Virus record (IMG/VR): IMGVR_UViG_3300031720_000003
Span: 1-63,823 of that record
DNA from: a virus
Taxonomy: Duplodnaviria; Caudoviricetes
Reading direction: 5' to 3' (one strand)
DNA length: 63,823 nt
The position numbers were made by a program, and so were the translations under genes. Each line of letters opens with the position of its first letter. Within the stretch, counting starts at the first letter, position 1. The notes under the pieces were generated by a model, which had not been told where the DNA came from, did no database searches, and saw only the letters and a program-made list of their open reading frames with translations. This document shows positions 1 through 63,823 of this stretch, one piece after another.

Positions 1-256
1 CCGTGCTGCTGTCGCAGGCCGTCACCGCGCTGCAGCCGGACGCCGTCACCGTGCAGCTGCCGTAGGCCGTCACCGTGCTGCTGTCGGAGGCCGTCACCGT
101 GCTGCTGTCGTAGGCCCTCACCGTGCTGCTGCCGGAGGCCGTCACCGTGCTGCTGCCGGAGGCCCTCACCGTGCTGCTGTCGAAGGCCGTCACCGTGCTG
201 CTGTCGGAGGCCGTCACCGTGCTGCTGTCGTAGGCCGTCACCGTGCTGCTGCCGGA
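1..256. repeat. 24-bp tandem repeat (ggccgtcaccgtgctgctgtcgta-like), left copy
   Basis: About 10 tandem units, the same unit as at 63627-63823. Confidence 0.95.
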
Positions 257-349
257 GACTTCGAAGTACCCCTCGGTGAGGACGGGATAGTCGCCGGCCT
301 TGAGGGCAGCGTCGAGCTCCTTCTGGTTCTTGACGAGGACCTCTTTCAT
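1..349 (-). CDS. N-terminal part of an 8-aa-repeat (beta-solenoid-like) protein; continues across the contig junction into 63100..63823
   Basis: ATG at 349 overlaps the stop of 346..597. Reads MKEVLVKNQKELDAALKAGDYPVLTEGYFEVSG, then SSTV(T/R)A(Y/S/F)(D/G) repeats to the edge. Confidence 0.8.
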   Translation of the reverse strand, partial: MKEVLVKNQKELDAALKAGDYPVLTEGYFEVSGSSTVTAYDSSTVTASDSSTVTAFDSSTVRASGSSTVTASGSSTVRAYDSSTVTASDSSTVTAYGSCTVTASGCSAVTACDSST

Positions 350-597
350 GCCGGGATCTCCAACTGCTCTGGGCTCGCGCTGAGCGAATAGCGAACTACA
401 GCCGCCTTGTGTGTGTGGAAACGACAGCGACGCACCACAATCGCATGGCCTTCATGCGACAACTCAGAGCAACGGTTGCGCAGTGTGTACGCAACTTCAC
501 GCGGAACATCAGCAACACAGATGCCCTCGGGATGCTCACGCAGCAAGCGCAGCACGACCTGCTTCTGGGTCAAGGGCCGCTCCGCTACCGCACTCAT
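346..597 (-). CDS. small HTH-like hypothetical protein
   Basis: MSAVAERPLTQKQVVLRLLREHPEG...RNRCSEL; translationally coupled to both neighbours. Confidence 0.6.
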   Translation of the reverse strand: MSAVAERPLTQKQVVLRLLREHPEGICVADVPREVAYTLRNRCSELSHEGHAIVVRRCRFHTHKAAVVRYSLSASPEQLEIPA

Positions 598-863
598 GCT
601 TCTGTCTCCGGCAGCTTCTGCCCACACACCGGACATGTATTCGCAGCCCCCACTGGCCAGTAGGCACGCACGCTGCCCTCCTGTCCACGCTGCTCCAACA
701 AGCCCATATCCACGGCACGCTGGAGTCGCTGCTGCACGGTGCTCGATGAGCGCAAGCCCAGCCGACGAGCCACCTCGCGCACCGATGGCGGGCGACCACT
801 TTCACGCAGCAGTTCACGCACCGCGTTGGCGGTGATGTGCTCGGTGCGCGTCGCTGTCGCCAT
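594..863 (-). CDS. LexA-type winged-helix DNA-binding domain protein (no peptidase domain), C-terminal CxxC
   Basis: GRPPSVREVARRLGLRSSSTVQQRLQRAVDMGLL matches the LexA N-terminal motif. Confidence 0.8.
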   Translation of the reverse strand: MATATRTEHITANAVRELLRESGRPPSVREVARRLGLRSSSTVQQRLQRAVDMGLLEQRGQEGSVRAYWPVGAANTCPVCGQKLPETEA

Positions 864-2041
864 CACTGCTGCGCTGCCCATGCGGCTGCACGCATAACGC
901 TCCGCTCATGCGCTGAGGGAGGGATCGCGAACGGAATGTCGTTGGGATCAACGTCTCCGCCGCTGTCGTCGGTGGGATGCGCCAGCGGATAGAGCTGCTC
1001 GCGGAGCTTCAACAACGTCTCCGCATTGAGCGATTGCATCCAGCGCAACACGCTGCCGCTGCCCTTCTTTCGCCCCGCTTCACTGAGCACACCCCAGGCC
1101 AGCCGACCGAGGGTGTCGCCCTGCTTCTGGGCAGCATCGAAGAGGGCCAGCACCTCATCGACCACCTCGGTGCGGGGACGGTCACCGATCATCACCACCG
1201 GACCCGTTGGTGCCGTTGGTGCCCGCTCAACCGATGCCTGCGGCGGTGGTTCGGGTGGGGGAGCATCCTGGTCGTCGAGGTCTTGGGTGACCACGTCCGA
1301 CCAGCTCGTCGCCGCGATGGTCGCCGCGACCAGTGCCCGTTTCTCGGCCATCTTTAGGATGGTGTTCAGCTGATCGGCTATGTCTGGATTGAGCACGCGC
1401 CCGACGGTCTGCTCAGTGATGCGGGTGTCGTCGTCAGCGAACTTGGCGCCGCAACCGCCCTGCTTCTTGAAGCAGACCCAGCCGCCCCCGTATTCCTTCT
1501 TGCCCTGGATGATGGTCTCTGCCTTGCACGACGGACAGACGCGCTTGCTCTCGCGGTAGCGGTACTTGGTTTCCCATGAGTTGCACTCACCGGACAGTGA
1601 GGCCACGCGCATGCGGTCGCCTTCGCGCGGCCCGGTCTGCCGCCAGATGGTGCAGCGCCGACGGAACTGAATGAACGGTTCGCCGCCGTGGTCCGCACCC
1701 GTGAGATCGATGATGGGAAGGGTCTCATCCTCTCCCTCCGGGTGCAGCCCGTAGGCGGTGAGCAGACGTTCGGCACCAGGTTTGCCTAGTGCGGGCTTGC
1801 TGGAACCCGGGATGTTGATGATCCCGTCCTTAACCTTGGCCAGCACACGCTTCATGAACTCATCGCGCTCATCGATCATGGCCACGGCGTCGTCAACCGT
1901 GATCACCATGCGCGGCGTCCAACTCGCGGCCTCGGATGCATCGAGCACGGCCTGCGGCGTGCGCACCGGGCCCACCATCACCTCAGTGCGAGCGCCGTTG
2001 TCGTCCGCGTTGCGCTCGATGATCTCCGGCTCTGTGCTCAC
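863..2041 (-). CDS. putative phage recombination / ssDNA-annealing-type protein with Zn-ribbon insert
   Basis: KPALGKPGAERL and NTILKMAEKRALVAA...DVVTQDLDD motifs of a common phage family; acidic DIPF near the C-terminus. Confidence 0.55.
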   Translation of the reverse strand: MSTEPEIIERNADDNGARTEVMVGPVRTPQAVLDASEAASWTPRMVITVDDAVAMIDERDEFMKRVLAKVKDGIINIPGSSKPALGKPGAERLLTAYGLHPEGEDETLPIIDLTGADHGGEPFIQFRRRCTIWRQTGPREGDRMRVASLSGECNSWETKYRYRESKRVCPSCKAETIIQGKKEYGGGWVCFKKQGGCGAKFADDDTRITEQTVGRVLNPDIADQLNTILKMAEKRALVAATIAATSWSDVVTQDLDDQDAPPPEPPPQASVERAPTAPTGPVVMIGDRPRTEVVDEVLALFDAAQKQGDTLGRLAWGVLSEAGRKKGSGSVLRWMQSLNAETLLKLREQLYPLAHPTDDSGGDVDPNDIPFAIPPSAHERSVMRAAAWAAQQ

Positions 2042-2142
2042 AGTTCGACCCACCGACGCAGCACAAAGGCCAGCCCGCGATAGGCATACCAGCCACCAAT
2101 GAGAACAACGAGGATGACTCCGGCGTCGAGGAAGTCCGGCAT
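2038..2142 (-). CDS. 34-aa membrane peptide
   Basis: MPDFLDAGVILVVLIGGWYAYRGLAFVLRRWVEL; start and stop overlap the neighbouring genes. Confidence 0.55.
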   Translation of the reverse strand: MPDFLDAGVILVVLIGGWYAYRGLAFVLRRWVEL

Positions 2143-2543
2143 CACCGCAGGCCCCATGTGGTCGGCGTCTGCCACAAGTGGAACGTGTATGGGTGCTCGT
2201 TTACGTAGTCAACTCGCTGCGGCAGCAGCATCATCACGTCGATGTCGTCGCCGAAGAACGCATCGCGTACCAGCGTCACCGTCTCCCAACTGGGAAGCCG
2301 ATTCGGATGCGACAGCGAAACGTGCAGCAGCGGACCATGCGGTGTCTGCTCGTCGCTACCGATGATCCCGAGACTGATCGGCTGGCAGCGCCAGAGCCTC
2401 TGGTATTGCATGACACCGGGAGCAACTTCAGCCCTGACCTCTCCCGGAATCCGCCTGCACACACGCCCGTCGCTGAGCCGCACATCGCCGAGAGGCAAGA
2501 TTTCGCGACGAGCCCGAGCACCCGGCGGGAGCAGAATGCCCAT
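2142..2543 (-). CDS. conserved phage protein (DUF7694-like)
   Basis: HVSLSHPNRLPSWE...YVNEHPYTFHLW motif. Confidence 0.7.
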   Translation of the reverse strand: MGILLPPGARARREILPLGDVRLSDGRVCRRIPGEVRAEVAPGVMQYQRLWRCQPISLGIIGSDEQTPHGPLLHVSLSHPNRLPSWETVTLVRDAFFGDDIDVMMLLPQRVDYVNEHPYTFHLWQTPTTWGLR

Positions 2544-3085
2544 CACGAACCGCCGTAATACGCGGTAGTCGCAGCTGCGTCGTCGCGCTCGCGGTCGAGC
2601 GCATCGGCCTCGCGTTTGTCGGCATCCAGCTCGGCGTGGTACACGCAGAGCAGTCCATCGCCGAGATAGAGCCGTCCGCACTCACGGTCGTCCTCAACGT
2701 CGGTGAGGGCTGCACAGCGCTTGGCACCCGAGGCCAGCAAGAGTTCACGCGCGGAGTCGGTGAACTCCAATCCCCGCGCGGCGGTATGGATGACCTCGGT
2801 GCGCCACTTGGTGAGGTGCGACTCGTACCCCACCAGGGCGTCGATGGCGCGTTGCACGTAGCGCTCTTCCCCGTTGAAGGCCCGCACCGTGCGCATCGCG
2901 GCCACCGCGTCGCTGTAGGCGCCGTGCAGAAACATGGCGGCGGAACCCACGTCGTTGCCCTGCCGATCCAGGGCCATCACCGCCTCGCGGTAGGCGTCTT
3001 CGAGGGCAGCGGGAACGGTCGGATGATCGAGCGAATCGGCACCCTGCACCTCGGTGCCGACTCCGGGGGCGGTAAACTGAGCCAC
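2543..3085 (-). CDS. hypothetical protein, first gene of the leftward early operon
   Basis: GGAGG RBS upstream of GTG at 3085. Confidence 0.6.
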   Translation of the reverse strand: MAQFTAPGVGTEVQGADSLDHPTVPAALEDAYREAVMALDRQGNDVGSAAMFLHGAYSDAVAAMRTVRAFNGEERYVQRAIDALVGYESHLTKWRTEVIHTAARGLEFTDSARELLLASGAKRCAALTDVEDDRECGRLYLGDGLLCVYHAELDADKREADALDRERDDAAATTAYYGGS

Positions 3086-3162
3086 TGGCTGGCCTCCTGT
3101 CAAGGCTGGCTATGAGGCTCGGGGCGGTTTACCGTTCTCGGGCCTTCTTCGTTGTTGGCACG

Positions 3163-3200
3163 AGCCTACCAAACGGATGTACCAGACCGCAAGCGGTCTA
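3163..3200 (-). promoter_or_regulatory. leftward early promoter with overlapping palindromic operator
   Basis: Minus strand TTGCGG-N18-TAGGCT; palindrome AGACCGC-AA-GCGGTCT at 3184-3199. Confidence 0.55.
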
Positions 3201-3216
3201 GAGGTGGAGAGCGCAG

Positions 3217-3420
3217 ATGGGGCTCCGGGAGCTGCGGTTGGCGCGCCGGCTGTCGCAGCGCGACCTCGCCTACTGGGTGGGGGTGCGCGAAGCCACCCTC
3301 TCCGCCTGGGAGAACGGCAAGGCCATCCCCTACCCGCGACACCGCAAGGCGCTCGCCTACCGGCTGGGGGTCAGCGAGCAGGAGTTGGGCTTCGATGAGG
3401 GAGAGCGCGAACGCTCCTGA
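3217..3420 (+). CDS. XRE/Cro-family HTH transcriptional regulator
   Basis: LRELRLARRLSQRDLA...VREATLSAWENGKAIP. Confidence 0.9.
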   Translation: MGLRELRLARRLSQRDLAYWVGVREATLSAWENGKAIPYPRHRKALAYRLGVSEQELGFDEGERERS

Positions 3421-3497
3421 GTTCAGAGCGCACCCTTCGTGGTTGACACGGTCGGTGCGTTAGCGCATCCTGACCTCCTTCGGAGGTACGGAGCGTT

Positions 3498-4634
3498 ATG
3501 CCGGGGAGGCGAGCCACCGGGGAGGGTTCCATCGTCCGCTACCGCGGGCGCTGGCGGGTCAGGGTGCGCTGGCGCGGCCGGGAGCAGACCTGGTTCCGGC
3601 CCACCCATGTCGAGGCGGCGGCCAAGCTGCGCAGCGTGCTTGAGCAGCGGGCCAAGGGCGTGAGCATCAACGGTGGGCGCCTGCCGCTCTCCCAGTGGTG
3701 CGAGGAGTGGCTGGCCCAGAGCACGCTCACTGCCCCCCGCTCGCAGGCGTTCTACGCGGCCAAGCTCGCCTACATCCTCCCCCAGCTAGGAGGCATCAGC
3801 CTCGACGAGCTGGAGCCCGCCGAGATCCGCCGCGCCCTCGCCGCGGTGGGCACACGCCACTCGCCGACCACCGTGCAGCACGTCTACCGCAGCCTCTCCA
3901 CCTGCCTCAACGCCGCGGTCAGGGAGCGACGGATCACCCGCAACCCGGCCGGTGACGTGCAAGCCCCGCAGCGCTCGGGATTCGTGGCCCAGACCCTCAC
4001 CGTGGAACAGGCCCAACGTTTGCTCGAGGTCAGCCGCGACTCGTGGATGGGGGCGCTGATCCATCTCGCCATCGCCACCGGGATGCGGCAGGGAGAACTC
4101 TTCGCGCTGACCTGGGACGACCTCGACCTCAGCGAGCGCCGTTTGAGCGTGACCAAGAGCCTCTCGCGCCAGAAGCACGCGGGCCCGACCAAGACCGCCG
4201 CCGGCCATCGCCAGCTCACCCTCGGTGCCTCGGTGGTCGCCAGCCTGCAGCACCAGCGCGCCCGGGTGGCGCAGATGCGGCTCGAGGCCCGCGACTGGAA
4301 GGACCGCAACCTCATCTTCCCCACCGTCACGGGTGGGTACCGGGCACCCTCGGGTTCCTTCTTTCGCGAGTTCCGGTCATTCCTGACCGAAGCTGAGTGC
4401 CCGCACATCCGCTTCCACGATCTGCGCCACACCGCGGGACTCTTTCTGACCCGCAGCGCGGGCTTGGTGGTGGCGTCGCGCATCCTCGGACACGCCTCAC
4501 CGACCATTACCGCGTCGTTGTACGGAGCTGCGCAACGCGATGACTTTTTGGCCGCGGCACGCTCCATGGACGAGTTGCTGATGACCCCTTCCCAGTCCCC
4601 CCCGGAGGTGCTACAGTCCCCCTCGCTCGGCTGA
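3498..4634 (+). CDS. int: tyrosine integrase
   Basis: GEGSI N-terminus; TGMRQGELFALTWDD; FHDLRHT; ILGHAS...LY catalytic motifs. Confidence 0.95.
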   Translation: MPGRRATGEGSIVRYRGRWRVRVRWRGREQTWFRPTHVEAAAKLRSVLEQRAKGVSINGGRLPLSQWCEEWLAQSTLTAPRSQAFYAAKLAYILPQLGGISLDELEPAEIRRALAAVGTRHSPTTVQHVYRSLSTCLNAAVRERRITRNPAGDVQAPQRSGFVAQTLTVEQAQRLLEVSRDSWMGALIHLAIATGMRQGELFALTWDDLDLSERRLSVTKSLSRQKHAGPTKTAAGHRQLTLGASVVASLQHQRARVAQMRLEARDWKDRNLIFPTVTGGYRAPSGSFFREFRSFLTEAECPHIRFHDLRHTAGLFLTRSAGLVVASRILGHASPTITASLYGAAQRDDFLAAARSMDELLMTPSQSPPEVLQSPSLG

Positions 4635-4708
4635 GGCCGGGCTCGGAACGGTCACCACAGGCCGTCGCCGAGGGACGCTGACGCAGCGCCGACCATCTGG
4701 GTGGAAGC

Positions 4709-4734
4709 GGAGCGGGAGACGGGGCTCGAACCCG
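4709..4734 (-). mobile_element. attP core: 3' end (T-arm and acceptor strand) of tRNA-Gly
   Basis: Reverse complement CGGGTTCGAGCCCCGTCTCCCGCTCC, about 75 bp downstream of int. Confidence 0.8.
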
Positions 4735-4965
4735 TCGACAGCGCCGACCTCGCTCAGGAGCGGTAGCCGGAGTCTGAGCCCCCCGACGACGACCCCTCAC
4801 ACGGAGGTCGCGCGTCGTGGCAGGAGAGGCCGACCGGGCCAAGTCTGATCCCCGCCCTTCCCCCGGGCGGCAGCGCACACGACAGGCTGGCCCGTTCGAC
4901 CCTGAGCGGAGGCGTGGGTTCGCGATCAGCGTCCCGGACCCCCCTCCGTTCTCTCGGGCCGACGC

Positions 4966-5169
4966 GTGACCCTCAGCACCGCCGACCTGCGGCAGCTCTT
5001 CGCACGGCTGGCTGGTGTGTGTCCGCAGTGCGGACGCTCCGTGCCACCCGCGGAGTGGTGGAGCGACTGGCTCTGCCCGGTGTGCAAAGGCACCAGCGTC
5101 GGCGAGCTGCAACGACGCTCTGAGGATCACCTGCGCCGGGCCGGCTACTACAGCGGGTGGCGCCCGTGA
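4966..5169 (+). CDS. small Zn-finger protein
   Basis: CPQC...CPVC pair. Confidence 0.5.
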   Translation: MTLSTADLRQLFARLAGVCPQCGRSVPPAEWWSDWLCPVCKGTSVGELQRRSEDHLRRAGYYSGWRP

Positions 5170-5203
5170 ACGCAGCTATCGACTATTCGCTGGGGGCGAA
5201 CAG

Positions 5204-6130
5204 TTGAGTTGGGCGAGGCTCGATGACCAGATCCTCGACAACCCGAAGATTCTGCAAGCAGGGCCCATCGGATTTGCCCTGCACGTCGCAGCCATCACCT
5301 ACTGCTCGCGCAACCTGACCGACGGGTTCGTGACGTACGCAGTGGCCCGTCGACTGCTGATCACCTCATGGACCGAGGACGGCGATGACGGCAAGGTCCG
5401 CGTGCAATCGCTCGCCATGGTGTCGGGCATGTCGGGGTCAGATGGTCCAGAGGTCATCGACCACATCATCGAGTTGCTCTGCGAGGTCGGGCTGTGGGAG
5501 ATCGTCGAGCACGGCTATTTCCTGCACGACTACCTCGAATACAACCCCAGCCGGGAGATGGTGCTCGCCAAGCGCGAGGCCAGTCGCGACCGAGTGCAGG
5601 CGCACCGCCAGCGTGGCAAGGCACCTAGTAACGACGTTGGTAACGCAGCAAGTAACGGCGGCGGGAACGCCGAAGGTAACGGGGGTAGTACGCGTCCTCC
5701 CGTACCCCGTACCCGTAACCCGGTACCCGTACCAGAGTCCCGAGATAAGACCGCATCACCTAACGGTGATGCTCGTCATCTGGCTGAGGTCGGAGCGGTG
5801 TTCATGAGGGTGTGGAACGAGCACTGCGACCCTCTGCCACGGCTCCGAAAGCTCCCCCCGAGCAGAGACACGCAGCGGCTGATGCGGCAGGCACTGGAGC
5901 ACTTCGACGGCAAGGAGGTGAAGCTGGGAGAGGCGGTCGCGCGGTGTGCTCTGAACGACCACTACCGCGAACACCGCTACGGGGTCGAAGCGTTCTGCCG
6001 ACACGTCGCGAGGTGGGCAGAGCCGGGCATGCCGTACGTGGCGCCCACGAAGCCGCCTATCGAGAACCCAAAGGATCGCCAGATTCGGGAGTTCAGCGAG
6101 CGCTGGCTGGGACAGGAGGCGACGGCATGA
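5204..6130 (+). CDS. phage replication initiator (RepA/O-like)
   Basis: SWARLDDQILDNPKI...YCSRNLTDGFV...LHDYLEYNPSRE N-terminal domain, followed by an iteron-encoded linker. Confidence 0.8.
   Translation: MSWARLDDQILDNPKILQAGPIGFALHVAAITYCSRNLTDGFVTYAVARRLLITSWTEDGDDGKVRVQSLAMVSGMSGSDGPEVIDHIIELLCEVGLWEIVEHGYFLHDYLEYNPSREMVLAKREASRDRVQAHRQRGKAPSNDVGNAASNGGGNAEGNGGSTRPPVPRTRNPVPVPESRDKTASPNGDARHLAEVGAVFMRVWNEHCDPLPRLRKLPPSRDTQRLMRQALEHFDGKEVKLGEAVARCALNDHYREHRYGVEAFCRHVARWAEPGMPYVAPTKPPIENPKDRQIREFSERWLGQEATA
5627..5733 (+). repeat. putative replication origin iterons
   Basis: GTAACG-like motif at 12-bp spacing (about 5 copies), followed by CCCGTA repeats, inside the initiator gene. Confidence 0.7.
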
Positions 6131-6855
6131 ACGAGCTGCCGCAGCACGTCGCCGAGGCCTTCCTGTTCGCGCAAGCCTGCTGGCCGAAGAGCATTCCCGC
6201 CGGCACTGAAGCCACGATGGTCGCCTGGGCACCGAAGCTCGCACCGTTCGAACTCGATGAGCTGCGGTCTGCGCTGTTCACCATCGCCGAGACCGGCGAC
6301 TTTCCAACCCTCTCGGAATGGCTCGATGTGCTTGAGCAGCAGCGTCGCCACCGTGAGATCCAACAGCGTCAACAGCAGCCCAAGCTCGCCGCTCCCGCGA
6401 GTACCGTGCAGCGTCGGCTCGAGGAGTTCGACAGGTCAGCGGCGGAGAACCGCTCCCGGCAGCACGCGGAACTGGCGGCAGCGCAACGTCACGCCTACCG
6501 CATCAACGCTCCAACGCTGAGCCCGGAACAACTCGCTCTCGCGCATGCCGAGATCGACAAGGTCGGAGAGTGGGAGATGGCGGCACGCAAGGTGCTCGCT
6601 GAGGGCTACGAGCCCGGGCATGCAGCCCAGGTGTTCGTGCAGGTGGGCACCGAGCAGTTCCTTCGCGCCACCGTGCGACCGAAGCCGAAGCGTGACCCGT
6701 CCGCAGTGCTGCAGCAGACCGAGGCGCAGCGCATCGCCGCTGAGTATCACAGCGATCCCGCGAGTTGGCCGGAAGAGAACCGGGCTGCGCTGAGCCCAGG
6801 GCTGCGCAAGGCGGTGAGCGAAGAACTCGCCCGGTTGCAGACGGTGTCGTCATGA
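6127..6855 (+). CDS. hypothetical protein, possible helicase-loader-like partner
   Basis: Coupled to the initiator (ATGA overlap); GDFPTLSEW motif. Confidence 0.5.
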   Translation: MNELPQHVAEAFLFAQACWPKSIPAGTEATMVAWAPKLAPFELDELRSALFTIAETGDFPTLSEWLDVLEQQRRHREIQQRQQQPKLAAPASTVQRRLEEFDRSAAENRSRQHAELAAAQRHAYRINAPTLSPEQLALAHAEIDKVGEWEMAARKVLAEGYEPGHAAQVFVQVGTEQFLRATVRPKPKRDPSAVLQQTEAQRIAAEYHSDPASWPEENRAALSPGLRKAVSEELARLQTVSS

Positions 6856-7139
6856 ACTGGCTGCGCCGCAAGGGCGACGATCGGATGCGCGTCACCATGC
6901 AGTGCCATGTGTGTGGCAGCCGCCTAGAAGGTGCGCTCTTCGCGACGCCCGCTGAGCTGAACGAGTGGTCGAACAGTTGGGGGCTGCTGCACCAGCGCAT
7001 GCATGAGGGTGCCGACGATGGGATGGCGTGGGTCGAGACACCACCACGACGCGTCGGTCATGCAGCCATGGAAGCACTCGCCAGACAAGACACGAATCAA
7101 TTCACCAAACCATCGGGAGCCAAGGCAACAACAGCATGA
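6852..7139 (+). CDS. hypothetical protein
   Basis: ATGA overlaps on both sides; CHVC motif. Confidence 0.5.
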   Translation: MNWLRRKGDDRMRVTMQCHVCGSRLEGALFATPAELNEWSNSWGLLHQRMHEGADDGMAWVETPPRRVGHAAMEALARQDTNQFTKPSGAKATTA

Positions 7140-7738
7140 ACAGCGAAGCCACCGCCGAGCCTGTAGCCATAGTGGATCTGGCTGATGAACTCGGGACGCG
7201 GAAGCAAACGCTTTTCAAGATCGCGCGCCGCCTTGGCCTTGACACCACGAGGCGTCGGGAGTTTGGGCGCGGCAATCAACTGATCACTGTCGTTAGCGCT
7301 GCTGGAGCACAGGCACTCCGGGCGGAGTACGCGAATGCCCGACAGCGAGGTGAACCCTCCATAGCGGGCATGCCTCTCATACCAGATGAAGGGAGCTTCT
7401 ATGTGATCCAACTAGAGCCGCAACTTGATCCCGGTCGGTTCAAGCTCGGGTTCACCGCAGATTTGGATGGTCGCCTCCGGCATCACCGCTGCTCAGCGCC
7501 CTTCGCCATTTACCGTCGAACATGGCCATGCCGTCGGTCGTGGGAACGAACCGCGATTGATTGTTTGGCCGCTGGCCTTGAGCGCATACATACCGAGGTC
7601 TTCAGGACTGACGCACTCGGACAGCTTGTAGCGCGTGGCGATCAGTTCTTCGGGCTGATGCCTGAACTCGGAGGCGCAGTTGGCCAGGATGACAAGGTAG
7701 CAAGCCTCAAGCGACTGATCCTGACCGAATTGGCATGA
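7136..7738 (+). CDS. HTH plus GIY-YIG/T5orf172-like domain protein
   Basis: FYVIQL...FKLGFTADLDGRLRHH; composition looks lower in GC than the neighbours. Confidence 0.55.
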   Translation: MNSEATAEPVAIVDLADELGTRKQTLFKIARRLGLDTTRRREFGRGNQLITVVSAAGAQALRAEYANARQRGEPSIAGMPLIPDEGSFYVIQLEPQLDPGRFKLGFTADLDGRLRHHRCSAPFAIYRRTWPCRRSWERTAIDCLAAGLERIHTEVFRTDALGQLVARGDQFFGLMPELGGAVGQDDKVASLKRLILTELA

Positions 7739-8016
7739 ACAACGGAGGAACACCGATGACGACCAAGCGAATGAGCGCAGTGGCAGAACCCGAGACGGAG
7801 GGTGAGCCGAAAGAATCACCCCTGCTCGATGAACCCCGCTACCGGGTGATCATCGATCTCGGGGTGGCCACATCGGAAGCAGCGGCCGAGCAGTTGCTCA
7901 GCCACTTCTCGGGCATGCGCTTCTGGCACGGCGATGACAACAACGGCGAAGCAAAGCTCGGTGCGGGTGAGTTCGTGCTGCGCCGTGAGCAGCTGAGTGT
8001 GGAGCGCGCTGGGTGA
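7735..8016 (+). CDS. hypothetical protein
   Basis: ORF in the operon; GGAGG before an internal ATG (~7755). Confidence 0.55.
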   Translation: MNNGGTPMTTKRMSAVAEPETEGEPKESPLLDEPRYRVIIDLGVATSEAAAEQLLSHFSGMRFWHGDDNNGEAKLGAGEFVLRREQLSVERAG

Positions 8017-8176
8017 GCGTCGCGGAGACGCTGCAAGAACTCGCACATGTTGAGCTAGAGATTGAGCGCGTGCGTGATGCCGCCGAACGCGTGGAGACCG
8101 AGGCATCGCTACTTTTGCGGATGATCGACGGCGAGCGGGCGCGACTACTGGTGAGCAGCGCGGAGGAACCTGCCGC

Positions 8177-8593
8177 GTGAGCGACCTCGCCAAGGTGCTG
8201 CCGTTGCAGCGCTCCTACGAGATCACCGTGCCGCTCAGTGAGTTGCCGCCCAGCATGAACGCTCGGCTGCACTTCCGGCGCCGCGCGTCGAAGGTGGCCA
8301 ATGCCCGCGCCATCACGGCGCTGTATGCGCGCGAAGCCCGGCAGAAAGCGCGGGTGCATCAACCGTTCCAGCGTGCGGACGTGGCGGTGACGGTGACCTG
8401 GCCCAGTTCGCGCAAGGGCCCGTTGCCGGACGCCGATAACACGGCATCCAGTGTCAAGCCGCTGCTCGATAGTTTGGTGGGGATCTGGCTCGTCGACGAT
8501 TCCCCGAAGTGCATCCGCACCATCTCATGGACATCGACCAAGCACGGGGATCGCCTGGAGGTGGTGTTCACCATCACTCCGGTGTCGAGCTGA
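8177..8593 (+). CDS. rusA: RusA-like Holliday junction resolvase
   Basis: PPSMN...DADNTASSVKPLLDSL...DDS motif. Confidence 0.8.
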   Translation: MSDLAKVLPLQRSYEITVPLSELPPSMNARLHFRRRASKVANARAITALYAREARQKARVHQPFQRADVAVTVTWPSSRKGPLPDADNTASSVKPLLDSLVGIWLVDDSPKCIRTISWTSTKHGDRLEVVFTITPVSS

Positions 8594-8820
8594 TGGCGCA
8601 GTGCTACGTGTGCGGCAAGGAGATGGTGCGGGGCAGCCACGGAAGCATCGACGTGGACGAGCACGGCATCCCCCAGCCACGGCACCCGCACTGCCATCCC
8701 GGTACCGTGCTGCCCCGGGCGTCACCGTGGGAGCGCGACCTGCGCCGGATCATCCGTGAAGAGATGCGCGCAGCACTTGCCGAACTAACACTGGACGATC
8801 CAACAGGAGGGCCCGTATGA
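8593..8820 (+). CDS. hypothetical protein
   Basis: TGATG coupling; CYVC...HPHC. Confidence 0.55.
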   Translation: MAQCYVCGKEMVRGSHGSIDVDEHGIPQPRHPHCHPGTVLPRASPWERDLRRIIREEMRAALAELTLDDPTGGPV

Positions 8821-8821
8821 G

Positions 8822-9271
8822 GTGACCCGATTCTTTCGGCGCCGACCCGACAACGACATCGACGACATCATCGACGACTTCTTTGACTGCGACGAGTGCC
8901 GTCGCTTTCACCGTAAGCATCATCACAAGCCTCAGAGGAGGATCACCGTGGCAGTAGCCCTCACCGACCAGCAGCAGGTGCAGCTCTCCGTCAGCGCGCT
9001 CGACGCCGATGGTCAGCCGGATCCCAACGCGACGATCACCTGGGCCGAGGATTCCAACGGCAGCATCATCACCCTGGACAACACCACGGGTGACACCGTG
9101 AATGCCATCGCGGTCACCGGGGCGAACGGCAGCGCCAACGTCACCGCGACGGCGAGCGACAGCGACGGGAATAGCGTGACCTCGCCGCCACTGCAGATCG
9201 CGGTAACCACCAGCACGGACGCTGTTCAGGTGTCGATCTCGGCCGGCACGCCGACGCCGAAGAACCCCTAA
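8822..9271 (+). CDS. Ig-like domain protein (possible start at 8948)
   Basis: VQLSVSALDADGQP...ITW...GSANVTATA beta-sandwich pattern; RBS before GTG at 8948. Confidence 0.6.
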   Translation: MTRFFRRRPDNDIDDIIDDFFDCDECRRFHRKHHHKPQRRITVAVALTDQQQVQLSVSALDADGQPDPNATITWAEDSNGSIITLDNTTGDTVNAIAVTGANGSANVTATASDSDGNSVTSPPLQIAVTTSTDAVQVSISAGTPTPKNP

Positions 9272-9297
9272 CGCGCAACGCAGCGGTCAACCTCCCG

Positions 9298-9328
9298 GGC
9301 CGGGGTGGGCAACCGCCCCGGCCTTTTC
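9298..9328 (+). terminator. rho-independent terminator
   Basis: GGCCGGGGTGG-GCAA-CCGCCCCGGCC followed by TTTT. Confidence 0.8.
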
Positions 9329-9654
9329 TATTCGCCCCTCCGCCAGCGGCGGAAGGGCGAGAGGCGCGGCTTGCCGTGCTTGCAGGCCCGGCAGAACAGG
9401 GCGAGGCTCCACAGGGGCAGGGGACGCCCACAGGCAGCGCAGGGGCGTGGTTTGATCTCCCCCTCCTTCACAGCAGCCACAGGGCCTCTTAGGGGATGTG
9501 CGGACGGGGCGCGCCGAGCAGGAAGCTGGCGAAGCCCGTGGCGAGGCCCAGATCGACCAGGAAGGTCTGTAGCTGCCCGGTTGTGACCGCCACCAGCGAG
9601 AGGATGGCGGCAAGGGCGAAGCAGACCACCGCGACCAGGAGCAAGAGGAAGCTC

Positions 9655-10212
9655 ATGGAGGGTCAGGATACCACCTCTGAACAGACGTTCCCGGCGAAAC
9701 CCCCAGCGTTCTATGATGCGGAGCGCATGCTGGCGGCGCAGGACGTGGAGCCGGACACCGAGCAGTCCGACCCGTGGCTGGAGCAGGCCCACCGTGACGC
9801 CGTGGCCCAGGTCTCAGCGTGGCTGCGCCGGCCCTCGGGCAGCCTTGAAGTGCTCTCTTTGACGAGCTGGGACAGCAACAGCAGCGGGACGCGCGAACCC
9901 AGCTCGGCCTTCAATGTGGTCATTCGGGAATTAGATCTCGAAGCCGCCATCGACCGCCTGCCACAGCTGGAGCAGGTTTGCTGTCTGGTCAGTAAGGCCA
10001 TCGACCGGGAGACCAAGGGCTGGTTTCGCACCCAGGTCATCCCCGCCATGGAGCGCCTCTGCGGGATGGAATGGATCGAGTGGACGTACTGGGTGGAGTC
10101 GCACCCCGAGCGTGACCATGAGGGACGCGAGAACAACAAGCCCTTCGAGCGGCTGCTCTCCCGAGCTGCGGAGCACATCGTCGACGACCTCGGCGACAGC
10201 TTCTTCCGCTAG
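9655..10212 (+). CDS. hypothetical protein, possible late-gene regulator
   Basis: Last gene of the rightward operon; DLEAAIDRLPQLE resembles the start of sigma region 4. Confidence 0.45.
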   Translation: MEGQDTTSEQTFPAKPPAFYDAERMLAAQDVEPDTEQSDPWLEQAHRDAVAQVSAWLRRPSGSLEVLSLTSWDSNSSGTREPSSAFNVVIRELDLEAAIDRLPQLEQVCCLVSKAIDRETKGWFRTQVIPAMERLCGMEWIEWTYWVESHPERDHEGRENNKPFERLLSRAAEHIVDDLGDSFFR

Positions 10213-10216
10213 ACGC

Positions 10217-10280
10217 AAAAAGAAGCCCCCGAACCCTGTGAAGGGCCGGGGGCAATGCGAAGAAGGGGTTCGGGGGGTTA
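10217..10280. terminator. hairpin/terminator between convergent operons
   Basis: AAAAAGAAGCCCCCGAACCC...GGGTTCGGGGGG inverted repeat. Confidence 0.6.
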
Positions 10281-10607
10281 GCGGCCAGACACACTCACAG
10301 AGCATGTGCCCGGTGCCGGTGGCTCAATGCCGTACTGCGCGGCAAAGGCACCGACCACACGACAGGTGTAGTTTGCCTCAGCCAGGTAGCTCTGGATGAA
10401 TCTCGCGCTGGCTTGAGCTTGCTCCGCCTGAATCTGTTGTAGCTGTTGGTTCTGCGCAATCAGTGCGTTGACGCGCTCGCTGTTGAAGCGCACGTTGACC
10501 ACGGTGAACACCAGTCCAATGAGCAGGAGCAACTGAAAGAAGTAGATCAGCCCGAACGTATAGCGGTGTTCGAAGAAGAACTCGAAGGGCGTCTCGCGCT
10601 GGGGCAT
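10278..10607 (-). CDS. membrane-anchored coiled-coil protein (lysis-accessory-like)
   Basis: One TM helix followed by a Gln-rich helix. Confidence 0.6.
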   Translation of the reverse strand: MPQRETPFEFFFEHRYTFGLIYFFQLLLLIGLVFTVVNVRFNSERVNALIAQNQQLQQIQAEQAQASARFIQSYLAEANYTCRVVGAFAAQYGIEPPAPGTCSVSVSGR

Positions 10608-10611
10608 TTGC

Positions 10612-11010
10612 TCATCGGCCTCCTGGGAGGGTGGGCGCAACGGTGGGGGCGGACTGGTAGATGATCGTGGGAGCAGCGGGGCCGAGCACATGCAGCGCCA
10701 CGATGACGCCCACGATGGCCGCGATGGCTTGCAACAGGGCAAAGATGGTGCCCCCGATGGTCAGCCACCGACGCAGGCGTCTGCGCTCCTCTTTTTCACG
10801 CTTAGCTTGCTCAAGCTCTTCCTGATCGCGCTGCATCCCTCGCCGCACCAAGCGGGGAAAGCTGTTGCGCTCAAGGACGCTCAGCTCGTCGATATGGGTC
10901 TCGCTGAGGATCTTGATCCAGTCGCGGATCCGGCCCAAGGAGCCGTTGGGGGTGTGGCCCAACGGCGAGCGCAGAGCATCAGCATCCTCCTCTTCAGGTG
11001 GCACGCGCAC
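10612..11010 (-). CDS. membrane protein
   Basis: C-terminal TM helix; GAGGAGG RBS. Confidence 0.6.
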   Translation of the reverse strand: MRVPPEEEDADALRSPLGHTPNGSLGRIRDWIKILSETHIDELSVLERNSFPRLVRRGMQRDQEELEQAKREKEERRRLRRWLTIGGTIFALLQAIAAIVGVIVALHVLGPAAPTIIYQSAPTVAPTLPGGR

Positions 11011-11102
11011 AGTCCTCCTCTCAGGTCGTAACAGTGTGGTCAGTGACGTGCGCGGCTTAGGTGATCAGATCGAAGTTTGGGCAGAGATCCCAAGATCCCG
11101 AG

Positions 11103-11963
11103 CTATTCGTCCCGCTCGAACCAACTCCCGACAGTTATAGAGCCAGAGCCGTTCGTGTTAGGAGCCATCGCGTACACCCCGCCGGGGTCGCAATCGCTTA
11201 CGGCTTGGAAGTTGAGCGTGGTCGCTCCTGCGCCACTTCCCCACGAATTCACGCCTACCACGCCCCAGCGCACAAGATCCCCAGCGATGGTGCTCCATGG
11301 CTCAATCGTTGCTGCGTCGAAGTGGGCACTGACGAAGGCTGCGAACGTGAGCTTCGTGGAGCGTCGATTCGCGTCGTTCAAGTACGCCTGATAGATGCTG
11401 AGTCCAGTGATTAGGGTGCCGGTACCACCCGTGCAGCCCGTGAAGGTGGTGCTTGTGACCCCCGTGTATTGCACCGATGTCCAGCCCAATTGAGTGAGCA
11501 CCACTAGGTAGCCAGAACTGTCGAAGGCGGCTGTTGAAGCCACGTTAATCGTTGCAGTAGGCAGCGCCACGTTATTGCTGCCCGACGCCGTCGTCGTTCT
11601 GGCCGCTTTGCGCGACGCCTTCATGTCCCCACCCGAGGTATAGGGCTGCTGGCTGTCGTGCGTTCGGGGCTCGATCAAGGGCGACCAGTATGTAACGTTT
11701 GGGGTTTGTCCGTCGTTGGTGTCCACAAAGAGGATGTAGTAGGTGGACTGGTCGGGGGTCTCCCAGGTGGCGGAAACCGTGATGTTGCCGTAAGTGTTCG
11801 TCACCGCCGCCACATTGGTGATGCCGAAGTCTGGGCTTCCCGCTGGTGTGACATCCCCCTGTGCCGGTGGACTGCCGAACCGACTGGTTAGCCATGCACT
11901 CGTCTGCACCGTGCTCGACGGTGTATACGAAAACGGGTTCTGCCAGGCCAGGGTGTAGCTCAC
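11103..11963 (-). CDS. minor tail / receptor-binding-like protein
   Basis: S/T/G-rich beta protein at the end of the tail operon. Confidence 0.6.
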   Translation of the reverse strand: MSYTLAWQNPFSYTPSSTVQTSAWLTSRFGSPPAQGDVTPAGSPDFGITNVAAVTNTYGNITVSATWETPDQSTYYILFVDTNDGQTPNVTYWSPLIEPRTHDSQQPYTSGGDMKASRKAARTTTASGSNNVALPTATINVASTAAFDSSGYLVVLTQLGWTSVQYTGVTSTTFTGCTGGTGTLITGLSIYQAYLNDANRRSTKLTFAAFVSAHFDAATIEPWSTIAGDLVRWGVVGVNSWGSGAGATTLNFQAVSDCDPGGVYAMAPNTNGSGSITVGSWFERDE

Positions 11964-11967
11964 GGGG

Positions 11968-12195
11968 CTAGTTGTGCCCCACGGGTTGCAGTGACGGGAC
12001 GACTGTCAGCTCAAGGTTCGGTGGGCTGAGTAGGAATTCGCGCTGCTCACCGTCCTGGAACTCCAGCGTGACCGTGGGCGGATGGGAAGCGTCGGCGTGG
12101 TAGTGGATCAGTGCGAAGGCGACGCCAACGAGCGGCATGTCCCCGTCCAACACACGCAAGGTGCCATCGTCGCGGCACTCCAAACGCAGTCGCAT
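11968..12195 (-). CDS. hypothetical protein
   Basis: GGAGG RBS; located in the tail operon. Confidence 0.55.
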   Translation of the reverse strand: MRLRLECRDDGTLRVLDGDMPLVGVAFALIHYHADASHPPTVTLEFQDGEQREFLLSPPNLELTVVPSLQPVGHN

Positions 12196-12209
12196 TATTT
12201 GCAGCCTCC

Positions 12210-13055
12210 CTATGCGCTTTTGATGTACCAAGCCACGCCGCGAGCCGGGTTGAGAACTGAGAAGGCAGAGCCCGAGCCCGCACTTCCTGTACTGGACGCA
12301 CTAGAGGCGCTGCTGTCAGTGGTAGGGGTAGTCGAGGCAGTAATCGTGCTGGTGCCATTCAGCGCGAACCCGCTGCCGCCTGTCGTGAACACGGCGCCGC
12401 CTGCGTTGTCGAGAACGAAATGGCTGCTGCCACCGCTCGCCGTTCCGTGGGTGTGACCACCGTGGTTGTGGCTGTGCGTGTGCGTCATGCTGTGCGTGTG
12501 GCTCGGCATGTTGCTGGTGCTGATAGTCGCCGTCGTCGCTCCGGTTGTTGCACCCAGCGCCACCGTGCTGCCCGCACCCATGGGAAACACGTTGCGCATA
12601 TCTGGCACAGTCGTGGAGTTGCCCAGATACGCGTACAGCGCCGGGTTGGTGGTCGCCAGGGAGGGATAGTTGGTGCCGTCGCAGAGGATGAACACGGGCG
12701 AGCTGAAGCTCTTTGGGAACAGCAGGATGGCGCCGATGGGCACTCCTGAACCGCCCGCGCCCGCCGATCCGGCGGCTGGCCCCATCACCATGCGCGAGGT
12801 GCGCCCACTGCCCTGACCGCGGGCGATCAGCACCGCGTCCCCGACGGCCGGGTAGTAGTAGCTCATGTACGGCAAGCCCGGAGTGATGCTCGCCCCCGCG
12901 CCAGTTGCGGAGTTGTCGAGGTACACGTCCACGGTGTAGTTGCCGGTCATGTCCACCGCCGCGATGGTGCCGGTCTGCCACCCCGAGTCCTGATCCCACG
13001 ATGGCTTCAGCGCCGTGGCCAGACTGCGCGCGATCGCAGTCGGGCTCAGTGCCAC
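12210..13055 (-). CDS. tail fibre/spike protein with tail-collar domain
   Basis: VPIGAILLF...LCDG...VPDMRNVFPMGAG; HTHS repeats; OB-fold-like N-terminus (YYPAVGDAVLI). Confidence 0.8.
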   Translation of the reverse strand: MALSPTAIARSLATALKPSWDQDSGWQTGTIAAVDMTGNYTVDVYLDNSATGAGASITPGLPYMSYYYPAVGDAVLIARGQGSGRTSRMVMGPAAGSAGAGGSGVPIGAILLFPKSFSSPVFILCDGTNYPSLATTNPALYAYLGNSTTVPDMRNVFPMGAGSTVALGATTGATTATISTSNMPSHTHSMTHTHSHNHGGHTHGTASGGSSHFVLDNAGGAVFTTGGSGFALNGTSTITASTTPTTDSSASSASSTGSAGSGSAFSVLNPARGVAWYIKSA

Positions 13056-13057
13056 GC

Positions 13058-14302
13058 TCAGGCCCCCGGGGCGATCACGCGCCCGCTGAGCACTGTCTGG
13101 GTCGCGTATTCGACGCTGTAGTGGATGGTGTCGGTGATGGTCTTCTGCATGTTCAAACCCAGTCGTGGTTCGGTGGCGGTGAACACGTCATCAATGTCGA
13201 AGAGGGGGTTGTTGGGCGCGCTCACCGACAAGGTGTATGCAGAGGACAGCGACACGCCGAGGTTGAACTGCGCCTCCGACAATGCCTGTGCCGACGACGT
13301 GATCAGGCTGTCCATGATGAAGTTGGGCGCCCGCCCGATCCCCCCGCCCACAAACGTCGGTGAGGCGGAGTTGTTGTCGGCGGCTTCGGCCTGGATCGGG
13401 GTGTTGGTGCCGGTCAGGTTCTGCGCCCCGGTCGCGGCCACGAAGATGTCGTTCTTGACCCCGTCGCGGGTCATCGCCAAGGTCACCGCTGCGGGAGTGG
13501 TGAACGGTGTGCCCCCGATGGGATGCACGTAGGTGCCTTGCGCGGTCACCTCACCGGGATAGAAGTTCCACACCGGAGCCAGTGAGGAGAGTGATCCGCC
13601 CGCGGCTGAACCCGGAATGGGTTTGCCAGTGAGCACGCCGTTGACATCGAAGAAGAGCTGCTGACCGCCTGACTGGGCCATGTCCAAGCACGCCTGCCAG
13701 GGATCCTGTCCCTGGTTGTACGTGCCCGCCGGCACCACGTACGACGAGCCGCCCTGAAAGTTGGGATTGGTGATCCAGGGTGGCACGGGAATGCCCACCG
13801 AGCCCGGCCCGTTGTTGTTCCAGATGTAGCTCAACAAGGCCACGACCTCATCCTCGAGCACCCCACCCGCTGCGGGAACCGTGTAGTTCTGCAGCAGTTG
13901 CCACTGCGAGAAGGGCCAGCTGCGGTCGAACAACTGCAGCGTGCAGGTGAGGTTGTTGCCCGTTGAGGCGGTCGTGGTCGTTGCAATCGCGTACACACCC
14001 AGAGGTGCCCAGCCGTTGGCTCCGATCTGTCCCGTCTGGATGTCCGGGGCCAGCACGGTCATGGCCACCGACACCTCCGTACCGAAGGGGGCAAGGGGCG
14101 AGGTGGGATCCAGCGGCAAATACGGCACCTGCTGTCCCGACCACAACACCGTCTGCGGTGGGATGGAAGGGACGATCTCGACGGTCAGCTCGCCCTGCCG
14201 GCGCTGTGCGCTGTTGCGATCGACGGTGAAGTCAGCCTCAGAGACAGGCAGGTAGATGCTGGTGCTCTGTCCGCTGTTCATGACGTTCAACTGGCACGCC
14301 AT
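13058..14302 (-). CDS. minor tail protein (DUF5047-like hub)
   Basis: VDRNSAQRRQGELTV, PLAPFGTEV, DPWQAC...LFFDVNG. Confidence 0.75.
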   Translation of the reverse strand: MACQLNVMNSGQSTSIYLPVSEADFTVDRNSAQRRQGELTVEIVPSIPPQTVLWSGQQVPYLPLDPTSPLAPFGTEVSVAMTVLAPDIQTGQIGANGWAPLGVYAIATTTTASTGNNLTCTLQLFDRSWPFSQWQLLQNYTVPAAGGVLEDEVVALLSYIWNNNGPGSVGIPVPPWITNPNFQGGSSYVVPAGTYNQGQDPWQACLDMAQSGGQQLFFDVNGVLTGKPIPGSAAGGSLSSLAPVWNFYPGEVTAQGTYVHPIGGTPFTTPAAVTLAMTRDGVKNDIFVAATGAQNLTGTNTPIQAEAADNNSASPTFVGGGIGRAPNFIMDSLITSSAQALSEAQFNLGVSLSSAYTLSVSAPNNPLFDIDDVFTATEPRLGLNMQKTITDTIHYSVEYATQTVLSGRVIAPGA

Positions 14303-14400
14303 GATCGCGCTGCCCCAGCGCAGCGCGTCTATAAATCCCGAGGCTGCCGACCAGATGGCGCAAATCCCTCCCGTTCGAGAGCGCTATCGGTCGCAATGTG

Positions 14401-14437
14401 TAGACCGCTTGCGTTCTGTTGTCCCGCTCTCTACAAT
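14401..14437 (+). promoter_or_regulatory. sigma70-type promoter of the RAMP-like cassette, with operator-like site
   Basis: TTGCGT(14409)-N17-TACAAT(14432); 14401-14417 matches the 3184-3200 site at 16/17 positions. Confidence 0.75.
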
Positions 14438-14504
14438 GCGAAGCCCCTGGAGCGGTTGGGCTCCGAGGGGCTTCTAACCACCAACCTGTGTGGAGGTCAA
14501 TGGC

Positions 14505-15152
14505 GTGGCTATTAATGGTACGGCGACTGCTGTCAGGCCAACAGAAGAGCGCACTTTCGTGGAAGCAGCCCTCACGCTGGAGCCGCTACAGATCAGTTCC
14601 GTGGACATTCGCGTCGAGGGGCTGTCCCCGCTGAGCACACATCGCTGGTCGGAGAAGGCCAAACGGATGATGCTCGAGGCGCAGAGCGGCAAGGCACGCA
14701 AGCGCAAGGAGCCGAAGGATCCCGACGCGGACTACAACGACGCGCGCTACCGAATTGACGCTAAGCGCGACGGCATCCCCGCGATCTGTTTCAAGGCCGC
14801 GATCGTCGGCGCGGCTCGTCACTTCGAAGGCATCCCCATGACCGTTCTCAAGACCGCAATCTTCGTTGAGGGCATCGGCAAGGAGCAACTCATCCCAATC
14901 GAGGGCAAGCCCGAGAAGTGGGAGGCGACGGTGCGCATCGCCATGGGCACTGCCGACCTGCGCTATCGTCCACTGTACTGGCCATGGTCTGCGGTGCTGC
15001 CGGTGCGCTTCGTGGCGTCGACCATCTCGCTTGACGCTGTCTACGCTTTGGTCGATGCTGCCGGCTTGGGTGGCGTCGGTGAGTGGCGTCCCAGCGCACC
15101 AAAGTCGCTCACAGGCTCCTACGGTCGATTCAAGGTTTCAGTGGAGGCTTAG
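14505..15152 (+). CDS. RAMP/Cas7-like RNA-binding protein
   Basis: IRVEGLSPL first strand, IPAICFKAAI helix, and C-terminal Gly-rich loop GLGGVGEWRP...GSYGRFKV follow the RAMP layout; GGAGG before GTG at 14505 (ORF open from 14490). Confidence 0.65.
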   Translation: MAINGTATAVRPTEERTFVEAALTLEPLQISSVDIRVEGLSPLSTHRWSEKAKRMMLEAQSGKARKRKEPKDPDADYNDARYRIDAKRDGIPAICFKAAIVGAARHFEGIPMTVLKTAIFVEGIGKEQLIPIEGKPEKWEATVRIAMGTADLRYRPLYWPWSAVLPVRFVASTISLDAVYALVDAAGLGGVGEWRPSAPKSLTGSYGRFKVSVEA

Positions 15153-15154
15153 CC

Positions 15155-15616
15155 ATGGCACTCGCCACCGCTCCGACGCTGGTTTACGAAGGACTGCCCG
15201 ACGCTGCGCTACGCGAGTTGGAGCAGCTCCATGAGCAGGATGGGGCGCTTCGACCTGAACGTGTTATCGAAGTCGCGGCTGATGCCGATAGCCCTCTGCA
15301 CAGCTACTTCGAGTGGGATGACACCGAGGCGGCTCGGCAGCACCGCATCGCACAGGCACGTCAGGTGATCCGGTCGGTCAAGGTCTATGTCAGCGATCGC
15401 CCTGCTGTGCAAGTGCGTGCCTACGTGTCCATGGGCGTTGAGCACGGACGGGCGTATCAGCGCACCAGCCAGGTCGTGAACAATGAGTTCACTCTGAACG
15501 AACTGCGGCGATCACTCGGTCGTGATCTCCAGCGGATCCAGCGGAAGCTACAGCTCATTGATGAATTCGCCGAAGCCGCAGCGGGACTCAACGGCGTTAT
15601 TGCCATGTTGTCCTAG
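15155..15616 (+). CDS. conserved phage protein, partner of the RAMP-like gene
   Basis: LRPERVIEVAADADSPLHSYFEWDDTEAARQHRIAQARQVIRSV...VRAYVS; GGAGG RBS. Confidence 0.75.
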   Translation: MALATAPTLVYEGLPDAALRELEQLHEQDGALRPERVIEVAADADSPLHSYFEWDDTEAARQHRIAQARQVIRSVKVYVSDRPAVQVRAYVSMGVEHGRAYQRTSQVVNNEFTLNELRRSLGRDLQRIQRKLQLIDEFAEAAAGLNGVIAMLS

Positions 15617-15617
15617 G

Positions 15618-16083
15618 GGCAGCAATGGCGCGCACAGGCGAGCACTGAAGGGGACAGCCCTGCGGTGGAATGGTCAGTCTTGGAACGGCACGGCAGCATT
15701 GGAATGGCAGTAACGGCTAGCTTGGCCCGGCACCGCACTGCAGCGCACCACTGCGCAACGACACGGAATGGCAGTAATGGCGTGGCGAGCAAGGCACCGG
15801 ATTGGCAGCATGGCAGCGGTGCGTCCTGCGTGGGTCGGTCAAGCAAGGCATGGCAGGGCACAGGTACGCATGGGATTGCAGTGGCAGTGGTGGATAGCCA
15901 CGCGAGGGACGGCAATGTTAAGCAAGGCATTGGCAGCAGTGGACAGGCGAGCCCTGGGCTGCCGGGCACAGGCAGGCTACGGTATGCAGCGCGACGGCAC
16001 GGTTTGGAATGGCAGTAGAGGCTGGCGTCGGAGTGCGACGCACTGGCGGGCGTTGGACAGGCTCGCAATGTAGCGCAGAGGCA
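15618..16083 (+). ncRNA. 5-nt-periodic G[G/C]NNN array, 8 units delimited by GGCA; candidate guide-RNA array
   Basis: 85 of 86 pentamers start with G; GGCA tetramers at 15618, 15692, 15706, 15770, 15804, 15883, 15932, 16011 and 16080. Confidence 0.75.
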
Positions 16084-16094
16084 GGCTAACCGTG

Positions 16095-16127
16095 CTCAGG
16101 ACGGCGGCGATGTGTCGTCGTCCTGAG
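16095..16127 (+). terminator. hairpin closing the array
   Basis: CTCAGGACGGCGGC-GATGT-GTCGTCGTCCTGAG, a 14-bp stem with G-U pairs and no U tract. Confidence 0.6.
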
Positions 16128-16250
16128 TCTCATCCTCGGGGTGCAGCAGTTCACGAGCGGCATCAAGCAACCACTGCGGTGTCCGATCCGATCGCAGAAT
16201 CGTCTCGCGACCGTGCAGAACAACGACCGGAGCGGGATCCATGCTGTGCC

Positions 16251-18758
16251 TCACACCGCTGGACGCGGGGTGGCAATGCCACTCACTCGCATGACCCGAT
16301 GCGGACCCGACGACGTGCTCGGCTGCAACTGTGTGTTGTGTGCTGGGGCGCTGCCCATGCCACCGGGGGTTTGCGCGAGCCGATAGTAGGGTGAGAGGTT
16401 GACGCCGCCGAACGGATCAGACACGAACACACTTTGCTGCGACGTACAGAGCGCCACCATGCCGCTGTACTGCGCAGCCGTGAACAACTCCAGCGTTGCG
16501 GCCATGTCCGGCCGCTGCACGGCGTACGCCATGATCGCTGCGGTCTGTTGCCCGAGCACTTGATGCGCTTGCGCCTGCTCGCTGACCGAGGGGTTCCAAT
16601 CAACAGCGTTAGCGAGCGTCGCAGTAGTCGGGTTGGTCGGGTTGAACCACCACCACCCTTGTCCTGCCGCAATGGTTTGTGCTGACGACGTTGCCGTGGG
16701 GCTTGAGATGGTCGACGCGCCCACCACCGCGGAAATAGTCGCGGTGTACGAATACGCCACCGTGGGCACGCACTCCGGGTCGTACACCACGACCGACTGG
16801 GTGCCGACTGGAATGCTGGTCGGATTCGTCGTGCTGGCTAGGCGCACGTAGACGCCGTCACTGCGCAGGATGGACAGGGTTGTGCTGCCCACCAGTCCAC
16901 CGCGCGCCCATGTTGACACCGTGCCGGGGAACAGGCCCATCTCCACCACGAAATGGTTCTCACCAGCTGAGGACACGGTGAGCACGATGGCGGCGAAGGC
17001 AGCATTGGCCGGTGCCGCTGCAGTGATGGACGCTTGGGTCCACGCAGAGGACACATCGCTCACCGCCGAGGAGGTGGAGGTGGAGAGCAGCGTGCCCGAG
17101 CTGTTGTACCAAGCGATGCCCACCGTGGCGTTGCGCGCCGTCGACGCCGAGCGGAACGAGGCCAATCCGCTGTACGTCTGTCCCACCGTGACCGCGATGC
17201 CCGATGTTCCTGTCGGCGTGGTGGCTGAGAGCGTGCCCGAGCCCGCCATCTGCAGGCTGTACGTGCCTTCTGCGGTCGGTGGGGTGGGGCTCGTGGCTGC
17301 GGAGAGAGTCGTGCCCCCGCCCGCCGTCCAGCCTGTGGTGTTGCCGTTCACCAGCGCTGCTTGATTCGTGGTCAGGTAGTTGTCAAACGCGTTGACGGTG
17401 AGCACGACACAGGGCAGCGAGGTGCCCGGATACGTGCCCAATGAGGAGACGATGGTGGGGGTGTTCGGTGAGTCCAGCTGCACCGTGTAGCCGGTGGACA
17501 CCCACGCTGAGGTTTGACCACCCGGGCTCTGGGTGATCTGCACGTAGGAGGCCACGGTGGTGTTGTTGGGGAGCGTGTTGACCACCGTGTACGAGGACGC
17601 GAGCGGATCGCTGACCACGCCGGAGTCGTCCAGTGAGGGGCCCGAGCCGGGGGTGAAGCCGGGGGCGCCGTACTGCGCTGCCGAGTAGGTGACCACGCGA
17701 TACGCGCTCTGGGTAGCACCGGAGGCCAGCGAATCGGACCACGTCACTGACGGTGTCTGCGTGGTGGTGAGCGTGCCGGTGGGGCCGGTGACGGTGACCG
17801 AGGGGCCGACCTGTGCGGTGACCGTGAAGTCGGATGCGTACGGGCCCGTGCCGGAAGAGTCAACGGACGCGACCGACCAGTTGTAGACGTTGCCGTCCGT
17901 CCACACCCCGCCGGCGAAGGTGATGCTCTGGGCGGTCGAGGTGTTCGCGATGTCCGTGCCCTGAAAGGCCGACCCTCCCGCGTTCCAGTAGTTGTACGAA
18001 CCGCCCGAGATCTTCTGGCGGAAGTGGTAGCCGGTCTCTCCTCCGGTGGCGCTGCCTTTGTAAACCCAGGTGAAGGGGCCGCCGTTGGTTTGCAGATCGC
18101 TATAGACCGCGTTGCTGGGAGCCGTGAGTGAGGGTGCAGGCGGAGCAGGGGGGATGAGCGCAACGGTGAGTGACGACCACTCCACGAGCTGGCTTGAGGT
18201 GGCGCTGCCCGGTGCCGACGACCCCGGCGATCCGGGTCCGGTGTAGTCGCCAGCGACGATGCCGACTGCTGTGGAGGTGACGTTGGCTCGAGCCGTGACA
18301 CCACCTGGGGCGGTGAAGGTGACGCCGTTGAAATAGGTGCCGGCCCAGAACACCACCACCTTCTCGCTGGCCTGGGTGGTGGTCACCGAAGCGGCCGCGA
18401 AGCTAGTGGCTCCCGAGCCGTTCGCCGACTGCCGTTGCGCTTGCACGTCGATCTGCGCCCCGGTGTAGTCGAGGATCGCCGCAGCGAGGTTCTGGTTGCC
18501 GACGTTGGTGGTAAACGTGTACGAACTGGGTTCGCTCGAGCCCGCGCTCTTCTGATACAGCGCAGCCGCCCCGGCCGTGTTGCTCATCAGCGTGCCCAGC
18601 GCGCTCCACCCAGTCGGGGCTGAGTAGGTCGCGGGATCGTCGCCGCCGATAACCATGGCCAGCAGCAAATCGCCCGAGGCAGCTCCGGCAGGTTTGTTCA
18701 CGGTCACCGAACTGCCGAGGTTGTTCCCCGTGCTCGATGAGCGGAAGGTGACCGCCAT
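16251..18758 (-). CDS. large minor tail protein (FnIII/CBM-like domains; distal-tail-like)
   Basis: 835 aa, S/T-rich; YNWSVASVD FnIII-like segment; CBM4/9-like VTVGQTY...IAWYNSSG...APANAAFA. Confidence 0.75.
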   Translation of the reverse strand: MAVTFRSSSTGNNLGSSVTVNKPAGAASGDLLLAMVIGGDDPATYSAPTGWSALGTLMSNTAGAAALYQKSAGSSEPSSYTFTTNVGNQNLAAAILDYTGAQIDVQAQRQSANGSGATSFAAASVTTTQASEKVVVFWAGTYFNGVTFTAPGGVTARANVTSTAVGIVAGDYTGPGSPGSSAPGSATSSQLVEWSSLTVALIPPAPPAPSLTAPSNAVYSDLQTNGGPFTWVYKGSATGGETGYHFRQKISGGSYNYWNAGGSAFQGTDIANTSTAQSITFAGGVWTDGNVYNWSVASVDSSGTGPYASDFTVTAQVGPSVTVTGPTGTLTTTQTPSVTWSDSLASGATQSAYRVVTYSAAQYGAPGFTPGSGPSLDDSGVVSDPLASSYTVVNTLPNNTTVASYVQITQSPGGQTSAWVSTGYTVQLDSPNTPTIVSSLGTYPGTSLPCVVLTVNAFDNYLTTNQAALVNGNTTGWTAGGGTTLSAATSPTPPTAEGTYSLQMAGSGTLSATTPTGTSGIAVTVGQTYSGLASFRSASTARNATVGIAWYNSSGTLLSTSTSSAVSDVSSAWTQASITAAAPANAAFAAIVLTVSSAGENHFVVEMGLFPGTVSTWARGGLVGSTTLSILRSDGVYVRLASTTNPTSIPVGTQSVVVYDPECVPTVAYSYTATISAVVGASTISSPTATSSAQTIAAGQGWWWFNPTNPTTATLANAVDWNPSVSEQAQAHQVLGQQTAAIMAYAVQRPDMAATLELFTAAQYSGMVALCTSQQSVFVSDPFGGVNLSPYYRLAQTPGGMGSAPAHNTQLQPSTSSGPHRVMRVSGIATPRPAV

Positions 18759-19127
18759 CTACTCGCGATCCTTGCGGGCGTTCTCGACGTGCTTCGCGAA
18801 CTCTTCGTGCAGGCTGAGGCTGCTCAGAAAGGTCAGGTGGTCGTCACTGAGCATTGGAAGATGCTCGTGCAGCGCTGAGGTGCCCCGGACTCTCGCGGCC
18901 TCGCGTTCGACCTCGACCTGCTCGGCGATCTGTCGTGCTTCCGCGGTGTGGCCCCGGTCGTGATGGCGCACCCGGTAGAGCTCACGGGCCAGCGGAGAAA
19001 GTTCGGCCGTCCAGAAACCACGATGACAGGGCCCGCACAGCCAAGGAGTCGCGTCCGGCGGACCCGCGAACGGCTGCAGCTCAGCACCGCAACTCGGGCA
19101 TGAGGTTAGGACGGTCGGCTGGGGCAC
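18759..19127 (-). CDS. hypothetical Zn-ribbon protein
   Basis: CPSC...CGPC; AAGGA RBS. Confidence 0.55.
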   Translation of the reverse strand: MPQPTVLTSCPSCGAELQPFAGPPDATPWLCGPCHRGFWTAELSPLARELYRVRHHDRGHTAEARQIAEQVEVEREAARVRGTSALHEHLPMLSDDHLTFLSSLSLHEEFAKHVENARKDRE

Positions 19128-19204
19128 ACAAATGTTCCTTATGAGCGTGGGGTAGGATGCGTAGTTATTAAGAGAGGCGCGGGGGACGTACGGAGGTGGC
19201 GGCA

Positions 19205-19651
19205 ATGAAGGGGATCGGTATTGCCCTAGCGGCGGGGATGCTCAGTGCGTGCGGGGCTGCCTCAGCGGGCAGTTCAGCGACGGACACACCCACTGATACC
19301 GCCGCGGTGGCGCCGGCCACCTTTGCGCCGAGCACCGATATGCCGACGGCGGTGGCCACCGTCCCGCCAGCACCTGTGGGGATAACCGCGTGTTACGTAG
19401 CGCCCAGCGACGGCAAGGACACCCGAGTCAGCATCACAGGTGTGGATGCAGCGACGACGTGCCCACAGGTGCAAGCCACCCTCGGCGCGAGCACATGGAC
19501 GGTGCTTGCCGACAACGCCCCCGTGCCCTCAGACGACGTGAAAACGCTGTGTCAGGGAACGGTGGGCCAGTCAACGTGGCGCGTACTCGATCACCGCTTC
19601 GTCAACTTCACCGGGCTGGCCGCCTGCGACACGCTGCAGCACGCGTACTAA
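19205..19651 (+). CDS. lipoprotein moron (possible superinfection exclusion)
   Basis: MKGIGIALAAGMLSA-C lipobox; antisense to the tail operon. Confidence 0.7.
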   Translation: MKGIGIALAAGMLSACGAASAGSSATDTPTDTAAVAPATFAPSTDMPTAVATVPPAPVGITACYVAPSDGKDTRVSITGVDAATTCPQVQATLGASTWTVLADNAPVPSDDVKTLCQGTVGQSTWRVLDHRFVNFTGLAACDTLQHAY

Positions 19652-22600
19652 GCGGGTTGCAGAGAGTAGGCGCCACCACCGAGGCTGCGTAGCACTTTCG
19701 ACCAGGCCCGGTTCACCGCTTGTTCTGCGGCGTCGCCGATCTGATGTGGGCTGGCGTTGGTGTTGGGAACGTGGATGGTGATCGGAGCGCTGATTTGCAG
19801 CGTGTGCCCACCCACTGCTGCAACAGCTGAGCTAGACGCTGGGGTGGAGGCCAGCACTGTTGCGGGTCGCACCGCACGGCCTTGGATTGAGGCCACCGCC
19901 ATCTGCCAGAGCGCGGGATCGGTGCGATCCTTGGCGAGAATCGCCTCCACCCCATGCACCATGATCGGTGTGCCGGATCCGAAGTTGCCAACGATACCGT
20001 GCTGCGCTCCGAGCCCCACGCCTCCAGTGTACCCGGGAGGCAGCAGGTGGTTGTAGCGGTTCTCGGCGTTCTGGATGGCAGTGAGCAGTCCTTGGTTGGC
20101 CCCGGGGATCTGTCCCGCCGAGGGGATGCCTTTGGCGATGTCGCTGGCGATGGTGTTGGCGTTGGTGACGCCGTTCTGCACATCGGTCAGGAAAATCTGC
20201 ATCGCGGTCGCTGAGAGCGGGCCGGTGATCGCGGACACCTGCATCAGCGCGTTCATGTCCTTACTCAGGGTGGTGGCGTCGGTGACGCCGTTGCCCCAGA
20301 GCGTCTCGAACGCCTGCAAGCGCTGCCCAGTGATAGGTCCGACGTTCTGCTCAACAGCGGTCAGTGCTGCCACGCCCGCAGTGAGATTGCCCATGTCCTG
20401 ATTGCCCTTCTGCCACTGTTGCAGGAAGAACTGCTGCGCCTCCGAACTCTGGGGGCCAGCCACACCGAAGACCTGACGCTCCGCGAGGACGGCTTGGCTG
20501 ATCTGGGTGACATCGTGAACGCCGTTGTGCCACAGCTGCGCGAACAGGGTTTGCTCATTCTGGCTGAGTTGTCCGGTGACATCGGTGACCCGGCCGAGCG
20601 CACCCATGGCGAGGCTGATCTGGAACGCGGAATGCGTGCCGTTGTCCCAGAGGGTGTGGAACATGTCCTGCTGGACCTGGTTCCTCAAGAGACCGTTCTG
20701 CTGCAGCGCCGCGAACACCTGCTCGGAATTCGCCGCCGCAGCAGCAGCGCCGGTGAGCAGCCCGAGCTTGGCAAGGAAGGCGTCAAACTGCGGCTTGGTT
20801 TGCACCGCACCGCTCTGCACCGCGTTGGCGATCAGATGCAACTGATCGACGGAGATGGTGCTGATCCCGTACATGCTGTGCAGATCGCTGAGGAAGCCGC
20901 GCATGTCCGCGATGCCCTGACCACTGCTGTTGTTGAGCATGTCCTGCAAGTTGGCGAAGGCTCCACCACCGACTGCAGTGCCAGAACTCATGAAAGGCAC
21001 CGTGATGCCCAACCCACCCGGTGCAGCCCAGCTCGCAGTATCGCCTTGGCTGTGCATCAGTGCCATCGCTGAGTTCAACTGACCGAGCGCGCCTGCGAGA
21101 CCAACGATCACGGGGGCTAGGCCACCAGCAGCGGTGAGCGCACCGAGGGCCCCAATGAGCCCGCCGGCGCCGGTAGATGCGCCTGCTCCCGCGCCACCCA
21201 CCAGCGTCTCTGCACCAGCGAGCGCGTCCTCTTCGCCTGCTGCGGTCGCTGCGGCGGTGCCAGCCAGCGCTTCTGAGCCAGCCAACGCATCCTCTTCGCC
21301 AGCCGCAACGGCTGCAGCAGCCCCTAGGCCAACGGTGGCAGCCTTAGCAGCGTCAGCAGCAGGTCCAAAGCCGAGCAATGCTCTGACCGCGGCTCCGATA
21401 CCCGCCTCGCCGGCCATGGTCACGAAGGCCGCGCCCATCCTGATCAGTCCCGCGATCCACTCCGCGAACGTGAACAACTTCATACGGTTGGCGAGGATGG
21501 CGATGGCGATGCCCCACTCCAAGATCGGTCCCACCACGGGGATCTTGCTCAGCCAGCCGACGAATTGCGCGATGAGCGCCACGATCTCGGTGAGCGCGGG
21601 GGCGATGGTGAGGTAGATCTGGCCGAAGGAACTGAACAGCCCGGGCAGCAGCGCGAGGAGGTTTTTGATCTCATCGAGATGCGCCTGGAACAGGCTGTGC
21701 AGTTGCGTCTGCCCAGAGGTGCTCGCCAGCCAGACGTGCAGTCTCATGAGCATCTGGTCGAGTATTCCGACGATGCTGGTGCCGAGGCCGACGGATGGCT
21801 TGAAGAGCAGCACAAGATCCTGGGCAGCGATAACAATGAGCGCTTCCCAGGCGTGCCACACGTCGATCATGTGACTCATGACCGACTCCCATTTCGCGAA
21901 GCCTTCGGGAGAGTTGGCTTTGGCCAGCAGATCGCCGATCTTGGCGGTGATGCCCCCGGTGTGCAGCGAGAGTAGGTCGAGCGTCTTGAGCACGAACTCC
22001 ACGCCATTCGTGAAGGCGGCCATGGCATTGGGCAGGTTGGCCGCAAAGGCGTTCTCCAAATCCTTGAAGATGGCGATGCCCTGCGGCCCCTCAAGCCATG
22101 CAAACAACGGCTTGAGGCTGTCGTTGATGATGGTGAGGTTGCGCTCTGCAGCTGCAGCCACCAACGGCGTGTAGACGGTGCCGAGCGTCACCACCTGCTG
22201 CATGATGTTGGTGGCAGCAACCCGAGCGCCGGACGTTTGCTGGTCCCAGAAGGCGTTGAGCGCAGCAGCAGATTTGGTGAGCGCCATCTCGGCCTGCACC
22301 CCGGCGGTGTTGCCAAGCACCTGCATTTCTACGTTGAGGTTCTTCTGATCGGCCGCAGCCTGCGCAGAACCGGCGCCGTACTGGATCACGTCCTTCTGCA
22401 GCTGCGTATACAGTTTGCTCAGCGTTTGGGTGTCGGCGATGGTCGACTTCATCACCGCCATGTCCGAGCCACTGCCCACCGCCATGGTGCCCAGCGAGCC
22501 CGCGCCGAGCAGCGCACCGCCGCCCAGTGCTTCGGTGGCTGAACCACCGAGTCCCATCAGGGTGGTGATGATGTGCTCTGCACCGAACCCTGCCAGCGAT

Positions 22601-23046
22601 GCCGCGCTGCCCCAGCGAGCACCGGGTATGGGCCCGATACCACCACCACCGAAGCCGAGCGTGTTGCCGACTCCGCGACCGCCGCCACCGAGTAGCCCTG
22701 CGCCTAGGAGCCCGGCGAGGAATCCTCCGCCACCTCCGCTTGCGCTCCCGCCAGCACCGGCTCCGAGTGCGCCGCCTGCAGCACGGCTGGCAGCAATGGA
22801 TGCGAGGGCTGGTGCGGTATCGGCGGTGACGGTGAGCGTGACGGGATCGGCTTCCATCGCCGCGCGTGCAGCCTCGACTTCGCTGATTGCGGGCGATGTA
22901 TCAGCGGTGACCTTGACATCGGTGGGCGTCTTTTCGAGATCTTCGAGCGCAGCCTTGACTTCGGCAATCTTGCGAATGGCATCTTCGTCGTCCGCGATGA
23001 GCGAGGCCAAGACCGGCGGCAGATAGCCCCCAGCGCCACCAGGCAT
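19648..23046 (-). CDS. tape measure protein
   Basis: 1132 aa, Ala/Gly-rich and helical; downstream of the tail assembly chaperones. Confidence 0.9.
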   Translation of the reverse strand: MPGGAGGYLPPVLASLIADDEDAIRKIAEVKAALEDLEKTPTDVKVTADTSPAISEVEAARAAMEADPVTLTVTADTAPALASIAASRAAGGALGAGAGGSASGGGGGFLAGLLGAGLLGGGGRGVGNTLGFGGGGIGPIPGARWGSAASLAGFGAEHIITTLMGLGGSATEALGGGALLGAGSLGTMAVGSGSDMAVMKSTIADTQTLSKLYTQLQKDVIQYGAGSAQAAADQKNLNVEMQVLGNTAGVQAEMALTKSAAALNAFWDQQTSGARVAATNIMQQVVTLGTVYTPLVAAAAERNLTIINDSLKPLFAWLEGPQGIAIFKDLENAFAANLPNAMAAFTNGVEFVLKTLDLLSLHTGGITAKIGDLLAKANSPEGFAKWESVMSHMIDVWHAWEALIVIAAQDLVLLFKPSVGLGTSIVGILDQMLMRLHVWLASTSGQTQLHSLFQAHLDEIKNLLALLPGLFSSFGQIYLTIAPALTEIVALIAQFVGWLSKIPVVGPILEWGIAIAILANRMKLFTFAEWIAGLIRMGAAFVTMAGEAGIGAAVRALLGFGPAADAAKAATVGLGAAAAVAAGEEDALAGSEALAGTAAATAAGEEDALAGAETLVGGAGAGASTGAGGLIGALGALTAAGGLAPVIVGLAGALGQLNSAMALMHSQGDTASWAAPGGLGITVPFMSSGTAVGGGAFANLQDMLNNSSGQGIADMRGFLSDLHSMYGISTISVDQLHLIANAVQSGAVQTKPQFDAFLAKLGLLTGAAAAAANSEQVFAALQQNGLLRNQVQQDMFHTLWDNGTHSAFQISLAMGALGRVTDVTGQLSQNEQTLFAQLWHNGVHDVTQISQAVLAERQVFGVAGPQSSEAQQFFLQQWQKGNQDMGNLTAGVAALTAVEQNVGPITGQRLQAFETLWGNGVTDATTLSKDMNALMQVSAITGPLSATAMQIFLTDVQNGVTNANTIASDIAKGIPSAGQIPGANQGLLTAIQNAENRYNHLLPPGYTGGVGLGAQHGIVGNFGSGTPIMVHGVEAILAKDRTDPALWQMAVASIQGRAVRPATVLASTPASSSAVAAVGGHTLQISAPITIHVPNTNASPHQIGDAAEQAVNRAWSKVLRSLGGGAYSLQPA

Positions 23047-23049
23047 TGC

Positions 23050-23490
23050 TCACGCCCTCCTGATAGCTTCGGCCCAACGGCGCGCGCACATGTCACGGAA
23101 GCGCGGACGCACTTCTTCTACTGCGTGCAGCAGGTAGTGCGTGCCGTGTTGATGCACCTTGCGCTTGAACACCGGGCGTCCCTCCCAGTACCAGCGCAGA
23201 TAGGGGTGCGTCATCACCGTGCGGCGCCCCGGAATCGGACCACCCAGCTCCCGAATGCGCCCATAGACAACAGTAGGCCCCACTAACGCTGCGTACGACG
23301 CAACGCCAGTGGGGGTTGGCCCAGTGATCGTGATCGATCCGGCCAGTTCGCCAGAGAGGTGCGGAGCAAACGCGCGCGCGCCGTCCTGCACCGCTTTCGC
23401 ACCATCCTCGACGCCGTCGTGGGTGGCTTCGTGCAGTGACACCATCAGTCTGTCCAGCGCAGCGATGGCGCCTTCGGCTTCAACGGCCAC
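23050..23490 (-). CDS. HK97 gp10-like neck/tail-completion protein
   Basis: APHLSGELAGSI...VYGRIRELG...HYLLHA. Confidence 0.75.
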   Translation of the reverse strand: MAVEAEGAIAALDRLMVSLHEATHDGVEDGAKAVQDGARAFAPHLSGELAGSITITGPTPTGVASYAALVGPTVVYGRIRELGGPIPGRRTVMTHPYLRWYWEGRPVFKRKVHQHGTHYLLHAVEEVRPRFRDMCARRWAEAIRRA

Positions 23491-24159
23491 GAGCAGCCTT
23501 CTTTGCCTTGGCCTCTTGCACATCTGCCTCCACACCGGCCATGGCAATCATCCAGTCAACCGTTTCAGCAGGCTCGTCGAGGTACTGCTCGTGGCTCAGG
23601 CCGCGGAGGACTCTCCGGTACGTGAACTCGCGCCAGTACGCGGCCGTTTCCGCGTCGACCGACTCCGGTTCGCCCCTGTCGAGGAGGACGTTGCGGAGTT
23701 GGCGGATGCGCCGAAAGGGGAGTCGCGATCCGGCGGCTGGGGCTCGAAGTTGGCAGGGTTGATGCGCTGCACCAGATCCATCTCTTGCCCACGGATGGCG
23801 CTGTTGAGCGCGTCGTAGAGCTCCGGAGTGAGATCCTGCACCGTGTCCACGTCCGGCAACGGTTGCGGCAGCGTCCACGATTGCAGCAGGGCGCAGATCA
23901 TGGCATCGCGCAGTTCGCTCATGGCCAAGCGCTCCTGACGAGTCATCAGGCCGGACATGATCAGCTCGGCTTGCGCACGAGCCTGCTCACCCTCGGGGCC
24001 TTGCTCGGCACCCTCGCGGATCAGGTCAGAGGGAATCTTGGCGTAGACCTTGGCCAGCGGCCCCACCGCAGCGAGAATCTGCCGCCGATGGCGTTCGCGC
24101 AGGTCGCTGACATCACGGAGGACTGCCGTACCACCAGGGATCTCCACAGAGCGAGCCAT
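23480..24159 (-). CDS. tail assembly chaperone GT via -1 frameshift at 23713-23719
   Basis: Slippery C CCT TTC leads into the overlapping frame PFRRIRQLRNVL...TVDWMIAM. Confidence 0.7.
23596..24159 (-). CDS. tail assembly chaperone (G)
   Basis: Between the major tail and tape measure genes; LQSWTL...LTPELYDAL. Confidence 0.75.
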   Translation of the reverse strand: MARSVEIPGGTAVLRDVSDLRERHRRQILAAVGPLAKVYAKIPSDLIREGAEQGPEGEQARAQAELIMSGLMTRQERLAMSELRDAMICALLQSWTLPQPLPDVDTVQDLTPELYDALNSAIRGQEMDLVQRINPANFEPQPPDRDSPFGASANSATSSSTGANRSRSTRKRPRTGASSRTGESSAA

Positions 24160-24162
24160 TGG

Positions 24163-24459
24163 TCAGCCCCCCTGCGACAGGTAGCGCTCGCGCTCGGGGA
24201 ACGATCCCGTGCGCACCCCGCTCAGCAGGTTGTCGTGGACCTCATCCTCGGGCTTGCCGCCGGTCAGATCCGCCGGCCAGTGGATGATCTCCGCGCGCTT
24301 CAGCTGCTCACCGCTGCGCTTGAGCTGGCGCACCAACTCACGCGCCTTGCAGTCAGGACAGCTGCGCTGCTCGCAGCCGATGACGGTTTCGCCGTGACCT
24401 TTTTCACGGCTGCACCCGTGTGCCCCAACACCCTCCAAAACGAGTCGATAGAAACCCAT
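24163..24459 (-). CDS. hypothetical protein
   Basis: GAGG RBS; GHGC...CPDC motif. Confidence 0.6.
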   Translation of the reverse strand: MGFYRLVLEGVGAHGCSREKGHGETVIGCEQRSCPDCKARELVRQLKRSGEQLKRAEIIHWPADLTGGKPEDEVHDNLLSGVRTGSFPERERYLSQGG

Positions 24460-24618
24460 GGTTGTTCCTCATATGTGTGATGTATGTGCGTTGATGATTT
24501 GGTGTTCGAGAGAGAAGAGCGCCGCCACTCGCTTGACGGGTGGAACCGACCGGGCGGCAGAGACCGTGACCGTAATTCCCGGCCTTGCTAGCTTCAGCCC
24601 CGTGGGCGACGCTCAGGC

Positions 24619-25791
24619 TCAGTAGGCCGTGGTGGTTCCGTTGCCTACGGACACGACTATCGGCGAGACGCCACCCGCTTGTGCGTCGGTGGCGGTGGGC
24701 AGGAGTTGCACATCGAGCGTGGCCTCCACCCATTCCTTGCCGCGCACCAGCTCGCCGGTCTTGAACGCCGATGAGGTGGTGTGGATGCGCATCCCGTAGC
24801 CGTTGTTCACGTCGTACAGCGAGATGTCCAGCGCGCTCTTGGTGCCCGCGAGATACTTGGTGAGCTCGGGCGCACCCGACTGCTCCACCACCGTGATCTT
24901 TGCGGTGGCAGTGAGCGGTCCCGCGAAGTACTGGTAGTACGCCTGGGTGCCGGTGAGTGCGGGGATGGGCTTGACGCCGCGTCCCAGATCGATCTCCCAG
25001 TCCTCGACGTAGGTGATCGCCGAGCCGCCGATGGAGATCAGCGTGGTCCATGCGGGCGGAGCCGACACCGATGAAAACGATGGGGTGGGCGATGACGGGG
25101 TGATGGACGGGTTGGCGAAGAACGACGCCGAGAAGTCCACGTAGCCCGCGTTGGTGCCCTTGATGGTGAGCTTGTCCAGCTGCGCTGCGGCGAGCTGCCG
25201 CCATTCCTCGCCGTCATAGTCGGTGATGGTCAGCGAGGGGGGCTGGTTGCCTGTGCCCGCGTTGTTGAGCAGCGAGAAGGAGTGTCCGGTGAGTCCGGTG
25301 ACCGTCGCACCATTGCTCTGCGCGTACTGCAGCGCGTACTGCAGTGTCACCGTGTACGGGCCTGAACCCGAGACGGCGGTGGTGTAGTGCGTCTCCTGGG
25401 TTGCGCCGGAGCCGATCTTGATCCACGAGTTGGCCGCGACGGTAGCCGCAGTGGAGATGGTGGTCGCTCCCGCTGCAGCGCTCGATGACAGCGTGGTGTT
25501 GGTGGGTGCAGTCGACACCGTGTCTGTCGATCCCAGCTCTGCGAGGAGATAGAGGGGGAAGATGTCGAGGTGGGGATAGCCGTCCCACCCGTGACTGTCG
25601 TAACGCATCCCCGGGGTCTGGTCATAGACGGAGACCATCGACCCCTGCAGGGTGTCGTCCTCAATGACGGTTAACGACGGCTTGAACTTCGGGGCTTTCA
25701 CCTTTGCCCAATAGGCCGGCGCTACCGGAGTTCCTCGAGTGACTTCCTTTGCCAGACCGATTTCAGTCTGGGCGACGGCGTATGCGGGCAA
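24619..25791 (-). CDS. major tail (tube) protein
   Basis: IGLAKEVTRGTPVAP N-terminus; position; GGAGG RBS. Confidence 0.85.
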   Translation of the reverse strand: MPAYAVAQTEIGLAKEVTRGTPVAPAYWAKVKAPKFKPSLTVIEDDTLQGSMVSVYDQTPGMRYDSHGWDGYPHLDIFPLYLLAELGSTDTVSTAPTNTTLSSSAAAGATTISTAATVAANSWIKIGSGATQETHYTTAVSGSGPYTVTLQYALQYAQSNGATVTGLTGHSFSLLNNAGTGNQPPSLTITDYDGEEWRQLAAAQLDKLTIKGTNAGYVDFSASFFANPSITPSSPTPSFSSVSAPPAWTTLISIGGSAITYVEDWEIDLGRGVKPIPALTGTQAYYQYFAGPLTATAKITVVEQSGAPELTKYLAGTKSALDISLYDVNNGYGMRIHTTSSAFKTGELVRGKEWVEATLDVQLLPTATDAQAGGVSPIVVSVGNGTTTAY

Positions 25792-25840
25792 GGCGGATGC
25801 CTCCTAGTGAACTCCGATATAATTGATCCGCCTAAAAGCG

Positions 25841-26656
25841 ATGGCGGGTTGTCTAGTTATCGACTGCACACAGCCGCACTACGCGCGCGGGGTTTGTACG
25901 AGTCACTACCACCGGTGGCGTAATGGGGACGCCACGATTCCCACCGCACCGCTAAAGGTGTGGCTACCGCAGCCCGCCTGTTCCATCGAAGGATGCGACC
26001 GGCAGGCCAAGAGTCGCGGATGGTGTCAGTTGCACTACGCGCGGTGGCGACTAAACGGTCACCCGCTGAAGTTGGTTCGCCATGGGCCGCCTGAGGAGCG
26101 ATTCTGGCGTTGGGTCAATCAGAGTGGGCCCGTTTCGGAGATGCGGCCCGATCTCGGATCGTGCTGGCTGTGGACCGGCTCGCACGTTACGTGCGGATAT
26201 GGGCTGTTTCGCAAGGAGAAGGGTTCAACGCGCAGTTCGCTTGCCCACCGATTCGCCTACACCATGCTGGTGGGAGAGATCCCGGAGGACTATGAGATCG
26301 ACCACCTCTGCTGCGTGCGGGACTGCGTGAATCCTGAGCACTTAGAAGCCGTCACGCCTGCCGAGAACCGGCGGCGCAGGATCGCTGTGAAACCCCGGCG
26401 CCCATGGAAACGCCAAACACATTGCGTGAACGGCCATGAGTACACGCCTGAGAACACCTACGTGAACGCCAGGAGCGGGTGGCGCTTCTGCCGAATCTGC
26501 AAGCGCGCCGCCTTTATGAAGTGGTACGCGAGCAAGCGAGCGGCCGCTTCCGCTCAGTCCTCCTGCTTATCGGTGGGCGCAGGCGGTGTCGGCTCTGCGG
26601 CCTTGGCTGCGACGGGTGTCGGTGGTGTCACACGAGTAACGCGCGCGTCCTTGTAG
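25841..26656 (+). CDS. HNH homing endonuclease (antisense)
   Basis: CWLWTG...AHRFAY...IDHLC..RDCVNPEHLEAVT; HCVNGH...CRIC; TATAAT at 25818. Confidence 0.9.
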   Translation: MAGCLVIDCTQPHYARGVCTSHYHRWRNGDATIPTAPLKVWLPQPACSIEGCDRQAKSRGWCQLHYARWRLNGHPLKLVRHGPPEERFWRWVNQSGPVSEMRPDLGSCWLWTGSHVTCGYGLFRKEKGSTRSSLAHRFAYTMLVGEIPEDYEIDHLCCVRDCVNPEHLEAVTPAENRRRRIAVKPRRPWKRQTHCVNGHEYTPENTYVNARSGWRFCRICKRAAFMKWYASKRAAASAQSSCLSVGAGGVGSAALAATGVGGVTRVTRASL

Positions 26657-26820
26657 GACTCGGTCACGTCGATGAGGTAGGGATCGCTGAAGTCGTCGGG
26701 GAGATCGAGCTGTGCGGTGCCCCCGGGCTCCAGTTCCAGGGTTTGTCCGTTGTCGGGCCGAATGATGCCCGGCCAGACACGCGTGTGAATATCTGAGTTA
26801 GCAAAGGTGCGCGCTGGCAA
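26554..26820 (-). CDS. small virion-associated hypothetical protein
   Basis: AAGGAG RBS with TTG start; Pro/Ala-rich tail. Confidence 0.55.
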   Translation of the reverse strand: MPARTFANSDIHTRVWPGIIRPDNGQTLELEPGGTAQLDLPDDFSDPYLIDVTESYKDARVTRVTPPTPVAAKAAEPTPPAPTDKQED

Positions 26821-26845
26821 TTGTGCGGACTCCTTGGTGTGCTGA

Positions 26846-27376
26846 TTACGTGCCGGCGGGACCGGAGATCCACTCAATGACATCGGTGCGAATTACCGCG
26901 AGGATGAACACGGTGGTGCCGTCGGCTCCAGTGAAGGGCATGGACTGCGTCACTTGGACTTGCGCACTGCCGGCGGGGAACACCCGACCACTCAGGCCAG
27001 TGCCTAGCAAGGGATCGGCGCGGATGCTGGCCACGATGGCGTCGCAGACGGTGTCGTGATCCTGCTGCGCCTCAACAGCCTCACCTGCGGTGTTGGCCAG
27101 CACCAGTTCGAGCACCAGCTCATGCGTGTCGGTGTCCTCGACGTGGCTGAGGCCGGTGAGGGTCTCGCGTTTGCGATCGCTGCTGGGGACGTTGACGATC
27201 AGGACTGCGGCGGAACCGCTCTGTGAGGTGACGTACTGCGATACCGCCCCGGAGAGGGAGCGCTCGTAGTCCTCTTCGTCGACGACCTCGGGGCGCGCCG
27301 CGAACACGGTGCCCACGAAGGGGAGGTTGGCGTTCTGCAGATACTCGACCGCTGCCTCGCGGACGTTGGCGCGCAC
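26846..27376 (-). CDS. tail terminator-like protein
   Basis: Position; DAIVASIRADPLLG motif. Confidence 0.65.
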   Translation of the reverse strand: MRANVREAAVEYLQNANLPFVGTVFAARPEVVDEEDYERSLSGAVSQYVTSQSGSAAVLIVNVPSSDRKRETLTGLSHVEDTDTHELVLELVLANTAGEAVEAQQDHDTVCDAIVASIRADPLLGTGLSGRVFPAGSAQVQVTQSMPFTGADGTTVFILAVIRTDVIEWISGPAGT

Positions 27377-27379
27377 TGG

Positions 27380-28381
27380 TCAGGCAGCGCGCAAGGTGGC
27401 CACGACGAAGGGCTTGAGCAGCTCAAGTGCCTGCTCATAGTCCTCGCTGGCCCCGGCCTGCCCCATCACCTGACGGTTGGGTGTGCCTCCGGGCGTTCCG
27501 GGCATCACCAACGCGCGCGAGCCACGCGTCTTGATGAGGCAGGAGGTGAGCAAGATCACCGCCTGCTCCACCGCCCGGGGCAGCGCAGAGACGCGGGTCA
27601 CATCGGGTGGCTGGGGGATGGTGTGCGCGAACTGCGTCGGCGCGGCCAGGGTGATGTTCAGCCCGGTCGGCGCCGATGCGGCCACCACGATCTCGGTGTT
27701 GTCCCCATCATTGATCGTCAGCTGCGTGCCCGCGTACACGCCGGCCACCGTGGATCCTCCCGGAGAGGACGGGTACACTGTGATCGACGTGGCTGCCGCG
27801 TTACAGTTCGCTGAGAGCGCGGTGTGCGGGTAGCCGTTGATGTACGTCCAGACCGCGAAGAGCTGCCCGAACACGCCGAGCGGACGGGGCAGCGGAACCA
27901 GTCCCCCACCGGGGGCGGGGTAGTTCCACCAGCCGGGCACCCAGATGACCTTGCCGTCGATGAAGATGTCGCCCGCAGTGCTCGGACTCACGTTGCCGAG
28001 CTGCGAGGGCGTGGAGCCCAGTCCGAGCCCGACCACCTCGAGCACCGGGCGGTAGTTGCAGATCAAGGCCAGCGCTCCGCCACTCTTGGCGGTGACCCAG
28101 GCGGATTCCGTGCTCGGTGAGGCGGCTAGTGTGCCGTCGGCGCGGTGGAAGCAGATCAGATCCGCCCACGAGGAGGCGCGTTCGATCACCCGAGCCAGTG
28201 CAGAGGTGGAGTCGCCGGGATTGGTGGATCCCGACACCAGCGCCGTCGTGGAGACTGCAGTCGGTGCGTTGCGGTAATCGGTGACCGAGATGTACGGTCG
28301 CGCACGATTGGCGCTGAGCACTCCCGGCGCGACCACGCTGGTCGAGAACGGGGCCGGCGAGAAGGGTGTGCCTGTGGTCAT
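27380..28381 (-). CDS. head-tail adaptor with inserted beta-domain
   Basis: PYISVTDY...IERASSWADLIC...LPRAVEQAVILL...LLKPF. Confidence 0.7.
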   Translation of the reverse strand: MTTGTPFSPAPFSTSVVAPGVLSANRARPYISVTDYRNAPTAVSTTALVSGSTNPGDSTSALARVIERASSWADLICFHRADGTLAASPSTESAWVTAKSGGALALICNYRPVLEVVGLGLGSTPSQLGNVSPSTAGDIFIDGKVIWVPGWWNYPAPGGGLVPLPRPLGVFGQLFAVWTYINGYPHTALSANCNAAATSITVYPSSPGGSTVAGVYAGTQLTINDGDNTEIVVAASAPTGLNITLAAPTQFAHTIPQPPDVTRVSALPRAVEQAVILLTSCLIKTRGSRALVMPGTPGGTPNRQVMGQAGASEDYEQALELLKPFVVATLRAA

Positions 28382-28552
28382 CGATCCACCACGATGTGAG
28401 CCTCGCCGTCAGCATCGAAGTACACGGTGAGTCCCGACGACTTGGCGATCTCACAGGCAACGCGCCACAGATCCACGAAGCGTTCTCCTCAAGCGAAGCG
28501 ACCGGGTCCGGTTTCCCGAAACCCGGTCCTTCGTGCTGCAGGCGGGCACGGA

Positions 28553-29038
28553 TCAACTTGCGCAGCCGTGAGACGGGAGCAACGACGCCTTGGCGTGATC
28601 CAGCACGGTGTCGTGCAGATGGCGCGGCTCGTGACGGAGCACGATCTGCATCCAGCCATCGAGCCTGCACCAGTGTCCGGGCGGATGCGTGGCGTCTGAC
28701 ATCCGACTGACGGTGCGCATGGCTTCCGGGTTGCGAGCGAGCAGTGAGCCGGCGAACTTCACACAGCCCAGCCCGGCGTAGATACCAACGAAGTAGGGCG
28801 ACGCGAAGCAACACCATTCGCCTGAGCAGGCTTCGAGCTCGTCGAGCGTGTCGGGGCGGATGACGATGTCCTGCTCGACAATCGCGAAGGTCTCTGCGCG
28901 CTCCCAGAGCCCGCTCAGCAGGGCACAGTAGTCGGTGTCGCTAGCTGAGACATCGACGGCTTCCCAGTCATGGCCGCTGGCCTCGAGCGCTGCTCGCGTC
29001 TCGTCACGCAGCTCAACGAAGGGACAGATGACCCTCAC
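28553..29038 (-). CDS. GT-A-fold glycosyltransferase-like protein
   Basis: IVEQDIV (DxD-like), GLGCVKF; paralogue of 31563..32051. Confidence 0.65.
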   Translation of the reverse strand: MRVICPFVELRDETRAALEASGHDWEAVDVSASDTDYCALLSGLWERAETFAIVEQDIVIRPDTLDELEACSGEWCCFASPYFVGIYAGLGCVKFAGSLLARNPEAMRTVSRMSDATHPPGHWCRLDGWMQIVLRHEPRHLHDTVLDHAKASLLPSHGCAS

Positions 29039-30000
29039 GCGAGGAGTTGGTCAGCCAGCTCCATCGAGGCGGCCACCACGCCATCGAGGTTCAGATACTT
29101 GTGCGAGCCGGTGCGCCCGTGGCGGATCTGCCAGGAGGGTTCGAGATCCACATCCAGGGGCAGGGGATAGGCGTGCGGTGAGACGTGCGCATCGAGCAAC
29201 AGGGGATCGCGGTGACCGAGACGCTCGAACAGTTCCAGCGCCGACTGACAGTAGGCGTCGGGGCTGAAGGCGAGTTCCCCGGGACAGGTGGCCTCCGCCT
29301 GCAGGCTGTAGAGCCCGATGGGTGCATTGGCCGACGCGAAGTTGCTCGGCACGCTGACCCGGTGAAACACCGTCTCATCACCGGGGATGTAGAGCGCGGT
29401 GAAGTCAGGGTCGATGCCCGTGAATCCGGCGCTGACCGTGATCAGGCTGTTGTAGGGCAGCTGCGCAACCGGGATGGTGGAGACCACTCGGTCGAAGCCG
29501 GAGAGATCCGGATCGGAGGCTCCGCAGATCAGCGCGGTGTCCACCCGGCGCGCCCACGCCTCGGTGATGGCACCATAGCCACCCTGCGAGGGGTAGGCGT
29601 ACTCGCTCACCCCGCCCGGTTTACGCCCGGCCTGCGCACCCAAGCGCACCCGGGAGAGTGAACTGGGGTCGCGTTTCCAGAGCTTGCGGCTGTAGCGGGT
29701 GACCTGGGCGGGATCCTCGAAGGGATGCTGTGCGAACGCTCCGTTGATCCACGCGCGGTTGCGGGTACGACCTGTCTCCCAGGTCAGTCCGGTGGAGACG
29801 CGGATCCACTCCACCGCCTCGGGGATGCCACCTAAGACGTGGGGGCCTTGATCGAAGGTGAAGTCCATGATGCACCGCGAGCGGCAGAGCCCACCGGGCG
29901 TACGCTCACGCTCGAACACGGTGACCGATTCACCACGCTCGCGCAGCAGCACAGCGAGGGAGAGGCCAGCGGCGCCAGCACCGAGGATGGCGGTGGGCAC
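29035..30000 (-). CDS. FAD-dependent oxidoreductase (UDP-galactopyranose mutase / HemY-like)
   Basis: ILGAGAAGLS...FERERTPGGLCRS...FDQGPH; GRTGSHKYLNLD. Confidence 0.8.
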   Translation of the reverse strand: MPTAILGAGAAGLSLAVLLRERGESVTVFERERTPGGLCRSRCIMDFTFDQGPHVLGGIPEAVEWIRVSTGLTWETGRTRNRAWINGAFAQHPFEDPAQVTRYSRKLWKRDPSSLSRVRLGAQAGRKPGGVSEYAYPSQGGYGAITEAWARRVDTALICGASDPDLSGFDRVVSTIPVAQLPYNSLITVSAGFTGIDPDFTALYIPGDETVFHRVSVPSNFASANAPIGLYSLQAEATCPGELAFSPDAYCQSALELFERLGHRDPLLLDAHVSPHAYPLPLDVDLEPSWQIRHGRTGSHKYLNLDGVVAASMELADQLLA

Positions 30001-30001
30001 A

Positions 30002-30595
30002 TCAGGCGACCCTGCGCAGCCAGCCGCGCGGGTTCAGCGTGGTGGGCCAGCGATCCTCAAGCTCCTGGTCATCGACGAAGTCGGTGTGGGTGGCGAGGTA
30101 GTACGCGGTCGCCTCCAGTGGTGAGCCGCGATTCCAGTCGTTCTCCCAGTAGTCGAACATGCCGTCCTCGACCACCATGTAGCTCCCCGGACTCACCAGG
30201 CTGCGGTAGAGCAGCATCTCCTCGAGCACGGTCAGGGTGTCGTGCTCGGAATCGAGGGTGACCATGACCGGACCCGGGAGTGCTTCGACGATGTCGCGCA
30301 CCGTGTCAAGCATCTGCTGCGAGCGTCCCGCCACGATGGTGACGTTGTCTGGCATGCGCGATGCTTGGGCAGCGATGTAGTCCGGATTCATCTCCACCGA
30401 GACCACCTGAGGGACGCGTGCCGCAAACCAGCGCGCACTCTCGCCGTAGGCGAAGCCGGTCTCGACCAGCACACCGGGCTTGACGCGCTCGATGAGCACC
30501 TCGTAGCGGGCGAGGTCGAAGGGGGTCTTGAGCAATCCCTCATGGCGAACCACCATGGCCTCGAACTCGCGCAGCGAACCATCGAGGTCGATCAT
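30002..30595 (-). CDS. CmcI-family (cephalosporin hydroxylase-like) SAM-dependent sugar O-methyltransferase
   Basis: KTPFDL..YE.LI..VKPGVLVETG...LDSEH...GSYMVVEDG...NPRGWLRR. Confidence 0.85.
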   Translation of the reverse strand: MIDLDGSLREFEAMVVRHEGLLKTPFDLARYEVLIERVKPGVLVETGFAYGESARWFAARVPQVVSVEMNPDYIAAQASRMPDNVTIVAGRSQQMLDTVRDIVEALPGPVMVTLDSEHDTLTVLEEMLLYRSLVSPGSYMVVEDGMFDYWENDWNRGSPLEATAYYLATHTDFVDDQELEDRWPTTLNPRGWLRRVA

Positions 30596-31566
30596 CGGCG
30601 CCCGTGGAGCTCGTCCATCACCGCACAGATCTCAGCAATCTCCTGAGCGCGAGAGTACGTGCGTTGATGCCACTCGGCCCAGATCGCGGTGTTCGTCGCC
30701 CACGGCTGCCAGTCGGCCTCGATGCTGCGCGCGGTGCTGTCCAGCGCGTCGCGCAGAGCGTTGACATCGTCCTGCGCCACGATCACCGCGCGGCCCTCGA
30801 GGTATTCCATGGGGCCTCCGCCTTGTTGCTGCCACGCCCAGGTCGGGCAGGGATGGTGTGCAAAGTGCGAAGGCCCCCCGGGCCAGGCGACGATGGCGCA
30901 GCCCGAGAGCATGGCCTCTTGCGTAGGCGCACAAAGTCCTTCGATGGCGTTGGGTGCGCAGAAGATGGCCCCGGTGCGCAGGCTCTCGGCGACCTGTGCA
31001 TCGGTGCCACCGAGCTGCTCAACGCTCCATCCCAGCGGCAAGCGTACGTCCTCGAAGATGGCTGCGTTCTGCGCGGAGTGCTTGTAGCCGAAGAACATCA
31101 CCGCCGGCCGCCGGGGCCAGGCACCGTACGTGAAACCCGCGTCCCGACCCATGCGTCCGTTGCCGCTGCTGTGCAGATGGATCACCGGCAGCTGCAGCGT
31201 GGGGAAGCGGAGACGTAACAGTGCCGCGGAGTGCTCGCTCTCGACGAAGATGGCGATGAGGTCGGGCGTGTCGAGGTACGGGTGCGGACGATCCGCATCC
31301 ATGCCGAAGCTGTCGAGCAGGTAGGCGTTCTGGATAAAGCTCACCCGCGGCACCCCGCGCGGGATCAGCGTGTCGAGGCCGTGCCCGTAGATCTCAGGGA
31401 CCACGACCAGGTCGTTGTCGGCCCAGTCGATGCCAGCAAGATCCTGAGTAAGCACGACGCGGCTGCTGAAGCCGTGCTCACTGAGGATGCAACTGAGATC
31501 GCCGAGCTTGCGCGTGCCCCCGCTGGTCGATTCACTGGGGGGGACCGGCGAGAGAAAGTAGATCAA
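30592..31566 (-). CDS. GT-B (GT4-like) glycosyltransferase
   Basis: SGG...VVVPEI...FIQNAY; EGLCAPTQEAMLSGC (E-x7-E motif). Confidence 0.8.
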   Translation of the reverse strand: MIYFLSPVPPSESTSGGTRKLGDLSCILSEHGFSSRVVLTQDLAGIDWADNDLVVVPEIYGHGLDTLIPRGVPRVSFIQNAYLLDSFGMDADRPHPYLDTPDLIAIFVESEHSAALLRLRFPTLQLPVIHLHSSGNGRMGRDAGFTYGAWPRRPAVMFFGYKHSAQNAAIFEDVRLPLGWSVEQLGGTDAQVAESLRTGAIFCAPNAIEGLCAPTQEAMLSGCAIVAWPGGPSHFAHHPCPTWAWQQQGGGPMEYLEGRAVIVAQDDVNALRDALDSTARSIEADWQPWATNTAIWAEWHQRTYSRAQEIAEICAVMDELHGRR

Positions 31567-32051
31567 TGCGACTGGCGACAGTCGCAGCGGCCGTCTCGTA
31601 CATGGTGCGAGAGCACGGCCGGCCAGTGGATGTGCTGCGTGTAGCCGAGCTGTTGCAGCCGGGGCAGCATCTCGCAGTCCAAGCGCCGCCAGTCGCGCAC
31701 CGGCAGGTTGGTCATGAACATGGGATGCGCTTGTAGAAGTTCCGAGCCGAAGCGCGTGCAACCGAGGCTGCCGTAGAGGTGGCGATCACCGTCGTCATCT
31801 CCCGCTGCCTCATAGGGGAGCACGCACCACGGCTCGCCGCATTGCTCAAGCTGCGGGATCACGTCAGCGTGGATCTCGATGTCGTGCTCGATGAGCAGGA
31901 AGGACTCGCCGTCACGCCACAGGCTGTCGAGCAGCACCCAGTACGCGTCCGTCTGCAAGCCGAGCTCGTAGCGCTCAGCGGCCGGGGCGAAGCGTGTCAG
32001 TGCAGCGTCGGCGAGTGGGTGCAGCGCCGTGTAGGCGCAGCAGACCCGCAT
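31563..32051 (-). CDS. GT-A-fold glycosyltransferase-like protein
   Basis: LIEHDIE; SLGCTRF; WRRLD. Confidence 0.65.
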   Translation of the reverse strand: MRVCCAYTALHPLADAALTRFAPAAERYELGLQTDAYWVLLDSLWRDGESFLLIEHDIEIHADVIPQLEQCGEPWCVLPYEAAGDDDGDRHLYGSLGCTRFGSELLQAHPMFMTNLPVRDWRRLDCEMLPRLQQLGYTQHIHWPAVLSHHVRDGRCDCRQSH

Positions 32052-32054
32052 GCA

Positions 32055-32336
32055 CTATGCGGTGCGGCGCACCTTGGGCCGCGAATCCGCCGCATCCTTC
32101 TCGGCAAATGGACTTTCGCCCTCATGCCAGCCCGGCATGCGCAGCATGAACGCGGCCACGTCGTCGGGCACTTCGAAGGTGCCGTTGCGGGCTTCGTAGG
32201 TGGCCCCGCTGTGGATGATGCGGTCAGCTCCGGAGGGTTGCGCGGCTTCGCGTCGCACCAGGCGTGCGCCTTCGTGCGCGTCGAAGTCCCACTCTTCCTT
32301 GACGCTGTTGATCACATGGTGAATGCGTCGAGCCAT
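32055..32336 (-). CDS. hypothetical virion protein
   Basis: Directly after the capsid gene; AAAGGA RBS. Confidence 0.6.
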   Translation of the reverse strand: MARRIHHVINSVKEEWDFDAHEGARLVRREAAQPSGADRIIHSGATYEARNGTFEVPDDVAAFMLRMPGWHEGESPFAEKDAADSRPKVRRTA

Positions 32337-32459
32337 GTATTGTCCTTTTCTGGTGTGTTGTGTTCCCCTCGCCCGCACGGGTGCCCGCAGGGGGACTGCG
32401 GGACACCCGCTAGGCGGAGGGAAGGCCGATGTGTTGGACGACCTATTGGCTAACTACGC

Positions 32460-33938
32460 TCACGCCACATTGCAGGCAACGGCCTGGGCCGACGGTGCGA
32501 AGTTGACCAGCGTTTCAAGAGACCTGATCTCAAAGTCGTACCGGGGGCCACCACCGAGCACGCCGGTGGAGAGGTTGGCCGCGTAGTCGAACCTGCGCGT
32601 GTCGTAGAGGCAGCGCACCTCAAAGCTCGAGCCGATGTTGGAGCCCGGGAAGGGCACGCGGTCGCTGCGAGCGATGATGGTGCCGGGGGCAACCCGGGGA
32701 TGCACCTCGATCTGCACGGGCACGCCACCCGCCGCGCGGTTGACGTAGCGCCCGATGAAGCCACCGCCAGCCAGATTGGTGCGGGCGTCCGCATCGGTCG
32801 GAGGCAGGAAGGTGGTCGCGGAGTTCGAGCCGAGGATGAGCTTGGAGATCTCATCGCCTTGCTGCGAGTTGACCATGTACGCGGTCGGAGACAGCTGCAC
32901 CGTGTTCCAGAGCTGGTCGTTGATCTTGTCGAGGATGTCGACGCCACCACCCGACAGGGCCGGCGCACTGCCACCGTTGTCGATGAAGATGGCGCCCGAC
33001 GCAGTTCCGGATCCCGGGGTCACCGGACCCGTGGTGCCGTAGTCGCCGAGACTGGAGGCGACCACACCGTTGTACCAGTTGGCCGAGTACGAGGTGTCTG
33101 CGGTGGGCGGAGTGGTCGGAGCCGTGCTGGAGAGCAGCGGCAGGGTCGAGGAACCCGGCAGCGCCTGCGGTGCAGTGGGCACCGAGGTGATGACCACTGA
33201 GGCCGTGGTCGTGGTCGTGTAGTACTGCTGGTTGCTGGACGAAGAGCCCACGAACCAGTCGTACGCAGCCGCGCCTTTGACCGCAGCGATGGAGGCGGTC
33301 ACCGAGTTGGTGGAGGTGGTGGTGCCAGCGGTGGATGCCGCGTTGGCTGAGGCCACCGAGGAGCCGCCGAGGAAGTAGTTAGCTCCCGAGCGCGCGGCCA
33401 CCTTGACGTTCACCGAGACGCCGGTGTTGCCGATCGAGCCGCCCGTGGTGGAGGCGACCAGCGTGGGAGTCGCCGGGGTGCCCAGCGACCACGCCTGCGA
33501 GTTGATGATGTGGAGATCCTGGGCGATGAACAGCTGCATCAGGGTGAGCAGTTCAGCGTCGGCGAGCGCGTCGTAGAAACCGCGCCCGATGGCGACCGAA
33601 TCCAGGGTGACGCGGCCCGACTTGGCCAGCGGCTTGTAGGGCGCGAACACGTCCTGCTCCTGGAAGTTGACCAGCGAGCCGGCGTAGTCCATACCCACCG
33701 CAGCGTCGGACTGCGAGGAGTTGATGTTGATCCAGGCGCGCCAGGTGGCCGTGTTCGACCCCACTGACGGCGTGGTGCGCGGGAAGGCGAGGGTGTTGTT
33801 GCGAGCGGGGACGTTGGCCGGAACCAGCGAGACGCGCCGGACCAGGTCGACTCCCTGCATCCCAGTCGAGGCAAAGATGCCAGCGGTCGACTTGATCGCT
33901 TGCAGCGTCTCCTCGGTGATCTGCTCAGCGGGGTTCAC
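32460..33938 (-). CDS. major capsid protein with S/T-rich inserted domain
   Basis: Position after the scaffold gene; AAAGGAG RBS; VQIEVHPRVAPGTII C-terminal motif. Confidence 0.85.
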   Translation of the reverse strand: MNPAEQITEETLQAIKSTAGIFASTGMQGVDLVRRVSLVPANVPARNNTLAFPRTTPSVGSNTATWRAWININSSQSDAAVGMDYAGSLVNFQEQDVFAPYKPLAKSGRVTLDSVAIGRGFYDALADAELLTLMQLFIAQDLHIINSQAWSLGTPATPTLVASTTGGSIGNTGVSVNVKVAARSGANYFLGGSSVASANAASTAGTTTSTNSVTASIAAVKGAAAYDWFVGSSSSNQQYYTTTTTASVVITSVPTAPQALPGSSTLPLLSSTAPTTPPTADTSYSANWYNGVVASSLGDYGTTGPVTPGSGTASGAIFIDNGGSAPALSGGGVDILDKINDQLWNTVQLSPTAYMVNSQQGDEISKLILGSNSATTFLPPTDADARTNLAGGGFIGRYVNRAAGGVPVQIEVHPRVAPGTIIARSDRVPFPGSNIGSSFEVRCLYDTRRFDYAANLSTGVLGGGPRYDFEIRSLETLVNFAPSAQAVACNVA

Positions 33939-34005
33939 GTAGACGTGCTCCTTTCAATGGACATGCGGAAGCAGAACGCTTCCGAGTGGCGAGACCGGAG
34001 TGAGC

Positions 34006-35676
34006 TCAGATCTCGTTGCGGCGGTGACCCTGGAGGAGCTTCCTCCGGGTCAGGTCGTAGGAGATGGTCGAGGCGCGCTGCACGGCCTCGGGCCCCTTCT
34101 GGCTGAGCGCTTCCTCGAGACTCTTCTCGAGACGCTCGATCTCCGCGTCCTCGGCGCTCTTGGCCACGTCCTCGCTCTGGCGTCCCTCGCTGGCCGGGTA
34201 GGCCCCACGAGCGATGCCGTCCAGAACTGGTCCGCCGGCACGCGGCTTGGCTGCCATCTTCTCCAGCAGTGCCTTGACATCACCGAGTTCCTTGCGGAGA
34301 TCGGCCACGTCTTCGGTCGCTGCTTCTTTGGCGGTGAAACGCGAGTCGACCGGCGCACCCACGACGGCCACGTCGTTGGCTGCGGATTCGCCCGTGACCT
34401 TGGCTTCGAGGTCGGCCTGGGTCACGTCGCCGCCGTTGTTGGCGTTCTTCTCGGCCAGCGCCTTCACAGCCGCGGCTGCCGCCGCGCCCGAGGCACCAGC
34501 GATAAGGTCGCTCAGCTCTTCCTTGGTGAGCTGCGTCATGATCTTGTCCTCCTCGGACGTGGAGCCGGTGTCCCCGGCGGGTTGGTGTTCACCGAGGACA
34601 TCGGTGAGGTGAGCGTGGGCGGCGCGCAGTGCCGAGACGGTGCGTGCAGAGAGCCGACGGCCGGCCTTCATGGCGTCGGAAGCAGCCCCCTCATGGAAGG
34701 CGAGCCGGGCCACGATGCCCAGCGCGCACTCGAGGGCTGAAGCGGCGTCAGCGAGATCCCAGGCGTCCTCTTGGTCGCCAGCATCCCCAGCTGCGGCCTC
34801 GATCTGTTCGCGCTTCTGGATGGCGTCGATGGCCATCCCGCACGAGGCGAGGGACTGCGCAACCTGCGCGAGCGTCGCGGAGTCGACGGATTCCCACGGC
34901 GCCGAACCGATGCCGGTGGCAGTGCTCCAGGGGGCGTCCTTCTCCAGCGTCTCGACCACGCCGATAAGCACCTCACTGGCTTTGCCGAGCGCCTGATCCA
35001 TCGACTCGCCAGCCGGCGGATGGAAGGCTTGGGCTTCGATGGGGATGACGTAGGTGCTCTGGCCGCCACCCTGCTCTTCAGGAGAGCGGGTGATGGTGCC
35101 TGCGGTCATCGGTGCAATGCGCTGACCCGAGGTGCCAGTGTCAGTCGTGTGCGGCAGCGACTCCGGGTCGGGGATCTGCAGGGAAGCGTCGGGCACGCCC
35201 GGCGACTTCTCAGCGTCGCCCTCATCCTCCTGGTCGATGTTGGGGAACTTGCGTCGTACCGCAGCCTTCACGCGCTTCTGCTCATCGGGCGTGCCGTGCT
35301 GCGCGACACGCGACAGCGCGGAACGCGCGTGAGCCTCATCGGGCAACGGATAGCTACCCGAGCCAGGGGCCTTTTCTGGAATCGCGAATGAACTCTTGGG
35401 CAACGCCTTACGCTGTGCAGCCTTGAGCTTGCCCTTGGCGATCAGCGGTGCGCAGACTTCGCAGTCAGCTACACCGCACGCCTTCACTGCGGGCTCGTCC
35501 TCATCATCATCGGGCTCGGGCTCACCGGCCTTCGCGGCCAGCTCATCGGCGGTCGCAGCGACCTCTTCAGCGGCGGCCTTGGCGACCAGCGCGGGGAAGC
35601 CGTTGGCTCCGTCCTTCACAAGATGCAGTTCGTCAACGTCGAGATCGACGAACTCGGTCAGCGCAACGTCAGCCAT
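34006..35676 (-). CDS. scaffolding / head maturation protein (DUF6582-like domain)
   Basis: VDELHLVKDGANG; RKALPKSSFAIP...YPLPDEAHARSALSR; acidic helical C-terminus. Confidence 0.7.
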   Translation of the reverse strand: MADVALTEFVDLDVDELHLVKDGANGFPALVAKAAAEEVAATADELAAKAGEPEPDDDEDEPAVKACGVADCEVCAPLIAKGKLKAAQRKALPKSSFAIPEKAPGSGSYPLPDEAHARSALSRVAQHGTPDEQKRVKAAVRRKFPNIDQEDEGDAEKSPGVPDASLQIPDPESLPHTTDTGTSGQRIAPMTAGTITRSPEEQGGGQSTYVIPIEAQAFHPPAGESMDQALGKASEVLIGVVETLEKDAPWSTATGIGSAPWESVDSATLAQVAQSLASCGMAIDAIQKREQIEAAAGDAGDQEDAWDLADAASALECALGIVARLAFHEGAASDAMKAGRRLSARTVSALRAAHAHLTDVLGEHQPAGDTGSTSEEDKIMTQLTKEELSDLIAGASGAAAAAAVKALAEKNANNGGDVTQADLEAKVTGESAANDVAVVGAPVDSRFTAKEAATEDVADLRKELGDVKALLEKMAAKPRAGGPVLDGIARGAYPASEGRQSEDVAKSAEDAEIERLEKSLEEALSQKGPEAVQRASTISYDLTRRKLLQGHRRNEI

Positions 35677-36271
35677 GCGATCGACTCCTTACTCGCTCGA
35701 GAGTGTCGGGTGTGGGCACACGGCGTTTCGCGCCACCTTGCACGCTCACTCCTCCGATGACCTGGGCTTTGTAGAGCGCCCACGTCGGTTCTGAGAGCAC
35801 CATGCCCACCAGCCAGTCACCGGGCATGACCACTTGTTCGGTGCCGTCGGCCGCTTTGATGGCCCACGGTTCACCGCGCCAGATGTAGTTCTCCACGACC
35901 TGCGCGGCCTTGTCGAAGCCACGCTTGTGCCACATGCCGACCCGGGCTCCCTTGCGCATAAAGTTCCATGCGGCACGTTCCACAACTTCCTCGGACGCGG
36001 CATCACGGAACCCGTCGGCACCGACTGCAGCATCTTTGTAGGCGGGATAGGCGACGGTGAGCAGGTACCGCTTGGCGTCGTCCGCTTTGAGCACCGCGCC
36101 AGGAACGATGTCGCGTTTTTCTTTGCTCATCGGATCGTGCGTGTGCGCTCCTAGGGTGTGAACGATGTTGGCGACAACGGTGGCCACGTCGGGGCAACCG
36201 CACTGATCTGCCTGTGCCTGCAGGTCGAGCGTGACGATGCTGCGCGCATCACCATGATCGTCCTCGGGCAT
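35669..36271 (-). CDS. XkdF-like prohead serine protease
   Basis: VERAAWNFM...GMWH...VVENYI...GDWLVG...GGVSVQG. Confidence 0.8.
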   Translation of the reverse strand: MPEDDHGDARSIVTLDLQAQADQCGCPDVATVVANIVHTLGAHTHDPMSKEKRDIVPGAVLKADDAKRYLLTVAYPAYKDAAVGADGFRDAASEEVVERAAWNFMRKGARVGMWHKRGFDKAAQVVENYIWRGEPWAIKAADGTEQVVMPGDWLVGMVLSEPTWALYKAQVIGGVSVQGGAKRRVPTPDTLERVRSRSHG

Positions 36272-36300
36272 CAAGCACCCGCATCCCCAGCACACGCTAG

Positions 36301-36609
36301 CTATACGTCCTTTGTGCCGCTGTGGGGATTGAGTTGCGGCACGCTCTCGTCCTGATGATTGGCCACGCACGCGTTGGCGCTCATCATCGCGTCCTGCAGC
36401 TTGCGCATCGCCAGCGTGCGATCGGGGCTACTGGGCAGGAGCTTGAGCAGATCGATAGCGAGACTGCGGAAGCCGACGCGGATGGCATCGTGGATCGGCC
36501 CGGTGATCGGTGTGGCCGGATGGAAGCGGAACCAGTTGACCACGTCGTCATCACTGGGACCGAAGGTGCCGATCTGCGCTGCGTAGTTCTCGATGCCGTG
36601 CTCTGCCAT
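36301..36609 (-). CDS. Acb2/Tad1-like helical-hairpin protein (putative immune-signal sponge)
   Basis: FRFHP...IR...LPSSPDRTLAMRKLQDAMMSANACVA. Confidence 0.6.
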   Translation of the reverse strand: MAEHGIENYAAQIGTFGPSDDDVVNWFRFHPATPITGPIHDAIRVGFRSLAIDLLKLLPSSPDRTLAMRKLQDAMMSANACVANHQDESVPQLNPHSGTKDV

Positions 36610-36622
36610 CGCTCTCCCTTCG

Positions 36623-37165
36623 CTACGCCGGGATCGTCCAGCAGTGGCAGCCCGGATGCACAGGTGGCGATCCGTCGGGCCAGTGGTCGTTCATACCGAT
36701 CGGTGACGCTGCGGCATTGGCCTGACAGCGTTTGCACTGTCCGCCCACCCAGTGCAGACGTTGCACATGGTTGGCGCGGTACACCTCCATGGCAGCGAGG
36801 TGTGCAGCCTTGGCCTGCTCGGTCTGTGCAAGCAGTTTCGCGCGGCGCTGGATAGCCGATGAGACCGCGCGCTCAGTGGTGCCCGCGTCGCTCGGTGTAG
36901 TGACGCTGCTGGCGATGCGATCGGCGACCTCGAAGAGCAGCGCGTGGGCTACTCCGTCTGCGATGGGCAGTTCGGCCAGACGCTCAACCACATGCGTGTG
37001 ATCGGGTACGGGAACCCCGAGTGCATCCGCCGCACGTTTGGCCCCTGCTAAGGCGCCGAGATTCCACAGCGCTCGCAGCGCGGTGACGACGGCGTCGAGG
37101 ACGACGCCGAGGTTGAGCAGGACGGCGAGCGCCGCATCACGGGCCCGGGCGCGGGGGTCGCTCAT
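36623..37165 (-). CDS. MuF-like minor head protein
   Basis: AQTE...W...CKRC...PPVHPGCHC. Confidence 0.75.
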   Translation of the reverse strand: MSDPRARARDAALAVLLNLGVVLDAVVTALRALWNLGALAGAKRAADALGVPVPDHTHVVERLAELPIADGVAHALLFEVADRIASSVTTPSDAGTTERAVSSAIQRRAKLLAQTEQAKAAHLAAMEVYRANHVQRLHWVGGQCKRCQANAAASPIGMNDHWPDGSPPVHPGCHCWTIPA

Positions 37166-37292
37166 GCCAAGCCAGCTCGTAGGCGATCAGCAGGATGAGC
37201 ACGATCACGGCAGCTCCCCACAGCCAATGCAGCGAGATGCCCCCGCCCAGCAGGGCAAGGATGAGCAGGATGGCAACGAAGAGCAGCAGCAT
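37137..37292 (-). CDS. 51-aa hydrophobic membrane protein
   Basis: MLLLFVAILLILALLGGGISLHWLWGAAVIVLILLIAY...; TGATG coupling to the portal gene. Confidence 0.55.
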   Translation of the reverse strand: MLLLFVAILLILALLGGGISLHWLWGAAVIVLILLIAYELAWHERPPRPGP

Positions 37293-39517
37293 CAGGCTGT
37301 CGCGTTCTGCGCAGCTGCAATGGCCTGCTGACGGGTCGCCTCGGGAATGAGCGCGGACAAGGCTGCATGCAGATCCGCGTCGTCGGCGTGGCGCAGGAAG
37401 GCACGATCCACCTCCTCACGGGTGGTGGCTTTGCCCAACTCCGCCCAAATCTTCTCGCTCAGCGCATCGGGCAGTGCTGCATCGGTGAATCGGCGCGGGC
37501 TGAGTCCCTTGCGCAGCCGGTTGCGGGCGTTCTCCCGCCAACGGCGCAGGATGCTCGCGATCTCATCCGTGTCGGGCTCGACCATGTCCACACCAGTCAT
37601 GCCCGTGCTCGCGGTGATCCCTGCGGTGGCTTCGGCTTTGTCGAGCCGCGCGAGCAGGCGATCCACGGTCGTCAGGGCTGCCTTGAGCGCCTCCTGGTCG
37701 TCGTCCAGCGAGCCCACCGCAGTGTCGGCTGGGAAGGGGGCGGGTTGTCCGCTGGTGATCGCATTCATGTTGCGCGACATCTCAGCGGTGGCTTGATCGG
37801 CGAGCTGGTTGTCCTTGGAGCCGATGGGTGGCATCACCCCGGGCATGGGCACGAAGGGATGCGGCACCAAGGGCGCTCCTTTGGCTGGCCCGAAGGTCTC
37901 GGGATCGATGTCTCCCGCCATCGACTCCAGTGCGATCAGCGGGATGGGACCGCTTCTGGTGTTGTCGATGAAGCGCGGGGTGGGCCGGTTCAATGACACC
38001 GGATAGCCGAGACGCGCGCGGGGTTCATCCGGTGAGATGACCCCAGTGCGGATATAGACCGCTTCTGCATTGGCGGTGCTGAGCCGGTCCTCGATCTCGC
38101 GGCCGGTGTCCATGCGCAGCCGCACCCGGAGCTTGAGGTGCTCCGAGAGGAACAGGTTGATGACATCTTCGACGTGCTTGATGAGCGGCAGCGTGCCAAC
38201 CCTGAACTGCACATCGACCTGCACTTCGCTGGTCGCTTTGTTCACCGTCTCGGTGAAACCGAGGTCAGCAGGCGTGACGCCGTGTGCTGCGCAGGTTCGC
38301 CGCATGAGATAGAGCGGGAACTCGGAGTCGAACTCGTCCGATCCCGGGCCCACCGGCTGATACTTCGAGCCCGCTGGCACCCAGCGGATCTGGCGCAGCT
38401 TGGACTGGTCGCCGATCATCAGCGCGTCCCAGGTGTTCTGCCACTCTGCGATCTGCGCGGGGTCGGAGAGATCCGGTGGCGCTTCCATGAATCCTGCTGG
38501 GATCGAGCCCTGCGCGAAGTAGTTGAGGAAGTGCCACTGGAAGCGCAGATCCGTGTTTGCGGTGAGCATCACCGCCTCGAGCGGCGCGCGACCGTACTGC
38601 GAATCCGGCTCGGGATTGAGCGGCTGGTAGACGAGATCGTCAGCTGCCAGCCAGTCCCAGGGCATGCCTTCGATGACCTGCACGTAGGCTGGCGCTACCT
38701 CACCGTGGAAGGTGCCTGCGGGTGAGACGTTCGGGTCAGCATCGTCCTCATCAGTGACGACGCGTCCGTAGTAATCGAGTTGCGGCACGATGCTGGTTCC
38801 CGACACCACCTCGAGTGCGATGGGATCGCCCGCGCGATTGCGGCGGATGTAGAGCGCGCCCGCATCGAAGCGGATGACATCGGTGAGGTACTCGGCCAAC
38901 CAGGCGCGGAAGGGCTGCCGCTTGTCCGGCGAATCGAAGAACTGCCGCGCTTTGATGATGTCGTCGGACACATCCTCGCGAATGCCGATCGCCGCCTCGA
39001 AGTGATAATCGAGCGAGCGCACATCGTTGATGAGGTGGCGCGTGGCAATTTGCGCGATGTCATAGGCTTCCCAGAGCGCCTTGATGGTGGCGAAGGAGAT
39101 GCGCCCCGCGCGCGGCGAGACCTGGGTGTTGACCCCTATCTGGTAGTCGAAGGTGCGCGCCGGCTGGCGATAGCCGAAGAAGGGATCCAGCGGCCGACCC
39201 GGGGAGAAGGGCGGTGCCATGGAGAGGCCCTGCCGCTGCAGCGCGAGTTCGACCTGCTCCGGGGTGCGCTTGAAGGTGCTGGCCAGGTTGGAAGTGACCC
39301 GGTTAAGCAGGGATTGGCTGGCTGCACCCAGCGGCGTGCCCCATGAGGAGGTGCCGTTCATGTCCCCCCCGTAGGGGATCACCCCCACCCCGGCCTTGCG
39401 CACCGTCTGATCAGCGAGGAGGGCGCCCACGGTAGCGTCGATGGCCTTGCTGAAGGCGAGAGCGTCAGCTGATTTCTGGGCGTCTCGGGAGCGACGAAAG
39501 GGAAGCGAGAACGCCAT
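37292..39517 (-). CDS. portal protein
   Basis: YGRAPLE, YFAQGSIPAG, HGVTPADLG..ETVNKATS, ISPDEPRARLG. Confidence 0.9.
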   Translation of the reverse strand: MAFSLPFRRSRDAQKSADALAFSKAIDATVGALLADQTVRKAGVGVIPYGGDMNGTSSWGTPLGAASQSLLNRVTSNLASTFKRTPEQVELALQRQGLSMAPPFSPGRPLDPFFGYRQPARTFDYQIGVNTQVSPRAGRISFATIKALWEAYDIAQIATRHLINDVRSLDYHFEAAIGIREDVSDDIIKARQFFDSPDKRQPFRAWLAEYLTDVIRFDAGALYIRRNRAGDPIALEVVSGTSIVPQLDYYGRVVTDEDDADPNVSPAGTFHGEVAPAYVQVIEGMPWDWLAADDLVYQPLNPEPDSQYGRAPLEAVMLTANTDLRFQWHFLNYFAQGSIPAGFMEAPPDLSDPAQIAEWQNTWDALMIGDQSKLRQIRWVPAGSKYQPVGPGSDEFDSEFPLYLMRRTCAAHGVTPADLGFTETVNKATSEVQVDVQFRVGTLPLIKHVEDVINLFLSEHLKLRVRLRMDTGREIEDRLSTANAEAVYIRTGVISPDEPRARLGYPVSLNRPTPRFIDNTRSGPIPLIALESMAGDIDPETFGPAKGAPLVPHPFVPMPGVMPPIGSKDNQLADQATAEMSRNMNAITSGQPAPFPADTAVGSLDDDQEALKAALTTVDRLLARLDKAEATAGITASTGMTGVDMVEPDTDEIASILRRWRENARNRLRKGLSPRRFTDAALPDALSEKIWAELGKATTREEVDRAFLRHADDADLHAALSALIPEATRQQAIAAAQNATA

Positions 39518-39846
39518 TACGGGCTCGCGGTCTCGGCGTCATGTCGTAGCTTCGCACCGAGACAAAACAGCAGCCCGTGCATGATGAGGCGGTACACGTA
39601 TTCCGCCTCCTGCTCGGTAAGCGTCGACGCCGGATCAGCGAGTTCGCGAGCACCAATCCGAATGCCAACGCGACTAGCGCCCTCGCGTGGATCCTCTGGA
39701 TTAGTGCTGTGAACGAACCACAGCGTCACGTCCTGACGCACGACTTCATCGGGAAGATGTGCGGTGCCGATGTCAGCGGGAAGCGGCTCCAGCGATGGCA
39801 AATGCGCCATCGCCTCATCCCAGAGTGCGTCGCCGTACCACGTCAT
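39517..39846 (-). CDS. hypothetical protein
   Basis: Coupled between the terminase and portal genes. Confidence 0.55.
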   Translation of the reverse strand: MTWYGDALWDEAMAHLPSLEPLPADIGTAHLPDEVVRQDVTLWFVHSTNPEDPREGASRVGIRIGARELADPASTLTEQEAEYVYRLIMHGLLFCLGAKLRHDAETASP

Positions 39847-41669
39847 TGCCCGTCGCTCCTCTGTGCGCCGCAGTACACGCAGTGCCCATCACCAAACCAG
39901 CGGTGCTGGCAGGTCGCTGAGGGTTTGGGGATCTCCGGGGCGTCGGGGCCGAGCAGGTAGTCGCGCGGTGAGGCAGCGGGGAGCGCCGCAACCGCCGGCC
40001 CCGGTGGCCCGCTGTTGCCGTTCGCGACTGCGGTCTGCTCCCCTTGCTTGCCGAGTTCCTGTTTGAGGTAGCTGAGCCACCCGGCGCCCATGCTCGGTCT
40101 CGATGCTGCGCGGTCGTGAGCCATCACCGCAGCGATGGCAAGGTCGATCTTGCGCGGTGACCATTTGTTCTGCTTGCGCAGCCGGCGTCCCCGGTAGTCG
40201 TCGTTGACCACCGCGTTGCCGAGATGGCGGGTCAAACGCTCATCGCCAGAATGAGTGAGCGTGCCGTTGACCACAGCGGTCTGAAACCGCGCGGTAGCCG
40301 GGCACATACGTTCGGGAGTTTGAGGATACTCCACCACCGGGAGGCCCTCTTTGGCGAGGGCCTGCATGGTGCGAGCCCAGCGATAGGGGTCGAAGAGCAG
40401 CTCCCGCACACGCCAGCGCTTGCAGGCGGTACGGATCACGCCCTCGACTTCCTCGATGGGCACCGTCCACTCGCCCTCGCCGGCCTCAGGACGCTCCCAC
40501 ACCCCGACCACGTCGAGATGCGGCCGATCCCCACAGGCGGCCACCATGATCCCGGTGCTGTCGTCGTTGTACGACCCGTCCACGGCCAGCATCACGTCAA
40601 CGCCATCGGGCACCGGCCCGGGCACCGCACGGTCTGGCCAGGGGCGGGTGACCTCAGCCCAGGATTCCGCCGTTCCCGACCAGACCTGGTTGAAATAGAA
40701 GCGCCGGGAGATGGACTCCGAGGTGGTGGGGTCGCGCATCTCGGCGAGCACGCGGGTGAGATCCACCCACACCGAATCACCCCGCGCCGCTCGCAGCCCC
40801 TCCATGACCACGGGGTCGGGGAGGTTGTTCAGAGCGATGGGTTTGCCGTCGTCGCCGAGGATCAGCGGGGCCTCAACCGAGTCGTAGTAGACGCCCTCGA
40901 GCTGGCCGTCGGACTGCCGCCACGCCTCATAGGTGGCTTCTGCCACCGAGCCCTCCTCGACCAGGTGGGCGTTGGTGATCTCCATCACCCGCGCAGCGCC
41001 GTCTCGAGACTTGCCGAGGTTCCGGCGGATCGCCGACATCATGGCGGCACCGTCGTTGGCAGCCAGCCAGTGCGCGGTCTCATCGGCCACCACCAGCGAG
41101 GGCCGGCCGCCTTCCAGCGCTCTCGGGGAACTCGTCACCGCCTCGATTCGGGCGGCTCCCTTGCGGCTGTAGATGATCAGCTTGCCGATGTCGACGTCGT
41201 ACTCATCGAGCGCGGCGCGTGAGAAGAGTCCCGGGAACACCGTCATGGTGTTGCGGGTCTGGTCCTGGTTGACCGCAGCGATCTGCACCCAGGGGGCCGG
41301 ATGGGGAATGGCCACCGGACGCTTGCGCGCGTCCCAGCCGCCGAATCGGCAGGGACCACAGAGCTCGACAGCTGCGAGCGCCGCGAGAAAAGGTGACTTG
41401 CCCTAACCCCACCCCTTCATTCGACGCAAGACGCCGCGCCGATGGACGAACCGGCCCTCGTCGTTCACTTCGTACCAGCGCAGGATGATCTTGGCCTGCT
41501 CGGTGGTGAACTCCCAGGGCTGGCCGGCATTGGGGCCGTCAGGCTGCGTTAGGTTGTCAGCCGTCCATTCCAAGACCGCCCAGCCGAGCGTGCGATCCTC
41601 GGGTGGCACCACGTCGGGCCAGGAGCGGATCGATGGGGGTAGCGTCAGAGAAGGGGTGGAAATTTGCAA
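39843..41669 (-). CDS. terL: terminase large subunit, interrupted by an in-frame TAG at 41403-41405
   Basis: LRRMKGWG*GKSPF Walker A; VVADET Walker B; AVDGSYNDDSTG; KIDLAIAAVMA; strong RBS before TTG at 41669. Confidence 0.9.
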
Positions 41670-41714
41670 CTCACCTCCTTCCCTGTTACGTATCGTGTTA
41701 CGTATCATGGCCGC

Positions 41715-41927
41715 GTGACCTGTCCTGAGTGCGGCATGTCTGAGTGGCGCGGCATCGCGCAGCACCGTCCAACCTGCTCACGCAGCACCCGGTCGACGCC
41801 GGCCGACGACAAGCGCCGGGTGTGTGCTGGCTGCGGTAAGACGTATCAGCCAGCGCCCACCGGGCGACCCTCGCGTTTCTGCACGGCCGCCTGCCGAGTT
41901 ACGACGTGGCGAGCGCAGCGATCCTAG
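41715..41927 (+). CDS. small antisense Zn-finger protein
   Basis: CAGCGK...GRPSRFCTAACR; TATCAT just upstream (leaderless). Confidence 0.55.
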   Translation: MTCPECGMSEWRGIAQHRPTCSRSTRSTPADDKRRVCAGCGKTYQPAPTGRPSRFCTAACRVTTWRAQRS

Positions 41928-42346
41928 CCAGCGACCGCCTTCCGGTAACGATGCAGCTGCACGACCGAGTTCGGCACGGGTGGAGCACCCTTCTCCAGCT
42001 CGATCCGAGCCCGGCGTCGAGCCCCCTCAGTGGTCAGCAATTCAGTCATGGCCGCCATCACCGAGGCGAACAACTGGGCCGAGAACCGGCTCTGCTCGAG
42101 GTTGCGCGACATCGCCTCAGCCACATAGCGCGCGGTCAGCCAGTCCGACTCCTCATAGAAGCGCGACTGCCCCGACTGCCCGAGGGAACGAAACCACTCC
42201 TGGGCCATCGGTGCCCACGACGGATCCGGCTCGGGTGCTGGACGATCCGCCGCCCCCGAGGGAGCGGTGATCACCGGTACCTCGGGCTTGTTGCGCCGGC
42301 GTCGCTCCTCAGATCGCTTCGGCAACGGGCCGTCACCAGGCATCAA
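41924..42346 (-). CDS. terS: terminase small subunit
   Basis: GPLPKRSEERRRRNKP...SGQSRFYEESDW...LLTTEGARRRARIE. Confidence 0.85.
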   Translation of the reverse strand: MMPGDGPLPKRSEERRRRNKPEVPVITAPSGAADRPAPEPDPSWAPMAQEWFRSLGQSGQSRFYEESDWLTARYVAEAMSRNLEQSRFSAQLFASVMAAMTELLTTEGARRRARIELEKGAPPVPNSVVQLHRYRKAVAG

Positions 42347-42442
42347 ATCGCTCCAAATCGTTCGTCGGCGATGGGACCCGTACGCAATCGGAGACGACCC
42401 GGCCCATGTGAGCGTGGTGGGTTGAGGTAATTTTTGGGTTCA

Positions 42443-42787
42443 CTAGAATTTGGTGGAGGGGAGGATGGTGATAGCCGCGGTGGGACGGTCACGCTTGGCG
42501 GAGTTGCAGGACTGACAGAGCACGGATACGCCCGTGTGTGCGGTGCCTCCGAGGGCTACGGGGAAGGTGTGATCGAGGCTCAGCTTGTGGGTGGACATGC
42601 ACGGCCCTGTGTGGCGGACACAACCTGCGCAGGTGCAGTGCTTGACCTTGGCGCGTTCGCGTCTGCTGAGGGCCTGCCACTGGGGGCCATAAGCTGCGTT
42701 GTGATACAGGGCGGCACAGGGTGCGCATCTACCGTCCATGGCTCGGGTGAGCTCGCCGCAGTGCAGGCAGGGACGGGGCAACCTCAC
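42443..42787 (-). CDS. packaging-associated HNH endonuclease
   Basis: YGPQWQALS...DHTFPVALGG...LCQSCNSAK, upstream of terS. Confidence 0.85.
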   Translation of the reverse strand: MRLPRPCLHCGELTRAMDGRCAPCAALYHNAAYGPQWQALSRRERAKVKHCTCAGCVRHTGPCMSTHKLSLDHTFPVALGGTAHTGVSVLCQSCNSAKRDRPTAAITILPSTKF

Positions 42788-42983
42788 AGCGGCCAGCCTG
42801 ACCTCAGCGCGCCAGCATTGAGGCGAATGTAGCGGGTCAGCTCAGCAACACAGAGGGGACAGACCACGTCGAGGTCATCTCCCAGCCAGTAGAGCAGGTC
42901 GCAGCGTGGGCATTGCGCAGCTCCCGTGGGGATCGATTCCGGCTCGAGCGGTTCGTCCAGATAGGTCGGCTGAACTGGAACGC

Positions 42984-43784
42984 CTAGCCGCTCTGCACCC
43001 AGGCGCCCCATCCGGTCCATGCCTTGTAATTGCCAGCCTTCTCGTACACGTGCATGCCGCCGTCGCTGGTCTTCACCAGTGCGCGACAGGCGATGAAGGT
43101 CGTTGGAATGCCGGTGTAGAGGCCGGTCACTCCGACAACCTGGCCGCCCGAAACTGGAACGCCGAGATCCTCGGTTGCCTTGTGGACAGCGCCGACCTCG
43201 TAGTGATGCCAGACGTGGCCTGAGCACGCGTCGAAGACGAAAATATCGCCGTCATCCTGACCGGGGCGCTTGGCGTTCCAGCCGGGGGCGAAGTTGCCCA
43301 CGTCATCGTCCTCCGTAAACGGGATCGGGGCGGGCTGCAGTGAGGGGATCGGGGCCTGGAATTGCACGTACTCGTGCTGGCTCGCCGCCAGATAGGCGGG
43401 GAATGTCGCCGGGGGCAGCACGCCACCCCAGGCCGGGTTCATCAGCCAGCCGGGCGGCGGGTCGCCCGGAAGTTGGGGCGTGGGTTGGAGGCCGAACTGG
43501 GCCGCCACCCGGATCAGCCCGTTCCAGCCCGTGCCGTAGCTGGGATTGGTGCCGGCGTCCTGCTCGAGCGTGTGCGCCGGCGGAACTGGAAGCCCGCGAT
43601 CCTCGAGGGCGGAGATGAGCACGCCTTCAGCACAGTCGAAGTCGGGATACCAGCCGCCGATGTGCAGCTGGTTGACCGGGTGCGTGGTGGCGAAGCTCGA
43701 GCAGCGCACGAAGTGGCCATCCGGCCCGCCCGCCTGGGGCTGACCCTGCGGCGTCGCCCTGATCAAGAGAACGCTGTCGTTCAC
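42984..43784 (-). CDS. putative endolysin (Cys-peptidase-like)
   Basis: NQL...DCAEGVL catalytic-Cys-like segment; near the holin-like gene. Confidence 0.45.
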   Translation of the reverse strand: MNDSVLLIRATPQGQPQAGGPDGHFVRCSSFATTHPVNQLHIGGWYPDFDCAEGVLISALEDRGLPVPPAHTLEQDAGTNPSYGTGWNGLIRVAAQFGLQPTPQLPGDPPPGWLMNPAWGGVLPPATFPAYLAASQHEYVQFQAPIPSLQPAPIPFTEDDDVGNFAPGWNAKRPGQDDGDIFVFDACSGHVWHHYEVGAVHKATEDLGVPVSGGQVVGVTGLYTGIPTTFIACRALVKTSDGGMHVYEKAGNYKAWTGWGAWVQSG

Positions 43785-44281
43785 GACGGCTTACGGCGGT
43801 GCTCTTGAATGTAGGCTTCGGCGCGATCCCTCCACCCTTGGTCTTCGAACCGCCCAAGCAACCCGTTGCATCCAGCGCACAGGAGCCCTCGAATGCAGTT
43901 CCCACATGTCCGCTTGGGGGACTTGACATTGCAGCAGGCGTGGTCGTGATCGACGTGGTATTTCTCAAGGGGTCGCTCACAAATCGCGCACTTCATGCCT
44001 TGAGCCATCAGCATTTGGTCGAGCTGCTCGAGCGTTAGCCCATAGGTCCGCACCATGAACAGCTCTCGCAACTGTGTGCGATTCGCCTGTCTATAAGCGA
44101 CCTGCTTGGCTTGAATCCGCTCTTTGTTGGCTGCGTAGTGCTTCTGATAGACCTGCTTTCGACGAGCCTTGCGCTCCTCAGGCGAAAGCTTGACCTTCAC
44201 AGGAACGCCCAACTTGCGCCGCCGCCTCTCCTTCGACGCACGAGAACACGCTCGCGCCTTTTCAGGATCGGCATACGGCAT
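43781..44281 (-). CDS. endonuclease VII-type HNH protein
   Basis: YGLTLEQ...QGMKCAIC...HVDHDH...IRGLLCAGCNGLLG. Confidence 0.9.
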   Translation of the reverse strand: MPYADPEKARACSRASKERRRRKLGVPVKVKLSPEERKARRKQVYQKHYAANKERIQAKQVAYRQANRTQLRELFMVRTYGLTLEQLDQMLMAQGMKCAICERPLEKYHVDHDHACCNVKSPKRTCGNCIRGLLCAGCNGLLGRFEDQGWRDRAEAYIQEHRRKPS

Positions 44282-44314
44282 GGCCTAGCTACGAGCCAGA
44301 CAGCATCGAACACG

Positions 44315-44509
44315 TCACCCAGCGGGTGCTGACTTGTTCGGCACGAAGTAGACGGCCAGCGTGGTGACGATCGCCGCAGCGATGGTCAGCAGCAGCTGGC
44401 GCAGGTCGAAGTTCGGCCCGAGGTTGGTGACCGCCGTGATGATGGCGGCCAAGCCAGTGATGAGGCCGGCGATCACCGCCTTGGCGACGGGGGAACTGGG
44501 CACGGGCAC
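44315..44509 (-). CDS. putative holin
   Basis: KAVIAGLI...; two TM helices; VYFVPN C-terminus. Confidence 0.7.
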   Translation of the reverse strand: MPVPSSPVAKAVIAGLITGLAAIITAVTNLGPNFDLRQLLLTIAAAIVTTLAVYFVPNKSAPAG

Positions 44510-44711
44510 TCCTCTATATATGCGGGCGAACTGGGCGGACGGCATGCGCAACCGTCACAGGATCGTTACACATAAACCGCCTCACGACACTGGACATACG
44601 TACCGCGCGATGGTACAGTCGTCATATGGAACAGCACCCCATGGAGGACAGGCCCATGGACGACGACGCGATCGACAGATGGCTAGATGACGGCGGGGCC
44701 GTGGGATCAGA

Positions 44712-45212
44712 TCAATGACCGGCCAGACGCTTCAGCGACCGGGCTGGCCAACGCCGACGATCCCGCTCCCGCCGACAGATTCGGCACTTGCGCGAACCGT
44801 TGTAGACCTCAACCTTCGTGTTCTCGGGGCTGTACGGATGCCCACGGGGACAGTGCGTCTTGCGGAGGTTGGCACCCGGCCGAGTGTGGCCGCTTCGGAT
44901 GTTCTCGCGATGGGTGGCCAGTCGGAGGTGTCCGAGGCGAACGCAGGCCCGGTGGATGCACTTCCCTTCGCAGGTTGCCTTGTTGTGACAGACATGGTCA
45001 ACCTCGAAGCCCTCAACACCGCCCACCATGATCGAGTACACGACGCGGTGGGCGTCGCGGACTTTGCCGTCCCAGTAGATGTGTCCATAGCCCGTCGCGC
45101 CACGGGCACCGACCCACAAGTAACAGGCTTCACCCTCACCGAAGGCGATCTTCGCGACCATGCGCGGTGGCAAGAGTTCACGGTAAGCGCTGGGTGCGAG
45201 ATCCACTATCAC
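44712..45212 (-). CDS. HNH homing endonuclease
   Basis: CYLWVG...AHRVVY...VDHVCHN...HCPRGHPY...CRIC. Confidence 0.85.
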   Translation of the reverse strand: MIVDLAPSAYRELLPPRMVAKIAFGEGEACYLWVGARGATGYGHIYWDGKVRDAHRVVYSIMVGGVEGFEVDHVCHNKATCEGKCIHRACVRLGHLRLATHRENIRSGHTRPGANLRKTHCPRGHPYSPENTKVEVYNGSRKCRICRRERDRRRWPARSLKRLAGH

Positions 45213-45250
45213 CGCTCATTTTACGAGCGCAACGAAGGCGGGGCGGCTCG

Positions 45251-45460
45251 ATGAATCACCTGCTCGCGCTCGCCTGGTCGTTCGGGCTCTTGGGTTCGGG
45301 CGGCTACGTCGACGACGACTCGCCGATGCTCTACCTGCCCCAGATTCAGCAGACGGTGAGCATCGATCAGTCCGACTGCTTCGGGTTCACGCTCGGCGTC
45401 ATGAGCGGGGAACTCGCCATCGAAGTGCTGGCAGGACCGCCCTGCCAACCGGAGAGCTGA
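45251..45460 (+). CDS. hypothetical protein
   Basis: ORF in the small rightward operon. Confidence 0.45.
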   Translation: MNHLLALAWSFGLLGSGGYVDDDSPMLYLPQIQQTVSIDQSDCFGFTLGVMSGELAIEVLAGPPCQPES

Positions 45461-45462
45461 AG

Positions 45463-45918
45463 ATGAGCGCTTTCATGGTTAGCAAGGGTCACATCGACCG
45501 ACTCGTCGCCCTCGCGATCTACGGACCGAGTGATGGCGGCGTCTGGTGGGGCAAGGATGACAACGTCGCGGACACACTGGGCGCAATGCTCACCGCTGAA
45601 AACCTGCGCAGCATCCACGCTCGCTACCCCGACACCATCAACGATCCCGACGCTGTGCCGGGTTCGGGTGACTGGGAGACTCCGTACGTTTTTCCGGTGA
45701 CCACCGAGCGCATCTCGGCCATCGAAGGGCTCAACGCGCTGGCCTGCTACGAGTATCAGGCGTGTGAGACCGACGACTGGCTGACCACTGAGGCGCACGA
45801 GTTCTGCGAGGGCCTCCGCGATCGGCTCTGCAGCGTGCTCTCCAGCCGTGCGACCCGGGGCTGGGACGATTGGGATCGGCACCCGGTGCCGCTTGACCGT
45901 TTCGCGGAGGCACGTTGA
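45463..45918 (+). CDS. conserved phage protein
   Basis: MSAFMVSKGHID...ENLRSIHARYPD...CYEYQACETDDW. Confidence 0.7.
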   Translation: MSAFMVSKGHIDRLVALAIYGPSDGGVWWGKDDNVADTLGAMLTAENLRSIHARYPDTINDPDAVPGSGDWETPYVFPVTTERISAIEGLNALACYEYQACETDDWLTTEAHEFCEGLRDRLCSVLSSRATRGWDDWDRHPVPLDRFAEAR

Positions 45919-46112
45919 TGGCCCCACTCACCCACACCGTCACCTACCACGACCCGGACGGCTCGCGGCACAGTTTCGAACTGCCGGACATCGTCTTTGC
46001 GGCCCGCTCACTGTTCAGCGAGCGTCCGTCGGAGGTGGTCGCCTACTACATCGAGCAGGATCGGATGGGGCGTCAGTGTGAGGCCGAGCACGCGCTGCGG
46101 ACAGCAGCATGA
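45918..46112 (+). CDS. hypothetical protein
   Basis: Translationally coupled ORF. Confidence 0.5.
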   Translation: MAPLTHTVTYHDPDGSRHSFELPDIVFAARSLFSERPSEVVAYYIEQDRMGRQCEAEHALRTAA

Positions 46113-46339
46113 CCCGGATCGATCTCAGTCTCGACGACACCCGCCGACTCACCGCCGCGGTGGCCGAGCATGGCTCGGTCGATGCTCTGCTTGAGGCAGC
46201 GGCAAAGCGCCGCGCCAACGCCAAGCCGACGCTGTCGGCCCGCGACGTGCTCGACGCCTACAACCTCAAGCTACTCAGCCGTGATGAGGCCCGGCGCCTG
46301 CTCGGCATCCGCAGCGCGCGCCGGAGGACAACGGCATGA
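46109..46339 (+). CDS. small DNA-binding-like protein
   Basis: LLSRDEARRLLGI. Confidence 0.5.
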   Translation: MTRIDLSLDDTRRLTAAVAEHGSVDALLEAAAKRRANAKPTLSARDVLDAYNLKLLSRDEARRLLGIRSARRRTTA

Positions 46340-46475
46340 CCGCCCTCTGGCTCGGGCTCATCCTCGCAGGCATCGTCACTTGGGGGCGGCTGGTGCTGCT
46401 CCCCACTGACGCCGAGCGAGTGGACGTTCACGGTCTCGAGCGGATCGCCCGCTGCTTGATGGAGGATCTCTGAAC

Positions 46476-46682
46476 ATGCCAGACGTGCCCTGCGATCCCG
46501 TCGGTGAGCGAGAGATCGCCGATCGACTGGGGCTCGCACGGGGAACGATCCACAAGTGGCGGCAACGGGGACAGCTCCCCGCGCCCGAATTTACGATCAG
46601 CGGTCAGCCGGCCTGGAACTGGGCGACGGTTGTCGATGCCCGACTCCGGCACAACCGGCGACCGCGCAAGGAGCCATCATGA
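46476..46682 (+). CDS. AlpA/MerR-like HTH protein
   Basis: VGEREIADRLGLARGTIHKWRQRGQLPAP...PAWNW. Confidence 0.75.
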   Translation: MPDVPCDPVGEREIADRLGLARGTIHKWRQRGQLPAPEFTISGQPAWNWATVVDARLRHNRRPRKEPS

Positions 46683-47023
46683 GTCGCACCACATCCGTCA
46701 CCACGGACGGCGCCGGCAACGTCATCGCCACCACGCGAAGCAAAACGAGCTTTTGCGGTTGCGGTGGCCTGCTGACGCTCTTGGTCGCCGTGTTTTGCGT
46801 ATATGCGCCCGGCTATTACGCCGCACACGACAATTGGCCGCTCGGATGGGCCGGCGCGGTGCTCGCCTACGTTGTCATGGCGGGCATCATCATTGCCGCG
46901 GTGGCAGCAGCCATGAAGCGACAGCGCCCGGTCAATGTGACGCCACAAGCGCCACCGCCGCCGATGCATGTGCCATCGGTGCGTCGGCCGATCATCCCGC
47001 CACCACCCCCACCCGTGCGATGA
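46679..47023 (+). CDS. two-TM membrane protein
   Basis: Two hydrophobic helices and a Pro-rich tail. Confidence 0.6.
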   Translation: MSRTTSVTTDGAGNVIATTRSKTSFCGCGGLLTLLVAVFCVYAPGYYAAHDNWPLGWAGAVLAYVVMAGIIIAAVAAAMKRQRPVNVTPQAPPPPMHVPSVRRPIIPPPPPPVR

Positions 47024-47253
47024 GCGAGCAGCCCTCCGCGTTTCAAACCGCCCGCACTCTTGAGGTTGCCAAGATCGTCTACAAGACTCTGCTCGAAGAT
47101 ACCGAGAAGGCCATCGAGGCGAGCCGACTGGTCGCGCAGAATGAGAATGGCGAGCTACTGGCAGTGCTGCTCTTGACCATGCAGCTCGGGGCGTGTGCAG
47201 CCCGGGCGGCGCAGGATCTGCAGCGCTTCGGGGTGCAAGCGCCGACGGGTTAG
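47020..47253 (+). CDS. hypothetical protein
   Basis: ATGA overlap with the upstream gene. Confidence 0.5.
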   Translation: MSEQPSAFQTARTLEVAKIVYKTLLEDTEKAIEASRLVAQNENGELLAVLLLTMQLGACAARAAQDLQRFGVQAPTG

Positions 47254-47576
47254 GAGACCGTCAACGTACCTGCGGCGAGCACTGGCTGCTCAGGAGTTGA
47301 ACTAATTTTCAACCAGATGAAGTAGGCGGTGTTCGCGCTGGGAACAAAGCTACCCGAGGGTCCGACCAACACCTTTGCGATATGCACCGTCTCACCGGAG
47401 ATGGTGTCCGTCTCCCAAACGCCGTTCACCCATGAGCCCGGTACGGTGCTTGGTGATCCTGCTGAGGTCGCCACAAACCCGAACTGCACCACGTCGCCGC
47501 TCGGGTCAAAGTCAGCGCCGTTGACGACAGCTTTGACACGAACGCGCAGATATTGCAACGTCGCGGAGGACCACAC
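47250..47576 (-). CDS. virion structural protein (BppU-like Ig fold)
   Basis: W..GVWET...LVGPSG...YFIWLKISSTPEQPVL..GTLTV. Confidence 0.55.
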   Translation of the reverse strand: MWSSATLQYLRVRVKAVVNGADFDPSGDVVQFGFVATSAGSPSTVPGSWVNGVWETDTISGETVHIAKVLVGPSGSFVPSANTAYFIWLKISSTPEQPVLAAGTLTVS

Positions 47577-47704
47577 TAGGGCTGTTTCCGCTCCCGGGCC
47601 AGCCGGCGCAGCTCGCGGATCTCGATGACCTCAGCTGCGCCCATCATGAGCAGGCAGCCGACCAGCACACCCCCGAGGCCGACGACGATGTAGCCGAGCA
47701 CGGG

Positions 47705-48628
47705 TCACGCCTCCTCTGCACTCCAATTCGCGGGGGCGAGACCAGTGGACCACCCCGAACTGAGCACGCCAGCCGTCCAGGTGGGCGGCATGACAGCGAG
47801 GACGAGCTGCAGATCGATGCTCAGCCCAGGGGTAGCGTTGACGGTGTCGACGGCCGGCCCCACTGACTCGCTGAGGCTGCGGCGCAGCGCGACCTGACGC
47901 GAGATGAGATCGACCGCGACCCCGCCGCTCTCGGCCACCAGACGAACGACCGCGACCGGACCCCGGCTCACCGTGTCCGAGGCGGCAGGGATTACCTCGA
48001 GAATGAGGCGGAGACTGGTCAGCGTTCGTGACGGGGTGTCGGTGGCAGGCCCGACGCTCTCGCTCAGGCTGCGGCTCAGCACCACGATCCGGGTCACCGA
48101 ATCGCTGGCCGAGACCGACTCGGACACCGAGCGGACGATGGCCACGGTGCGGGAGACGCTGTCGCTCGCTATGGTCGATTCCGTGACCGTGCGACTGGCC
48201 GCGAACAAGCGGGTGACCGCGTCGGCGGCGGCGCTCAGGGCCTCGGAGAGGCTGCGGGCGAAGCCAGCGATGCGAGAGACCGTGTCCGAGGCGCTGACGC
48301 TCTCTGCGACGCTCCGGGAGGCAGCATAGAGGCGCGAGACGGTGTCACTGGCCGCGCCCACGCTCTCCGAGAGGCTGCGGGTGCTCGCGACGGTACGGCT
48401 GACCGTGTCCGACGCTGAGACGCTCTCAGAGGCCGTCCGCGCGCCTGCGTAGGCCCGGGTGACGGTGTCTGAGGCGCTGACCGATTCCGAGGCCGTGCGA
48501 GCTCCGGCGAACACCCGAGAGGGGCTGTCCGTGGCGGCACCGACCGATTCGCTGACCGAGGCGGTGAAGGTGCCCGGGCCCTCCCCCCCGTAGCGGGCGG
48601 TTCCGAACGGGCTACCCCCAAAAGGCAC
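47705..48628 (-). CDS. repeat-rich virion fibre/decoration protein
   Basis: About 11 repeats of 19-20 aa, RS(L/V)SESV(S/G)A(S/A)D(T/S)VSR; MPFGGSPFG start. Confidence 0.65.
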   Translation of the reverse strand: MPFGGSPFGTARYGGEGPGTFTASVSESVGAATDSPSRVFAGARTASESVSASDTVTRAYAGARTASESVSASDTVSRTVASTRSLSESVGAASDTVSRLYAASRSVAESVSASDTVSRIAGFARSLSEALSAAADAVTRLFAASRTVTESTIASDSVSRTVAIVRSVSESVSASDSVTRIVVLSRSLSESVGPATDTPSRTLTSLRLILEVIPAASDTVSRGPVAVVRLVAESGGVAVDLISRQVALRRSLSESVGPAVDTVNATPGLSIDLQLVLAVMPPTWTAGVLSSGWSTGLAPANWSAEEA

Positions 48629-48724
48629 GGCGCGTTACCTCCGGGGCTCAGCCCTTGATGCGCGGCACCGCGAAGCCCGCACCGCCGAGCAGCAGGATCA
48701 GCAGCAGGACGACGACTAGCAGCG

Positions 48725-48865
48725 TCACTGGGCGTTGTTGACCACGAAACGGATGAGACGTGCGAGCACCGCCTGCACCTGCGCCGGCGTCGCGGTCCCG
48801 GCGTCGAGCGCAGCCAGCACGGCCTTCAGTTGCTTGCGGTTGGGCGCGCCATAGTCAGGGTCGTC
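48725..48865 (-). pseudogene. orphan alternative C-terminus of 49487..49825
   Basis: DPDYGAPNRKQLKAVLAALDAGTATPAQVQAVLARLIRFV aligns with DPLYGQPHTRALQAALNAAEAGTLTNAQIQTILGHLIRRV. Confidence 0.6.
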
Positions 48866-48886
48866 CAAGATGCTACAATTGGAGTC

Positions 48887-49552
48887 GTGGACGATCTCGT
48901 GCTCTGGCGCCGCTTTTGGAGCCGGGTGCGAATCGGTGATGGGTGCTGGGAGTGGACGGGCTATGTCATGCCATCCGGATACGGCAGCATCACGATTGGC
49001 CCGAGAGGTGCCACCCAGCGTTGGGTAGTGCATCGGCTCGCCTATGAATGGCTGGTCGGCCCGATTCCTGACGGCCTCGATATCGACCATGAGTGTCACA
49101 ACCTAGACCCCAACTGCCACGGCGGCCCTTGCCCCCATCGCCGGTGTGTGAACCCGAGTCACTTGGCTCCCAAGACGCGACGACAGAATCTCAGGGCCAG
49201 CCCTCATTGGGAAGGCAAGCGAACGCACTGCCCGCTCGGCCACCCCTACGATGAAGCCAACACGCGCGTGGCAGCGGAGAGGCCGCGACACGGCACCAGC
49301 CGCAACTGTCGAACCTGTGACCGCGAGGCGCATCGCATCCTCCGTCAAGACCCAGCCTACGAGGCTCGCGCGCGTGAACTGGCGCGGCAGTGGCGACTCA
49401 AGCACGCGGATGACCCCGAGTGGATCGCGAAGGAACGAGAGCGCAGCCAACGACGCAGCGCAGAGGCGAAGGCACGTCGTAGGGCTTCACGAGCTACCCA
49501 GAACACGACGAATCAGATGCCCCAGGATCGTCTGGATCTGAGCGTTCGTTAG
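48887..49552 (+). CDS. HNH homing endonuclease (antisense, leaderless)
   Basis: RFWSRV..GDGCWEWTG...HRLAY...IDHECHN...CVNPSHL; TGCTACAAT ends 7 nt upstream of the start. Confidence 0.9.
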   Translation: MDDLVLWRRFWSRVRIGDGCWEWTGYVMPSGYGSITIGPRGATQRWVVHRLAYEWLVGPIPDGLDIDHECHNLDPNCHGGPCPHRRCVNPSHLAPKTRRQNLRASPHWEGKRTHCPLGHPYDEANTRVAAERPRHGTSRNCRTCDREAHRILRQDPAYEARARELARQWRLKHADDPEWIAKERERSQRRSAEAKARRRASRATQNTTNQMPQDRLDLSVR

Positions 49553-49825
49553 CGTCCCGGCCTCAGCGGCATTCAGTGCCGCTTGCAGCGCCCTGGTGTG
49601 AGGCTGCCCATACAGAGGGTCGTATTGCGCTACCGCTGTCGCCACCGCAGTGTCGAACTGGGCCTGGGTGACGGCGGGGTCGAGCGCGGTGATGGTCACC
49701 GGCGAGGCTGCGCTCGCTTGGCTCGGGTCGCCCGAGGAACGGCAATCCGGCTGCCTTCCCGCCGCCGTCAGCAGCGCGCACACCTGCGGGAGCTGTATCG
49801 GCGAGGTGATGACGCTGCTCGCCAT
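49487..49825 (-). CDS. hypothetical virion-associated protein
   Basis: Coupled to 49826..50635. Confidence 0.55.
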   Translation of the reverse strand: MASSVITSPIQLPQVCALLTAAGRQPDCRSSGDPSQASAASPVTITALDPAVTQAQFDTAVATAVAQYDPLYGQPHTRALQAALNAAEAGTLTNAQIQTILGHLIRRVLGSS

Positions 49826-50635
49826 CTAGTTGATCCGCCGCACCGTCAGCGCTCGGTCAGCCCAGGTGATCGTGCCCGCAGTGGTGAGGGTCGAGTACAT
49901 CATCTTGAAGGTATCCGATCCCGCCGTCAGCGTTGTGAACAAGATGGTGGCGCCAATGTGGTGCGGCCAGTCGTAGCTGTTCTGCTTACCAGGACCGGTG
50001 TCCGGACTGGCGGCGATGCTGTTGGTGCCGCTGATGTTTACTGCTGTCCATGAATAGCGGTCCGGGTTGTTCACACTGGCCGTGATGTAGTAGCTAAGCT
50101 CGACCGCAACCTTCGTTCCGTGAATCATTGTAATCGACGGACCGACGGTAGTCAGATCAACGAAGGTGCTTGTCGTCGCTGTCTCTGCGGTAGCGATGTA
50201 GGCGACAGCCTCGACTACCGCGGGCACATAGCTCGCGTACCAGGTCACGCCGTCGAGGCAGGTGAGCTGCACGCCCTCGACCGTGCTCGCCGTGTTGCAG
50301 CCGATCGGGTTCTGCCACTGCGACAGCCAGGTCAGCGTGCCGCCCGTGGGTGCGTTCAGCGTGAGCGTGCGTCCCCCGGTGGCGTCCTGCTTGACAAGCA
50401 GGGTGCATTGGCCGCGGAAGACGTTGGCGGGCAGCGTGAACGTGGTCGAGGCCTGGTCGAGCAGGATGGCGATCACGCTGTTGGCGAACAGGTTATTGAC
50501 CGCGTTCTGCCCCAGCGAGCTGATCACCGTGGCCGACAGGAAGGACGGCGCCAGTCCGGCGATCCGCGCCCCGCCCTGCGCCGTGGAATCAGCGACTAGC
50601 ACCCCGCCGTCGCTGCCCACCGCTCCCGGCCCCAT
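49826..50635 (-). CDS. fibre/receptor-binding-like protein
   Basis: LLVKQDATGGRTLT...DGVTWY domain plus TTSTTFVDL C-terminal beta-sandwich. Confidence 0.6.
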   Translation of the reverse strand: MGPGAVGSDGGVLVADSTAQGGARIAGLAPSFLSATVISSLGQNAVNNLFANSVIAILLDQASTTFTLPANVFRGQCTLLVKQDATGGRTLTLNAPTGGTLTWLSQWQNPIGCNTASTVEGVQLTCLDGVTWYASYVPAVVEAVAYIATAETATTSTFVDLTTVGPSITMIHGTKVAVELSYYITASVNNPDRYSWTAVNISGTNSIAASPDTGPGKQNSYDWPHHIGATILFTTLTAGSDTFKMMYSTLTTAGTITWADRALTVRRIN

Positions 50636-50771
50636 GAAGGGCGGGAAGAAGGTGTCAGGGCCTAAGCCCCTACGAATCCCGCGATTCGTCTCAGGCCACC
50701 TTTACAATAAGAAGGTCGGCGACTGCGTTACCAGCCCCGACCCATGGCCGAACCTGTCTAGGAGGCCCGAC

Positions 50772-51407
50772 GTGGCCAAGAGTACCTGTTCGATCCCCGA
50801 TTGCGGCAGAAGTGTCTTCGGTCGCGGTTGGTGCTCGATGCACTGGCAACGCTGGAAGGCGCACGGTGATCCTACGATCCTCCTCATACGACGGGTCGTG
50901 CGCGGACACAAGGTGAACCGCACGGCGCCTACTGACGAACGGTTCCGCGCGTTATCGGATCAGCAAGGCCCCATGTCCGTTCTTGGCACCCACTGCATTC
51001 CTTGGCTTGGGCGCGTCACCGACGATGGCTACGGTCAGTTCGTCGTCGGCCAGAAGAAGGGTGAGATGCGCCGCGTTTGGGTCGCCCATCACTTCGCTTG
51101 GCATTTAGCCGGTCGCACCATTGCGCCCGGGCATCACTTCGACCATCTCTGCCACACCCTGGATCCGAACTGCTTCGCAGGCATTGGTTGCCTTCACCGA
51201 CGCTGCGTCAATGCGGATCACTTAGAGGTAGTGGATCCGGTTGAGAACATCCAGCGCCGACATGTACGAATTCCTAGCGTCTGCCGTAACCGACTGCACG
51301 CAATGACGGACGACAATGTGTATGTAAGCCCGCGAGGCCGGCGCATCTGCCGTGCGTGTTTGCGGCTCAAGGATGCGAGACGCCGACCACGGCGCAGGTC
51401 GACTTGA
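50772..51407 (+). CDS. HNH homing endonuclease (antisense)
   Basis: CSIPDC...RGWCSMHWQRW...DHLCH...CVNADHL...CRAC; GGAGG RBS. Confidence 0.85.
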   Translation: MAKSTCSIPDCGRSVFGRGWCSMHWQRWKAHGDPTILLIRRVVRGHKVNRTAPTDERFRALSDQQGPMSVLGTHCIPWLGRVTDDGYGQFVVGQKKGEMRRVWVAHHFAWHLAGRTIAPGHHFDHLCHTLDPNCFAGIGCLHRRCVNADHLEVVDPVENIQRRHVRIPSVCRNRLHAMTDDNVYVSPRGRRICRACLRLKDARRRPRRRST

Positions 51408-51419
51408 CCGCCCCGCGGT

Positions 51420-52019
51420 TCAGAGGTTCTCTCCGAGCGCCACACAGTTGATCAGCTGCGAGGCCACCGTGGACGCCGCCACCAGCTTCCAGCCAGGCGG
51501 GATCCAGAGGTTGCTATACGTGTTCCTCGCGAAGTACGGGAGCACCGTTGTGGACGGCGTGACCACCGTCACCAGCACCGAGTCGAAGTAATCGTAGGTC
51601 GTGCCATCGAACAGGAAAATCGGCGACACCCCTGCTACGGTGGTGCCCGTGCCGAGCCAGCGCACCTCCGGCACAATGGTTCCCACCCCACCTCCAAGCG
51701 TGAGCGTCACTCCCGTGGCCGTGGCCGTGGCCGGCGCTGAGATGGTCACCGAGGTTGCCGACGCGAACGCGGTAATGATGGCGCCCACCGGGATGCCAGT
51801 GCCCGAGATGCCCCGGCCGATGTCACCCGAGTTGAACGATGCAGTCGCTGAGGTGACGGTGGTGTTGGAGTTGGTCGCGCCATCGGTGACCTGACGCGGG
51901 GATTGCCCACCCAACAGCGTGACAGCATGTGTCGGTGCGGTGTAGGTGTTGTCCGCGCTGGCCGAGAGCACTGACGAACCCACAACCGGCGTGGCGCCGT
52001 AGGATGGCTCGCTCGCCAC
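51420..52019 (-). CDS. virion structural protein
   Basis: ISGTGIPVGAII...VTISAPATAT domain. Confidence 0.6.
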   Translation of the reverse strand: MASEPSYGATPVVGSSVLSASADNTYTAPTHAVTLLGGQSPRQVTDGATNSNTTVTSATASFNSGDIGRGISGTGIPVGAIITAFASATSVTISAPATATATGVTLTLGGGVGTIVPEVRWLGTGTTVAGVSPIFLFDGTTYDYFDSVLVTVVTPSTTVLPYFARNTYSNLWIPPGWKLVAASTVASQLINCVALGENL

Positions 52020-52366
52020 TAGCGAAACCTCGCGGCTTGCAAGGCACGCCTGCCAGCGGGGAAGTCCTTCACGGTCGGGTCATTGCCCACGGGGAAGGGG
52101 CCGGTGTGTGCCACTGCTGACGTACCCTCCCTGCCCCGTCGTATCAGCCCCGTGGTGCCACCCGATGTGTAACCGAACAGCTCCACGATCTCGAAGGTGG
52201 AGAGCCTCGCGTCCAAGCACAATGCGACGTGATCCGTCATCGCTATGGACGGCAGGTTCACCCCGCCTGCATAGGTCAGCGCTGCTGAGAAGGTGATGGT
52301 GTCGGCAGTAGCGCTGAGGTTCGCGCTGCCGGTACCGAACAGGTTATTGAATATGAGCCGCGCCAC
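52019..52366 (-). CDS. virion structural protein
   Basis: EIV...IRRGREGTSAVAH motif. Confidence 0.6.
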   Translation of the reverse strand: MARLIFNNLFGTGSANLSATADTITFSAALTYAGGVNLPSIAMTDHVALCLDARLSTFEIVELFGYTSGGTTGLIRRGREGTSAVAHTGPFPVGNDPTVKDFPAGRRALQAARFR

Positions 52367-52367
52367 A

Positions 52368-53111
52368 TCACATGGACACTTGCACGGATTGCGACAACGT
52401 GTCGCCGCTGATCAGCGGCGGCGGTGAGGGTTCGGCGGATTCAAAGGTCATGATGCCACCGTTCTGCGCGTTGAAGATGGCTTCTTTGTTGATCGTGTTG
52501 CTGCCGCCGGTCGAGGTGAAGAGGTTGTTCAGGGTGGCTGACGTAGTTCCGTTGGTGTGCGTCCAGCCACCTAGGGCGCGGCCGAGTCCGTTGGTGGTTA
52601 GTTCGCTTGCCAGGGTGTGATCCGAGGCTGACGGCGAAGTGGCGTCTGTGGACAGCGCCATCCACCAGCTCGGGAAGGCTGCGGTGAAGATCGCGTAGTT
52701 GCACGTCGCGGACGGAGTCGACGCTGCCGCACCACCTGGGCTCGCCGGGTTGTTCCAGCGGTCGATGGTCAGCGCCGTCGAGGTGTTGCTGAGAATGACG
52801 CCATACGCACCACCGGAGACCAACGCCACCACAATCTTGCCCGCCAGCGGAGATGAGGCCGTGTTGCCGTAGCCGCCGGAGGTGGGAAATGTCGCGCCGC
52901 TGTTGGTCAGCGAGGTTGCGCCGGTTGCGGTCGCCGTGCCGGTGAGCTGCGCGCTCGATTCCGATGGACCGCCAAGCAGCGCACTCTGCCAATCCCCACC
53001 GTCCGTCGTGCGCAGGTTGGGCCTGTACGCGCCATCGTGGATGGTGACGTACTCGTCACCGACACGGCGGTAGATCTCGGTGCGAAACGTGGCCAGCCAG
53101 GTGCGGCTCAC
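52368..53111 (-). CDS. virion structural protein
   Basis: MALSTDATSPSASDHTLASEL...KEAIFNA...GDTLSQSV. Confidence 0.65.
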   Translation of the reverse strand: MSRTWLATFRTEIYRRVGDEYVTIHDGAYRPNLRTTDGGDWQSALLGGPSESSAQLTGTATATGATSLTNSGATFPTSGGYGNTASSPLAGKIVVALVSGGAYGVILSNTSTALTIDRWNNPASPGGAAASTPSATCNYAIFTAAFPSWWMALSTDATSPSASDHTLASELTTNGLGRALGGWTHTNGTTSATLNNLFTSTGGSNTINKEAIFNAQNGGIMTFESAEPSPPPLISGDTLSQSVQVSM

Positions 53112-53614
53112 GACACGGCCTCCTGTCCGGTGCTGGTCTCGGCCTCGATGGGCGGGGTGTCGCCGGTACTCGGCTGCACCATCGCGGCGGAGAATTCGGG
53201 CACGCCGCCCTGTTGTGCGCGGGGATCCGGCGCACCGCCATCGGGTGCGGGCTCACCGCTGCACTCGAACACAGTGTTGAGATACGCGGCCAAATCGGGC
53301 TCCTCCGCACACTCGATGTGGTCCAGATGTCCGAGGGGGACGTGGTCGCGAAGCCCGATCTTGCGCAGATACTCAGCCACCAGTGCGTTGCGGGTGATGG
53401 GCTGGCCGATCTCTTCGCGCGCTGCCATCTCACGCTCGATGAGCGCCTCGGGAACCTCGGCGAGCGTGAAGTTGCCAGGCCACTCCACCAGCGTGCGGCG
53501 CAGCACCTCATCGTTCTTGGCAGCTGCGGTGAACACCTCACCGGGCGCGATGGAATCCTTGGGCACGATCGCCCACTCAAAGTGCTTGCCATGGGAACAC
53601 CGAAGGGTGGGCAT
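53108..53614 (-). CDS. hypothetical protein
   Basis: GAGGAG RBS. Confidence 0.55.
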   Translation of the reverse strand: MPTLRCSHGKHFEWAIVPKDSIAPGEVFTAAAKNDEVLRRTLVEWPGNFTLAEVPEALIEREMAAREEIGQPITRNALVAEYLRKIGLRDHVPLGHLDHIECAEEPDLAAYLNTVFECSGEPAPDGGAPDPRAQQGGVPEFSAAMVQPSTGDTPPIEAETSTGQEAVS

Positions 53615-53622
53615 CGCTCTCC

Positions 53623-53829
53623 TCAGTCGTCGTCGCGCGCCCCGAGGCGGCGGAGTTCTTCTTCCAGACGGCGCATGGCCTCACTGCGCTTGCTCGCGTC
53701 ACGTTCAGCTTCGGCGATCCAGCGCAGACGGTTCAGCCGCACCAGTGCAGCCTCAGCATCCGCTTGTGCTTCACGGTCGGCTTGTTCCTGCGCGCGTCGT
53801 TGGTCGGCTTCCCAATCGCCCGGAGCCAT
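53623..53829 (-). CDS. small coiled-coil protein
   Basis: Charged helical ORF. Confidence 0.5.
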   Translation of the reverse strand: MAPGDWEADQRRAQEQADREAQADAEAALVRLNRLRWIAEAERDASKRSEAMRRLEEELRRLGARDDD

Positions 53830-53852
53830 AACGACCCCCACCCCTGCGCAGC

Positions 53853-54710
53853 TCAGTTGTTGTGAAGGATGTCCAAGTACGTGCCCATCCCGGATGGGCT
53901 CTGCCATTCAGCTGCACACTCGACTGAGTGTCCCTCTCCCCATTCGTTCATGCTGCAAACGAGTTGCCACGGGGCTTTGCTCGCCACCATCGCGTTCACC
54001 GCCGTCTGAAACTGCGCAGGATCACGCACCAGACGCGGGGATGTTTCATTGAACTTCCAAAATCCCGGCGACACCTCAAACGAATGTCCCACGATCACGT
54101 TCTGTGAGGATGCAGGGCCATACTGGTGGACCTGTGCTGGCGGATTCGCACACGTCTGCCAGCCCTTGAACACCTTGAGATTCGTGTAGAACGCGTTCCC
54201 TACCGCTACGTTGGCTTGGTGCCAGCGGCTGAACATGTCGCAGGTGTCAGCGCCATCACCGTACGCGAAGATGACGGGTGCGCCGCTGATGTGGAGGTAC
54301 GCCGGGTGGCTCGCGTACTTGCTCTTGATGTAGTTCAGATCACTGGTGAGTTGCGCGACGGTGGGATTCGGCGACCCGGTCACGCCTGAGACGGCGTTGC
54401 CCTCCGCCTCATAGTAGGGGCAGATCGAAAAGCCGACTGCGGCCGCAGCATCGAGCAGCAGCGGGAAGTGCTGATCCTCGAAGGACCCCTGTCCCCACCA
54501 ACTCGCGATCGCAGCCTGGATCTTGCCGTACTGCATCATCGCGACGTGCGCCGCGAGGATGGTGGCGTTGCCGGTGTCGTAGAAGCCGAGCGCGGGATGG
54601 TAGTGCGTGGCCAGGTTGTAGCCACTCTGCGACCAACCGTGCCAGCCGGGTGCCTGACTAAACCACGGATAGTAAAAGGCGGCGCGAACCGGCAGCGTCA
54701 GATTCGCCAT
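53853..54710 (-). CDS. glycoside hydrolase, GH99/GH71-like
   Basis: AFYYPWF...YHPALGFYD...IASWWG...YYE...SMNEWGEGHSVE. Confidence 0.8.
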   Translation of the reverse strand: MANLTLPVRAAFYYPWFSQAPGWHGWSQSGYNLATHYHPALGFYDTGNATILAAHVAMMQYGKIQAAIASWWGQGSFEDQHFPLLLDAAAAVGFSICPYYEAEGNAVSGVTGSPNPTVAQLTSDLNYIKSKYASHPAYLHISGAPVIFAYGDGADTCDMFSRWHQANVAVGNAFYTNLKVFKGWQTCANPPAQVHQYGPASSQNVIVGHSFEVSPGFWKFNETSPRLVRDPAQFQTAVNAMVASKAPWQLVCSMNEWGEGHSVECAAEWQSPSGMGTYLDILHNN

Positions 54711-56194
54711 CAGTGGAATGTGACCGTCAGCGTCGGGGCATGCGCACTCTCACGACTAGCAACGCGTTGTATCCATCCGGCCACGCTGAACGACAGGCCG
54801 AAGTCTGCTTCACTGCCCGACGAGCAGGGCACGTCCACGCTCACTGTCGCGTTCAGGCTAGGTGTCGAGGTGGTAGCGAGCACGGTGCTGTTCCAGGCCG
54901 GCTGCGAGCTCCACGTCGTGCTCTCTGTCCATCCGGTCGCTTCGGGATGCACTTGGATGCCGCCTGAGCTGGGCGCCACCGTGGAGTAGAGATGCAGCGT
55001 GCATGTGTCCACCGTGCCTGCGGGCAACGGGAAGCGCAGCAGTGATCGGTACTGCGAAGCGCTCGCGTCCAGTTCTGCGCTGCCACCGTACGACGGGCCC
55101 GGAGCGCCGCCGTACACGTAGGTGTCCACGCTGGCCGTCTCGGTCACCGTTTGCTCACCGCTTGGCGTCGGTGTCGCCGTGGCCGTTGGTGTGCTCGTCG
55201 GTGTTGCGGTGGGCGTCGCCGTTGCTGTCGCGGTGACTGTCGGTGTCGGTGTGGGACTCGTCGAGGGGAACGCCCCGCTCAGATCCCCGTTCGCTGCATT
55301 GCTGGCTGCGCCCGTGAGTGGGAGGCCGAAGGCTTCCTCGATGGCGCGCAGAGTGCCGTAGTGGTTCAGCCCAGAGGTGAACTGCCCAGCCGACTTCGAG
55401 GAAATCACAATGGTGGCGATGTGGCCACCGCTCGAGCCGTTGAAGCCAGCGTTGCTTGAGCCCTCATCGAAGGTGAGGATCACGACGCCGTTGGTGGCGA
55501 ACCAGGGCGACGATAGGACCGCGGGGAGGCGGTTCTTCAGCCAGGTATCGCCCTGCGAGATCGAACCGTCGTGCATGTCGTCGTTGAGATTGGGGGTCAC
55601 CCAAGCGAACGACGGGCCCCCGCTCGCGTTGAGCGCACCCGAGAGGTCACTGGGCAGCGGCACGTCGTGCGACGCGCAGGTTGCACCCAGTACATCGCTC
55701 AGGTAGACAAAGGGGTTGTGTTTTTTCGCGTACGCACCAGACGATGCCCCCGTGTAACACGCGGACGGCATGGTCTCCATGTACGCTTTCCAGGGGATCC
55801 CCGCTGCGCTCAGCTCACCGGGAAGATCCGGGCCTGCGAACGGTCCGCACGATGTGCAGTCGTCGGTGACACCGTGCGTTGAACCCGTCGTCAACGCGAG
55901 GTAGTTGGGCAAACTGGGGTGCGTCGTCGCGTACGACTGCGTTGCGAGATTGTGCTGCTGCGCCAGTGAGTTGATGTACGGCGCGCTGCTGCTGCCGATA
56001 ATCGACGTTATTTCGTGATTCTCTTCGACGACCACAAGGATGTGCGGAGCCGCGCTACTCGCTGTGCTCTGCCCCACCAGCCCGATGCCGAGCACCGTGC
56101 CAGTGAGCAGCAGTGCCGCCGCGCCAGCCCCGAGGACAGCGCGCGGATAGGTGGTGCGCAGCCTCACCGTCGCGCCGCCTGCTCCAACCGCCAT
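54710..56194 (-). CDS. phosphoesterase (acid phosphatase / PLC family) with PT linker and DNRLRE/CBM96-like domain
   Basis: HILVVVEENH, HPSLPNYLAL, KHNPF, TPNLNDDMHDG, TFDEG; N-terminal TM/signal segment. Confidence 0.85.
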   Translation of the reverse strand: MAVGAGGATVRLRTTYPRAVLGAGAAALLLTGTVLGIGLVGQSTASSAAPHILVVVEENHEITSIIGSSSAPYINSLAQQHNLATQSYATTHPSLPNYLALTTGSTHGVTDDCTSCGPFAGPDLPGELSAAGIPWKAYMETMPSACYTGASSGAYAKKHNPFVYLSDVLGATCASHDVPLPSDLSGALNASGGPSFAWVTPNLNDDMHDGSISQGDTWLKNRLPAVLSSPWFATNGVVILTFDEGSSNAGFNGSSGGHIATIVISSKSAGQFTSGLNHYGTLRAIEEAFGLPLTGAASNAANGDLSGAFPSTSPTPTPTVTATATATPTATPTSTPTATATPTPSGEQTVTETASVDTYVYGGAPGPSYGGSAELDASASQYRSLLRFPLPAGTVDTCTLHLYSTVAPSSGGIQVHPEATGWTESTTWSSQPAWNSTVLATTSTPSLNATVSVDVPCSSGSEADFGLSFSVAGWIQRVASRESAHAPTLTVTFH

Positions 56195-56346
56195 CTCCCG
56201 TACACGAAGCGGTGCAGCTCCCCGCAGCTGCCACAGCGCCAGAGCTGGCCGAACATGGCCCGGGGACTCGGTGGGCTGCATTCATGCGCCGGCTGAGGCC
56301 GGATGAGCGCGGCCACCTGGGCACGCAGATCGAGAGCGGTGGGCAT
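56164..56346 (-). CDS. small Cys-motif protein
   Basis: GGAGG RBS; HEC...WRCGSCG. Confidence 0.45.
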   Translation of the reverse strand: MPTALDLRAQVAALIRPQPAHECSPPSPRAMFGQLWRCGSCGELHRFVYGRWRLEQAARR

Positions 56347-56480
56347 CGCAGCCCTCCTAAAGTTGACGCGTGGGCGCGTGCCGACACCGTGGGGAGATGC
56401 GGGCCGCAAAGCCGACGATCAGGGGGAGGTTCGCAAGCCCTCTGCCGATCAGAGGGCGCGCGCTACCGGCCCGGAGGGTC

Positions 56481-56509
56481 ATTGTAAGCGGTCGCACGGG
56501 CGTTCGCAA
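56481..56509 (-). promoter_or_regulatory. promoter for the 47-56 kb leftward operon
   Basis: TTGCGA-N17-TACAAT on the minus strand. Confidence 0.65.
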
Positions 56510-56571
56510 GAGGCTCCCCGAATACAAATCGAGCCCCTCAGCCGGTCAGCCGGAGCCGGATAGTCCTCCTA

Positions 56572-57126
56572 TCACACTTTCGTCCTCCCGAGCGCTCGGA
56601 GAGCTTCGCGCAGAGCTGGGGTGCCTGGGATCGAGGCACGAATTCGCGCCCCTTCGCCCGCCGTCACATCGACGTAGTCGGGAACGTTCTGGGCCGCGGT
56701 CACCAGCGTCAGCAGCGACGCGATGGTGTCCTCCAGTTCGTCGAGGATGCCGTCCTTCGGGGGCGGTCTGAACGTCTCCAGCAGCATGAACGGCCAGTCG
56801 CCAATCCGCTCGGTGGCGTCGTCGTCGATCTGCAGCGCAGGGCGCTGGCCGACACGTTCCAGCACCGACGCCTTCGTCATCGGATAGTCGGGCTTGCTCA
56901 GAAAGCGATGGATGGAGCCGTGCAAACCGCAGCGTTCCACAGCCTTCAACGCGTGCTCCGCGCCACCGGACGACCAAGCCACAACCTCAAAGCCCAACAA
57001 GGTCAACGTGTCGCAGAGCAGCACCATCCCCGGTCGCGAATGCTTCGGACCACTCTCGATCACGCCGTCAATGTCAAGGAGCACAACTCCACCGGCTCGT
57101 GCCTCGGCACGCTTCAACTTCTTCAC
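56572..57126 (-). CDS. HAD-superfamily hydrolase-like protein
   Basis: VVLLDIDGVI...WSSGG...SKP...IDDD. Confidence 0.65.
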   Translation of the reverse strand: MKKLKRAEARAGGVVLLDIDGVIESGPKHSRPGMVLLCDTLTLLGFEVVAWSSGGAEHALKAVERCGLHGSIHRFLSKPDYPMTKASVLERVGQRPALQIDDDATERIGDWPFMLLETFRPPPKDGILDELEDTIASLLTLVTAAQNVPDYVDVTAGEGARIRASIPGTPALREALRALGRTKV

Positions 57127-57323
57127 GCACCCCTCCACGAACGGTTGCCTTCCCACGCGATCGAACTTCTGACCTTGCGACAGGTGAAGCACACCTGGGT
57201 CAGCGTGTCCATGAACGTGCTGAGGATGGCCTGCTGCACATGCTTGCCTTCACAGTCGCGGATGCGGTCGTGGACTTGGTCAGGCGTCAACAGTTCGTAC
57301 TCGAACGTGATCGGCTCGCTCAT
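57123..57323 (-). CDS. hypothetical protein
   Basis: Translationally coupled ORF. Confidence 0.5.
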   Translation of the reverse strand: MSEPITFEYELLTPDQVHDRIRDCEGKHVQQAILSTFMDTLTQVCFTCRKVRSSIAWEGNRSWRGA

Positions 57324-57514
57324 GGGGCTGGCTGGGAGAGCACCGGGTTGCCGGTGATTCGCTCTAACTCGTGGCAGGGATGGCGGCACGGCGCGTCACA
57401 GAACTTGCACGTCTTGCGACACTCCGAACAGCGAAGGTGAATGCAGGCCGTGGACACGTAGTGCTCACCGCACACCATCTCCAGGGCATCGCGAGAGATC
57501 AACTCCTTGCTCAC
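57320..57514 (-). CDS. small Cys/His-rich protein
   Basis: HYVSTACIH..C..CRKTCKFCDAPCRHPCH. Confidence 0.6.
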   Translation of the reverse strand: MSKELISRDALEMVCGEHYVSTACIHLRCSECRKTCKFCDAPCRHPCHELERITGNPVLSQPAP

Positions 57515-57798
57515 GGATGCTCCTTGGGGGCTGGCTGGGAGAGCAGAGCGTCGATTCGCTTCACCAGATCGTAGTAGCCCGTGTTGTAGGCGGACGAGAA
57601 GTGCGGACGCGCCTCCGCCAACGCGGCCTCCAGTTCGCCCACACGCTTGTCACCACTAAGGATGGCTTTGCTGAACGCATCACAGGTGCGCTCTAGTTCG
57701 CGCACTCGAGCCCGAAGCCGGTCGAGTTCGTCGAGGCGCGCGAGGGTGCCGCTGCCGGGCGCAATTGCCGTACCCAGTGGACGCTCCCTCTCAGTCAT
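57511..57798 (-). CDS. coiled-coil hypothetical protein
   Basis: ELDRLRARVRELE. Confidence 0.5.
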   Translation of the reverse strand: MTERERPLGTAIAPGSGTLARLDELDRLRARVRELERTCDAFSKAILSGDKRVGELEAALAEARPHFSSAYNTGYYDLVKRIDALLSQPAPKEHP

Positions 57799-58060
57799 TG
57801 AAGCAGTCATGGCACAAGATGGTGGGCTTGGCTGTCGCTGCGTCAACCACCTCGAAGTCCCAATCGGCGTATGAACAGTCGAGCCGGGTGCATTTCGGGT
57901 AAACCCACCACGTCGGGTCTTCCTCCGTGATGTGTTGCACCACGCCCACGACATGAACCTGCCTCTCCGCGCGGGTGAGCCGCCGCCAGTCTGTGAAGTG
58001 CCCAGCGATGAGGAGGACGGATTGGCCAACGCGAATCGTCGGCTCCCTGGGCTCAGTCAC
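57791..58060 (-). CDS. hypothetical protein
   Basis: Translationally coupled ORF. Confidence 0.45.
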   Translation of the reverse strand: MTEPREPTIRVGQSVLLIAGHFTDWRRLTRAERQVHVVGVVQHITEEDPTWWVYPKCTRLDCSYADWDFEVVDAATAKPTILCHDCFND

Positions 58061-58545
58061 CGTTGAGCACCCCGCTGCCGCTGCGGCACGAAGCGGTCGG
58101 CCTCGTCGATTAGCAGGTGCAGCGGATCGTTGTGGCCGGCGTGGCCCTTCAGGCGGTAGAGGCGCTCGATGAAGTCGGTGGCGAACTGTCGCTCCGCCTC
58201 AGCCGACTCGAACAGCGAGAAGTCGACGACGTAGTAGCCGGGGTGCTCGACGACTATCTCGGCCAGCACGCGGCCTCCTGTGCGCTCGAGCGGCAGATCA
58301 CCGTGCTGACCACCAACAATGACGACTGGTAGGCCTGGTCGTACGCCATCCGCTGCGGCTCGCAGTCCCCACCATGCCCCCGTTGGGTCTAGCACCACGA
58401 AGGGCTGATGCGCAGCGACCAGTTCCTCCGCGATGACGGAGGCGGTGTAGGTCTTGCCGACCCGCCGCTGCGCGAGGATGCCGCACGTCTTCGTGACGAA
58501 GCCGAGATCGAGCGTGAGCGAGTCGGAGATGCGTAGATCGCTCAT
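58057..58545 (-). CDS. C-terminally truncated HerA/FtsK-family (DUF87) ATPase
   Basis: ILAQRRVGKT Walker A; VVLDPTG; LLIDEAD Walker B, with a stop 11 codons later. Confidence 0.7.
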   Translation of the reverse strand: MSDLRISDSLTLDLGFVTKTCGILAQRRVGKTYTASVIAEELVAAHQPFVVLDPTGAWWGLRAAADGVRPGLPVVIVGGQHGDLPLERTGGRVLAEIVVEHPGYYVVDFSLFESAEAERQFATDFIERLYRLKGHAGHNDPLHLLIDEADRFVPQRQRGAQR

Positions 58546-58934
58546 GCGCTTCTCCTCCACGCCGCCGGCATGGCAGGAGCTGCGACGTCACGACCACAAG
58601 GCCAGCCCTGCTGCTGCCACTTCCACACCTTCCCTTCGCAGGCCGCACATACGTCGGTGGCGCAGATGAACTCAGGGTCGTCGGTGAGGTGAGCGTAGTT
58701 GGAGCTGTTGCCGCAGGCGTAGTCGACGGCAAAGCCGGGACCGCCATGCGCAGCGCGGCCGTTGTGACGGATGACCACCTGCACGGTTCGGTGCCGCATC
58801 CAGCCTCGCTGTGCGACCGCAAAGGGCGGGAACCGCGACGCCAGAATTCCCCACGGAGGGCGCGGCGTCGAGAAGTGGCCTACGGCGAAGGGATCACGCC
58901 GCGGGGGAAACTCAGAGGCGGAGATCTTCAGCAT
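58542..58934 (-). CDS. hypothetical protein
   Basis: Translationally coupled ORF with a CxxC. Confidence 0.5.
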   Translation of the reverse strand: MLKISASEFPPRRDPFAVGHFSTPRPPWGILASRFPPFAVAQRGWMRHRTVQVVIRHNGRAAHGGPGFAVDYACGNSSNYAHLTDDPEFICATDVCAACEGKVWKWQQQGWPCGRDVAAPAMPAAWRRSA

Positions 58935-59455
58935 CACCGCACCGCCGTCGCCCTGATCCAAGGCCGTAGCGACGTCTGTGACGAGACAAACAGTGGATGC
59001 CGGGGCCAGCCCAATTGCGTCGTGCCGAGGCATTGCAGCGGCTTTCGGTGGAGGCTATTGAGCAGCCTACATACCAAAACGGCACGGTTCCACTGCAGGC
59101 GTCTCAGAGCGCCGAACGCCACGACAATCGAATCCGCGACAGCGGCGGCGGAGGCTATGGCAGCATCGTTTTCGTCACCGATGGGATTCGGTTCGGTCAG
59201 AAGCAGGGCCGGGCTTGGACTGCGCAGCGCAAAGAGATTGACTACCTCTAGCCGCTCAAAGCCCCACCGCTGCGAGAACCAGACGCAGCGTCGGATGGTC
59301 GGATCATCAATGTACGCAGATGCTGTTGACGGATTCAGCATCACCCACAGCACTGAGCCCATGCCGTCATCCCAGCTGCGGACAAGGCTGTACCGATACC
59401 GACCACATTCGGACAGGTGCGCTGCACGGTCCACGTATCCAGCCGCGACGCTCAC
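58934..59455 (-). CDS. DUF1643 protein
   Basis: CGRYRYSL...MLNPSTA...DDPTIRRC...NLFALRS...PRHPL. Confidence 0.9.
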   Translation of the reverse strand: MSVAAGYVDRAAHLSECGRYRYSLVRSWDDGMGSVLWVMLNPSTASAYIDDPTIRRCVWFSQRWGFERLEVVNLFALRSPSPALLLTEPNPIGDENDAAIASAAAVADSIVVAFGALRRLQWNRAVLVCRLLNSLHRKPLQCLGTTQLGWPRHPLFVSSQTSLRPWIRATAVR

Positions 59456-59892
59456 AGCCCAGCCTCCTCGACGAGCCTCTGCCACTCGTCGCCGTCCTTC
59501 AGCAGGCGTTCGAGCTCGCGGATCTGATCGACCGGCTCACCCGGTGTGAGGCGGATGTGTGGCCACTTCTGTTGTGCCCACTCGATGGCGCGACGCTGCA
59601 GGAATTGGCGCAGCTCGCCGTTCGGCTCAACGCCAGCCTGGTCGTGATGGGCGCGGCAGAGCGCCGCGATCTGCGAGCTGTGGCTGAGCAGTGGTTCACT
59701 GATGCGCGACCTGCTGCCCCAGACGTGATCGCCGTCCCGCGATGCAGTGCGGCACCGCACCCCATCCAACACGGCCTCGCAGCGGAAGCCAGCCCGCAGA
59801 TTTACCCTGGCCGCTTGGTCGCGGCGCCAGCGGTCGAAGCGGGCCGACACCTTGCCGCGCATGCTCATCGGCTTGGGGAGCGCGGGGCTCAC
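59452..59892 (-). CDS. HNH-like protein
   Basis: RCEA...DHVW...LCRAHH. Confidence 0.5.
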   Translation of the reverse strand: MSPALPKPMSMRGKVSARFDRWRRDQAARVNLRAGFRCEAVLDGVRCRTASRDGDHVWGSRSRISEPLLSHSSQIAALCRAHHDQAGVEPNGELRQFLQRRAIEWAQQKWPHIRLTPGEPVDQIRELERLLKDGDEWQRLVEEAGL

Positions 59893-60761
59893 ACGAGCAC
59901 CCCCTGTGACTGCGCTGGCATCTCATCCCACGTGCGGCCGTCGAGAACACGTCCTGCGGCGTGCTTGCCGTAGCGACGGACAAAGCCTCCGCCGTTTGGA
60001 TCGTCCGCTCCGCTCCAAGCCAGAAGTCGATCACGTGAGCTGTCCCACTCGAGCGGATCGACTGGACCCCACTCTCCCCATTGCTTGAGGAAATAGGGCA
60101 CTCCCGCGCGCTGACACTGGTCGCGGATGTCTCGCGCCCACGATGGATGCATGGGCCTCGCTCCCGGCCCACTCTCGCCACCGACGATTACCCAACCGAT
60201 GCCGTCGAGAGAGAGGTCCTCGAGCGGTGCCAGTAACGGCTCGCAGCTGAGGAACCGCACGGCTGCGGGCGTGCGCTGCAGATGTCGGATGCGCGAGTAA
60301 TAGGCCGGCGACTCCACACTGACGCCGAGCCAGACGTTCGGCAGATCGTACGTGAGGCCCGGCACCAGTCCCAGTTCGCATCCGGCGTCCACCTCTGCCG
60401 GGGTCGCCTGTCGCTCGCGACAGAGTCGCTCCATCCGCTCAGCGCGCTTCGTTAGCACCTGATATGTGTGCCGAGGCGTGCGTCGCATGACGGCAAACAC
60501 ATCGCGAAGGAAGGGCGCCGGCACCTTGGCGTGGAAGAGGTCGCTCATGGAGTTCACGAAGACCATTCGCGGCTTTCGCCAGCGCAGCGGAGCATCCAGC
60601 CGTTCAGGGTGCAGCACCACATGCTCGAAGCTCCCGCGACCGTGGAACCGCTCCGTGATGCGCTCGGCGTAGCAGTGGTCACAGCCCGGACTGACCTTCG
60701 TGCAGCCCGTGATCGGATTCCACGTCGCATCCGTCCATTCGATTGCGCTCGGGCCGCTCAT
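59889..60761 (-). CDS. DUF5131 (Gp37/Gp68) radical-SAM-like protein
   Basis: IEWTDATWNPITGCTKVSPGCDHCYA; FVNSMSDLFH; WVIVGGESG. Confidence 0.92.
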   Translation of the reverse strand: MSGPSAIEWTDATWNPITGCTKVSPGCDHCYAERITERFHGRGSFEHVVLHPERLDAPLRWRKPRMVFVNSMSDLFHAKVPAPFLRDVFAVMRRTPRHTYQVLTKRAERMERLCRERQATPAEVDAGCELGLVPGLTYDLPNVWLGVSVESPAYYSRIRHLQRTPAAVRFLSCEPLLAPLEDLSLDGIGWVIVGGESGPGARPMHPSWARDIRDQCQRAGVPYFLKQWGEWGPVDPLEWDSSRDRLLAWSGADDPNGGGFVRRYGKHAAGRVLDGRTWDEMPAQSQGVLV

Positions 60762-61330
60762 GCCGCTGCCTCCGGCAGTGCAGCGATCAGCGCGGCGTAG
60801 TGGCGGAACTCCGTGAGATGCAGGCGAGCGTCGGCGAGTGCGCGGTGCGGCTTGCTGCCGTCCAGCTCGGGCACCAAGTCCTTACGCTGCGCGTAGTCAC
60901 GAATCAGCCGGCGCACCGGTCCGACATCCATGCTGGGGTAGTCGAACATCGCCTCGACACGCGGCATGTGGGCCTTGAGCCAGCGCCGGTCGAAGTGCGC
61001 CACTCCGCTGCCGGCGAGACGTAGTGGCGGCTCGAACTGATCCAGGAAGGCGAACAGCTGCGTCTCGGCAACGCGGAGCGGGCAATGGCAGGCGTCGACG
61101 GCGATCGCCAGCCCGTTGGCCGCATGCATGGCCGTGACGGTGTCGTCCATCAGCGATCGCCAGTCCTGCCTGTAGAGCCGGATGATCCGCGTGAACTCGC
61201 CGAGCTCCACGAAGGGCGCGGCGGGATCCGTCACGACGACAGCGACCTCGAGGATCTCGCCGGTGCGCTCGTCGGCGCCGGTCGTTTCGAGATCCAAGAA
61301 AGCTAGGGGTGGTTCGCGGCGCTTGCTCAC
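60758..61330 (-). CDS. oligoribonuclease-like DEDDh exonuclease
   Basis: FLDLETTG...MHAANGL...LAGSGVAHFDRRWL...HRALAD. Confidence 0.85.
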   Translation of the reverse strand: MSKRREPPLAFLDLETTGADERTGEILEVAVVVTDPAAPFVELGEFTRIIRLYRQDWRSLMDDTVTAMHAANGLAIAVDACHCPLRVAETQLFAFLDQFEPPLRLAGSGVAHFDRRWLKAHMPRVEAMFDYPSMDVGPVRRLIRDYAQRKDLVPELDGSKPHRALADARLHLTEFRHYAALIAALPEAAA

Positions 61331-62661
61331 AGCACTGCTGCCATCTGACGTCCTGTCTGTGCGAGGCGGCGCTCAGCGAGCCTGACGTACGCCGGGTTCA
61401 GCTCGATGCCGATGTAGTCGCGGTCCAACCCCTTCGCCACGGCGAGGGTCGTACCGCTGCCAGCGAAGGGATCGAGCACCGTGCAGGGCACTGGCGAGCA
61501 GCTCGTGTGGGCGCATGTCGGCTCCCAGCCGGAGGTTGTCGCAGCGCGGTTGACGCGCGGCATCGCTGCGCCGTCCCAGCCATTACTGCCCGTGGCGTAA
61601 TGGCGCCCGACCACTGAGCTATCGCCGTGAACTGGACTCTTGACGTACTCGACACTCACCATCCGGCGCCATGGCGCTCCACAGTCAGCGCACGCCCCGC
61701 GCTCTGATGTGCCGGCGAGGATGCAGGGCTCTACCAACGCCTCCGGGAACGTCGCGAAGTGCGCGCCCGGATAGGGCTGCGTGGCGATCGTCCAGACACT
61801 GCGCTTGTTGCGCGTTAGCGGCGCGGTGCCGTTAGCCTCTGAGGCGTCCCAGTTCTGGTTCAGGTCATGCAGGCGGTCACCCGGCTTGGTGTCGGGCCGC
61901 GTGACGTTCTTGTGGTTGGCGTACCGGCCGATCCGGTCGCCGTTGTCACCGCCGGGTCCGGTGTTCCAGCCAGACGGCAGTCGCTCTTCAGAGCGGCGCG
62001 TGAAGCCCTGGCCATAGGGCGAGTGCTGAGGACCGTTGGGCCCCACGTACTGCGCCGGCTCACGAATAGCCTCCGCATCGTAGAAATAGCGCTCACTGCG
62101 GCTGAGCAGGAACACATACTCATGTGCCTTGGTGGGCCGGTCCGTGACGCTCTCGGGCATCGGATTGGGCTTCGACCACACGATGTCACTGCGCAGCCAC
62201 CACCCATCCGCGCGCAGCGCGAAGGCCAGCAACCACGGCAGCCCGACCAGATCCTTGGGCTTGAGTCCCGCGACGATGGTGTTGAACGGCTTGTCCCGGA
62301 AGGTGCGGTCGTCCTCATCGTGCGGATGCGCATAGGTCTTGGCGCTGCCTATTCGCCGGCGCGCCTGTCCTCCATCATGCAATCCAGTGTTGCCAACGTT
62401 GCCGTTGGGCTGCGTGGCATAGCAGTCGCCCATGTTGAGCCAGAGCGTCCCGTCCTTCCGGAGGACGCGCCGGATCTCGCTGAAGATCTCAACGATCTTC
62501 TCGACATACGCTTCCGGTGTCGGCTCGAGGCCCAGCTGACCGGGTGTGCCGTAATCGCGCAATCCCCAGTACGGTGGGGACGTCACGCAACACTGCACGC
62601 TCTGATCCGTGAGCGTTCGAAGGACGTCGAGGGCGTCACCGCAGTGGAGTTCGCTACTCAC
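61327..62661 (-). CDS. N4-C/N6-A DNA methyltransferase (beta class)
   Basis: CCVTSPPYW...HFATFP...VLDPFAGSGTT; its own GTG at 62661. Confidence 0.9.
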   Translation of the reverse strand: MSSELHCGDALDVLRTLTDQSVQCCVTSPPYWGLRDYGTPGQLGLEPTPEAYVEKIVEIFSEIRRVLRKDGTLWLNMGDCYATQPNGNVGNTGLHDGGQARRRIGSAKTYAHPHDEDDRTFRDKPFNTIVAGLKPKDLVGLPWLLAFALRADGWWLRSDIVWSKPNPMPESVTDRPTKAHEYVFLLSRSERYFYDAEAIREPAQYVGPNGPQHSPYGQGFTRRSEERLPSGWNTGPGGDNGDRIGRYANHKNVTRPDTKPGDRLHDLNQNWDASEANGTAPLTRNKRSVWTIATQPYPGAHFATFPEALVEPCILAGTSERGACADCGAPWRRMVSVEYVKSPVHGDSSVVGRHYATGSNGWDGAAMPRVNRAATTSGWEPTCAHTSCSPVPCTVLDPFAGSGTTLAVAKGLDRDYIGIELNPAYVRLAERRLAQTGRQMAAVL

Positions 62662-63099
62662 GTAGCAACTGCCTTGATGAGCAAGTGGTAGCCGCGCTGG
62701 CTGACGCCGGCAAATCGGTAGCCAGCCACCTTGAAGCAGTAGCCGGGGTTCGGGCTCTGCACGCGTCGCGGATCGACGTACGTGTAGAACTGTGAGACCC
62801 CCCCCCCAACGCTCTAGCGCATGCTGCTCGGCCTCGAGGATGATGTCCGAGCTGAGCCGCTCACTCTCGTTGCGGAAGATGGTGCAACTGACGCCGGGCA
62901 CCGCGTGGTGCTGCGGATAGAGCCAGCCAAACACCACTGATCCGGCGAGATCGCGCAACACCAGCGTCCGACCGTTGCCCATGAACTCCCGTGCGCCGGG
63001 CGTCTGCCTGCTGTAGTGGCGATCGGCGAGCAGGCGCGATTCAGCGTCCGTCCGCTTCACAGCGACGAGGTTGTCTGGCGCGCTCAGCGGTAGCAGCAT
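62658..63099 (-). pseudogene. Mom-like DNA-modification protein, frameshifted at a G10 tract (62798-62807)
   Basis: HYSRQTPG...CTIFRNE...SSDIILEA, then FYTYVDP...NPGYCFKVAGY in a shifted frame. Confidence 0.7.
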
Positions 63100-63823
63100 C
63101 TACGCCGCGGCCTTCTTCGCCGTGCGCTTCGGCTTAGCTGGCTCGATACGGTTGCCTTCGATGTCGACTTCGTAGCAGGGCGCACAGACGCGCGGCGCCT
63201 TGACCTTGTCGGGGAACTGGGCGTCCCATCCGTGTGCGGCGATCTCGCTCACCTTCACCGGGCAGGCCACGATGTGCTTGAAGTCCGGGTTCCAGCGGTG
63301 CGCCATCCAGGGCTGCGGGAAGAAGTGCAGCCCGCCACCGCACTCCGCCTTCCCGCCATCCCAATCGGCAGCACTCGGTGTGGTGCCGGGCTTGTACGAC
63401 ATGCCATACGCGCTCTTCCACTGCGCGTCGACTGCCTTGTACAGGACCGCCACGCCACGCTTCACCTCGACGCCCTGCGCGTCGCACCAGGCCTTACCGG
63501 TGTTGATGTCGGGCGGCCGGATCTCGATGCCGCCCGTCACGGACACCTTGGCCCCGAGGATCGTCACCGCGACATACGCGGTGGCGATCACCTTGACGGC
63601 GTGCCGCGCAATGACTTGCGCGGCGCCGGAGGCCGTCACCGTGCTGCTGCCGGAGGCCGTCACCGTGCTGCTGCCGGAGGCCCTCACCGTGCTGCTGCCG
63701 GAGGCCGTCACCGTGCTGCTGTCGTAGGCCGTCACCGTGCTGCTGCCGGAGGCCCTCACCGTGCTGCTGCCGGAGGCCGTCACCGTGCTGCTGTCGTAGG
63801 CCGTCACCGTGCTGCTGTCGAAG
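63100..63823 (-). CDS. C-terminal part of the 8-aa-repeat protein (DUF7666-like domain)
   Basis: SSTVTA repeats, then LYKAVD...ECGGGLHF...KVKAP. Confidence 0.8.
   Translation of the reverse strand, partial: FDSSTVTAYDSSTVTASGSSTVRASGSSTVTAYDSSTVTASGSSTVRASGSSTVTASGSSTVTASGAAQVIARHAVKVIATAYVAVTILGAKVSVTGGIEIRPPDINTGKAWCDAQGVEVKRGVAVLYKAVDAQWKSAYGMSYKPGTTPSAADWDGGKAECGGGLHFFPQPWMAHRWNPDFKHIVACPVKVSEIAAHGWDAQFPDKVKAPRVCAPCYEVDIEGNRIEPAKPKRTAKKAAA
63627..63823. repeat. 24-bp tandem repeat, right copy
   Basis: About 8 units, the same unit as at 1-256. Confidence 0.95.

What the first reader, a model, noticed from the sequence alone, without database searches (positions are those of the whole stretch)
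15618..16083. Internal grammar of the array: pentamer runs punctuated by 4-nt GGCA phase slips
Hand parsing gives GGCA followed by n pentamers, with n = 14, 2, 12, 6, 15, 9, 15 and 13 (units start at 15618, 15692, 15706, 15770, 15804, 15883, 15932 and 16011; final GGCA at 16080). 85 of 86 pentamers begin with G and 75 of 86 have G or C at position 2, while positions 3-5 vary. The junction GGAATGGCAGT recurs at 15701, 15765 and 16006. A period of 5 cannot come from codon bias, and the units are not copies of each other as a satellite would be. Inference: GGCAG marks processing boundaries for guides of about 14-79 nt.
Basis: seen in the sequence. Interest (0 to 1): 0.9.

Follow-up and report, generated by a model that had tools for sequence, protein, structure and literature searches.

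The report
Phage VIPR guide-RNA array, staggered type
The five-base rhythm is real and marks a guide-RNA array of a VIPR system, a phage weapon against rival mobile elements first described in 2026 preprints, so this is a new example of a known kind.

Summary
The 466-nt stretch has a period-5 G signal (z = 15 against dinucleotide shuffles).

It is the vrRNA array of a VIPR (Viral Interference Programmable Repeat) locus: vipr (14490-15152), a vap-like accessory gene (15155-15616), and a "staggered" array (15618-16089).
- A profile of the 220-aa protein hits the solved SUSP1 Vipr chain (E 5e-12).
- It folds like Cas7/Csm3 RAMPs.
- In 62 of 63 related viral loci a period-5 G array lies beside the gene on its strand.
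- Across 75 of 76 sources, 426 of 540 four-base units are GGCA. Run lengths peak at 8-13 pentamers.

Read by the published code (unit positions 4-5, one target base skipped), two guides decode in frame to conserved motifs:
- Guide 1 matches the HExxH motif of ImmA/IrrE peptidases.
- Guide 7 matches box II of tyrosine integrases, 27 of 30 bases on a metagenome contig.

The phage's own integrase matches only 13 of 30, by my codon-by-codon count on the output.

Processing at GGCA is not shown. An in-phase GGCAG lies inside guide 7. This is a new member of a known kind, with a relaxed repeat in which only the first G is conserved.

The parts
14490..15152 (+). vipr gene (220 aa): the RAMP-fold protein that, in studied VIPR systems, polymerises on the pentamer repeats
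   Evidence: Matches phrog_4652 at E 4.7e-35. A profile of 49 homologues hits PDB 36pp_D 'SUSP1 Vipr protein' at E 5.1e-12, with the G-loop GvGewRP aligned to GVGDWRP. The AF2 model has pLDDT 85.8. Best Foldseek hits are Csm3/Cas7 subunits of type III and VII CRISPR complexes, E from 2.2e-5, TM 0.37-0.48.
15155..15616 (+). vap-like accessory gene. The ORF listing gives 15083-15616 (177 aa). The ATG at 15155, just after the vipr stop, gives 153 aa.
   Evidence: Matches phrog_15946 at E 1.2e-23. Homologues lie on the vipr strand in 67 of 75 related loci. The AF2 model has pLDDT 91.8. Structural resemblance to winged-helix DNA binders such as RepE54 is only weak: E 0.037, TM about 0.3. No sequence relative among solved structures.
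15618..16089 (+). staggered vrRNA array: about 95 units with G at position 1 in 97%, broken by nine GGCA four-base units
   Evidence: It starts 2 nt after the vap stop codon.
15622..15691 (+). guide 1 (14 pentamers). Positions 4-5 decode to an I/M-A-H-E-L-G-H-L-V-M-H-like motif.
   Evidence: The exact 8-unit seed found 90 places in IMG/VR. 78 lie in frame in ORFs of at least 100 aa that carry IAHELGHL. All 6 ORFs tested carry PF06114 Peptidase_M78 plus an HTH domain. The best full-length match is 24 of 28.
15696..15705 (+). run of 2 pentamers between two GGCA units, too short for a typical vrRNA
15710..15769 (+). guide 3 (12 pentamers), target not found
   Evidence: The 8-unit seed gave 24 places. 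Full-length matches were 17-20 of 24, which is chance level.
15774..15803 (+). run of 6 pentamers, short
15808..15882 (+). guide 5 (15 pentamers), target not found
   Evidence: The seed of units 4-12 gave 0 places. The seed of units 1-8 gave 41 places, mostly one redundantly sampled giant gene, out of frame, at 21 of 30.
15887..15931 (+). guide 6 (9 pentamers), no convincing target
   Evidence: One 16 of 18 match in a non-coding stretch at L081:833, where the shuffle maximum is 14. It is probably chance.
15936..16010 (+). guide 7 (15 pentamers). It decodes to V-Q-E/D-L-L-G-H-S-T-I-A-T-T, which is box II of tyrosine recombinases.
   Evidence: 27 of 30 on metagenome locus L101, with units 1-13 perfect, in frame in a 439-aa PF00589 ORF. 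26 of 30 on L100. 24-25 of 30 on four IMG/VR integrase loci (L081, L082, L090, L093). Guides with shuffled unit order reach at most 20 of 30 on L101.
   Evidence: The 8-unit seed gave 4 places, none coding.
15692..15695 (+). GGCA four-base unit (phase slip). The others are at 15618, 15706, 15770, 15804, 15883, 15932, 16011 and 16080.
   Evidence: In the family-wide logo the unit is G 0.98, G 0.95, C 0.91, A 0.85, then G 0.99.
16094..16128 (+). 15-bp hairpin right after the array, a possible terminator between convergent transcription units
   Evidence: A fold of 16080-16150 gives -34 kcal/mol, z -2.5, with 3 of 200 shuffles as good. The consensus terminator scan found nothing because there is no T run.

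Best explanation
The stretch is the guide-RNA (vrRNA) array of a VIPR system carried by a temperate soil phage.

Locus layout (shown). The cassette vipr - vap - array lies on the + strand, inside a minus-strand tail-gene block.

How it most likely works (inferred from the published SUSP1 and P. fulva systems):
- The array is transcribed with the two genes.
- One Vipr protomer binds each pentamer. It holds the first bases of the unit and presents positions 4-5.
- The row of dinucleotides pairs with double-stranded DNA while skipping every third target base.
- The filament then blocks transcription of the target gene.

What the guides aim at (shown by sequence matches). At least two guides match catalytic-motif coding regions of genes that rival temperate or integrative elements need:
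- Guide 1 matches the HExxH motif of ImmA/IrrE-type HTH-peptidases, which belong to the lysis-lysogeny switch.
- Guide 7 matches box II of a tyrosine integrase.
The skipped base falls on the codon wobble position.

What the GGCA units do (inferred). Each is a pentamer that shares its last G with the next guide (1-nt overlap). This breaks the five-base register, so one Vipr filament ends where the next begins. I think the register break together with the conserved GGCA sets the guide ends. The enzyme that cuts, if any, is unknown.
For: 1. Protein. A profile of 49 homologues hits the solved SUSP1 Vipr chain (E 5.1e-12). Equivalents of its repeat-contact residues are R138 to R160, D177 to E198, W178 to W199 and R179 to R200 (residue roles from preprint 10.64898/2026.04.26.720927, Results read). 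The fold resembles Cas7/Csm3 RAMPs.

2. Linkage.
- In 62 of 63 IMG/VR loci that encode a homologue, the best period-5 window is for G on the gene's strand and lies close to the gene.
- All 11 genome loci and mycobacteriophage Saal show the same.
- The vap homologue is present in 67 of 75 loci.

3. Grammar.
- 426 of 540 four-base units are GGCA, against 1066 of 5802 (18%) ordinary units that begin with GGCA.
- Runs between them peak at 8-13 pentamers, mode 10.
- This fits the published 9-16 repeats and the 'staggered arrays' legend.

4. Code.
- Among 435 unique family vrRNAs searched against 1.25 Mb of local sequence, guides of at least 10 units with 3 or fewer mismatches numbered 14 under the 1-nt skip. 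They numbered 5 (no skip), 2 (2-nt skip) and 4 (shuffled unit order).
- One L037 guide matches 20 of 22 in frame on the vipr genes of L032 and L042, over the peptide EDMVRIGMGT. Its own vipr matches only 15 of 22.

5. This window.
- Guide 7 matches 27 of 30, with 13 consecutive units perfect, in frame in a PF00589 integrase.
- Guide 1's seed hits 90 places, 78 of them in frame in long ORFs with the HExxH motif. Other 8-unit seeds gave 4-12 hits, or 24-41 hits that were mostly redundant copies of the same sequences and did not extend beyond the seed.

6. No self-targeting. The best matches of the six long guides anywhere in the local set, window included, are at shuffle level: 19 of 28, 17 of 24, 20 of 30, 14 of 18, 19 of 30 and 20 of 30. 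The phage's own integrase matches guide 7 at 13 of 30, by my codon-by-codon count on the sequence printed.
Against: - Relaxed repeat. Only position 1 is conserved (G 97%). Position 2 is G in 42% and C in 46%. Position 3 is A in 48% and a pyrimidine in 42%. In the solved complex both G2 and Y3 are held by the protein.
- Missing targets. Four of the six long guides found no target. No full-length perfect target was found for any guide. Guide 7's full pattern with up to 3 mismatches was not found in the 401 genomes searched.
- Short runs. Two runs (2 and 6 pentamers) are shorter than reported vrRNAs.
- Partial sequence match. The match to SUSP1 Vipr covers only the last 70 or so residues. The H17 equivalent (H51) is not within the aligned stretch.
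- No RNA data. Transcription, processing, Vipr binding and silencing are all inferred.
- Type unknown. I could not tell which of the seven published VIPR types this is. The type tables and figures are supplements or images that I could not see.
Confidence: 0.9

Rival explanations
1. It is a decaying, no longer functional VIPR array. The GGY consensus has eroded and only remnants of the rhythm remain.
For: Positions 2 and 3 are far less conserved than in most relatives: G2 is 42% here against 59-98% in most loci, and position 3 is A in 48%. Two runs are very short. Four of the six long guides have no target.
Against: G1 is kept in 85 of 86 units, and all nine GGCA units are intact. vipr and vap are full-length open frames with the contact residues in place. 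Guide 7 keeps 13 consecutive perfect units against an integrase, and guide 1 keeps at least 8 in-frame units. Identical pieces of the array occur in a second soil metagenome. Other loci also have relaxed position 2 (L009, L010) or position 3 (L012).
Confidence: 0.06
2. It acts as double-stranded DNA: a row of protein-binding sites (centromere-like, iteron-like or packaging site) spaced at half a helical turn.
For: In some relatives the unit is close to GC-NNN, so it is also picked up on the opposite strand. The neighbouring accessory protein weakly resembles winged-helix DNA binders.
Against: The G-rich strand is the strand of vipr in all 62 of 63 loci that show a signal, whether the array lies upstream or downstream of the gene. 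The window's array is strongly asymmetric: G 184, C 116. The variable positions decode in frame to foreign genes, which a binding-site row would not do. The partner protein is a relative of a solved RNA-binding Vipr.
Confidence: 0.02
3. It is protein-coding. Open frames of 151 aa (minus strand) and 117 and 101 aa (plus strand) cross it.
For: the ORF listing finds these frames. In related records such stretches have been read as coding. The open frame upstream of vipr in L004 runs through its array and gives 463 aa. The annotated Saal gene 51 starts at locus position 2342, inside the called array 2107-2353.
Against: A period of 5 with -1 slips cannot be kept by any one reading frame. The three ORFs have no Pfam or PHROG family at E up to 1. 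The conserved feature across loci is the G rhythm and the GGCA unit, not any peptide.
Confidence: 0.01

Closest known systems
VIPR staggered vrRNA arrays (bioRxiv 10.64898/2026.04.26.720920, Results and the legend of fig. S18 read; figure not seen)
   Same: The locus has a Vipr homologue, an accessory gene and pentamer repeats on the same strand. Consecutive guides share one base: GGCA followed by G, a 1-nt overlap. There is no long tail and no ribozyme between guides.
   Different: The preprint does not state the delimiter sequence in the text I could read, and it reports no small-RNA data for this architecture. In this window only G1 is conserved, whereas GGY is typical. Which of types I-VII this is could not be determined.
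Type II VIPR of Escherichia phage SUSP1 and the Pseudomonas fulva prophage (same preprint; 10.64898/2026.04.26.720927; 10.64898/2026.10.15.759431)
   Same: The G-loop and thumb residues are conserved. The guide sits in positions 4-5 with a 1-nt skip aligned to the codon wobble. Targets include a recombinase catalytic region, lysogeny-switch genes and rival vipr genes (papers read).
   Different: In type II each vrRNA ends in an invariable tail with a pseudoknot, and the vrRNAs are separate units of about 100 nt. Here there is no tail, only a four-base unit. The sequence match covers only the C-terminal third of the protein. The host is probably an actinobacterium, judged from the nearest TerL and Vipr relatives.
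Class 1 CRISPR backbone (Cas7/Csm3 filament on crRNA)
   Same: The protein has a RAMP fold. One protomer binds per fixed step of guide RNA, with bases periodically flipped out (recalled, and stated).
   Different: The step is 5 nt rather than 6. The guide is noncontiguous. There are no repeat-spacer units, and no cas1, cas2 or other cas genes in the three-part cassette. No PADLOC model matches either protein.

Membership tests
VIPR system | A Vipr protein: a small RAMP with an RRM core, a glycine-rich loop and a thumb | tested here: met
   Profile hit to PDB 36pp_D SUSP1 Vipr, E 5.1e-12. AF2 pLDDT 85.8. Foldseek best hits are Csm3/Cas7 subunits, E from 2.2e-5.
VIPR system | Residues that hold the repeat bases: SUSP1 H17 and D177 for G1, R138 and W178 for G2, R179 for Y3 | tested here: inconclusive
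   R160, E198 (for D), W199 and R200 align to R138, D177, W178 and R179. H51 is nearly invariant in the family, but the HMMER alignment does not reach it. This is sequence evidence only.
VIPR system | An array of pentanucleotide repeats (conserved GGY, variable NN) beside vipr on the same strand | tested here: met
   Period 5 at z = 15. The array starts 2 nt after the vap stop. The deviation is that G1 is 97%, G2 is 42% and Y3 is 42%. The preprint also allows related consensus forms (NNNGG, YNNNG, NNNNG).
VIPR system | 9-16 repeats per vrRNA | tested here: inconclusive
   The window's runs are 14, 2, 12, 6, 15, 9, 15 and 13, so 6 of 8 are in range. In the family the runs peak at 8-13.
VIPR system | Noncontiguous code: positions 4-5 pair with the target and one target base is skipped. 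Natural targets reach at least 80% NN match, mostly wobble-aligned in coding sequence. | tested here: met
   Guide 7 matches 27 of 30 (90%) in frame in an integrase. Guide 1 matches 24 of 28 (86%) in frame in an ImmA/IrrE-type gene. The family-level skip-rule comparison favours the 1-nt skip. Four other guides have no target found.
VIPR system | Guides spare the element that carries them | tested here: met
   The best local matches of the six long guides, window included, are at shuffle level. The phage's own integrase matches 13 of 30, by my count on the output. No ImmA-like HExxH motif turned up in six-frame translations of the window.
VIPR system | A vap accessory gene next to vipr | tested here: met
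   The 153/177-aa gene has homologues in 67 of 75 loci on the vipr strand. Which vap class (1-6) it belongs to could not be told. Its fold shows only weak winged-helix resemblance.
VIPR system | vrRNAs are expressed, processed and bound by Vipr, and the complex silences double-stranded DNA targets | not testable with these tools
   No RNA run holds the stretch. Contigs of two soil metagenomes show only that the DNA exists.
VIPR staggered array architecture | Consecutive vrRNAs overlap by 1 nt, so the end of one marks the start of the next | tested here: met
   Nine GGCA units, each followed by the G that opens the next run. The same holds for 426 of 540 four-base units in 75 sources. The actual RNA ends are not known.
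CRISPR array | Direct repeats of about 24-40 nt alternating with unique spacers, with cas1 and cas2 nearby | tested here: not met
   Tandem Repeats Finder finds no repeat of that kind. The neighbouring genes are vipr, vap and tail genes. No PADLOC hits.

The most novel reading that the evidence does not exclude
This is a relaxed-repeat VIPR variant. Only the first G of each pentamer is read by the protein. There is no tail or ribozyme, so a bare one-base register break (GGCA sharing its G with the next unit) ends each Vipr filament and sets the guide length. Its guides are aimed at family-wide catalytic motifs (HExxH of ImmA/IrrE, box II of tyrosine integrases) rather than at one rival. One phage could then silence the induction and integration genes of many unrelated temperate elements at once.
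Probability: 0.3. Interest if true: 0.6.

Novelty: new member of a known kind. Interest (0 to 1): 0.4.

Why it matters
The finding is real, but the kind is already described.

What this locus and its 75 relatives add:
- A sequence-level description of the staggered array type: the GGCA delimiter, runs of about 8-13 units, and a weakly conserved last unit.
- A case in which the repeat is relaxed to a single conserved G, yet the guides still read in frame.
- Guides aimed at two textbook catalytic motifs of mobile elements.
- Vipr homologues (53% identity) in 27 Mycobacterium and 5 Gordonia phage records in the phage collection, with a staggered array confirmed beside the gene in mycobacteriophage Saal. 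Because these phages are cultured, the untested processing step of staggered arrays could be examined at the bench.

I could not see the preprints' supplementary tables, so some of this may already be listed there.

Tried and rejected
Searches that found nothing:
- Rfam: only one weak, unrelated match outside the array.
- blastn of 15083-16260 against phage records: no match.
- Pfam, PADLOC and NCBIfam on the two proteins: nothing usable.
- Consensus promoter and terminator scan: nothing.

Ideas dropped:
- Before the PDB hit I considered a TRAP-like or nucleocapsid-like RNA-binding filament with no guide role, G-quadruplexes, and a DNA-level site row. The VIPR match and the in-frame decoding replaced these.
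- I looked for a link between the G-loop residue equivalent to SUSP1 C173 and the base at repeat position 3. None is visible. Many loci with the same glycine as the window have C at position 3.

Target searches that failed:
- Guide 5, two seeds.
- Guide 3.
- Guide 8.
- Guide 7's full pattern with up to 3 mismatches: none in 2 genomes, and none in the 401 genomes searched in the phylum of the genome holding L069. These are a sample, so this is 'not found in those searched'.
- The other guides do not match loci L081, L082, L090, L093, L100 or L101 above shuffle level, except guide 6 on L081.

RNA and sample data:
- No RNA holder is listed for the stretch.
- Laid contigs show only presence of the DNA in two soil metagenomes.

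They may name the type, the delimiter and the actinophage members.

Full report
**1. The observation**

Region 15618-16083 is intergenic and G-rich on the + strand (G 184, C 116, A 101, T 65).
It gives 86 pentamers, 85 starting with G and 75 with C or G second.
- G autocorrelation peaks at every multiple of 5. The signal is 15 sd above 2000 dinucleotide-preserving shuffles.
- It is the only such place in the 63.8-kb window.
- The 11-mer junction occurs three times, where 0.03 is expected.
- Tandem Repeats Finder reports no array, so the units are not copies of each other.

**2. The surroundings**

Two + strand genes lie directly upstream:
- 14490-15152 (220 aa, phrog_4652).
- 15083/15155-15616 (phrog_15946).

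They are set against a minus-strand tail block. The window is a complete-looking temperate phage record, with an integrase at 3498-4634, a portal and TerL. It comes from a soil metagenome. Its nearest TerL relatives (about 40% identity) and Vipr relatives (53%) are actinobacteriophages. A 15-bp hairpin follows the array.

**3. Linkage to the 220-aa protein**

- A search of IMG/VR gave 63 loci with homologues at 29-54% identity.
- In 62 of them the strongest period-5 window is for G on the gene's strand and lies close to the gene. The exception, L064, is cut off soon after the gene start.
- The array mostly starts 5-40 nt after the stop codon. In some loci it comes after an intervening gene of about 480 nt, as here, and in some it lies just upstream.
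- All 11 genome loci (a Phycisphaerae MAG, gut Clostridia, Collinsella and others) and mycobacteriophage Saal show the same signal.
- The second gene has homologues in 67 of 75 loci.

**4. Identity**

A profile of 49 homologues hits one solved chain, 36pp_D 'SUSP1 Vipr protein', at E 5.1e-12. The glycine-rich loop and the thumb YR motif align. The AF2 model (pLDDT 85.8) resembles Csm3/Cas7 backbone subunits.

Literature searches led to three bioRxiv preprints of 2026:
- 10.64898/2026.04.26.720920: Results, Discussion, the type-classification method and figure legends read.
- 10.64898/2026.04.26.720927: first part of Results read.
- 10.64898/2026.10.15.759431: abstract and passages read.

They describe the following:
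- VIPR consists of a small ancestral RAMP (Vipr), an accessory vap gene and vrRNAs.
- A vrRNA has 9-16 pentamers with conserved GGY and variable NN.
- One protomer binds per repeat.
- The NN dinucleotides pair with double-stranded DNA while skipping every third base, usually the codon wobble.
- Targets are rival satellites, prophages and rival vipr genes.
- There are seven types. These include 'staggered arrays with overlapping vrRNAs', whose vrRNAs come from positions overlapping by 1 nt.
- For the staggered type the preprint reports no small-RNA data. It says only the ribozyme-interspersed arrays and the single-vrRNA systems were confirmed by small-RNA sequencing.

**5. The grammar across the family**

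I parsed the window plus 75 loci. 75 of the 76 sources have arrays of at least 15 units.
- Of 540 four-base units, 426 are GGCA. Only 1066 of 5802 ordinary units (18%) begin with GGCA.
- The base after the unit is G in 99%. So the slip is a GGCAG pentamer sharing its G with the next unit, which is the 1-nt overlap of the published legend.
- Runs between slips peak at 8-13 pentamers, mode 10.
- The unit before the slip tends to end in T and is poor in G.
- In the matches found, the last one or two units of a guide did not pair: units 14-15 of guide 7 and unit 11 of the L037 guide. The 3' end may therefore act as a handle. That is inference.

**6. Does the published code hold in this clade and in this window?**

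*In the clade.* I searched 435 unique vrRNAs from all loci against 1.25 Mb of local sequence. The number of guides of at least 10 units with 3 or fewer mismatches was:

| Rule | Guides |
|---|---|
| 1-nt skip | 14 |
| No skip | 5 |
| 2-nt skip | 2 |
| Shuffled unit order (1-nt skip) | 4 |

The first guide of L037 matches 20 of 22 in frame on the vipr genes of L032 and L042, over the conserved peptide EDMVRIGMGT. A guide of L033 hits the same site at 16 of 18. The carriers' own vipr genes differ there, at 15 of 22 and 13 of 18.

*Guide 7 (15936-16010).* It decodes to the box II motif of tyrosine recombinases.
- Two 8-unit seeds gave 23 exact IMG/VR places. Six are in frame in long ORFs, and all six are PF00589. 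Full-length matches there are 21-25 of 30. The other places score 18-23, near chance.
- An 11-unit seed in the metagenome collection gave two places, both PF00589. L101 (GC 0.64) matches 27 of 30 with units 1-13 perfect, and L100 matches 26 of 30.
- Guides with shuffled unit order reach at most 20 of 30 on L101.

*Guide 1 (15622-15691).* It decodes to I/M-A-H-E-L-G-H-L-V-M-H.
- Its 8-unit seed gave 90 places. 78 are in frame in ORFs of at least 100 aa.
- All six ORFs tested are HTH plus Peptidase_M78 (ImmA/IrrE) proteins.
- The best match is 24 of 28.

*Register.* These matches also fix the register. The invariant G lies three bases before the guide dinucleotide, so it is G1 of GGY.

*Self-targeting.* The window's own integrase matches guide 7 at only 13 of 30, by my codon-by-codon count on the sequence printed. 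No ImmA-like motif is encoded in the window.

*No target.* Guides 3, 5, 6 and 8 gave no convincing target.

**7. What is unusual here**

- Most relatives keep GGY. The window keeps only G1 (97%), with G or C at position 2 and A or C at position 3.
- L009 and L010 (pyrimidine at position 2) and L012 (A or C at position 3) are other relaxed cases.
- I found no protein residue that tracks this.
- Two runs are very short.
- GGCAG at 15971 is an in-phase unit inside guide 7, and the match continues past it. The boundary is therefore the register break plus GGCA, not the five letters alone.

**8. Mechanism**

*Shown:*
- The locus composition.
- The family-wide grammar.
- Homology to a solved Vipr.
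- In-frame, wobble-skipping matches of two guides.

*Inferred from the published systems:*
- Transcription of the array with the genes.
- One Vipr protomer per pentamer.
- Binding of double-stranded DNA and silencing.

*My own inference:* the one-base overlap stops one filament and starts the next, taking the place of the tail or ribozyme of the other array types.

*Not known:* which enzyme cuts the RNA, and what vap does. Its model shows only weak winged-helix likeness.

**9. Verdict**

Processing remains unproven. The system is a member of the VIPR family described in 2026, so it is a new member of a known kind.

Noticed in passing
L037:4628 and L033:4664 against L032:4442 and L042:4439: Guides in two related phages match, in frame with the wobble base skipped, the most conserved part of the vipr genes of other phages (peptide EDMVRIGMGT): 20 of 22 and 16 of 18. 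The carriers' own vipr genes are changed at that site (15 of 22 and 13 of 18). This is anti-VIPR targeting within the staggered-array clade.
   Followed up: partly
L076 (Mycobacterium phage Saal, NC_023580.1) about 2107-2353; also L004:3215-4606: Cultured Cheoctovirus mycobacteriophages carry vipr (gene 51), a vap homologue (gene 52) and a clean GGC-NN staggered array just upstream. The annotated gene 51 starts inside the called array. In L004 the open frame upstream of vipr runs through the whole array (463 aa). Such arrays lack stop codons and can be mis-called as coding.
   Followed up: partly
L081:833-859: Guide 6 of the window matches 16 of 18 in a non-coding stretch about 190 nt downstream of the guide 7 site in the same IMG/VR contig (shuffle maximum 14). 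The contig has GC 0.47, unlike the window. It is probably chance, but two neighbouring guides hitting one locus is worth a look.
   Followed up: partly
L009, L010, L012 (arrays beside vipr): Other relaxed repeat forms occur. L009 and L010 have G, then a pyrimidine, then C (position 2 almost never G). L012 has G-G, then A or C in equal parts. The repeat consensus varies between close Vipr relatives with no obvious matching change in the G-loop.
   Followed up: partly
window 15508-15933: Contigs of a second soil metagenome run (X2) carry pieces identical to this part of the vap gene and array. The same phage, or a near-identical one, occurs in another sample.
   Followed up: no
window 14303-16250: The vipr-vap-array cassette is the only + strand block inside a minus-strand tail module. 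It lies between the tail protein gene 13058-14302 and the 835-aa gene 16251-18758. This looks like an inserted moron-style cassette with its own hairpin at 16094-16128.
   Followed up: partly
L196-L236: The guide 5 seed hit about two dozen IMG/VR contigs at the same out-of-frame site of one very large gene (ORFs up to about 3500 aa, peptide TRWAKSQLGGTLTEQ...). This is a redundantly sampled phage group, not a target.
   Followed up: no
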